Shown: positions 1 through 38,537 of the stretch, one piece after another
How the letters are laid out: every line of letters starts with the position of its first letter
How positions within the stretch are numbered: the first letter of the stretch is position 1
Assembly (NCBI GenBank): GCA_016926735.1
Contig: JAFGOA010000145.1
Span: 1-38,537 of the forward strand
Direction: 5' to 3'
Length of the DNA stretch: 38,537 bases
DNA from: Promethearchaeota archaeon
Lineage (GTDB): Archaea > Asgardarchaeota > Lokiarchaeia > Sigyniarchaeales > SOKP01
Made by a program: the position numbers and the translations under genes
The notes under the pieces: generated by a model
What the model was told of the DNA's origin: nothing
Database searches by the model: none
What the model saw: only the letters and a program-made list of their open reading frames with translations

Positions 1-41
1 AATTTTTTTTTTTTTTTTTTAATCAGTAAATACAAAAAAAA

Positions 42-1814
42 ATGATGTATAAAATGAAAATCAAAAATACTCAAATTCTAATTCTATTATTTTTAAGTTT
101 ATCAGGAATAGGAATTTTGTCTATTAATCTAATGCAAAAATACAACATAGCTGATAAAAATTTAAATACTATAGAATTTAATTCCATAGATTATAACAAT
201 ATTACAATAATTTCAGATGGATATAATGGAACTATTTGGAACAATCAAAATAGTTATTACCCTGCGAGTGTAATTGATACACAGGGAAATATTCATGTTG
301 TATGGCAAGATCACACAGATGGGTTATGGGGAACTGATGAAGAAATAATGTATGCAAATTATACAGAAGTAAATGGATGGTCAAATGCAACCGTGATTTC
401 AGATGGATATCAAGGGTTTTATTGGAATGATGATTATTCTTGGGAGCCAGATATTTATGTAGATATCAACGGAACAATTCATGTTGTATGGTATGATGAT
501 ACAGATGGAGTTTGGGGGTCTAATGAAGTAATAATGTATGTCTCAAATAATGGAACTGGGTGGTCAAATGTAACTATAATTTCAGAAGGATATCAAGGGT
601 TTTATTGGAATGATGCCCTCAATCACGAGCCATGCATTACAGGTGATGCAGATGGTAATTTATATGTATTATGGACATATGCAGATGTGGAAGCATTACC
701 TCAAGTTCTAGCACTGATGTGTGCTAATTATACTAAACCATATGGATGGTCAAATGTTTCTATAGTTGATGATGATACTTTCCCAACTCAACAAAAAGTT
801 GCAGTTGATAATAATGGAATCCTTCATGCAGTTTGGATGTCATATCCCCCAGGATTATTGTTTTCAATATCTTATGCAAATTATTCTCAAGAAAATGGTT
901 GGTCAAATAGTATTATCATTTCTAGCGATTTTGATGACCATAGCCGTTATCCTGATATTGCAATTGATTCGGATAATAATATTCATGTGGTATGGGCTGA
1001 TGAAACAGATGGAATTTGGGGTACAGACATGGAAATCATTTATATAAAACATATAGAAGGTATAGGATGGTCAGATGCAATGGTTATCTCTGACGGATAT
1101 AACGGAGTCTATGATAATACAGGAGATAGCATAATTCCTTCTATTTCAGTCGATACCAGAGGAACTGTACATGTTGTATGGGAGGATGATACAGAGGGGA
1201 TATGGGGAGGAGGACCCTCTGATAGCGAAATTATGTATGCAGATTATAATGAGGGGTATAGTTGGTCAAAACCAATAGTTATCTCTGATGGATATAATGG
1301 AAACTATTGGAATGATAAAGAAAGTAGTTATACTGTGATTTCAACTGATTTAAACAATACCGTTCATATTATATGGCAGGATAGTACAGAGGGTATTTGG
1401 GGTGTAGATAAAGAAATAATGTATAAAAAATTACTCCCAGATAAAGCACCACCTATTTTAGACCTCTCTTCAGACTTTTCATATAGAGAAGGAGAAACAG
1501 GTAATTTTATTTATTGGCAAGCAAATGATATGCATCCAGCTATATATTCAATTTCAAGAAATGGATCTAATATCGAATCTGATTTTTGGAGAAATATGGA
1601 ATTGAATTCAATAAATATTGATGGACTAACTGCTGGTCTTTATATATATAGATTTAATATTTCTGATCAATTTGGATATTATAATATTGACACAATAACA
1701 ATTACTGTTTTAACCAAACCTACTTCAACTATACCATTTAGCAATTCATGGATATTTATCAGTATCATCAGTTTAATAGGGATAGCTATTTATGTAAAAA
1801 AGAAAAAATTATAA
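42..1814 (+). CDS. Secreted, C-terminally anchored surface protein: seven-repeat beta-propeller-like region, Ig-like domain and TM/basic tail sorting signal
   Basis: N-terminal hydrophobic signal/anchor; seven ~50-65 aa repeats of the form ISDGYxGxxWN...IHVVWxDxTxGxWGxDxEIMY...GWSN; ~90 aa beta-rich domain (DKAPPIL...DTITITV); C-terminus IPFSNSW + hydrophobic helix + KKKKL; many NxS/T sequons. Confidence 0.75.
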   Translation: MMYKMKIKNTQILILLFLSLSGIGILSINLMQKYNIADKNLNTIEFNSIDYNNITIISDGYNGTIWNNQNSYYPASVIDTQGNIHVVWQDHTDGLWGTDEEIMYANYTEVNGWSNATVISDGYQGFYWNDDYSWEPDIYVDINGTIHVVWYDDTDGVWGSNEVIMYVSNNGTGWSNVTIISEGYQGFYWNDALNHEPCITGDADGNLYVLWTYADVEALPQVLALMCANYTKPYGWSNVSIVDDDTFPTQQKVAVDNNGILHAVWMSYPPGLLFSISYANYSQENGWSNSIIISSDFDDHSRYPDIAIDSDNNIHVVWADETDGIWGTDMEIIYIKHIEGIGWSDAMVISDGYNGVYDNTGDSIIPSISVDTRGTVHVVWEDDTEGIWGGGPSDSEIMYADYNEGYSWSKPIVISDGYNGNYWNDKESSYTVISTDLNNTVHIIWQDSTEGIWGVDKEIMYKKLLPDKAPPILDLSSDFSYREGETGNFIYWQANDMHPAIYSISRNGSNIESDFWRNMELNSINIDGLTAGLYIYRFNISDQFGYYNIDTITITVLTKPTSTIPFSNSWIFISIISLIGIAIYVKKKKL

Positions 1815-1829
1815 TTTTTTTTTATTTTT

Positions 1830-2783
1830 TTAAGGAATTTTAAAATTAGTAAATAAAATTTGTTCATCTAACACAAAATTTGTAAAAGTATCCTCAATTT
1901 CTTCTGTTATATAAAGGCTTCTTATAATTTTACCATAATCTTCAATTTTTTTTGTTCTTATTATTGCAAATAATCCAAATTCAGAACCTATACGATATAA
2001 ATCAGTAATTTCAGGCTTCTTTTCTAATTTTAATGCGATTTCATTATATTTAGAAGGATTTTTTGGCTTAATCCAAGTAATAAATTTACCCATAAATCCA
2101 ATTTTTTTTGGATTAAATTCAAGTGAATAATTTAGTATAATACGTGATTCTTCCAATTTTTTTATTCTATTATATATAGTTGATTGAGATATATCTATTC
2201 CATAATCTTGATACATCCTCTTATTAATATCATAAGTAGAGATTAATTTCTTATTTTGATTATTTTCTAATATTTCTAAAATAAAATTATCTATCTTATC
2301 AATCTTATATTCAATTAAAGTGTTTTTAGAAAGCCTTATACCATTAGTTTTAAAGATCTTAATTGTCTCTGTGATTTGATATTTTTTAAAATATGAGTTT
2401 GCCATTATGTTATCTATTTGGTTTAAAATCTCATTGAATTCATCCAGAGATTTAAAGATAAAGAGAGCGATAAGAGAATATTCCCCGAATATACCATCTA
2501 GCATTTTTAATTGTGATATCTCCAGTAACTTTTCAATCATTATTGGTTCTTTAGGATTTGTTTTTATTTCTAATAGAACATATTTCAAATTTGGTTCGAT
2601 CATTGGATGAATATTGATTTTAAAAGAATTAATTAATTTTTCCTCTCGGAGTTTGGTTATATTTTGTTGAATCGTTTGTCTTGAGACGTTTAACTTTTCA
2701 GAAATCCTTGAATAATTTGGTTTACGCTGAGAATTAAAGTTTTTAATTAGAGCTAAATCTTTTATTAAATAATTTTTTTGCAT
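1830..2783 (-). CDS. Tandem-duplicated Lrp/AsnC-family transcriptional regulator
   Basis: Two HTH + RAM-like units (ISEKLNVSRQTIQQNITKLREEKLI...; ISQSTIYNRIKKLEESRII...LYRIGSEFGLF); divergent from ahcY. Confidence 0.85.
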   Translation of the reverse strand: MQKNYLIKDLALIKNFNSQRKPNYSRISEKLNVSRQTIQQNITKLREEKLINSFKINIHPMIEPNLKYVLLEIKTNPKEPIMIEKLLEISQLKMLDGIFGEYSLIALFIFKSLDEFNEILNQIDNIMANSYFKKYQITETIKIFKTNGIRLSKNTLIEYKIDKIDNFILEILENNQNKKLISTYDINKRMYQDYGIDISQSTIYNRIKKLEESRIILNYSLEFNPKKIGFMGKFITWIKPKNPSKYNEIALKLEKKPEITDLYRIGSEFGLFAIIRTKKIEDYGKIIRSLYITEEIEDTFTNFVLDEQILFTNFKIP

Positions 2784-2921
2784 GATTTTTGATATATGAT
2801 TTTATAATGGTTAATTGTATGATTTTTTATTGATATTATATGAATTTAATTAAAATTATGTTTAAATTCTAATTAAAATTATCTATAATAATCATTTAAT
2901 AAATATTAGATAAAATCAATT

Positions 2922-4190
2922 ATGGTAAATTTTAAAATCGCGGATGAAAGCTTAGCCTCTAAAGGTGATGAAGCACTATATATTGCTGAAAACAAAATGC
3001 CTGTTACAGCAGGAATTATTCGAAAGCGTTTTGAAGAAGAAAAACCTTTGAAAGGTATAAAAATAGCTGGATGTCTTCATGTTACTAAGGAAACAGCAAA
3101 TCTAGCGTTAACATTACAAGCAGGAGGAGCTGAAGTTTATTTATGTGGTAGTAATCCTTTATCTACTCAAGATGATGTAGCGGCTGCTTTGATAAAAAAA
3201 GGGATTAATGTTTTTGCTTGGCATGGGAATACAGATGAAGAATTTTATTGGTGTATTAGAGAATGTTTAAAAGAAAATCCAAATATACTTATAGATGATG
3301 GAGCAGATATGATTGTTACAGCTCATAAAGACTTTCCAGAGTTAATAGAGAATGGAACAATCATAGCATGTCAAGAAGAAACCACAACAGGAGTAAAAAG
3401 ATTTCAAGCCATGGAAAAACAAGGAAAATTAAAAGTACCTCTTTTTCCTGTGAATGATGCAAGATGTAAAAATCAATTTGATAATGAATTAGGAACTGGA
3501 CAAGGAGTTGTTGCTGCTATTTATGGAATGCATGTTCTATTCGCGGGAAAAAATGTAATCGTGGCAGGATTCGGTCACTGCAGTAGCGGTATGGCATTGA
3601 GAGCTCGTGGTTTAGGAGCAAATGTAATCGTTACCGAAGTGGACCCGATTAAAGCACTCCAAGCAAAATTTGCGGGTTATCAAGTTATGCCTATAGCAGA
3701 TGCTTTACCAATAGCCGATATTATTCTTACCGCAACTGGATGTAAGCACGTGATTGCTCCTACAAAAGAAATGTTTGATAAACTAAAGGATGGTGTAATC
3801 TTAGGTAATTTAGGACACTTTGATATAGAAATTCCAACCAAAGAACTATACGAATATGCTAAAGAGATAACGCCTATTCGATCTGATGTAGAAGAACTAC
3901 TAATGCCTAATGGAAAGAAGGTATATCTACTTGCAAAAGGACGTTTAGCCAACCTGGTCTTATCTGAAGGCCATCCCGCTGAGGTAATGGATATGTCTTT
4001 TGGTCTTCAATCCCTGATGTCGGAATACATCGTTAAAAACAAAGAATCATTTAAACCAGGGATGATAAATATTCCTGTGAAAATTGATGATCAAGTAGGC
4101 TTCCTGAAACTTCAATCAATGGGAGTTAAAATTGATACTCTAACGGAAGAACAATATAACTATATTCATGGATTTGAAGAAGGAACATAA
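2922..4190 (+). CDS. ahcY: Adenosylhomocysteinase (SAH hydrolase)
   Basis: Family motifs GCLHVTKETA, SNPLSTQDDVAAAL, IDDGAD, EETTTGV, FDNxxGTGQ, VTEVDP, GRLANL, GHPAEVMDMSF. Confidence 0.97.
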   Translation: MVNFKIADESLASKGDEALYIAENKMPVTAGIIRKRFEEEKPLKGIKIAGCLHVTKETANLALTLQAGGAEVYLCGSNPLSTQDDVAAALIKKGINVFAWHGNTDEEFYWCIRECLKENPNILIDDGADMIVTAHKDFPELIENGTIIACQEETTTGVKRFQAMEKQGKLKVPLFPVNDARCKNQFDNELGTGQGVVAAIYGMHVLFAGKNVIVAGFGHCSSGMALRARGLGANVIVTEVDPIKALQAKFAGYQVMPIADALPIADIILTATGCKHVIAPTKEMFDKLKDGVILGNLGHFDIEIPTKELYEYAKEITPIRSDVEELLMPNGKKVYLLAKGRLANLVLSEGHPAEVMDMSFGLQSLMSEYIVKNKESFKPGMINIPVKIDDQVGFLKLQSMGVKIDTLTEEQYNYIHGFEEGT

Positions 4191-4269
4191 TTAATTCTTT
4201 CTTATTATTTTCTTTTTTTTTAATAATTTAAAATTATTCTATATTTTCATTATTTTTTGAAAATATATT

Positions 4270-5007
4270 CTATTGTTCAGAATCTTCAATTAATTCAATA
4301 TTTCTATATCTATCTTTTACTTCAGAAAGGTCTACAGTAATTATTGTATGACCTTTATGGTTTAGTTCAAATTGTTTAATAACTTTTTGATTTTCAGGAT
4401 CATTAAGATGAAGAAATACATATTCACTACATTTAATACATGCTCGAACCCTTCCTCTATGAAGATTAACATTTTTTGTTGCTGATTTTCTATGTTGTAG
4501 ATTTTCTAATTGGTTTTTTATTAATTCAATTTCTTTATTCTGTTCCTCAATTATTTTTTCTTTATCCTGTATCAATTGATTTTTAGAAGAGATAATCTTT
4601 TCTTTCTCAATATTGATTGATTCAAATTCTTTTATTTTTGTTTCTAATTCCAATATTGTAGTATTTATACTTTCCTGAGATCTGATTTGAGTGGATAATA
4701 TTGCGAGTTCTTCTTTTATTTTATCCGATTCTTCTTCTTTAGCATTAATTATACTATTTAATTCTTTTATCTTATTATCAGTAGCAATAATGAGAGATTT
4801 TAATTCTATATTCTCTTTTTTTATATTTTCAACTTCTTCAAATTCTTCTTTAGTTAAGGTTTTTTTTTTATTTAATTCATTTTTTACTTTTTCAAGTTCT
4901 TCATTCTTAGAATTTAATAATTCTTTGGTTTGAGTCAGTTGTTCTTTCAATTTTTCAACTTCTTGTCTAAATTCCATATTAGCATTTAATAATTTATCAA
5001 TTGACAT
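4270..5007 (-). CDS. Long coiled-coil protein with C-terminal putative Zn-binding domain (CxxC...HxxH)
   Basis: ~170 aa E/K/N-rich heptad region followed by RACIKC...FELNHKGHT. Confidence 0.65.
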   Translation of the reverse strand: MSIDKLLNANMEFRQEVEKLKEQLTQTKELLNSKNEELEKVKNELNKKKTLTKEEFEEVENIKKENIELKSLIIATDNKIKELNSIINAKEEESDKIKEELAILSTQIRSQESINTTILELETKIKEFESINIEKEKIISSKNQLIQDKEKIIEEQNKEIELIKNQLENLQHRKSATKNVNLHRGRVRACIKCSEYVFLHLNDPENQKVIKQFELNHKGHTIITVDLSEVKDRYRNIELIEDSEQ

Positions 5008-5152
5008 AATAATTCACATCTCAACTTTTTTTTAACCTTTTATATTTACCATTAGATACCTTTCTTATATTTTTTTTCTTAATGATATATTTTTTAAATT
5101 CCACATAGATCAAGAAAAAATAATCTTAAAAATTTATATTAATATTATCCAG

Positions 5153-5986
5153 TTGTCAAAAATAATGAAAAAATCACTCGAAGAAACTGCTGATGAAATT
5201 ATTAGTAAAAATATTAAAAATATAGAATTAATTAGTTATTTCAAGAGATCAACTAAGGAGATACCCGTTTTTCTAAGTATTATAAATAGAAATTATGCTG
5301 AAATACGTCCTCTTTTAAATACAGGCTTAATTAAAGATATGGAACCTGTAAAGAGTTATATTTTTAATATTGACAAATATGAAAATTTTCTATATAGTAA
5401 ATATCAAGAAAAAATAGATTTACTTAAGGAAGAAATTAGGAGAAAAAAAAAAAAGAAAATTGAATTAACAGAAATGACTGAGAAAATGACTCCTGATTTT
5501 GGTTCCGAAGATTATGATGAAAAATTAAAAATATGTCTTGATTTTGCAAAAGACGCTGTTTTAAAACTTGATAATATAGAACAAGAGAAAGAATTATCAA
5601 ATAACGACATCGGTAAGCTCCAAATAGAGATGCAAAATGATCCTTATTATTCATTACTCATTTTCATTAGAAGTGATAAAGAAATTATTTTTAACGAAAG
5701 AACTGAAGATAATAATGATAGAGGTTATAAAAAGATCTTACAATACATCAAGAAATCTGCTCAAGATAAAAGTATTAATATATTAAATGAACTAAAAAAA
5801 AAGAATATTTTTAAACGGTTTTCCCCAGCAAAGAACTATTATATAACTCCATTAGGTATAGTTGTTGATAATAAACTTAAAATATTAAAATGGGAAGAAA
5901 ATGAAAATTATAACAAAAACGAAGCTGAAGAAATTCAAGATAAAGAATTTAATGATTTAAAAAAGTTTTATGATTTTGGAAAATAA
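5153..5986 (+). CDS. Hypothetical protein, helical/coiled-coil, possible C-terminal winged helix
   Basis: 277 aa open frame; the segment ILNELKKKNIFKR...YYITPLG resembles a wHTH wing; start uncertain (TTG). Confidence 0.55.
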   Translation: MSKIMKKSLEETADEIISKNIKNIELISYFKRSTKEIPVFLSIINRNYAEIRPLLNTGLIKDMEPVKSYIFNIDKYENFLYSKYQEKIDLLKEEIRRKKKKKIELTEMTEKMTPDFGSEDYDEKLKICLDFAKDAVLKLDNIEQEKELSNNDIGKLQIEMQNDPYYSLLIFIRSDKEIIFNERTEDNNDRGYKKILQYIKKSAQDKSINILNELKKKNIFKRFSPAKNYYITPLGIVVDNKLKILKWEENENYNKNEAEEIQDKEFNDLKKFYDFGK

Positions 5987-5999
5987 ATACAATTTATAA

Positions 6000-7025
6000 T
6001 TATTGTGGATATAGTATTTTTTCAGCAGTTATCTCTTTTCCATAGATTTCATCAGCTAACTCTGATAATCCTTCAAATCCAATAGGTTCTCTTCCTAATT
6101 TTTGTGATTCCCATATGATAAAATTTTGAAATTCTTCAGTTATTTGTTTGATATACTTTAATTGAATATCCCTTTGTTTTTCACAAAAAAAACAATTTTT
6201 AGCAGAATCTTTTGGTGTTAACATATTTATATGAATTCCATCAAGTTTAATGTATTTTTTTGTAAGGATGTGAGCTCTTCTAACTTCCTCATAACTTGGC
6301 TTTTCTGCAATGGTAACTAAACGTAGTGAACCAATGTCATGAATTAATTTTGTCACTCTTTCACCTCGATGTTCTATCTCACGTATCATTTCTATTATTT
6401 CATCACCTAAATCATTTCTATTATTATTATCAGAAAGAGGATTAATTAAATTTCCGAGTATATTTGAAAAATTATTTATTGTTTTTCTAATAGAATTCAA
6501 GAAATTTAGAGTATATTTTACTATACCTTTAATTTGATCTTCAGGAATTTCAAAAAGAGCTATCATATTTCCTGTTGGTGGAAAGTCTGCGATTATAATA
6601 TCAAATTGAATATTATGATTTAAATCTTCAGCATCAAGTATCTTCTGGAAAAACATAGCATTCTTCAATGCTAATGGGATAGAATCAGCATTAAATGCCG
6701 AGTTAATAAAAGTATCTATTTGCGGAATTAATCCAAATAACGGTATTTGTTTAGAAAATGATTTCATTTTCTTTAACAGATTATGAGTATAATCTTCAGC
6801 ATAGATATTTGGATCGGGTTCTATTCCCCATAAATTACTATTAAGTTGTGTAATCTTATTACCTATTTCTTTTTGAAATAAATCTGTTAAATTATGAGCG
6901 ATATCAAAAGATATAATTAAGATTTTTTTATCTGGAGCTAACATTGATAGTTTAACCGCTGATGCAGCACATATACTACTCTTTCCAACTCCTCCTTTCC
7001 CACCTAATATGATTATACGTTCCAT
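6000..7025 (-). CDS. ArsA/Get3 (TRC40)-family ATPase, single domain
   Basis: Deviant Walker A GGKGGVGKSS, switch I DIAHNL, switch II DFPPTGN, late CxxC (CFFC), EPIGFEGL. Confidence 0.88.
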   Translation of the reverse strand: MERIIILGGKGGVGKSSICAASAVKLSMLAPDKKILIISFDIAHNLTDLFQKEIGNKITQLNSNLWGIEPDPNIYAEDYTHNLLKKMKSFSKQIPLFGLIPQIDTFINSAFNADSIPLALKNAMFFQKILDAEDLNHNIQFDIIIADFPPTGNMIALFEIPEDQIKGIVKYTLNFLNSIRKTINNFSNILGNLINPLSDNNNRNDLGDEIIEMIREIEHRGERVTKLIHDIGSLRLVTIAEKPSYEEVRRAHILTKKYIKLDGIHINMLTPKDSAKNCFFCEKQRDIQLKYIKQITEEFQNFIIWESQKLGREPIGFEGLSELADEIYGKEITAEKILYPQ

Positions 7026-7664
7026 TTTATTCAGATTTAGAGATAAAAAAATTATTTAATTCTGTAATGAATAAATTATAAATTAATAAAAAATTGATGA
7101 ATTGAATTTTAACTATTGGATAACTAAAAATATTGATATAATACGATTTATAATTTTATTACATTATTTTAGAAAAATTAATATCTTTATATTAAATCCA
7201 TAATGATTATCATTTTTATACAAGAAAACAGAAATTCTTTCAGTATTAGTCTCAAATTTGATTTTAATGATATTTTTCGGATACTCTTTTAGGAACTTAT
7301 CTAAAAACATCCAATTCCAATAACTCATATTTTTATCGTTGTATAATAAATAATAAAAGACAATCTGATGTAGATATTATGTCTCATATATTAAAAATGA
7401 TTTTTCTTTTTATCCTAATAAAAAAAAGCAATTTTTCTTTATACAAAAAAGAAATTCAATACAGATTTATTTTTTAATACCGAAAAAATTTTATTTTTAA
7501 AAGTATTTTTATTATTAACTATCAAAATTAAAGATTTATTAAATTTATTAGATTTAAAATAGATTCATATTAAAAAAAATTCAAGATTATTACATAAGAT
7601 AATTAATCAGATTTTTTGTTTATTTTAATAAAATAGAAGTAAATTTATTAATTGTTATTAGGAA

Positions 7665-8886
7665 GTGATCAAGATTACCAATAATGATTTTACTACAAAA
7701 TATATAATAGAAGCAGAATTTAATGTTAAAGGTATAGTAGAAAAAAGTGATATTGTAGGTGCTATCTTTGGACAAAGATAAAAAAGCATCTTTTTTAATC
7801 GTTTAAACAGAAGGCCTCCTTTTAGATTTAGATTTAAGAGATCTTCAAAAATCCGGAAGAATAGGACGTATTGATGTTGAAAATATTTCAGAAGAAGGAA
7901 ACTCAAAAGGTATTATTCACATCCCTTCATCCTTAACTAGAAAGGAGACTGCCTTATTAGCAGCTACAGTTGAAACTGTTTCAAGAGTTGGCCCATGTGA
8001 AGCAAACTTTATACTTAACAGTATAAAGGATGTTCGAGAAACAAAAAGAGCGAAAATCATTGAAAGAGCTGCAGAATTATTAAAAGAATGGGATCAAGAA
8101 TCTTTAGAAGCCAGTGAGATTGAGGAAAAAATAGATACAGATATTAAATTAGGAGAAATCATAGCTTGGGGCCCAGATAATTTACCCGCAGGTCCAGATA
8201 TAGATTCAGATTCTGAAATAATTATTGTAGAGGGTCGAGCAGACGTACTTAATTTATTGAGAATAGGTGTAAAAAACACAGTTGCAGTTCAAGGAACAAG
8301 CGTTCCGAAATCAATTATCAATTTAACACATAAAAAAGAAACTGTTATAGCATTCCTCGATGGGGATAGAGGTGGTACTTTAATACTTAAAGAATTATTA
8401 CAAATAGCTAAAATAGATTATGTCGTTAGAGCTCCTGAAGGATATGAAGTAGAGGAATTAACTAGAAAACAAATGATTAAAATTCTACAAAACAAAAAAC
8501 CAGCAAAACTAGATTTTTTTTCTGAAGAAGAATCCGTAAAAAAAGAGAATATAGATAATTTTACTGGAAAAGAAAAGGTTTTATTCAGATTTTTAAAAAA
8601 GTTAAAAATTAAAAAGAAAGAATTTGTAATGGATCAAATTAGAGAGATTGGAACTGGAATGACTATAGGTCTTGATCAAGATCTAAATAAACTATTTGAA
8701 CTTCCTGTTAGTGAGCTATTTGATAATATAAATCAATTTAAAGATTCTAAAATCCTTATAATTGATGGTATTTTAACAAGTCGCCTTCTTTCACAATTAA
8801 TGCGTATTAATATAAAGATGATAGCATGTAAAAATAAAGAAGAAGACCTTAAAATCTCAGATAAGATTCTTGTATATTATTTTTAA
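7665..8886 (+). CDS. dnaG: Archaeal DnaG (TOPRIM-containing, exosome-associated), split: join(7665..7775,7807..8886), ~396 aa
   Basis: Exon 1 (GTG 7665, start tentative) ...TKYIIEAEFNVKGIVEKSDIVGAIFGQ; exon 2 TEGLLLDLDLRDLQKSGRIGRIDVE...RVGPCEA...LPAGP...IIVEGRADVLNLL...FLDGDRGG...EVEELT. Exon 2 is stop-free from 7807 and in frame with the 8257..8886 ORF of the track. Confidence 0.93.
7776..7806 (+). other. Candidate 31-nt bulge-helix-bulge-type intron in dnaG mRNA
   Basis: AGATAAAAAAGCATCTTTTTTAATCGTTTAA sits between the Gln and Thr codons of GQ|TEG. Central helix GGAC(7770-73)/GTTT(7801-04), AAA bulges at 7774-76 and 7805-07, inner hairpin 7777-7800. Cutting after the 2nd base of each bulge restores the frame exactly. 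Confidence 0.8.
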
Positions 8887-9095
8887 TTTTATTATTTTCA
8901 TACTTTTTATCTCTTTATAATTTTTTCAAGAAATAATTATCTAAGAGTAGAATTAGCATAATTGAAGACCATATTATAATTCACAAATAATCTGATATAT
9001 TAAATACATTATTCTAATTCGAAATAACATTGAATAGGAAAATTAAGAAGAAAATACTTTCTATTTTTGACCTCAATCATAATGAATAGGTTCAA

Positions 9096-9335
9096 TTAAC
9101 CCATAGTAGTTTCAAGAACTAATTGAATGACAAAACTTATTACTCCTAATAAAACCATGCCTATTATAACTATTTTAAATACACTAAAATAATCTTTTCT
9201 GTTAGGTTTATTTGCAGTTTTAAGGATCCTTTTAACATTCATAAAGAAATTTACTAATCGATTGTATAAAGTTAGTTTTTTATCTTTACTGTATCTCGAT
9301 CCATAATTTTCATATTTAGGATATTTAGATGACAC
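9096..9335 (-). CDS. secE: Protein translocase subunit SecE/Sec61-gamma
   Basis: RILKTANKPNRKDY motif followed by one C-terminal TM helix (IVIIGMVLLGVISFVIQLV); downstream of ftsY. Confidence 0.9.
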   Translation of the reverse strand: MSSKYPKYENYGSRYSKDKKLTLYNRLVNFFMNVKRILKTANKPNRKDYFSVFKIVIIGMVLLGVISFVIQLVLETTMG

Positions 9336-9470
9336 AATTAAATTAAAAATCTCTATTTAAAAAAGTTATCTATTGGAGTTAGAATTCTAAAAAATGCTTT
9401 TTTAGGAAAGATATTAGCATTAATTATCACTTTTATTTTTTTTAAAAAATGAATTATTATTGATTAAAAA

Positions 9471-10367
9471 TTAAATAGATAGGATATTTTGAACTATAAT
9501 ATATGGGTTAAATTCTTTAAGATCATCATATCCTTGACCCATTCCAACAAATAGAATTGGTTTATGCGTTTCATAAGAAACAGATAAGGCAGCTCCTCCT
9601 TTTGCATCTGCATCCAACTTAGTTAATATTGTTGCATCTATTCCAACATATTTATTAAATTCTTTAACTTGAAAAAGAGCATCATTTCCCGCTAATGAAT
9701 CTCCAACGAAGATTTTCAAATCAGGTTCGGCAATTCTGCAAATTTTTTCAATTTCTCGCATTAGATTTTTATCAGTAACTTGTCTTCCAGCTGTATCAAC
9801 TAATACAACTTGAATATTCTTGGCTTTAGCATGATCTATTGCATCATAAGCTACACTTGCAGGATCTGATTTATATTGATGTTTAATCACCTTTATACCT
9901 ACTTTATCCATATGATAAGATAATTGTTCTATTGCTCCAGCTCTAAATGTATCAGAAGCAGCAGCAATGACATTGAAATTATTCTTTTTTAAAAAATGTG
10001 CTATTTTAGCCATAGTAGTTGTTTTACCTGTACCATTTACACCTAAGAAAACGATTATGTAAGGGAGCTTTTGTTCATTTTTTTTCCTAATTTCTTCAAG
10101 AATATTAATCCCTTTTTCAGGAGTCAAAACAGAAGATATTATTTCTTCTAATGTTTTTGATAACCTATCTTTAACGGAATTAAGTCTTCCTATTTGCTCA
10201 CCTTTAAATGAATCAACTATTCTACTACATATTAGATCTGCTGTCTCCATAGCTACATCATTACTAATGAGGAGAATTTTTAGATCTTCAATAGAATTTT
10301 CTAACTTCTTTTCTGATAAAGTTTTCTTGATAAAAGCATTAAACGCATTTTTCAATTTATCGAGCAT
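9471..10367 (-). CDS. ftsY: Signal recognition particle receptor FtsY (NG domain only)
   Basis: GVNGTGKTTT, DTFRAGAIEQL, DTAGR, TKLDADAKGGAALS, GMGQGYDDL. Confidence 0.96.
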   Translation of the reverse strand: MLDKLKNAFNAFIKKTLSEKKLENSIEDLKILLISNDVAMETADLICSRIVDSFKGEQIGRLNSVKDRLSKTLEEIISSVLTPEKGINILEEIRKKNEQKLPYIIVFLGVNGTGKTTTMAKIAHFLKKNNFNVIAAASDTFRAGAIEQLSYHMDKVGIKVIKHQYKSDPASVAYDAIDHAKAKNIQVVLVDTAGRQVTDKNLMREIEKICRIAEPDLKIFVGDSLAGNDALFQVKEFNKYVGIDATILTKLDADAKGGAALSVSYETHKPILFVGMGQGYDDLKEFNPYIIVQNILSI

Positions 10368-10425
10368 AATACTATCAATTTGTTTTTTATAAAAATAAGA
10401 GATTTGATTTTATCATTAAAACTAA

Positions 10426-10839
10426 TTATTGTTGAGAGAGATTTTGCTGAAATTGTTGAGAAATACTTCTTAAACTTATATCAATTTTTTTCATTTCTTC
10501 CTGTAAATATCCCATTTGATTTTTATGTTGTTCAATAAGTTTATCAAGATATTCTAAAGTTTTTTCTATATTTCTCTCCACAACTACATCACTACTCACA
10601 GAGAGCAGTATTTTTTCAGGTTCCTTAATTAATGCTTTTAGATTTACCATTCCACCAACTGGAACGAGTATTTCATCCCCATCTTTAACATTTTTTAGAT
10701 TTTCAACTGTAGTTTTTGTGTTTATTAAATTACTATATGAAGCATTAATTAATTCAAGATTTTGCATATACATTTCTTTTTGTTCTTTAATAAATTGAAT
10801 TTGATATGCTAACTCTTGAGAATTTTGAGAATTTTCCAT
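10426..10839 (-). CDS. pfdA: Prefoldin alpha subunit
   Basis: Coiled coil - EILVPVGG beta hairpins - coiled coil; conserved position between rplX and ftsY. Confidence 0.92.
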   Translation of the reverse strand: MENSQNSQELAYQIQFIKEQKEMYMQNLELINASYSNLINTKTTVENLKNVKDGDEILVPVGGMVNLKALIKEPEKILLSVSSDVVVERNIEKTLEYLDKLIEQHKNQMGYLQEEMKKIDISLRSISQQFQQNLSQQ

Positions 10840-10859
10840 ATTTAATCAAATCTTGATTC

Positions 10860-11087
10860 TTATTTAGATAATTCTTTTATAAGATAATCTTCACATTCCT
10901 CTGGCTTTATTTCTTTTATTTCTTCTATTTTTATTTGACGTCTATATAATCCTATAGAAGATATTTGAGATAATGCCTTTTCGATTGCATCTTCTTTCTT
11001 TAATGCTCGAATTTCTTTTCTAAATAGATATTGCTTGTATTTTTTATTATATGTTCCTGTTATTCTGAATATTTTAATCTCTGACAT
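10860..11087 (-). CDS. rpl18a: 50S ribosomal protein L18Ae/LX (eL20)
   Basis: IKIFRITG...FRKEIRALKKEDAIEK...RRQIKIEEIKEI; operon context. Confidence 0.9.
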   Translation of the reverse strand: MSEIKIFRITGTYNKKYKQYLFRKEIRALKKEDAIEKALSQISSIGLYRRQIKIEEIKEIKPEECEDYLIKELSK

Positions 11088-11215
11088 TATAAAGCAATTT
11101 GTTTAATTATTTTAATTATAAAAAAAGAAATATGGCATTTCTAAAAAATTATTCTAATATCAAATTTGGTTTTGAAGAAATTAAAACGATACTAAAATAG
11201 GTATTTTTCAAAGAT

Positions 11216-11479
11216 TTAGTTCTTTTCTACTTCAAACCAATATTTCCAATGATTATTTACCTTTAAAGTTGGATTGTATAGCGATTAATTACCTATTTCT
11301 AAAACTTTTAATATTTTTTGACAGATTACTGTATTTCTTGGATTTCTACTATAGAGATCAAGATGATAATATTTCTCTAATTCTAAAATAAACAGAATAT
11401 CTTCACAGATTCATTCTCTTATTTCTTTCTCAGTTGCATAAAATAATTTTTAATATTTTGGTATAAAGTTATCAAAATT
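11216..11479 (-). pseudogene. Degraded ORF remnant between eif6 and rplX
   Basis: One minus-strand frame reads NFDNFIPKY*KLFYATEKEIRE*ICEDILFILELEKYYHLDLYSRNPRNTVICQKILKVLEIGN*SLYNPTLKVNNHWKYWFEVEKN*: protein-like, three internal stops, no frameshift. Confidence 0.45.
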
Positions 11480-11559
11480 ATTATCAATATTATAAATTAC
11501 AATAATGTTTTTTATTATAAAACAAAGTTTCGAAATGTCTAAATATATTTTTTGATTCA

Positions 11560-12237
11560 TTACAATTGTAAAACATTAGTTAAACGCATCATCTCAGGCC
11601 CAGTACTAAATGAACCAAATATTCCACTATTATCATTTACGACTGCTCCTGAACTTAAATAAGGAATTCCTCTATTGATGGTGCTAACATCTGTTTCAAC
11701 TTTAAGAATAGAAGAAATGAAATCTATTTCGTCATCATTTGCCATTGGATGGACAAGACATCCTTTATTATTAGCAATTCCAATTGATCCTGGCAAACAA
11801 CTTCCAGCAAAATCAAAAATTACAGTCTCAACGTTTAGTATTTCAGATATTTTCTTTTTTTGTTCTTTTAGTAAAGAACTTATGATTGCTCCTTTATCAT
11901 TACATAAAATTAAATTTCCAAAAGTATTATCTCCACATTCTAAAGTCCCGATCTCAAAAGGTTTTTCTCTTTCTTTAGAAATTATTTCGAGTCTATTCAG
12001 TTCATCCTCTCTGATGATTGAGGGTAATATAATTCCGTGAGAATTACTTTTTGAATACACCCCTACAAGGCGAGAATTATTTATCGTTATTGGATAAAAA
12101 TCAATTTCAAATACTTTTTTAAATCTATTTCTATAAGTATCAATTAAATCTGGAGGATGTAATAGATAGGAATTATTAGCCTCTAAATAAACACCTATTA
12201 AACTTCCACCAAATATTTGTGCTTTAAGGATTGTCAT
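11560..12237 (-). CDS. eif6: Translation initiation factor aIF6/eIF6
   Basis: IGVY...NSHGIILP...FGNLILCNDKGAII...ANNKGCLVHP...TINRGIPYLSSGAVVNDN...TGPEMMR. Confidence 0.95.
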   Translation of the reverse strand: MTILKAQIFGGSLIGVYLEANNSYLLHPPDLIDTYRNRFKKVFEIDFYPITINNSRLVGVYSKSNSHGIILPSIIREDELNRLEIISKEREKPFEIGTLECGDNTFGNLILCNDKGAIISSLLKEQKKKISEILNVETVIFDFAGSCLPGSIGIANNKGCLVHPMANDDEIDFISSILKVETDVSTINRGIPYLSSGAVVNDNSGIFGSFSTGPEMMRLTNVLQL

Positions 12238-12310
12238 TATTAATTACCTTGCAAGTTTTAAGATCTAAGAAAAAATATCAGAAATTTAGTTTGAAAATAT
12301 AAAAAATATG

Positions 12311-12781
12311 TTATTTGAATAGATAAACCACAACAAGACCATCAGAGTTTTTTGTAGCACGTACTTTTATCTTTCTAGGAGGTTTTTGAATTCCTCTTTC
12401 CCATATTTTTTCATTTACTTCTTGGCTTATTACAAGATATTCAGGTTTAAAATGCCTTTTCATATATTCTCTTAAATATCTTATAGATTTTTTAGCCCAT
12501 TTTGTTCTAGGACCTTTTCGGGCCTTACTTAAGGGGATTGTATAGACGCGTTCATCAATAATTTCTTCTTCTGGAGCTTCTTCCTCGACTTCTTCTACCT
12601 CTTCTTCTTCAAATACTTCACCTACTTCCTCTTCAGTAGATACGTCTTCTAAATCAAACTCTTCAATTTCTTCAATATCAGCTTCTTCTTTACTATCTTT
12701 TGTTTCTTCAAGTTCTTCTTCAGTTTCAGATAGTTCCTCTTCTAAATCATCCAGATTAATTTCCTTTCTTTTTTTTGCCAT
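12311..12781 (-). CDS. rpl31e: 50S ribosomal protein L31e with ~75 aa acidic N-terminal extension
   Basis: ERVYTIPL...VNEKIWERGIQKPPRKIKVRA; GGTGAT Shine-Dalgarno just upstream of the ATG. Confidence 0.95.
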   Translation of the reverse strand: MAKKRKEINLDDLEEELSETEEELEETKDSKEEADIEEIEEFDLEDVSTEEEVGEVFEEEEVEEVEEEAPEEEIIDERVYTIPLSKARKGPRTKWAKKSIRYLREYMKRHFKPEYLVISQEVNEKIWERGIQKPPRKIKVRATKNSDGLVVVYLFK

Positions 12782-12811
12782 ATTATCACCAATTATAAAT
12801 ATAATAATAAA

Positions 12812-12973
12812 TTAATCTCTCTTTAATTTTCTATTTCTCCATTCTCTGCGAGAATATGGACTAGTTCTAACTTTTTTTCCTGTTTTTATCGTAACCCAAG
12901 TTGGAATTGAGCTACTCTGGTTCATTTTTTTACCCCTTCGTTTCTTTGACGGATAATCTTTATTTCTTGCCAA
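12812..12973 (-). CDS. rpl39e: 50S ribosomal protein L39e (53 aa; absent from the ORF track)
   Basis: TTG start; MARNKDYPSKKRRGKKMNQSSSIPTWVTIKTGKKVRTSPYSRREWRNRKLKRD; expected position upstream of rpl31e. Confidence 0.95.
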   Translation of the reverse strand: MARNKDYPSKKRRGKKMNQSSSIPTWVTIKTGKKVRTSPYSRREWRNRKLKRD

Positions 12974-12991
12974 TTTATTTCACTCTATTTA

Positions 12992-13330
12992 TTATAAGTT
13001 TTTAATATTAAAATCCTTTTTTTTATTCGAATTTGTGATTTGTTCCAAAAGATTTTTAAAAGCTTTGTCAGATAGTTGTCCTCTTATTTTTCCCATTTTA
13101 TATAATTGAATAAGTTGTAGTTCAATTTGTTCTGCAAATTCTGGTTTAACCATTCTTATATTCTCTAATCTCTGTCTACCTTCTTGAGATAAAACTTTAC
13201 GCATTAAATTATACTTTTTTTGTTCAAAAGCTTTCTGTTGCTGATCTTCAAAATTTTGTTGAATTGCTTGTTGCTGCATTTCAGCTAATTTTTTTTTCCG
13301 TATTTCTTCCAATCTCTCGTCATCACTCAT
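12992..13330 (-). CDS. PDCD5/TFAR19-family DNA-binding protein
   Basis: LEEIRKKKLAEMQ...LSQEGRQRLENIRMVKPEFAEQIELQLIQL; conserved neighbour of rps19e. Confidence 0.92.
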   Translation of the reverse strand: MSDDERLEEIRKKKLAEMQQQAIQQNFEDQQQKAFEQKKYNLMRKVLSQEGRQRLENIRMVKPEFAEQIELQLIQLYKMGKIRGQLSDKAFKNLLEQITNSNKKKDFNIKNL

Positions 13331-13365
13331 AATAAATCACAAAAAAAGTGTTATTCTTATGAAAG

Positions 13366-13794
13366 TTATTGATTCTTTTGTCTTAATATTTCATATGATG
13401 TTCTCTCTAGTAGACTTATTCCATCAGGAGTGCAAGTTCTACCAACTTTATCTTGATGGGTTAATAATTTTGCTTCTTCTAATTGTTGAAGAGCTACACG
13501 TATAATTTTTCCTGCTGCTCTAGCGCTTTTTTTTTTCCCTTGTCTGTTTTTATTCTTCCCACCATAAAGCTTTCTAAGTTTATTCACTCCGATTGGGCCA
13601 TATTTTCTGACCTTTCTGAGTAATGATGCGCATCTGATATACCAAAATGCTTCGGTATCCGATGGTGCTAACTCTTTAAAGTAAGCGGTCTTCCAAAATT
13701 CACTTCCCTCAGGAGGTTTAATAGAAGTATATTCTTTCAATTTTCCAGCAATAACTTCATTGAGTTTATTTGGTTCAACGATATAAATAGACAT
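13366..13794 (-). CDS. rps19e: 30S ribosomal protein S19e
   Basis: KTAYFKELAP...WYIRCASLLRK...GPIGVNKLRKLYGG...GKIIRVALQQLE. Confidence 0.96.
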   Translation of the reverse strand: MSIYIVEPNKLNEVIAGKLKEYTSIKPPEGSEFWKTAYFKELAPSDTEAFWYIRCASLLRKVRKYGPIGVNKLRKLYGGKNKNRQGKKKSARAAGKIIRVALQQLEEAKLLTHQDKVGRTCTPDGISLLERTSYEILRQKNQ

Positions 13795-13887
13795 GCTAAA
13801 ATCTTTAATTTATAAGTTCTTAAATAGTATATAATATTGAATTTAATATTTAATAAATTAAAAATTTTGCGATCTTAAAGGTCTTTA

Positions 13888-14160
13888 ATGATGGATTTAA
13901 AACAAAAATTTAAGGAGGTAATGTTAGGCCCTCCACATTGTATTTTAGGGAAGAAAGGGATAATGATGAACGAAGGGTTTATTAGTCATATAGAGGATTT
14001 ACTAAAAAAAAATAAGATAATAAAAATAAAACTCCTTAAAACTTCCATTTATAATATGACTCTAAAAGAGATTGCAGATAAAATTGCAAAAGATACAAAT
14101 TCGTATTTATTAGATATCCGTGGTAGAACACTTATAATATCTAAAACAAATATAGAATAA
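13888..14160 (+). CDS. YhbY/CRM-domain RNA-binding protein
   Basis: ILGKKGI...HIEDLLKKNKIIKIKLL...DIRGRTLII. Confidence 0.85.
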   Translation: MMDLKQKFKEVMLGPPHCILGKKGIMMNEGFISHIEDLLKKNKIIKIKLLKTSIYNMTLKEIADKIAKDTNSYLLDIRGRTLIISKTNIE

Positions 14161-14180
14161 ATCCATTTTAGTTCTAAAAA

Positions 14181-14531
14181 ATGCCAAACTTTAAAAAAAT
14201 TGTTAAAAAATTAGCTAAAAGTCGAATGTATTATCTATTTAATTTAGCTAATGAAATTTTTCATGAAAATAAAGAACTTGCAAATATCTATATAGATTTA
14301 GCAAGGAAATATGCTAAAAGGGCAAGATTAAAAATACCAAAAAATTGGCATGGAAGAATATGTCATGGATGTAAAACCCTTCTTTCTCCTGGAAAGAATG
14401 CTCGAATTAGAATGCAATCAAGAAAAGGCAAAGCTTCTCATGTATCAATTACTTGCTTAGATTGTAATCATATTACAAGATATAATATAAAGAAAAAAAG
14501 TGGACAAAATAAGAATTTCACATTAAAATGA
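14181..14531 (+). CDS. rnp4: Ribonuclease P protein component 4 (Rpp21)
   Basis: AKSRMYYLF...YIDLARK...RICHGCKTLLSPGKNARIR...ITCLDCNHITRY Zn ribbon. Confidence 0.92.
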   Translation: MPNFKKIVKKLAKSRMYYLFNLANEIFHENKELANIYIDLARKYAKRARLKIPKNWHGRICHGCKTLLSPGKNARIRMQSRKGKASHVSITCLDCNHITRYNIKKKSGQNKNFTLK

Positions 14532-15196
14532 CACTCACAATTATTTTAGTAGAATGTGGTTTAGAACTTATTCCTAAATCTATTGAAAATGCTCCTGCTG
14601 TAAAAAAAAATCTATCAGCTAATAACTTTTCAAGCCAATTACTAGACAATGCGCTCCATCATTCTGCGATGAAAAATTTAAAAGATAATGAAAAGAGAGG
14701 ACGACCAGATATTTTACATTTATGTCTTTTAAATGCTTTAGGATCTTCATTAAATAAATCAGGTAGGTTAAAGCTTTTTTTTCATACAATAAATAATAAA
14801 ATATTTAAAGTTAATTCAGAAATAAGAATACCCAAAAATTACAATAGATTTAAAGGATTGATGGCCAAGCTCTTAATCAAAAATAAAATTGAATCAAATA
14901 CTATTCCTCTTATTTCTCCAGTTGTAGGTGATTTAAATGATTTGATTAAACAACAAATAAGTTCTAAAATTATAATCCTTACTCATAAAGGAAAATTAAT
15001 AAGAGAATATCAAGAACTATTTAAATCAAATGAAAATTATGTAATAATTGTAGGAGGATTTCAAAAATCTTCTTTTTCTGACGATATTCTTAAAATTTCT
15101 GATAATTTATTATCAATATCAGACAAATCCTTACATTCGTGGATAATAATTAGTAAAATAATAACATATTATGAAATAAATAACAATATTTTATAG
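14528..15196 (+). CDS. nep1: rRNA small-subunit pseudouridine methyltransferase Nep1/Emg1
   Basis: LELIP...LLDNALHH...RGRPDILHLCLL...RIPKNYNRFKGLM...IVGGFQ; ATGA overlap with rnp4. Confidence 0.93.
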   Translation: MTLTIILVECGLELIPKSIENAPAVKKNLSANNFSSQLLDNALHHSAMKNLKDNEKRGRPDILHLCLLNALGSSLNKSGRLKLFFHTINNKIFKVNSEIRIPKNYNRFKGLMAKLLIKNKIESNTIPLISPVVGDLNDLIKQQISSKIIILTHKGKLIREYQELFKSNENYVIIVGGFQKSSFSDDILKISDNLLSISDKSLHSWIIISKIITYYEINNNIL

Positions 15197-15325
15197 AATA
15201 TAGCATATTCCAATTAGTTACATAGTTCTAAATTCTGAATAATATATTAAGAACTTCTATAATTTTATATCTATTTAAGATAACAATTATAAATCTAAAT
15301 TTTATAAATAAGAAAAGATATATTC

Positions 15326-15928
15326 TTAGTTGGTTATTTTTCTCCTAAATTTTGGGATAATCATTCCTGTTTCTTTTCTATAATTTCTATAGCTATCTCC
15401 ATATCTTTTAATTAGGTCTTTTTCCTCAATAGTTAACATTATTGGAAGATAAAAAATAATCCATAACAATGAAAATAAGATCATAAACCAAGAATTTACG
15501 AAAAATCCAAGTATTGTATGAAATGAAAATTCACTAATTGATTGTGGATGTCTAATATGATTATACATTCCTCCATACATCTTTGTATCCGGGGATGGAA
15601 AAAGACTTTCTTTTCCTGCATCTTTAATGGCTTTAATAAATAATATTACACAAGGAATGAGCAGAATAATACCGATTATTACAGAAAGGAAATAATATTG
15701 ACTAACCTTCCAATCTAAAGGAGGAAAAGGAAAAAAGAACCAAAAAATTGTATTTATAATAATTATAAGCGTAAAAAAGCCAGAAACCATTCTAAATATT
15801 GAACATTCTTTCCAAGCCTTATCTCCACTTTTCTCAATTCTTTTCATTGGTTGGAGAGAAAATGTATAAAAAATATTAGATAAACTAAAACAGACTATAT
15901 AGCTAAAAAAGTTTATGATATCTATCAA
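15326..15928 (-). CDS. Isoprenylcysteine carboxyl methyltransferase / PEMT-family membrane protein
   Basis: Several TM helices; GGMYNHIRHPQ and EEKDLIKRYGDSYRNYRKETGMIIP motifs. Confidence 0.85.
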   Translation of the reverse strand: MIDIINFFSYIVCFSLSNIFYTFSLQPMKRIEKSGDKAWKECSIFRMVSGFFTLIIIINTIFWFFFPFPPLDWKVSQYYFLSVIIGIILLIPCVILFIKAIKDAGKESLFPSPDTKMYGGMYNHIRHPQSISEFSFHTILGFFVNSWFMILFSLLWIIFYLPIMLTIEEKDLIKRYGDSYRNYRKETGMIIPKFRRKITN

Positions 15929-16177
15929 TATTTTTTCTTAAAGAATAGTATTGTTCTTTTAAAAACTAAATAAATAATTCTAAAAATATTTATTATAAAA
16001 TAAAAGATTTTAGAATTTAATATAATTGTTCAATAAATCTTTATATTCTTAGTCAATTAATTCTTGATGAAAAATTGTTTTCTAAATTTAGATGGAATAA
16101 AAACAATCTTTTTAAATTTATTCAACATAAGATTGCATTAGATACATAAAATAAAAAAAAAAGGATAAATATAGAAA

Positions 16178-16840
16178 TTATGTTTGCGGGATTTGTTGCA
16201 TATGGGCTCCACAAAATAGATTTTGTGATCCAAATTGGACAAAACCTAAATTTAACCAATTTGCTGTTATTGATCCCAAACAAATAGGATAGTAGAACCA
16301 GGCATAAAAAACAATCCATCCCGCATTATCAATAACCCATCTTGCAAAAGCTGTACTTGTCCATGTCCATATATTTTTATCCTCATCTTGCCAGATTGAT
16401 TTAATAATACCCCCAAATATAGATACAAGTATACTACTGATTATAGGAATCACAATTGAAATAACACTTTTTATAAGATCATTATCTACATAATGTTTAA
16501 TAGTCTCCTCAATTAATTTTGTAATGAATGTTATTAATACTTGTATGGGTGCTCCAACCAGTATTTCACTTATAACTCTGGAACTCATCATATGTACCAA
16601 ATTAGTTCCAAAGATTTGTGTATCGTCCCAAGGTTCAATATTATATAATTCTTTATCTGGATGAGAATATTTTACATCATATTCAGAACCAAAAACATAA
16701 AGAACACCATCATATGTGCCTTTTCTTGCAAATGTTATTGTAGGCAATATAGAACTTCCCATCAAGATAACTATAGAAACTAATATAATACTTTTTTTTT
16801 TTAACTTCATTTTTGACATTTTTTTTTTAGTTTTTTTCAT
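16178..16840 (-). CDS. Hypothetical exported/membrane protein
   Basis: Basic N-terminus + hydrophobic core ending TFA (signal peptide-like), then a hydrophobic hairpin and a Trp-rich C-terminal part; start codon uncertain. Confidence 0.55.
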   Translation of the reverse strand: MKKTKKKMSKMKLKKKSIILVSIVILMGSSILPTITFARKGTYDGVLYVFGSEYDVKYSHPDKELYNIEPWDDTQIFGTNLVHMMSSRVISEILVGAPIQVLITFITKLIEETIKHYVDNDLIKSVISIVIPIISSILVSIFGGIIKSIWQDEDKNIWTWTSTAFARWVIDNAGWIVFYAWFYYPICLGSITANWLNLGFVQFGSQNLFCGAHMQQIPQT

Positions 16841-17006
16841 TAAAATATTAAAACATGAAAGAGAGTTATTAAAGATATTTTCTTGATTTTACAATCATTA
16901 AAAATGATTCTACTATCTAAGAATAGAATCTCTATCATTTAATTTAATTGCTTTTATATTTTAATGTAATTTAATTAAATATTAATCTTTTTGAATATTT
17001 AAATTA

Positions 17007-17068
17007 GATCAGGACTGAATTTAAACAAACTTCGTTATTTATAAAGGGATCAGGACTAAAATTCAACA
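17007..17068. repeat. Imperfect 21-bp direct repeat in a divergent intergenic region
   Basis: GATCAGGACTGAATTTAAACA (17007-17027) and GATCAGGACTAAAATTCAACA (17048-17068); 18/21 identical, 41-bp period. Confidence 0.7.
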
Positions 17069-17162
17069 TTTTTTTTTTGTTAAACTAAAACAATAACGAT
17101 TTTTTTTTTAAATACAATTATTTTTATAAATTATATAAATTTCACAATGACGGTTTTAGAGA

Positions 17163-17753
17163 ATGAGTTATGATGAGATGTTATATTTCGAAAAGAGTGG
17201 TGGTAATAGCAGTTCTAAATATACTTTATACGTTTTCATAGGGATTATCGTCTCAATTTTTGTACTTGTACTTCTTTTTGGACAGAGCATCGATAATTTT
17301 TCATCAGATTTTTTGGACGTTGTCTATGATATTATCAAAAAAGTAAGTTTATTTGTTGGTATATTATTCCTGTTAGCGGGATTTATGTTTGTAATGAGTG
17401 AGGAGGGAAAAGTAAAAGGAATAATCTTTTTGATTCTTGGAGTTATATTAATTCTTTTATGGTTAGATCCAATTAACTTTGTAAATCAAATTATGAACGA
17501 TATCAATGGAACGGGGGATACTAATATTAGTGGTGATAATTTTCCAGCATATAGGTCGATATTTATAACTTTGGGAGCTATACTTGTATTTCTTGGAGTT
17601 ATTTTCATGGGGAAGAAAAGTGGTATTGGAAAATATCTTTTAGTCCTTGGAATTATAATCTTAGTGATTTTTGTTTTCAATCCCTTTAAGATATTGAATT
17701 TTATTGAATCATTTTTCGACGATTCTATAGGATTTCCAAAGGGCTATTATTAG
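17163..17753 (+). CDS. Hypothetical ~5-TM membrane protein with duplicated helical hairpin
   Basis: Hydrophobic segments; the GILFLLAGFMF..GIIFLILGVILI hairpin is echoed by GAILVFLGVIF..GKYLLVLGIIIL. Confidence 0.65.
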   Translation: MSYDEMLYFEKSGGNSSSKYTLYVFIGIIVSIFVLVLLFGQSIDNFSSDFLDVVYDIIKKVSLFVGILFLLAGFMFVMSEEGKVKGIIFLILGVILILLWLDPINFVNQIMNDINGTGDTNISGDNFPAYRSIFITLGAILVFLGVIFMGKKSGIGKYLLVLGIIILVIFVFNPFKILNFIESFFDDSIGFPKGYY

Positions 17754-17892
17754 AAATCAAAGATAGAATTCTAAGAATTAGTTTGATATGCTGAAAAGTA
17801 TATATTAACTTTAAAGGAATAAAGAAACAATTATCATCATAAAATCTATTTTAAAAGTATCTAATTGATAATAATTATATATCTAAAAAAAA

Positions 17893-17993
17893 TGCGTCCA
17901 CCGGGATTCGAACCCGGGTTTCCAGAAAGATAGCAAAAATCTATCGTTTCGCTGGCTTGGAAGGCCAAAATCCTACCGCTAGACCATGAACGC
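17893..17993 (-). tRNA. tRNA-Gly(TCC) with a 30-nt intron in the variable loop (intron 17920..17949, position 45/46)
   Basis: Acceptor GCGTTCA/TGGACGC-A, anticodon arm TTGGC-CTTCCAA-GCCAG, T arm CCGGG-TTCGAAT-CCCGG. Intron junctions: central helix CCAG/CTGG, bulges CGA and AAA, inner hairpin GATAG/CTATC. CCA not encoded. Confidence 0.92.
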
Positions 17994-18131
17994 TTTATTA
18001 GTAAACTAAATAATAAATTTATATGATATTAAAACAATCTTTTCTTTTAACTTTTCTTATTTAATTATAGTGTGAGTAGTTTGTTAAAAATCAATAAAAA
18101 ATTATAATATCTTATAAATAAATAGAATGTT

Positions 18132-19268
18132 ATGGTAAAATATATTTATAAAGAGTATAAAACCGCCCTAAATAAATTACAATATCCAGACTCTTGGTTT
18201 TGGGCACGATATACTATAAATCCATATTCTGGATGTGCTCATGCATGTATTTACTGTGATGCTATAAGTCAGAGATATTATTTAGAGGATTTTGAAAATG
18301 AGATCATTATTAAAGAGAATATTTCAAAAAAACTCGAAAATACAATTAATCATAGTCGGACATTATTAACGGATGTTGTAGGTCCCGGAGGTGTATGTGA
18401 TGCTTATCAACCGATTGAGAAAAAAATAGAAAATACACGCGGAATTCTTAAAATTCTCCATAAATATAATTTTCCAGTAAATATAGCAACTAAAAATAGA
18501 TTGATTATAAGAGATATTGATATTTTAGATGATATTGCTAAAAAAACATGGGTTACAATTGGATTTTCTATAATTACCTTAGATCATGATATTGCAGGTA
18601 TTATAGAACCTTTTTCAACACCTCCAAAAGAACGTATTTCTGCAATTAGAGAAATCAAGCAAAAAGCTCCAAACATTCAAGTAGGTACATATTTTATACC
18701 AAATATTCCTTTTATCTCAGATAGCGATGAAAATATAGAAAATATTATAAAAGAAACAAAAACGGCAGGAGGAGATTTCATCTTATTTTCACCGAGTCTT
18801 ACAATGCGAGATAAGCAAAAAAAATTTTTTATAAATAAATTAAAAAATAGCAATTTAAAAACAAAAGTCCCACCACTTTTAAGACTATATGAAAATAAAG
18901 ATAATACTCTTTTTAACTATATAAAAGAAAAAAATATAATATTTTTAAAATCTAGCGAAAAATATAATCTTCCAATACGAATAAAAAGATGGATTCCCTC
19001 AGATTATCGTAAATGGAATTATAAAATTTCAGAATTATTATTAAACAAAGAGTATATGGAAAATTTAAAATATGGAAGGAACAATAAATCAATGATGTGG
19101 GCAGGATTATATTTGAATAACTTAAAAGAATCTATAATCGATATATATAAGAAAGGAGAACTAGGAAAGCTGAAGAATTTCACAAAATCAATTATTGATT
19201 TTGTAACACCATATTTAGAGAAAAGTAAGGATCTTACTAAAAAAAAAGGAATTGATCGATTTATATGA
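18132..19268 (+). CDS. Radical SAM protein, SplB/Rv2578c-like DNA-repair family
   Basis: TINPYSGCAHACIYCDA (CxxxCxxC), DAYQPIE, IATK, IEPFSTPPKERI. Confidence 0.88.
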   Translation: MVKYIYKEYKTALNKLQYPDSWFWARYTINPYSGCAHACIYCDAISQRYYLEDFENEIIIKENISKKLENTINHSRTLLTDVVGPGGVCDAYQPIEKKIENTRGILKILHKYNFPVNIATKNRLIIRDIDILDDIAKKTWVTIGFSIITLDHDIAGIIEPFSTPPKERISAIREIKQKAPNIQVGTYFIPNIPFISDSDENIENIIKETKTAGGDFILFSPSLTMRDKQKKFFINKLKNSNLKTKVPPLLRLYENKDNTLFNYIKEKNIIFLKSSEKYNLPIRIKRWIPSDYRKWNYKISELLLNKEYMENLKYGRNNKSMMWAGLYLNNLKESIIDIYKKGELGKLKNFTKSIIDFVTPYLEKSKDLTKKKGIDRFI

Positions 19269-20014
19269 TTAATAGTATCTTAATTGAAATAAAGAAGAGA
19301 ATCGAGGAAAGCATACCAAGTTTATCAAAGGAACAAAAAATTCGAATGTATAAAATTCTTAATTCACGTAATCCAAATTTTAAAGCATATGGAATAAAAA
19401 TGAATGTTAAGGAATTAATTGCAAAAGATGTTTATAAAGAATATTCATGTTCATATTTAGAAGGGATACAAATTTTTAAAGAATTAATTAAATCCAATAT
19501 TGAGGATGAACAATTTATAGGGATCTATTTTTTGAATAATTTTAAAAAACAATTCAATGAAGTTGTAATAAATATTATTCATGATGAATATTTGAAGAAT
19601 TGTAGTACTTGGTCTTTATGTGATAGCACCTGTATAAAAATAATAGGTCCATTCCTTGGGAAAAAAGAAAATGAAGAACTTGCATTAAAAATTATAAAAA
19701 AATGGTCTAGTTCAAAAAATCTTTGGATCAGAAGAGGATCAATAGTGATATTAATCAAGATTGTAATTCTTAAAAAAGATTTTTTTATATCAAAAGATTA
19801 TATTTTTGAATTAGTAGAAAAAATGTTAGATAGTGGGGATGAGGATTATATCCTAAAAGGCGTTGGTTGGCTGCTTAAAACATGCTCAAATTATAAACAA
19901 ACTATAATTATAGAATATTTAAAAGAGAATAAAAATTATTTACCTCAATTAGTTCTTAGATATGCTACTGAAAAAATGCCAAAAAATATTAGATCAGAGA
20001 TTTTATCAAAATAA
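19265..20014 (+). CDS. DNA alkylation repair protein (AlkD-like HEAT-repeat family)
   Basis: TWSLCDS, WSSSKNLWIRR, EDYILKGVGWLLK, LRYATEKM; ATGA overlap with the radical SAM gene. Confidence 0.88.
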   Translation: MINSILIEIKKRIEESIPSLSKEQKIRMYKILNSRNPNFKAYGIKMNVKELIAKDVYKEYSCSYLEGIQIFKELIKSNIEDEQFIGIYFLNNFKKQFNEVVINIIHDEYLKNCSTWSLCDSTCIKIIGPFLGKKENEELALKIIKKWSSSKNLWIRRGSIVILIKIVILKKDFFISKDYIFELVEKMLDSGDEDYILKGVGWLLKTCSNYKQTIIIEYLKENKNYLPQLVLRYATEKMPKNIRSEILSK

Positions 20015-20028
20015 ATAGCTTAATATAG

Positions 20029-20817
20029 CTATTTTATCGCACTAATAAAAACACGTGTCATTTCAACTTCTAATTTATTTTCATTATTGCATAAATATGT
20101 ATTACAAAATTCATTAACATATGGTTCTTTTAAATCATCAGGTAAAATATTTAAATACGGAACTAAGGGAGCTGCTTTACAGAATCCCTTTAATCCGGAT
20201 AAATCATTAAATTTATACTTAAATTTTAGGATTTCAACATTAATATTTTTAAACCCTATGTCATGTAATTTTGTTTTTATTTCTTTCTCAGATAAATGAC
20301 GCCAAGGAAAATCTAATTTATTTTTTATATATTTTTGATATTTTTGATTATTAGGAAAGTTTTTGATAAGATTAAGAAATAATGATTCTTGCCTTAAGGC
20401 AGTTTGTATCATTATTTTTCCATTTGGTTTAAGAGAATCATATATTAATTGGTATAATAATTCCTGATTCTTAATCCAATGAATTGCAGAATTAGAAAAT
20501 ACGGAATCAAATTTATTTTTAAAATTGAGGTTTATAGCATTCATGTTAATTATGTCGATATTTTTAATTCCTTGTTGTTTAATATTTTTTTTTGCTAGAT
20601 CAATCATATCTTTCGATATCTCAATTGCAGTTATTAGTCCATTTGGTATCTTTTTTGCTAATTCTATCGTTAATAATCCATTCCCACACCCAATCTCTAA
20701 TATTTGATCTGATTCTAATGGTTTTAAACGATCTATAGCCATAATTCCTAACTTAAATTGCCCAGAAGAATAGTTTTGATATAAATCTGCATCCCATTTA
20801 TAGTTTGAATCTGACAT
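20029..20817 (-). CDS. Class I SAM-dependent methyltransferase (trans-aconitate methyltransferase-like)
   Basis: WDADLY, ILEIGCGNG, FDSVFSNSAIHWI, LKPNG. Confidence 0.88.
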   Translation of the reverse strand: MSDSNYKWDADLYQNYSSGQFKLGIMAIDRLKPLESDQILEIGCGNGLLTIELAKKIPNGLITAIEISKDMIDLAKKNIKQQGIKNIDIINMNAINLNFKNKFDSVFSNSAIHWIKNQELLYQLIYDSLKPNGKIMIQTALRQESLFLNLIKNFPNNQKYQKYIKNKLDFPWRHLSEKEIKTKLHDIGFKNINVEILKFKYKFNDLSGLKGFCKAAPLVPYLNILPDDLKEPYVNEFCNTYLCNNENKLEVEMTRVFISAIK

Positions 20818-20912
20818 TTTTTGAATCTATATCAAGACAAAATTTTATTAATTTTTGGTATTAAATAAGATTCTTATTTTTATGAAAATGAAATATTGAT
20901 AATAAATTTTAA

Positions 20913-22199
20913 TTAAGAATGTTCGGATCTATATTCAAATTCTTCGGGTTCATCTTTTAGATCATCATAGAGATTGAAAAAATCATTAGATGTTGAAATT
21001 GGTGCTTTAGCTAGATCTTCAATAATTTCTTCATATTCTTCAGTATTTCCAAAAATATCCTTAAATTTATAATCCAATTGTTTTAAAAGAGTATATTTTG
21101 GAGATAAAATATATTTTTGATTTAATTCTTTATGAATTCTGTATGGGATGTTTGGAAAATGTTTTTTAATTAATTCTTGAGCAGATAGGTATTCTGTCAT
21201 GTCTATACATGATTTTTTCAATAATCGTTTAAATTTTTGTTCAAAATCTATTGTAAAATTAATAACCGATTCCTCTAATAATTTAGATTTTTTTGAAGCA
21301 GTTAACCCAACAGTAATATAATTTGATCTATTGAGAGTTAATATACCATTTTGTAAATTAATATCAAGAAGCCCTCCAATTTTCATAATTTCTTCACTCA
21401 TTATCTCAATCGCATTTATAAATCCACTGAACATATTTTCATTTATATTAGATAAACTCCAATTATGATCATAAAGGGGGTGTCCATTTTGGTCTTTTAT
21501 TATTAATCTATAAACGATAAATGGTAAAACATAAACCATTTTAGGATTTTTAATCAACACACATCCGACAACAATTAATGTTCCAAACATAGCAAGATTT
21601 TTAAATACAACTAAGAATGGAATTACATACAATAATATTGATAATGTGAAAAATAATATAAGTCCAAAAGTGATCCCAAAAAATAAAAATGCTGCTAACT
21701 TTTTTGTTTCTAAAGGAGCACTTACCCATGTTTTTAATCCCCAATAGAATATATAACAGCAAATAATTACTCTATGGACCATAATAGAAATTAAAAAAAG
21801 ATTTGTCCATCCAATTCTTTGATATTCTGCATATGTTATAATTTGAATAGATTCCGATTGAAAAGCTAAATATATATGAAATACACTCAGACTTGCAAGT
21901 AATAATAATCCAAATGATAGAATTGATTCTTTTATCAAATAATTTATCCAAAAAATTAGAAAATATACGAGGAGCATTAAAAGCACCCCACTCATTCTAG
22001 CAAATAGTTCATTTTCATATAAAATAGCAAAGCTATCAATGAACTTAAAAATACCAAAACTAAGGAAAAATAGATTTAAATAAGATAGAGATGTAATTCT
22101 CTTTTTTTTAGCAACTATGTGGAGTATTAATGATAATAAAATGGTACCTAGTGATAATAATATACCGATTGCAAATTCTATAATAATTAATGTATGCAT
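20913..22199 (-). CDS. 7-TM membrane protein fused to a cytoplasmic longin-like domain (paralog A)
   Basis: Seven hydrophobic segments in aa ~3-216, then YRLIIKDQNGHPLY...MFSGFINAIEIMSEEI...DINLQNGILTL...ITVGLTAS...FTIDFEQKF. Confidence 0.7.
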   Translation of the reverse strand: MHTLIIIEFAIGILLSLGTILLSLILHIVAKKKRITSLSYLNLFFLSFGIFKFIDSFAILYENELFARMSGVLLMLLVYFLIFWINYLIKESILSFGLLLLASLSVFHIYLAFQSESIQIITYAEYQRIGWTNLFLISIMVHRVIICCYIFYWGLKTWVSAPLETKKLAAFLFFGITFGLILFFTLSILLYVIPFLVVFKNLAMFGTLIVVGCVLIKNPKMVYVLPFIVYRLIIKDQNGHPLYDHNWSLSNINENMFSGFINAIEIMSEEIMKIGGLLDINLQNGILTLNRSNYITVGLTASKKSKLLEESVINFTIDFEQKFKRLLKKSCIDMTEYLSAQELIKKHFPNIPYRIHKELNQKYILSPKYTLLKQLDYKFKDIFGNTEEYEEIIEDLAKAPISTSNDFFNLYDDLKDEPEEFEYRSEHS

Positions 22200-22211
22200 T
22201 GTATTGTCCTC

Positions 22212-22970
22212 TTAATTTTTGCTCTTTTGACCATCATTCAATAATTTTTTATTATCTTTTATTATTCGTAATACTTTTTCATATAATTTTGGATTAATAT
22301 GAATCTCTTTAGTTGAAGTATCCTTTACTTTAAGAATATCATATTCAATTAGGCAATTAATTCTATAATTAATAGTACTTCTTGGTTCTTCTAATAATTT
22401 ATGTACATCAGGTTTACGAATTTTATCTTGATTTATAATGGTTATAATTATCTTATTATTTATCTCATTATTCATGAAAAAATATAATTTACCCAATTCT
22501 AAATCCATATTAATTGGAAGAAAAACTGTATAGTTTCCAATTTTCAATTTTTTAACATAATTAAATTTAATTAGCATTTGTAAATGCCATATGAGATGTC
22601 CACCACTACCTTGAGTACTGGAAAATATTTCCTTTCTTAAGAAATTAAAGGAAGCCCCCTTGTTTTTTAGTATAATGTTGTATAATTTTCTTCTATTATC
22701 ATTTAAGAGGATGGTTTTACGAGTATGTTTTGATCCATCAATTAAGATCTTTTTATTTATCAAATATTGAATTATATTAAATAATTCATTACTATTGATA
22801 TCTAATTGTTTAATTGATCTATTATAAAGAATTTTAATTTTCATAGGTTTATTTTCTCGAATTATCTGTTGTGCTATAGATATCACTTTTTGAACATTTT
22901 CATCTTCTAAAGTTAATAGGTCAGTAGAATTTTGAAGATCCGAATTTTTGTATATAATTTTATTATTCAC
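22212..22970 (-). CDS. Multi-winged-helix transcriptional regulator (ArsR-like tandem wHTH)
   Basis: LLNDNRRKLYNIILKNKGASFNFLRK...LIWHLQMLIKF and RSTINYRINCLIEYDIL. Start placed at GTG 22970, downstream of a GGAGG and overlapping the upstream stop (track start 23015). Confidence 0.75.
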   Translation of the reverse strand: MNNKIIYKNSDLQNSTDLLTLEDENVQKVISIAQQIIRENKPMKIKILYNRSIKQLDINSNELFNIIQYLINKKILIDGSKHTRKTILLNDNRRKLYNIILKNKGASFNFLRKEIFSSTQGSGGHLIWHLQMLIKFNYVKKLKIGNYTVFLPINMDLELGKLYFFMNNEINNKIIITIINQDKIRKPDVHKLLEEPRSTINYRINCLIEYDILKVKDTSTKEIHINPKLYEKVLRIIKDNKKLLNDGQKSKN

Positions 22971-24270
22971 TATATTTTCCTCCCTTTTTATAATTTTCTT
23001 CATCAATGGCATCAAGTTCTTCCTTCAGTTCATCATAAAGAATAAAAAAATCAGAAGACATAGATACAGGCGATTTTGCTAAGTCATTGATAATCACATC
23101 ATACTCAGTTTCATTTTTAAAGATATTCCTATATTTATTTTGTAATTGTTTAGGTATTTCACTATATTTAGATGTCAATGTAAAAATTAAGTTCTCATCT
23201 TCGAAAAAATCATAAGGTATATGTGGAAAATGTTTTTTAATTAATTTATAAGCAGAAGAATACTCCGTTATATCTATACATGATTTTTTCAGTAATCGTT
23301 TAAATTTTTGTTCAAAATCAATTGAAAATTCAACTAAATTTTTTTTTAATAATTTTGATACTTTAGAAGCAATTAAACCTACAGTAATATAATTTGTTCG
23401 AATTAATGTTAAAATCCCCTTTTGTAAATTTACTTCAATTAACCCTCCCATTTTCATCATTTCTTCACTCATAAATTCAATTGCATTAAGAAATCCTGTA
23501 AATATTTTTTCATTTATTTTTGAATTAGACCAGTCATGATTAAAAAGAAGATTTCCATAATTATTTCTTACTATTAAGCGATATACTTTAAATGGAAGAA
23601 TCATAAGAAGTGATGGATATTTTAAACAAATCCAGAAGAATATAATAATCGGAAATAATTGTCCAATACCAACAAAGATATTGAAAATTAGAAAATAATA
23701 AGATAAAATATAAAAAACCATTACAAAAAGTGGACCTACAATACTGGCGAGTAAGAGGAAGAGTGCCTCTTTTTTTAATCCTAAAGGAGAATTTTTGTAT
23801 ATTTTTAATCCCCAAATAAATTGATATATCGGAATAATTAAATGAAAAAAACTCGCAATTATTAAAAAAAGACCTGACCAAGATAATTTTTTATAATCAG
23901 AGATATAGCTAATTGAAATAACGTTAGGTTGAAAAGCTAAATATATTAATAAAATTCCAATAGATGATATAAAAATAATATAATATGATAAAATTTTTTC
24001 TCTTATTGTATAATTTAAAAATACAATTTGTGAAATACTTAAAAAAAATAAGGATACTGCATTAAAACGAGCTAATATTTCACTTTCAAAAAGGATTGCA
24101 AGATTTTCTGAAAGGATAAATAAAAAAAAGCAGATTGCTAATATTGTAATATAGGGTAATGATGGAATTCGAATTAAACTAACTCTTAATATAAAAATAA
24201 TTAGGACTATCGATACAACAAATAGAACAAAAAAATTATTTAATACTACTAATAAAAAAGCAATATTCAT
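22963..24270 (-). CDS. 7-TM membrane protein fused to a cytoplasmic longin-like domain (paralog B)
   Basis: Colinear with 20913..22199; shared LPFxVYRLI, INExxFxGFxNAIExMSEE, YITVGL, IDFEQKFKRLLKKSCID, LIKKHFP, DLAKxP. Confidence 0.7.
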   Translation of the reverse strand: MNIAFLLVVLNNFFVLFVVSIVLIIFILRVSLIRIPSLPYITILAICFFLFILSENLAILFESEILARFNAVSLFFLSISQIVFLNYTIREKILSYYIIFISSIGILLIYLAFQPNVISISYISDYKKLSWSGLFLIIASFFHLIIPIYQFIWGLKIYKNSPLGLKKEALFLLLASIVGPLFVMVFYILSYYFLIFNIFVGIGQLFPIIIFFWICLKYPSLLMILPFKVYRLIVRNNYGNLLFNHDWSNSKINEKIFTGFLNAIEFMSEEMMKMGGLIEVNLQKGILTLIRTNYITVGLIASKVSKLLKKNLVEFSIDFEQKFKRLLKKSCIDITEYSSAYKLIKKHFPHIPYDFFEDENLIFTLTSKYSEIPKQLQNKYRNIFKNETEYDVIINDLAKSPVSMSSDFFILYDELKEELDAIDEENYKKGGKYSE

Positions 24271-24560
24271 ATCTTTAAATAAATAATATCTATTATTTTA
24301 AATCTACTAGTTCATATTTATTCAATATAAGATCAAAATTATGATTGATTTATTTCTATCATCTTATATTTTTATTACTAAGAAGAACTTTTCTGAGATA
24401 TAATTTTGTATCAATTCTAAATTATGATTCTGAAATTATGTTAAATTTTTATGATTTTAATAATTAGACTAGTTTAATTATAATAAAGAAGCTATTTTAA
24501 AAAAAAACTGAAACTCTTTAGTTAATACCAGAAAATGATATCTATTTAAAAAATAAAAAT

Positions 24561-25052
24561 TTGATACTTATGATTGAGAATTTACCTGAAATAATAAAAA
24601 AATATATTGAAACAATTGGGATATTAAAAGAGACCTTAGATGAGCCAAAACTAGAGTTTGGTTATCGATTTCTCTATCCTAATGAAAAAGGAAGAACCTT
24701 TTTAGCAGTAAAACCAAAAATTAAAAATTGTGTTGAAATTCAAACCTTAACAAAATTATCTCCCCAACATGTTGATATACTTAATGCTTTTCCTCAAGAA
24801 AAACAAAGACAATTGTTCTATGATATTGGTGAATTTTTAATCAACAACAAAATTCACCATAATTTGAATTTAAAAGATAAATTGTATATTTTAATTGATA
24901 ATTTTTTTATTCTTGATGAAAAAGATATCCCAACTATTAATCAATTTAAAGATAGTATTAAAAATCTTTATTACATAACGCTTCAAACTATTAAAATCGT
25001 AATCACTTTTTGCCAAATTAAAGGAGACTCGTTAAAAATAGAATGGGATTAA
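24561..25052 (+). CDS. DUF2299-like hypothetical protein
   Basis: IIKKYIETIG...FGYRFLYP...AVKPK...LSPQH pattern recalled from this archaeal family; the true start may be the second Met. Confidence 0.55.
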   Translation: MILMIENLPEIIKKYIETIGILKETLDEPKLEFGYRFLYPNEKGRTFLAVKPKIKNCVEIQTLTKLSPQHVDILNAFPQEKQRQLFYDIGEFLINNKIHHNLNLKDKLYILIDNFFILDEKDIPTINQFKDSIKNLYYITLQTIKIVITFCQIKGDSLKIEWD

Positions 25053-25154
25053 ATAATTCATTATTTTTAATCTGAATTGATTTAATATATCTTCAAATGA
25101 GTTTTGGTAATTTCTATAATTATTATAACTAAATTGAGAGATATAACCTAAAAT

Positions 25155-25619
25155 TCAGAATTCATTAAAACATTTTGTACAAACTTTTTTCATTGCATAT
25201 ATTCTTCTTGGAATATAGCTAATAATTCTAGTTTTATCCTCGAATTCTTTTATTGCAAAACCCATAGCACCACATCTTGGACACTTTCTTTTATTTTGTC
25301 TCGCACCATTATCCTCAATATTAGAATATGCAGTTTGTTGAGGTACATAAGAGTTTGGATTATATGTTGTTGGGGGTTGATAAGATTGTTGTGAAGACAT
25401 GATTTTCGGAGCCCTAACTTGAGGCGGATTAAGCTTAGGAATAGTACTTGGACTATAGTTTTGTTTGAGTTGAGATCTTAATTGAGCATTTTCATGCTGT
25501 AATTGTTTAATTTTAGACTCAAGGTCTTGCATATAATTTCGATATTGTAAGAATAAATCTTGTAATTCCCTTAATTGTTGTTCATAATAAGATGACATAT
25601 TATCAGTATTTTGATACAC
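25155..25619 (-). CDS. Coiled-coil + P/Q/S-rich linker + C-terminal C4 zinc-ribbon protein
   Basis: YEQQLRELQ...LRSQLKQ coil; low-complexity linker; KCPRCG...VCTKC at the extreme C-terminus. Confidence 0.7.
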   Translation of the reverse strand: MYQNTDNMSSYYEQQLRELQDLFLQYRNYMQDLESKIKQLQHENAQLRSQLKQNYSPSTIPKLNPPQVRAPKIMSSQQSYQPPTTYNPNSYVPQQTAYSNIEDNGARQNKRKCPRCGAMGFAIKEFEDKTRIISYIPRRIYAMKKVCTKCFNEF

Positions 25620-25933
25620 AAATTGTCGCCAAATTGAATTTTTTTAAAGAGTTATTTAACTTTTTGGTTCATTCGTATTTAAATTTTATTCTTATTCTCT
25701 CATCAAGGACAAAAATAGTAAATTAATAGAGAAAAAAAAAGAGTTAATTATAGAGATATTTTTTCCATTTTGAAAACGATTGTTAAATTTTAAGTCATTT
25801 GAACATAGTATTTAATGGAATAAATACGACTATACAACTCCTATAATTATCACAATATAATTCGCTCATTTTTAATTATCTTAACACTATGTCTCTATTT
25901 TATTTGATTACTTGAATTTATTTTAATCTAAAA

Positions 25934-26272
25934 TTATTTTGTTCTATTCTTCAATTTTTTAAATGTATAGTTACCCAAAAAAATGGATATTGATTTTCTT
26001 AAATAAAAAAAACCTAAAAGATCTAAACTAAATGCTATGCTAATATAACTAATTGTAATTAAACAGAATCCATTTAGACATACAGATATGATAAATATTA
26101 TTTGAAAAAATATTCCAACTAAAGCAACTATGACCTCGAACTTTTGAAATTTTATTCTTTCTTTTCTTTTTTTTAAAATATTTTTATTTATATCCCTAAA
26201 ATTTATTCCACATTTTGGACAATGTTTCCAAAAAGGTTGAATTGGGTTTTTGCATTTAGGACAGTGGTACAT
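25934..26272 (-). CDS. Zinc-ribbon membrane protein
   Basis: CPKC-x10-CPKCG followed by two TM segments; GGAGGTG Shine-Dalgarno upstream. Confidence 0.7.
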   Translation of the reverse strand: MYHCPKCKNPIQPFWKHCPKCGINFRDINKNILKKRKERIKFQKFEVIVALVGIFFQIIFIISVCLNGFCLITISYISIAFSLDLLGFFYLRKSISIFLGNYTFKKLKNRTK

Positions 26273-26482
26273 TGTTTGGATTACACCTCCTTTTTCAGAT
26301 CATTTTTGATCTGATATATGAATATATACTTGTATATTTAAATCTTATGAAGAAAATATATTATGTGCTTAAACATGAAATAAACCAATTATATTATGAA
26401 TTTTAAATATATTTGATATCCTAATTATTTAAAATCGATAATTTTTAAATTTCATAAAATATGATATGTATGATTATAATCG

Positions 26483-27286
26483 ATGGTACAATTAAAAATC
26501 GGGTGTGCTGGATGGGAGTATAAAGATTGGAGAGGCTTTTTCTATCCAAAAAATCTTGAACCTTCTAAATATTTAGAATTCTATTCTAAATATTTTGATT
26601 TTACCGAAATTAATTCAACCTTTTATAATGTCCCTTCTCAGAAAATAATAATAGGATGGAAATCTAGAGTTCCACAAAATTTTCGATATAGTATAAAAGT
26701 ATGGAAAGCAATTACACATGAATCTCAAATAGATAATTTAGAAATTAATATTGATTATTTTTTTCCTAATTTTGCTCCACTATCAAAAATGATAAGTTGT
26801 TTTTTATTTCAATTTCCACCATGGTTTAAATATACAGAAAAAAATTTATCAATACTTAAAGAGATTTTATATCTATCACCAGAAAGATATAATTATGTTG
26901 TGGAATTAAGGGATAATTCTTGGTTTACAGAAGAAATTTTAAATGCACTTTTAGATATTAAAAAATTAAATTTAGTAACCTCATATTTAGAAGATATTAT
27001 TCCTATTTTCCCATCCTTTAGAGACTTTTATTATGTAAGACTAATAGGAGATAGAACAATAACAAAATTTAACCGTGTTCAACGGGATAAAACTTATGAA
27101 ATAGAGCAATTAGGGGAGAAAATTGAAAATTTAATTGTTAAAAATAATAGAATTAAAGAAATTTTTATAATTGTAAATAATCATTTTACTGGATTTTCTC
27201 CTGAAACAGTTAATAATCTCAAAGAAAAGTGGAGGATTCCCTATAATCCTTTTAATCTTCAAAAAAATATTCTTGACTTCTTATAG
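26483..27286 (+). CDS. DUF72/YecE (UPF0759) family protein
   Basis: IGCAGWEYKDWRGFFYP, EINSTFY, LFQFPP, VELR, YVRLIG, VNNHFTG; C-terminal QKNILDFL. Confidence 0.92.
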   Translation: MVQLKIGCAGWEYKDWRGFFYPKNLEPSKYLEFYSKYFDFTEINSTFYNVPSQKIIIGWKSRVPQNFRYSIKVWKAITHESQIDNLEINIDYFFPNFAPLSKMISCFLFQFPPWFKYTEKNLSILKEILYLSPERYNYVVELRDNSWFTEEILNALLDIKKLNLVTSYLEDIIPIFPSFRDFYYVRLIGDRTITKFNRVQRDKTYEIEQLGEKIENLIVKNNRIKEIFIIVNNHFTGFSPETVNNLKEKWRIPYNPFNLQKNILDFL

Positions 27287-27368
27287 GCTATTAGATTTAT
27301 TTATATAGTAAAAAAAGTGGACATAAAAATTAATACCTAATAGATATAATTTAAGATAATAAGTAGAG

Positions 27369-27566
27369 TTAGGAATCTATTAGATCATCATCATCAACAT
27401 CAATAAAATCAATAATTTCATTTTTATCATGGAATAAACAACATCCATCTGAAAAAATAAAATTCTCTTCATCAATTTCAGAAGAAGAATTCCGTTGAAG
27501 AATTTTAGATTTTTTATATTTATCCATCTTTAATATCTGATTAATTGGCATTAATAAAGGTTCCAA
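27369..27566 (-). CDS. Small hypothetical protein with DGCC motif and acidic tail
   Basis: 65 aa ORF co-oriented downstream of the SIR2-TPR gene; start uncertain. Confidence 0.4.
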   Translation of the reverse strand: MEPLLMPINQILKMDKYKKSKILQRNSSSEIDEENFIFSDGCCLFHDKNEIIDFIDVDDDDLIDS

Positions 27567-27634
27567 TTATATCATAAAAAAATTAAGTATGATATAAAAA
27601 AAATTAATAAAGATACAATATTTTTTGATTTTTT

Positions 27635-30469
27635 CTATTCTTTGACATTAAAAGTAATTGAGGATATTTCTTCTCCATCAACACCCGTAAACATTCGAAT
27701 ATCATAAATTCCAGGTAATTCAGGAGCATTAAAAACTCTTTCTCCTTTAATTTCACCATCTAAATTTCTTGTATCCAGAGAGAATTTATAATTAATATTA
27801 TAATCATTATGAGGGATATCAGAAGGAATTACCCCAAGCCAGCTTGAATCAGCATAAGCATTAGATGCAATAAATTGAACTCTTATCACTTCAAGTATTT
27901 TATATTCTAATTTATTTAAACTTAAAGATATAGTATAAGGTTCAACAACAAAACTAATACTTAAGATTTCGTTACCATTACCATTTTTATCATATAACCG
28001 AAAATCATAATCTCCAGGTTCTTCAGGAGCTTCAAACACAATTCGTCCAGTTGTGGATTTTTCTAAATAATAATAAGAGACATCATGCTCATCAGCAAGT
28101 TGTTCATCATTATGAATTACATCAGAAGGAATTAATCCAATCCAAGCAGTTTCATCATAAGTCGAAGGTGCTTTATAATTAATTCTAATTTTTTCTCCAG
28201 GGAGTACTGTATTTTTATCAATAGTAAGTTCTGGTTTAATATTTGCCAAATCCTCTTTAGTTAGATTTTGACTCTCAAGTTGATCTTGATATAATTTATG
28301 GTTTTTATTTACAATTTCAAGATTTTTTTTATCACTGATTTTTTCATAAATATCTTTTGCTCTAAAACAAAATTCAATTGCTTTACCATATTGTTCCATT
28401 TTAAAATAACAATTTGCTATTGAAGAATAAGCTAGGGCTTCGCCATTAAGGTCATTAGATTTTTTAGATAATTTTGATGTTTCTTCAAAATATTCAATTG
28501 CATCATCATACTTCTCCTCATTTTTATATACAATTCCAATATCATGATAAAGATAATTTTTATCTGGAAATTCAATTAGATTTTTTGAGAGTTCTAAGGC
28601 TTCATAAAGGAGATTCCAAGCCAGCTTATTAAACCCTCCACGCAATCTTGCTTTAGCCATTGCTCTTAGTATCATTATCAAAGAAGGCTTGTCTTTAGTA
28701 TAATATCCTGATTTCCTAGCTTTTTCATAATTTATCGTACCTTGCCCATATTTTCCTAATTTATCGTAATAATATCCTAAAAGATAATAAGCTGATGTGA
28801 GCATTCTATGATCACCTAATTTTTCATAAATTTTTACAGCCTCAGAAAGATATTGATATGCATCATCTGTATTGTTCATAGTTATCATTAAATTCGCAAT
28901 TCTGAAGTAAGCATCTGCTTTACTATTTAAAAGCCCCGTTTCAGAATCTATTTTTAAAGATTCTTTAAATATACTTAGAGCCTTTTCATATTTCATTTGA
29001 TGTTGATAGACTTCTCCTATTAATTTTAGAATCAATGTATATTGATAACTATCTTGTAATTTTTTATTTATTTCAAGTGCTTTATTGTAGTATTCAAGTG
29101 CTTTTTCATCATCTCGGTCTTTATTCAGATAAATTGAGCCAAAATTAATATATGCCCAAGCAAGATCTGATTCATTATCTATTTTTAGTGATAATTCTAC
29201 ACTTTTATTGAGATAATCAAAAGCTTTACTAAATTCTCTTTTATTCATATAATAAATTCCTAAGCAAAGAGAACAATACTCCTTTGTATTCATGTCTTTC
29301 TGAACCAATCCAATCTCAGCACTTTTTTTAACTGATTCATTATCACCTAAACCAGCAAAAATTTCACAAGAGAAACGATATTTTTTTTCCAAGGATGGAA
29401 CCTTCAGATTTTTACCAATCCAATCCTTGAAAGAAATTCTTTCTTTAGCAATAATTTCATTTTTTTTGTCATAAATTGTAATTTTAGGTAGTAATAGGTT
29501 CCATAAAGTATCCTCGAGAAATTTTTGGGTATTGATTGTGATTTTGATAACCTCAATGTTTTGTTGAACTTTAATTTCTGTAAGAATTTTATCAATTCCT
29601 CTAGCTACGTATCTTTTTAATCCTTCAGATTCACTTAAGACAGTTTTTATTTTTTTCTTTGATGTTGACGCATGTTCTATCCATATTATACGTTTCAGAT
29701 GAGGTATTTGCTTTAATGTAGGACTAATATCAAAATCATCGCTACCAGAATAGCCCATAATAACTAAATTTCGTTCTTTTGTTAAATTATCAAATGGTTC
29801 TTTTTTGAATTCTTCAACTGTAAAAGTAACTGATTCTCCTTTATTTTTTCCGAGAGCAGTAATTGTCGTAATAAGTGAATCTTTAGTACTTTCATTTGTA
29901 ATAAGATTTTTCTTTGAGCCATGAATCTTATATATTAAGTATTTATTTTGATCTTTAAAGAGCTCTGGGTCTTTATATATATTAAAATCGTTCTCAGTTA
30001 TAATAGGAATGATATCATTCCATTTTTCTTCAGGAATACAATTTTGAAGAGCTAATTCAATCATATAGTCAAAATTAGTTGTTATTACATAATTACCAGA
30101 AATAATACTATTAGCTAAAAAATAATGAATAATATTTGGTTCTCTTATTTCTTCTAAATAATTTAAGAAAGATATATCCTTATCAAAGAACTCTTGGATT
30201 TTATCCACGATCATCTCATAACGAAGTGATTTTAGATTCTTTAAAATGTTAATATCATGTTCAGGAGAGTAAAATTCGATTAAATCATTAACAAATTGTA
30301 TCGCAGAAGGAATATTAGTAGGGGCCCCCATAGAAATCCCTGCTCCAACTAAGAATGTATAATTTTCGTTAGGATTAAATAATTCTTCTAAAGAAAGAAT
30401 ATAATCTTTAAAAATCTTGTTATCGTAAATATTCATAACTTTTAATAATTTATCATCCATGATTTTCAA
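27635..30469 (-). CDS. SIR2-like domain + TPR array + two C-terminal Ig-like repeats
   Basis: FLVGAGISM, ITTNFD, KIHGS, GYSGSDDFDI; multiple TPR-like units (LGIYY...AFDYL, FGSIY...ALEYY, IGIVY...AIEYF); duplicated W(I/L)G(L/V)IPSD..HND...G..VF.APE.PG.YD.R domain. Confidence 0.85.
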   Translation of the reverse strand: MKIMDDKLLKVMNIYDNKIFKDYILSLEELFNPNENYTFLVGAGISMGAPTNIPSAIQFVNDLIEFYSPEHDINILKNLKSLRYEMIVDKIQEFFDKDISFLNYLEEIREPNIIHYFLANSIISGNYVITTNFDYMIELALQNCIPEEKWNDIIPIITENDFNIYKDPELFKDQNKYLIYKIHGSKKNLITNESTKDSLITTITALGKNKGESVTFTVEEFKKEPFDNLTKERNLVIMGYSGSDDFDISPTLKQIPHLKRIIWIEHASTSKKKIKTVLSESEGLKRYVARGIDKILTEIKVQQNIEVIKITINTQKFLEDTLWNLLLPKITIYDKKNEIIAKERISFKDWIGKNLKVPSLEKKYRFSCEIFAGLGDNESVKKSAEIGLVQKDMNTKEYCSLCLGIYYMNKREFSKAFDYLNKSVELSLKIDNESDLAWAYINFGSIYLNKDRDDEKALEYYNKALEINKKLQDSYQYTLILKLIGEVYQHQMKYEKALSIFKESLKIDSETGLLNSKADAYFRIANLMITMNNTDDAYQYLSEAVKIYEKLGDHRMLTSAYYLLGYYYDKLGKYGQGTINYEKARKSGYYTKDKPSLIMILRAMAKARLRGGFNKLAWNLLYEALELSKNLIEFPDKNYLYHDIGIVYKNEEKYDDAIEYFEETSKLSKKSNDLNGEALAYSSIANCYFKMEQYGKAIEFCFRAKDIYEKISDKKNLEIVNKNHKLYQDQLESQNLTKEDLANIKPELTIDKNTVLPGEKIRINYKAPSTYDETAWIGLIPSDVIHNDEQLADEHDVSYYYLEKSTTGRIVFEAPEEPGDYDFRLYDKNGNGNEILSISFVVEPYTISLSLNKLEYKILEVIRVQFIASNAYADSSWLGVIPSDIPHNDYNINYKFSLDTRNLDGEIKGERVFNAPELPGIYDIRMFTGVDGEEISSITFNVKE

Positions 30470-30659
30470 CGTTTGGGAAAATTATTCTTCATTGATTCTA
30501 TTTAATATTATAAATACTAATGCTTAAAAGTTATTTACATAAAATATCATAAAATTTTTTTTCAACTAAAAAAATTTATAATAGATTCTTGATTTCTATA
30601 GTTAACTTATATAGTATTTTATCTTTAAATTGCTTCACAGATAAAATAAGATTAAGCAA

Positions 30660-30826
30660 GCCAAGGTGGCGTAGACCGAAAATCTTATAGAATTCGGACG
30701 AAACCCGGTTCAAGTTGCAGAACTGCCTCTCTTTGAGGGTAAGAACGCACTAGACTGAAGATCTAGGTATCGAGGGTTCAAAAGAAAAGTTCATACCGAA
30801 CTTTATGGAAATTCCCTCTCTTGGCA
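30660..30826 (+). tRNA. tRNA-Phe(GAA) with three non-canonical introns (~30675..30703, ~30712..30743, 30783..30812)
   Basis: Acceptor GCCAAGG/TCTTGGC-A, D stem GCGT/ACGC, anticodon arm CTAGA-CTGAAGA-TCTAG, T stem GAGGG/CCCTC. Three 29-32 nt hairpin-forming inserts (two in the D loop, one in the T loop) must be removed to obtain a cloverleaf. Confidence 0.85.
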
Positions 30827-30988
30827 TTTTATATCTAATTATATATTAATAAAATATCAAAAAACCTTATTCTATTAATAATTTGCTTATATATCATATT
30901 TATAGCATATCAATTTATGGGTTTTAGGTTAATTTATGTTATATAATTATTTATCCTCTAAGAACAACTTACGTAGTTTTTTGTTTCA

Positions 30989-31420
30989 TTATGCACCTTC
31001 ATTATTTAAACATTCATTACACATAGTATCACATTTCTGGATAAATGGATTTTCACGATTTACGTGAATAAATTCTACTTTTTTATATTTTTTTAAGAGG
31101 TGAACAACTTTTTCATATAAATTAGCAAGATATTCTTTTTTAACTCGATACTGTCCCTTAATTTGTCGTATAACAAGTTGACTATCAGAATATAACTTAA
31201 TATGTAACTTATTCCAATCTTCAGCATTTTTTAATGCATTAATAATTGCATTATATTCAGCCACATTGTTCGTATTTTTCCCAATAAATCCTGAATTTTT
31301 CTTGATAATCTTTCCATTTCTAAGATATAGATATGCCCAAGCTGCTGGACCAGGATTTCCTCTTGAAGCCCCATCAACATAAATTCGTAATTCTTCATCT
31401 TTACTTATTGATTTTGACAT
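30989..31420 (-). CDS. rnhA: Ribonuclease HI (archaeal type)
   Basis: YVDGASRGNPGPA, TNNVAEY, SDSQLVIRQIKGQYRVK, HVNRE. Confidence 0.93.
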   Translation of the reverse strand: MSKSISKDEELRIYVDGASRGNPGPAAWAYLYLRNGKIIKKNSGFIGKNTNNVAEYNAIINALKNAEDWNKLHIKLYSDSQLVIRQIKGQYRVKKEYLANLYEKVVHLLKKYKKVEFIHVNRENPFIQKCDTMCNECLNNEGA

Positions 31421-31631
31421 GATTTAATAAACATTGTATAGGATTTATTTCTGTTTTTTTAATCTCAATAGTAGTACTAATTTTTTTTTTTTTAAAAAGA
31501 ATAATTTACTAGATTACCTAATAATTATTTTAAAAAAATACTCCTGTTTTTTTTTCCCTATTATGAATTTAGAAAAAAAAATGAACTTATCAGAAATAGT
31601 AATTATAACCTAATTTCCTATAAAAACGATA

Positions 31632-31763
31632 TTATTCAAATTTTTTCAATGTAAAGTGAATTGCTTTATCACTCCCTTCATTGATTTTTTCTATATAATA
31701 TTTTTTTTCGTTATCTTCCTCAATTGTAAAATAACATCGGGAATTTTCATGAAAACCAGACAT
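31632..31763 (-). CDS. Possible 43-aa small protein
   Basis: MSGFHENSRCYFTIEEDNEKKYYIEKINEGSDKAIHFTLKKFE*; co-oriented with its neighbours in a ~500 nt gap; no recognisable motif. Confidence 0.25.
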   Translation of the reverse strand: MSGFHENSRCYFTIEEDNEKKYYIEKINEGSDKAIHFTLKKFE

Positions 31764-31929
31764 ACATTTAATTAGATCTATAATTCTAATACAAATCACC
31801 TCTCAATTTTTAATGTGTATATAATTAAAGAAATATATTGTTTTAATTTAAAAAGTTATGCAAATTTGAATTGTGTTCTTTTAAACTCATACAAAGAATA
31901 GAAAAATAATCTAATATAAAAGGAAAGTA

Positions 31930-32367
31930 TTATAAAATGATGCTAATACCTCTTTCCTCTAAAAATAATTTTATCTTCTTCTCTAAGAGATCTCTAATTT
32001 CGCGAAATTTTTCAATTTTGCCATCTTCGCTTCCTTTAAAGTCTACTAGATCTTTAATCTCCCAATTATATCTCTTACTTATTCCTGGTATAATAGGACA
32101 TTGTTCTTCTCCCCTTTTACATAGAGTTATTATAATTCCAAAATGAATATTACCTAAAAATTGTTTTAGATCTTTTGAAGTCTGTTCACTCAAATCATAT
32201 CCTTTTTCTTCCATCACTTTTATTGCATAAGGATGAATCTCTTTAGCTTCAAACCCAGCACTATAGATATTAAATACAACACTCGCTAAATCTTTCATTA
32301 TTGCTTCAGCCATTTGACTAAGTGCTTGATTATGAGTACAGAGAAAAATAAGATTTGTTTTATCCAT
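31930..32367 (-). CDS. Arsenate reductase ArsC / LMW-PTP family protein with degenerate active-site loop
   Basis: LIFLCTHNQALSQMAE, YSAG, IHPYAIKVMEE, QTSK, ITLC...CP, FREIRD. Start placed at ATG 32367 (the track's 38 aa extension looks non-coding). Confidence 0.85.
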   Translation of the reverse strand: MDKTNLIFLCTHNQALSQMAEAIMKDLASVVFNIYSAGFEAKEIHPYAIKVMEEKGYDLSEQTSKDLKQFLGNIHFGIIITLCKRGEEQCPIIPGISKRYNWEIKDLVDFKGSEDGKIEKFREIRDLLEKKIKLFLEERGISIIL

Positions 32368-32535
32368 AGATTGTTCAAATGACCTACAAATAAAAAGATT
32401 ATATCTATAGAATATATATTTAAAATGAAAAATAAAGAATTTTTTAGATTCAGATTGCCTTATTTTTTTTTTTATTATCAAATAGGTTTCTTCTGAAAAT
32501 ATTTGTAGTTTTTATATTAAAATGCAAAATAAAAG

Positions 32536-33099
32536 GTGATATTTATGACGATAAGTAATGCAGATAATTGTATAAATATACATGAATTAATAGACACAGT
32601 AAATATCAATTTCATTTGTCCTGTCTGTAAAATTAAAAAAGAATTGACTTTTCCAAAGACTATCATTGACCAGAATAAAAACCTAACTACAGTATCTGTT
32701 CCAAGAAATATTATTTGTGAGCATCCTTTTCAAGCATTTATAGACAAAAATTATATAATTAGAGGATATCAGAAAGTTGATTTTGAATTTTGTGGAATCT
32801 CAGGTCAAAAAGAATATTTCTCTGAAGATATAGAAGATAAAATCAATTTGGATAAGGATTTATTCCAAAATTTAATAACAGAAGAAAATTATGTTGAATA
32901 TCTACCAAAGAAAAGACATGAAAATATTGAATTATCAGATTCTAATCATCAAAAAAGAATTGAAAATGAAAGAAAAATAGAATTTTTAAAATTACAAGAA
33001 ATTTATGAAGAATTTTGGGACCTTATTGATGATAAGAATGAAGATTTTCAAGTATTAATTATAAATGATAAAAGAAGAAATACAAAATCTGAAAAATAG
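32536..33099 (+). CDS. Hypothetical protein with N-terminal Zn-binding domain (CPxC...CxH)
   Basis: FICPVCK...IICEHPFQAFIDKNYIIRGYQKVD; C-terminal EIYEEFWDLID motif. Confidence 0.65.
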   Translation: MIFMTISNADNCINIHELIDTVNINFICPVCKIKKELTFPKTIIDQNKNLTTVSVPRNIICEHPFQAFIDKNYIIRGYQKVDFEFCGISGQKEYFSEDIEDKINLDKDLFQNLITEENYVEYLPKKRHENIELSDSNHQKRIENERKIEFLKLQEIYEEFWDLIDDKNEDFQVLIINDKRRNTKSEK

Positions 33100-33109
33100 A
33101 AGAATTATT

Positions 33110-33703
33110 TTAAGAAAAAGAGATTTTTTTTAACATTTTTTCTAATTCTAAAGGCTCTATCAATTTAATTTGCTTTTTCTTTTCATATTTGGAGTGATTA
33201 AATTTTGTATGATATAAGGAACGTAACACAAAATCTGGTAAAATACCTAGAGAATAACATTTTAAATTAAAAAATTCCTTTTCATAACCATATATTTTAC
33301 ATGAGATGATATGTTTTAAATCTACAGATGTTTTGAGTTCTTCCTCGGGATAATTCATTGCATATATTCCAAGATTAGATTTAATTTGTGCTGTTGTTAG
33401 TTTGCTTTGGGCCTTTTCTGCAGAAATAATATAGTTTTCTAGCTGTTCTTTATCTTTTAATCTTAATCTTTTCATAGTGTTATTTAGTTCATTAAGAAAT
33501 TCTTTATCCTCATCCAAAAGGAAAGCTCTAAGATTCATTATTATATTTGATTCGTTATTAAAGTGGTTTTTATCTCTTACTCTGCATGATATTATCTCAG
33601 CTGTGGACTGCCAAAAATATTTTTTTTTTCCACTTATAAAATAAAAGTCAGAGATCACTTTTTTTTCAATATCTAAAATTTTCTTATCTTTATCTATACT
33701 CAT
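33110..33703 (-). CDS. Hypothetical protein
   Basis: 197 aa ORF with ATG start and purine-rich upstream; no recognised motif. Confidence 0.55.
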   Translation of the reverse strand: MSIDKDKKILDIEKKVISDFYFISGKKKYFWQSTAEIISCRVRDKNHFNNESNIIMNLRAFLLDEDKEFLNELNNTMKRLRLKDKEQLENYIISAEKAQSKLTTAQIKSNLGIYAMNYPEEELKTSVDLKHIISCKIYGYEKEFFNLKCYSLGILPDFVLRSLYHTKFNHSKYEKKKQIKLIEPLELEKMLKKISFS

Positions 33704-33810
33704 ATTTCTTACCCTCTAGACCATCAATTCATTATGATTATTATATAAATACACTCTATAAATAATTTAACTTTAAAAGTTTTAAGATCTGGTTATAAGT
33801 ATGATTAATA

Positions 33811-34353
33811 TTATCTCTGAAATGGATATTTAACATTAAAATTGGATTCTGTAAGTGATAAATTTAATTCAAGTGTTACTATGTGAGATTCTATTTTTAA
33901 TATATGATTACCTTTTGTAAGTTTTCTTAAGGTATTTTCATCAACTCTAAGAATAATATCAATATTATCCCCCAATTTTATCAATCTTCCTTTTAATTTT
34001 CCTTCTAATATATCAGCTAAACTAAATTTAGAATTATCATGATAAATATATATATTTTCTTGAATAGATTCATTTTCCAGTAGTTGATGTGGGAGTGTTA
34101 TCCTATCTTCATCAAAGTAAATACTTAAAACTTCTAAATCAGAAATAGCCAAGATAGAGTCATCTGTTTCTCTATTTTTTGTTCCCTCAAGGATTATTTC
34201 TTTAGGTAATTCAAATGGAATTACGATATTAAAAGCTCTAATTAGTATTGAATCTGCTTTTCCATCATGACTGGTATCAACAGTGTAAACACTTTTATTT
34301 GGAGGGAAAATTTTTTTTATCAGAACTTTTAGAGCAGACAAGTTAAATGCCAT
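33811..34353 (-). CDS. Hypothetical protein (beta-rich)
   Basis: 180 aa ORF with GAGG upstream; contains DTSHDGKAD, a DxxxDG loop-like motif. Confidence 0.55.
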   Translation of the reverse strand: MAFNLSALKVLIKKIFPPNKSVYTVDTSHDGKADSILIRAFNIVIPFELPKEIILEGTKNRETDDSILAISDLEVLSIYFDEDRITLPHQLLENESIQENIYIYHDNSKFSLADILEGKLKGRLIKLGDNIDIILRVDENTLRKLTKGNHILKIESHIVTLELNLSLTESNFNVKYPFQR

Positions 34354-34483
34354 TATAGATTCCTCGATTTTTAAAAATGGTCTATTTTAGATACTATAAA
34401 TCAAATCAGAATTATTAAATTTTAGATATTTATTAAATTTTAGCTAAATTTTTATATTCATAGAAGTTATAATATGATTAAGT

Positions 34484-34840
34484 ATGAGTGTTATTTTAGA
34501 TATCGACCTAGTTTTGAAAAATTTATTGGAGGAATTAGGAGAGAAAGCATATTTTATTATTATCTCTTCTGAAAATGGTCTAATTCTAAAATCTCATATA
34601 AATAATGAAGAGTTTAATAAAACAGCTATTAGTCTTAATATTTCACAAGTTTATGAAAGTGCTGAAGAAATTACAGAATTGATAGGGGTACATAATCCAG
34701 ATTTTAATCTAATTCATTCTGATAATTTTTATATTCTTAGCGTCAAAATTCTAGATAAGATAATCATTATTTTAATGGAAGATCAAACTGATATATCAGA
34801 TATTTTTCGTATTATTAACAGTTGTATAAAAACCAATTGA
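34484..34840 (+). CDS. Roadblock/LAMTOR (profilin-like fold) family protein
   Basis: 118 aa: helix - FIIISSENGLILKS - helix - three short strands - helix, the roadblock secondary-structure pattern. Confidence 0.6.
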   Translation: MSVILDIDLVLKNLLEELGEKAYFIIISSENGLILKSHINNEEFNKTAISLNISQVYESAEEITELIGVHNPDFNLIHSDNFYILSVKILDKIIIILMEDQTDISDIFRIINSCIKTN

Positions 34841-35021
34841 ATTTAAAAATATTAGACTTAAAAAAAGTTCTTGATTATAAAAATCAGAATCATATCTTTT
34901 TCTTTAAAAAATGGTTTAACTAAATGAACAATATTCAAATAGCATAAAAATCTATTGAAAATATTTATAGCTTCTCATAGATTGAGTTTTTAGAAAAATA
35001 GTTTTAAATATTGGAAATATA

Positions 35022-35375
35022 TTGTATATCTATAAAGGGATAATTTTTTTTTTAAAAATTGGGTTAAAGAGGTTTATTAAGTTGAGTCGTATAAAGGAAG
35101 AAATTGACAGATATGTTGATTATTTCAAAAAAAAGAAAAGATATAAATTTATCAATACAGAAGAAATCGACCAAGTATTAACTTCAAATAAATATTTAGA
35201 GTTTGTTGATACAGTATATAATTTTTATAATACTCAACAATCACCTAATATTCCTATAGAAGAACGATTATCGATTCAATGCTATTTTGAAGCAGATCAA
35301 GCAATTAATTCTTTCTGGAAAAGATTATTAGGAGATAAATTTAGTAACAAAATAAAATCTAAATTAAACTTATAA
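35022..35375 (+). CDS. Hypothetical protein
   Basis: 117 aa ORF; the true start is likely the internal TTG (LSRIKEE). Confidence 0.45.
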   Translation: MYIYKGIIFFLKIGLKRFIKLSRIKEEIDRYVDYFKKKKRYKFINTEEIDQVLTSNKYLEFVDTVYNFYNTQQSPNIPIEERLSIQCYFEADQAINSFWKRLLGDKFSNKIKSKLNL

Positions 35376-35700
35376 ATATCTTTTTTCAAATTGAAATTAT
35401 TCAAAATTAGAAAAAATTCTTTAAAATATATTCAACCGAGAAGATAAGATAATCATAATTAATTTCTTTTTATAATATCTGTAAATTTTAGCTTTAGTTC
35501 CTATCTAAGAGTAATTTTTAAAGTTTTTAGTGTTTGATTTAATACAATGGGTTTTCATATTTTTCATAGGAGAAATTGGAAATCTATAAATATAAGATAT
35601 TCATTATGATCATTCAACTACTTTTATTTTTTAAAGAAAAATTAACTATTTTAAATCTAAATTGAGATTTAATAAAAATTAATTAGAGAGATGAACATAT

Positions 35701-38537
35701 ATGAAAGATTTTCGCATTTTATTTACGAAAAAGGTTAAATTCCTATTAATATTATTTATTTTTCTATTTCAATCTACATTATTTTTAGGTAATTCAATAA
35801 ATAAAAATATGATAAATAATCATGAATTAAAAATTAATAATTGGGAAGAAATACCTATAACAGATACGAATGGTGAAGCATTATACAATTATGCTACTAT
35901 GGTTTCAAGAACAATTCTTTTTTATGATGCAAATCAATGTGGGAATAATATAACTGGAAATAATCGATTTAATTGGAGAGGAGATTGTCATCTTAATGAT
36001 GGAATAGAATGGACTCTAAATAATGGAGAGACAATTTGGATTGATGCAACAGGAGGGTATCATGATGCTGGTGACCATATTAAATTTGGAATTACTAATG
36101 CATATGCGGCATCAACATTAGGGTGGGGATTATATGAATTTAGGGATCAATATGAAGAAACAGGACAATTAGATGACATATTAAGAGTTATTAAATGGGC
36201 TACAGATTATTTTATTAAATGCCATCCCGAACCCAATAGTTTTCTTTACAGTGTTGGATCTGGAGAGGATCATAATTATTGGGGACCACCAGAATTACAA
36301 CTAGATTCAAGAAGTCCACGTGATATTATTGTATGTACCCCTTCAAATCCTGCGTCTGATGTTTGTGGTTTAACTGCTGGTGCTTTAGCTTTAATGTATA
36401 TAAATTACTATGATATAGATGAGGAATATGCTAATTTATGTCTAAAACATGCAAAAGAGATATTTGAATTAGGACGAAATAATTTAGGATTAAGTGATGG
36501 TTTAGCTTTTTATCCTCCAAGTATTTATTGGGATGATTTAGCATGGGGAGCTTTATGGTTATATGCTGCCTCGAATGATATTTCATATTATAATGAATTC
36601 TTGACTATTTTAGGGCCATCTTGCGCGGGTATAGATCATGATGATGATATTGAAAATGGATTAAATTGGGAAAATCAATGGACACATTGTTGGGATGCTG
36701 TTTGGGCAGGCGTATTTGCTGCAGCAGCGGGAATAACAGCGCATCCAGCATTTTTAGAACAAGTAAAGATTAACTTGGATTTTTGGCTTTATGATCTGGA
36801 TGAAACCCCGGCAGGATTAAAGTATTTAAATGAATGGGGTGTTTTGAGATATTCAACAGCATCAGCATTATGTGGATTAGTCTATTATAAATACACAAAT
36901 GACATAGTGTATCGGGATTATGCTGCTAGTCAAATAAATTATGCTTTAGGATCAAATCCATTGCAACGGTGTTATATTGTGGGTTGTGGTAATAATCCAC
37001 CTCAGCACCCCCATCATGATGCAGCGCATGGTTCTGAAACAGGTTTTCTTGATGATCCTCTTGAACATAAACATATACTCTATGGTGCTCTAGTGGGAGG
37101 ACCTGGTATGGATGATCAACATAATGATGCCACAGATGATTATGTTCAAAATGAAGTATCAATTGATTATAATGCAGCAATGGTTGGCGCTTTAGCAGGA
37201 ATGAGAAAATATTTTGGTCCAAATCTTATACCTGATCCCGATCCTCTACCAGAAGAGCCTATTCAAGCATATTGGGTAGAATCCAAAATTGAAAAAGACC
37301 AGAATGAGAGATCCCAACTCACCTTTTACGTTCAAAATCATGCAATTCATCCACCTCATTATGAAAATAATCTAATTTTTAGATATTTTGTAGACTTAAG
37401 TGAGGTTTTTGAACAAGATTATGGATTAGAAAATGTAAATATTGAGGTTGTTGTAAATGAGAACCAAGAAGCTCAAGTTAGTCAAGAATTAATTCCTTGG
37501 GATGAATTAAACTATATTTATTATGTTGAAATTAGTTATCAAGGTGTGGAATTATATAATAAGAGGGAGGTACAAATAGCGTTGATATATAATACTCCAA
37601 ATTTTGAAGGAATTTGGGATCCTACAAATGATTTTTCACATTTACCAATGACAGATCAATTAGAATCTAATGAAAATATCCCTCTCTATCGAGGAGAAGA
37701 GCTAATTTGGGGTTTAGAACCATATAAAGATAGAATACCTCCGGAACCACCATCAGGAATTATTACTACAGTGAAGGGTAGTGCCCAAATTGATTTAGAT
37801 TGGAACGATAATACAGAAGAAGATTTATCATATTACAACATTTATCATAGTACCGCTGTTAACTTCGAATGTAATATGGATTCATTTATAGGTAGTTCTA
37901 AAACTAGTGAATATTCGGATACTGAATTATTACAAGAAACTACTTATAACTATAAAATAACTGCTGTAGATTCAAATCAAAACGAAGGTATGCCTTCAGA
38001 AATAGTTTCTGCTACTACACTTACTCCTGATCCTTATCCTCCAGATCCTCCAACAGGATTATCTATAATAAGTACAAGTTCTTCACAAATCGAACTTGAT
38101 TGGAATGATAATACTGAAAGTGATTTATCAAAATATAAAATATATCGAAGTACCTCGATGGGATTTATATGTGATCAAGTTAATTTCATTGGTGATACGC
38201 TTGTAAGCATATATTTAGATAGTAATCTCTTAGCAAATACAATTTATTATTATAAGATCATCGCAATAGACACGAGTAATAATCCAAGCAATCCTTCATT
38301 TGAAATAATAGCCCAGACAGATAAAATATTAGCAGGATTGAAAGTTCAATACAGATCCGGAAATTTAAATCAATTAAGTTCGGAAATTAGGTATGAATTA
38401 ATATTATTTAACAATGGCCCATTGGATGTAGCATTAACAGATGTTACAATGAGATATTGGTTTACCTCTGAACCGTCCCTAAGTGATCTTACCTATTCCT
38501 GTGATTATGCCGCAGTTGGCGCCTCAGGAATCTCAAC
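35701..38537 (+). CDS. Secreted modular glycoside hydrolase family 9: GH9-CBM3c-Fn3-Fn3-CBM3 (3' truncated by the window edge; absent from the ORF track)
   Basis: ATG 35701, signal-like N-terminus; NWRGDCH, TGGYHDAGDHIKFG, PQHPHH, LYGALVGGP, DYVQNEVSIDYNA; CBM3c-like RYFVDLSE...WDPTNDFS...WGLEP; two Fn3 repeats (PxPPxG...LDWNDNTExDLSxYxIY...YxYKIxAxD); CBM3 start LKVQY...MRYWFT...CDYA. Confidence 0.93.
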   Translation, partial: MKDFRILFTKKVKFLLILFIFLFQSTLFLGNSINKNMINNHELKINNWEEIPITDTNGEALYNYATMVSRTILFYDANQCGNNITGNNRFNWRGDCHLNDGIEWTLNNGETIWIDATGGYHDAGDHIKFGITNAYAASTLGWGLYEFRDQYEETGQLDDILRVIKWATDYFIKCHPEPNSFLYSVGSGEDHNYWGPPELQLDSRSPRDIIVCTPSNPASDVCGLTAGALALMYINYYDIDEEYANLCLKHAKEIFELGRNNLGLSDGLAFYPPSIYWDDLAWGALWLYAASNDISYYNEFLTILGPSCAGIDHDDDIENGLNWENQWTHCWDAVWAGVFAAAAGITAHPAFLEQVKINLDFWLYDLDETPAGLKYLNEWGVLRYSTASALCGLVYYKYTNDIVYRDYAASQINYALGSNPLQRCYIVGCGNNPPQHPHHDAAHGSETGFLDDPLEHKHILYGALVGGPGMDDQHNDATDDYVQNEVSIDYNAAMVGALAGMRKYFGPNLIPDPDPLPEEPIQAYWVESKIEKDQNERSQLTFYVQNHAIHPPHYENNLIFRYFVDLSEVFEQDYGLENVNIEVVVNENQEAQVSQELIPWDELNYIYYVEISYQGVELYNKREVQIALIYNTPNFEGIWDPTNDFSHLPMTDQLESNENIPLYRGEELIWGLEPYKDRIPPEPPSGIITTVKGSAQIDLDWNDNTEEDLSYYNIYHSTAVNFECNMDSFIGSSKTSEYSDTELLQETTYNYKITAVDSNQNEGMPSEIVSATTLTPDPYPPDPPTGLSIISTSSSQIELDWNDNTESDLSKYKIYRSTSMGFICDQVNFIGDTLVSIYLDSNLLANTIYYYKIIAIDTSNNPSNPSFEIIAQTDKILAGLKVQYRSGNLNQLSSEIRYELILFNNGPLDVALTDVTMRYWFTSEPSLSDLTYSCDYAAVGASGIS

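What the first reader, a model, noticed from the sequence alone, without database searches (positions are those of the whole stretch)
7757..7820. Candidate tRNA-type (bulge-helix-bulge) intron inside the protein-coding gene dnaG
Seen: the conserved archaeal DnaG motif GAIFGQTEGLL is split between CAA (7773-75) and ACA (7807-09) by 31 nt that contain an in-frame TAA and shift the frame, while both flanks are otherwise intact. The insert has a hairpin (GAT-AAAAAAG/CAT loop/CTTTTTT-A-ATC, 7777-7800), a 3-nt AAA bulge (7774-76), a 4-bp central helix GGAC/GUUU (two G-U pairs) and a second AAA (7805-07). Known: the archaeal splicing endonuclease EndA cuts after the second base of each BHB bulge. Applying that rule removes exactly 7776-7806 and restores a ~396 aa DnaG. 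The exon-exon outer helix is weak, so this is a relaxed (bulge-helix-loop-like) motif. The archaeal mRNA intron I know as established is in crenarchaeal cbf5; I do not know of one described in dnaG or in an Asgard mRNA. Inference: mRNA splicing by the tRNA machinery in a lineage close to eukaryotes, invisible to gene callers, which truncate the gene to 209 aa.
Basis: partly seen in the sequence, partly recalled or inferred. Interest (0 to 1): 0.93.

Follow-up and report, generated by a model that had tools for sequence, protein, structure and literature searches.

The report
tRNA-type mini-intron in Asgard dnaG
The only dnaG gene of this Asgard (Loki-type) archaeon is interrupted by a 31-base insert shaped like a tRNA intron; the same insert sits at the same codon boundary in dozens of related species, so the messenger RNA is almost certainly cut and rejoined by the tRNA-splicing enzymes, something published for only one other archaeal protein-coding sequence.

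Summary
dnaG (7665-8886, +) is broken between GAIFGQ and TEGLL by 31 nt (7776-7806) that carry an in-frame TAA and shift the frame.

- **Not an artefact or dead gene.** It is the only dnaG in a 99% complete genome. Contigs from two other studies carry the insert unchanged.
- **Widely conserved.** A 29-43 nt insert sits at the same codon boundary in 55 of 400 Asgard genomes searched; 268 have the uninterrupted junction.
- **Structure.** In all 41 distinct copies held, the 4-bp central helix (exon GGNC with four intron bases) pairs. The glycine wobble base covaries with its intron partner, giving five pair types. [quoted passage not shown]
- **Exon 1 stays coding.** pN/pS is 0.16.
- **Enzyme present.** The genome encodes a two-subunit EndA with the loop tied to broad specificity.
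- **Not unique.** Four more genes here carry 29-30 nt BHB inserts: aIF2-gamma, an AMP/thymidine-phosphorylase-like gene, nadE and a POR-gamma-like gene.

No RNA data were available, so splicing is inferred. I found no paper describing this. Earlier unchecked notes of this scan report similar introns on other DNA (rtcB in another Asgard family; rtcB, carB, metK in DPANN), none in dnaG.

The parts
7665..7775 (+). dnaG exon 1: GTG start plus 36 codons, ending ..SDIVGAIFGQ
   Evidence: The ORF is intact and the GTG start conserved in most of the 81 distinct loci. pN/pS is 0.16 over the last 24 codons in 34 intron-bearing species.
7770..7773 (+). 5' strand of the central 4-bp helix H (GGAC: Gly codon plus the first base of Gln)
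   Evidence: Pairs with 7801-7804. H is paired in 100% of cells in 33 distinct sequences and in 41 of 41 copies. RNAalifold predicts it independently.
7774..7776 (+). Bulge 1 (AAA); predicted 5' cut between 7775 and 7776
   Evidence: A 3-nt bulge between H and the intron hairpin in all copies (AAA 23, AAT 8, AGA 8, AAG 2).
7776..7806 (+). 31-nt intron with an in-frame TAA at 7779-7781
   Evidence: The same-site insert is 29-43 nt in relatives. An in-frame stop falls within the first 3 codons in 41 of 41 copies. Independent DNA contigs span it with 0 differences.
7777..7800 (+). Intron helix h' (GAU/AUC closing pairs, 7-bp A/U stem, CAU loop)
   Evidence: The closing helix is paired in 91% of cells across relatives.
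7801..7804 (+). 3' strand of the central helix H (GUUU)
   Evidence: Covaries with the Gly wobble base: CG 19, AU 6, UG 5, GU 2, GC 1.
7805..7807 (+). Bulge or loop 2 (AAA); predicted 3' cut between 7806 and 7807
   Evidence: AAA in 38 of 41 copies. There is no conserved outer helix behind it, so the motif is a relaxed bulge-helix-loop (BHL) type.
7807..8886 (+). dnaG exon 2: TEGLL.. 359 codons plus stop, with a Toprim domain
   Evidence: No in-frame start codon before TTG at 8257. It is the only dnaG match in the genome.

Best explanation
A genuine archaeal bulge-helix-bulge (tRNA-type) intron lies inside the coding sequence of dnaG. Inferred mechanism: the pre-mRNA folds so that exon bases GGAC (7770-7773) pair with intron bases GUUU (7801-7804). 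The intron hairpin (7777-7800) stacks on that helix, leaving a 3-nt bulge (7774-7776) and a 3-nt loop (7805-7807). The (alpha-beta)2 splicing endonuclease EndA cuts after the second base of each, at 7775|7776 and 7806|7807. An RtcB-type ligase joins the exons, giving ..GGA CAA|ACA GAA.. and a 396-aa DnaG, and the 31-nt intron is released, probably as a circle. Unspliced message would yield only a 38-residue peptide. Shown here: the sequence, its conservation, the covariation, selection on exon 1 and the presence of the enzyme. Inferred: the cleavage and ligation themselves.
For: (1) Single-copy gene in a 99.3% complete genome. (2) DNA contigs from two other studies span 7642-7976 and 7660-8051 with 0 differences and 0 gaps. 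(3) An insert at exactly GQ|TEG occurs in 15 of 24 family loci and 0 of 6 loci from two sister families. It occurs in 30 of 68 analysable named Promethearchaeota contigs (3 of 71 dropped as partial). It occurs in 55 of 400 Asgard genomes by pattern, with 0 control hits, while 268 of 400 have the contiguous junction. (4) Lengths run 29-43 nt, so the inserts are mostly frame-shifting. A stop lies within 3 codons in 41 of 41 copies. (5) The central helix pairs in 132 of 132 cells. One pair shows five standard types and tracks the synonymous Gly wobble base. The covariation score is 0.127 against 0.075 in shuffles (0 of 500 reach it). Slid controls pair in only 27-50% of cells. RNAalifold finds the same helix. 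(6) Exon 1 keeps its ORF and start, with pN/pS 0.16; in the last 10 codons 13 of 30 bases vary but only 1 of 10 residues. (7) Exon 2 has no start codon for 150 codons. (8) EndA: a catalytic alpha subunit (best match A. pernix 3p1z_B, E 7e-36) has residues aligned to K44 and R46 of the Crenarchaea-specific loop, which confers cleavage of relaxed motifs (PMC3241643 passages). There is also a second, His-less paralogue. Asgard EndA is reported as (alpha-beta)2 with this loop (PMC5829648 passages). (9) The same kind of intron, again with covariation, sits in three other genes of the family: aIF2-gamma in 10 of 41 genomes, a deoA-like gene in 13 of 41 and nadE in 2 of 41.
Against: No transcript evidence: no RNA run holds the stretch, and the two metatranscriptomes laid gave nothing. 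This is a blank, not a negative. In this copy the central helix is weak (two G-U, one A-U, one C-G) and the local fold is no better than shuffled sequence (z -0.63). The outer exon-exon helix of a canonical BHB is absent. No canonical RtcB was found in this assembly. It is present in 23 of 25 genomes searched (22 of 24 relatives), including all 3 of the same genus, so an assembly gap is likely. The BHB lies about 105 nt into the coding sequence, so splicing would have to outrun or coexist with translation. My strict structure filters did not recover dnaG itself.
Confidence: 0.88

Rival explanations
1. Pseudogene: dnaG is dead or decaying and the insert is a random indel.
For: An in-frame stop and a frameshift in a MAG.
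Against: It is the only dnaG copy. Both exons are intact in 34 distinct intron-bearing species. pN/pS in exon 1 is 0.16. The insert is always at the same phase-0 boundary and always has a paired helix (41 of 41). Random indels would scatter.
Confidence: 0.02
2. Assembly or sequencing artefact.
For: The window comes from a 238-contig metagenome bin.
Against: Contigs of two other studies carry the identical insert. 55 separately assembled genomes have same-site inserts of differing sequence.
Confidence: 0.01
3. The insert stays in the mRNA and is handled at translation (ribosomal bypass or hopping, or two separate polypeptides).
For: Archaeal transcription and translation are coupled. An immediate in-frame stop is conserved, as at known bypass take-off sites (recalled, not tested).
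Against: Insert length varies from 29 to 43 nt and its sequence varies, while what is conserved is a helix between exon and intron in BHB geometry. No start codon opens exon 2. No matched take-off and landing codons are evident: CAA or CAG before the insert against ACN after it.
Confidence: 0.04
4. The insert is removed from the RNA, but by something other than EndA and RtcB, such as another nuclease and ligase pair.
For: No canonical RtcB in this assembly. The motif is relaxed.
Against: At 29-43 nt it is far too short for group I or II introns (recalled sizes). The geometry fits the EndA cleavage rule exactly in every copy. A broad-specificity type of EndA is encoded. RtcB is present in all same-genus genomes.
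Confidence: 0.05

Closest known systems
BHB intron in the cbf5 pre-mRNA of Desulfurococcales and Sulfolobales (Watanabe 2002; Yoshinari 2006; Yokobori 2009, PMC2738675; passages read)
   Same: A short stop-containing insert inside a coding sequence. A BHB-like fold built half from exon. EndA-dependent removal by a hetero-oligomeric enzyme. Gain in an ancestor followed by precise lineage-specific losses. Mis-annotation by gene callers.
   Different: A different gene (dnaG) and a different phylum (Asgard, not Crenarchaeota). Splicing is not shown experimentally here. The same genome has at least four further genes of the kind, whereas PMC2738675 says no gene other than cbf5 had been confirmed.
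Non-canonical tRNA introns with relaxed HBh'/BHL motifs in Crenarchaeota and Asgard archaea (PMC3241643, PMC5829648; bioRxiv 10.64898/2026.10.13.758758, passages only)
   Same: The same motif class (central helix, one true bulge, a loop in place of the second bulge) and the same enzyme type carrying the specific loop. The host genome uses tRNA introns heavily: ARAGORN calls introns in 19 of 52 tRNAs.
   Different: The host RNA is a messenger, so the exon half of the motif is constrained by codons. Covariation therefore runs through synonymous sites.
BHB intron in the 5' UTR of HVO_1309 mRNA, Haloferax volcanii (PMC7714728, passage read)
   Same: EndA acts on an mRNA.
   Different: That intron lies in the untranslated leader. 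This one interrupts the reading frame and must be removed for any full-length protein.
HAC1/XBP1 unconventional mRNA splicing in eukaryotes (recalled, not read here)
   Same: An mRNA is cut at stem-loop sites and rejoined by the tRNA ligase (RtcB in animals), which changes the reading frame.
   Different: The nuclease there is Ire1, not the tRNA endonuclease, and the splicing is a regulated stress switch. No regulation is shown here.

Membership tests
Archaeal BHB (tRNA-type) intron | Central 4-bp helix between the two cleavage sites | tested here: met
   GGAC/GUUU in the window. Paired in 41 of 41 distinct copies and 132 of 132 cells, with five pair types at one pair.
Archaeal BHB (tRNA-type) intron | Two 3-nt bulges on opposite strands, each cut after its second base, with excision restoring the functional RNA | tested here: met
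   Bulge 1 is a true 3-nt bulge. The second site is 3 nt directly 3' of the helix. Applying the rule reproduces the protein-defined junction GQ|TEG in every copy.
Archaeal BHB (tRNA-type) intron | Outer helix h (exon-exon) of the strict hBHBh' form | tested here: not met
   55% of cells pair and one position never pairs. This makes it a relaxed HBh'/BHL motif, a recognised subclass that needs a broad-specificity EndA.
Archaeal BHB (tRNA-type) intron | Inner helix h' within the intron | tested here: met
   GAU/AUC closing pairs are 91% paired. The inner hairpin of the longer forms is 96% paired.
Archaeal BHB (tRNA-type) intron | Host encodes an EndA able to cut relaxed motifs | tested here: met
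   Two PF01974 genes. The alpha subunit has residues aligned to K44 and R46 of the A. pernix specific loop, and by my reading of the printed sequence keeps the catalytic Tyr/His/Lys. The second paralogue lacks the His. The loop's role is taken from PMC3241643.
Archaeal BHB (tRNA-type) intron | Host encodes the 3'-P RNA ligase RtcB | tested here: inconclusive
   0 hits to PF01139 in G000. 23 of 25 genomes searched (22 of 24 relatives) have it, including 3 of 3 in the same genus. The assembly has 238 contigs.
Archaeal BHB (tRNA-type) intron | Spliced junction and released or circular intron seen in RNA | not testable with these tools
   No RNA run holds the stretch. Two metatranscriptomes laid gave nothing.
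Group I / group II self-splicing intron | Catalytic RNA core of hundreds of nucleotides | tested here: not met
   The inserts are 29-43 nt. Rfam finds no intron family in the window.
Intein | In-frame insert translated with the host protein | tested here: not met
   A stop lies within 3 codons in 41 of 41 copies, and most lengths are not multiples of 3.

The most novel reading that the evidence does not exclude
This Loki-type Asgard family carries a whole population of roughly 30-nt BHB mini-introns in essential protein-coding genes: dnaG, aIF2-gamma, a nucleoside/AMP phosphorylase, nadE, POR-gamma, and rtcB in one relative. They are gained and lost quickly. They recur at identical sites in distant lineages: dnaG in a family of another class with an unrelated intron sequence, and nadE in only two separated genera. 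That would mean they spread as mobile elements that insert at exon sequences able to supply half of the splicing motif. The closest prokaryotic relatives of eukaryotes would then routinely splice messenger RNAs with the tRNA machinery.
Probability: 0.3. Interest if true: 0.92.

Novelty: new member of a known kind. Interest (0 to 1): 0.78.

Why it matters
In the papers I could search, only one archaeal coding sequence (crenarchaeal cbf5, 2002) is described as needing tRNA-type splicing; a 2020 paper says so explicitly (PMC7714728). [quoted passage not shown] Three consequences follow.

- **Annotation.** Core genes, including a translation initiation factor, are truncated or split in public Asgard annotations. 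This distorts gene-content and phylogenomic analyses.
- **Biology.** It makes mRNA splicing by EndA and RtcB in Asgard archaea directly testable with a handful of defined junctions.
- **Evolution.** The patchy, precise presence and absence offers a tractable system for studying intron gain and loss before the spliceosome.

Tried and rejected
- **RNA evidence.** No RNA holder was listed for window 7400-8400. Two metatranscriptome runs from the source study gave no contigs. This says nothing either way.
- **Single-sequence folding.** The window copy folds no better than shuffles, so the sequence alone could not decide.
- **Genome-wide search for further introns.** A BHB-geometry plus ORF-joining scan of G000 gave 32,413 raw and 1,394 filtered hits in this 26% GC genome. 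A frame-break list gave 569 loci, and a combined score was mostly junk. Only the strict or energy-filtered versions gave recognisable genes, and these missed dnaG. The count of five genes is therefore a lower bound, not a census.
- **Mobile multi-copy element.** blastn-short found no second copy of the 31-nt intron in G000 (only the top of the list was seen).
- **Neighbouring homing endonuclease.** Earlier scan notes report one for DPANN cases. By my reading of the ORF translations (not family-searched), the neighbours here are an ArsA/Get3-like ATPase upstream and SecE-like and FtsY-like genes downstream.
- **Tree of intron gain and loss.** The careful search did not finish in 300 s, so only the quick IQ-TREE was used. 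The number of gains and losses (at least 7 changes, only 2 forced by well-supported branches) is therefore soft.
- **RtcB in G000.** Not found with PF01139.
- **Literature.** Five searches found no dnaG or Asgard mRNA BHB intron. Subscription journals and preprint supplements are not covered.

Full report
**The observation**

The window holds one dnaG gene on the + strand.
- A GTG at 7665 opens 37 codons that end ..SDIVGAIFGQ, with CAA at 7773-7775.
- The next codons in frame are AGA TAA.
- TEGLLLDLDLR.. starts at 7807 in another frame and runs 359 codons to the stop at 8884-8886. It has a Toprim domain.

**Artefact or dead gene?**

- The genome (3.88 Mb, 238 contigs, 99.3% complete) has only this dnaG.
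- Contigs assembled from two other studies (salt marsh, marine sediment) cover 7642-7976 and 7660-8051 with no difference and no gap.

**Relatives**

A search of 40 related genomes with exon 2 gave 30 loci. tblastn with both exons and extraction of the junction showed three things.
- 15 of the 24 loci of the same family (own genome included) have an insert of 29-40 nt exactly between the Gln and Thr codons.
- 9 family loci have the uninterrupted junction.
- 0 of 6 loci from two sister families have an insert.

Named public contigs are titled Promethearchaeota, the Loki-type phylum of the Asgard kingdom in NCBI's taxonomy. Of 71 such loci, 68 could be analysed; 30 have the insert and 38 do not.

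A pattern search over 400 genomes of the phylum found the interrupted form in 55, with no hit to the reversed control pattern.
- 51 of 134 other genomes of the family have it.
- So does the single genome of a second family in the same order.
- So do both genomes of a family in another class, whose intron sequence is unrelated but has the same geometry.

The uninterrupted pattern is in 268 of the same 400 genomes. One genome has both forms, and 78 have neither.

**Structure**

The topology matches a pre-tRNA intron. Running 5' to 3' it reads: central-helix strand (exon), 3-nt bulge, intron helix, central-helix strand (intron), 3 nt, exon. I aligned 34 distinct intron-bearing junctions (33 distinct rows) and counted pairs.
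- **Central helix:** paired in 100% of cells.
- **Covarying pair:** the Gly wobble base and its intron partner appear as C-G 19, A-U 6, U-G 5, G-U 2 and G-C 1.
- **Intron closing helix:** 91% paired.
- **Inner hairpin of the longer forms:** 96% paired.
- **Canonical outer exon-exon helix:** only 55% paired, and one position never pairs.
- **Controls:** the covariation score (0.127) exceeds all 500 column shuffles (mean 0.075). Sliding the partners by 1-3 columns drops pairing to 27-50%.

RNAalifold, run without my structure, predicts the same central helix.

- the helix is fully paired in 41;
- the first in-frame stop lies within three codons of the 5' junction in 41;
- lengths run from 29 to 43 nt.

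**Selection**

- Exon 1 keeps an open frame and, in most loci, the same GTG start, in intron-bearing and intron-less species alike.
- Among 34 intron-bearing sequences, the last 24 codons of exon 1 give pN 0.11 and pS 0.73, a ratio of 0.16.
- In the last ten codons, 13 of 30 bases vary but only one residue does.

A 37-codon piece cut off from its gene by a stop codon would not be conserved like this unless it is translated as part of DnaG.

**Machinery**

- **EndA:** the genome has two EndA-family genes.
  - One matches the catalytic subunit of the A. pernix enzyme (3p1z_B, E 7e-36). It aligns without a gap through the Crenarchaea-specific loop, including the Lys and Arg that correspond to K44 and R46. 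By my reading of the printed sequence it also keeps the catalytic Tyr/His/Lys.
  - That loop and K44 confer cleavage of BHL and non-canonical introns (PMC3241643, passages).
  - The other gene lacks the catalytic His.
  - Asgard EndA has been described as (alpha-beta)2 with this loop (PMC5829648, passages).
- **tRNA introns:** ARAGORN in intron mode calls introns in 19 of 52 tRNAs of the genome (some calls are doubtful).
- **RtcB:** canonical RtcB was not found in this assembly. It is in 23 of 25 genomes searched (22 of 24 relatives), including all three of the genus. I take the absence as an assembly gap, but it remains open.

**History**

A quick maximum-likelihood tree of exon 2 proteins (85 rows; 37 with intron, 48 without) needs at least seven changes of state. 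Only two of them are forced by well-supported branches.
- The earliest-branching lineage of the family has the intron.
- The second family's intron shares sequence with that lineage.

This points to an old gain with repeated precise losses, as proposed for cbf5 (PMC2738675). Whole genera are fixed for the intron (3 of 3, 5 of 5, 6 of 7), while two large genera are mixed (18 of 42 and 15 of 54). The careful tree search did not finish, so these numbers are soft.

**Not a lone case**

My own scans of the genome for BHB geometry that joins two open frames were very noisy. The strict versions turned up four more genes. The table below gives their junctions and how many of 41 family genomes (G000 included) carry a same-site insert.

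| Gene | Insert | Junction | Same-site insert in family |
|---|---|---|---|
| AMP/thymidine-phosphorylase-like (deoA family) | 30 nt | ..DKHS(T)\|GGVPGNK | 13 of 41 |
| nadE | 30 nt | ..GYFTKYGD\|GGVD | 2 of 41 |
| POR-gamma-like | 30 nt | ..ILGSE\|MHGLAQ | not searched |
| aIF2-gamma | 29 nt | P-loop GHVDHG\|KTTLV | 10 of 41 |

- **Split confirmed:** for nadE, Pfam puts the two halves on adjoining parts of one profile (2-144 and 144-242 of 242). For the phosphorylase, the N part matches the N-terminal domain family and the C part starts at position 11 of the a/b-domain profile. For aIF2-gamma and POR-gamma only the C part matches its family, from profile positions 43 and 29; there the split rests on the junction motifs.
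- **Covariation:** in the phosphorylase and aIF2-gamma introns, the central helix covaries with a synonymous His wobble base. The two nadE copies differ by a compensatory pair.
- **rtcB:** in one relative (G015), rtcB is broken by 29 nt at GGVGY|DINCG and has a clean BHB by eye.

**What is known**

Five full-text searches and passages of six papers gave the following.
- cbf5 is the only coding-sequence BHB intron described.
- There is also one 5' UTR intron in Haloferax (PMC7714728).
- A 2026 preprint on Asgard tRNA introns does not mention mRNA or DnaG.
- Nothing on dnaG turned up.

Earlier notes of this scan (unchecked AI notes) report similar introns on other DNA:
- rtcB in an Asgard family (Jordarchaeaceae);
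- rtcB, carB and metK in DPANN archaea;
- two viral genes.

The kind of thing has therefore been seen repeatedly in this scan, though not in dnaG and not in print as far as I could search.

**Verdict**

Direct RNA evidence is missing. It is a new member, and in fact one of several, of the known class of EndA-spliced pre-mRNA introns, in a lineage where it bears on annotation quality and on the prehistory of mRNA splicing.

Noticed in passing
G000 contig 18, minus strand (locus L141: 1548-1967 and 337-1551): aIF2-gamma is broken inside its P-loop (GHVDHG|KTTLV) by a 29-nt insert with a strong exon-exon outer helix (fold -20.9 kcal/mol, z -3.4). A same-site insert is in 10 of 41 family genomes, with a covarying central helix. 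This genome's copy has one G.A mismatch in that helix.
   Followed up: partly
G000 contig 50, + strand (locus L139: 103-651 and 673-1689): An AMP/thymidine-phosphorylase-like gene is split at ..DKHS(T)|GGVPGNK by a 30-nt insert with a textbook BHB (4-bp helix, 10-bp hairpin). A same-site insert is in 13 of 41 family genomes, 9 of 13 genera, and the helix covaries with the His wobble base.
   Followed up: partly
G000 contig 143, minus strand (locus L140: 451-963 and 145-450): nadE is split at ..GYFTKYGD|GGVD by a 30-nt BHB insert. Only 2 of 41 family genomes have it (G000 and one genome of another genus, with a compensatory pair), and none of the three same-genus genomes matched the pattern.
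   Followed up: partly
G000 contig 4, + strand (locus L142: 668-838 and 848-1399): A POR-gamma/iorB-like oxidoreductase subunit is split at ..ILGSE|MHGLAQ by a 30-nt insert with BHB geometry. Relatives were not examined.
   Followed up: partly
L108 (G015 contig 222), about 330-360: rtcB of a family relative is interrupted at GGVGY|DINCG by 29 nt with an in-frame TGA and a clean BHB by eye (UUGG/CCAA helix, 9-bp hairpin). The ligase message would itself need ligation.
   Followed up: partly
G398 and G399 (one search matches): Two genomes of a family in another class of the phylum have a 32-nt insert at the same dnaG codon boundary. The intron sequence is unrelated but the helix pairs (GGCC/GGUU). 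This is either an ancient intron or an independent same-site gain.
   Followed up: no
G264: One genome bin matches both the intron-bearing and the uninterrupted dnaG junction patterns. This may be strain mixture, duplication or a polymorphism caught in the act.
   Followed up: no
window 17893-17993 (-): A 101-nt tRNA gene (Rfam 53.9 bits; ARAGORN in intron mode calls tRNA-Gly(tcc) with an intron) that default ARAGORN missed entirely.
   Followed up: no
G000 whole genome: No canonical RtcB (PF01139) was found in this 99% complete assembly, while 23 of 25 genomes searched (22 of 24 relatives) have one. An earlier scan note reports a very divergent RtcB-like gene in this genome.
   Followed up: partly
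L141: 1551-1967 (-): The N-terminal exon of aIF2-gamma carries a helix-hairpin-helix (HHH_5) domain in front of the GTPase, an unusual fusion for this factor.
   Followed up: no
window 7026-7664: A 640-nt, very AT-rich stretch without long ORFs lies between the ArsA/Get3-like gene and dnaG. No Rfam family matches it.
   Followed up: no
loci L009, L017, L022, L040, L045, L070, L074, L077, L088: In 9 of 81 distinct dnaG loci, intron-bearing and intron-less alike, the conserved GTG start is missing and no ATG/GTG/TTG lies at the usual place. One (L088) is cut by its contig end; the others may use another start codon.
   Followed up: no
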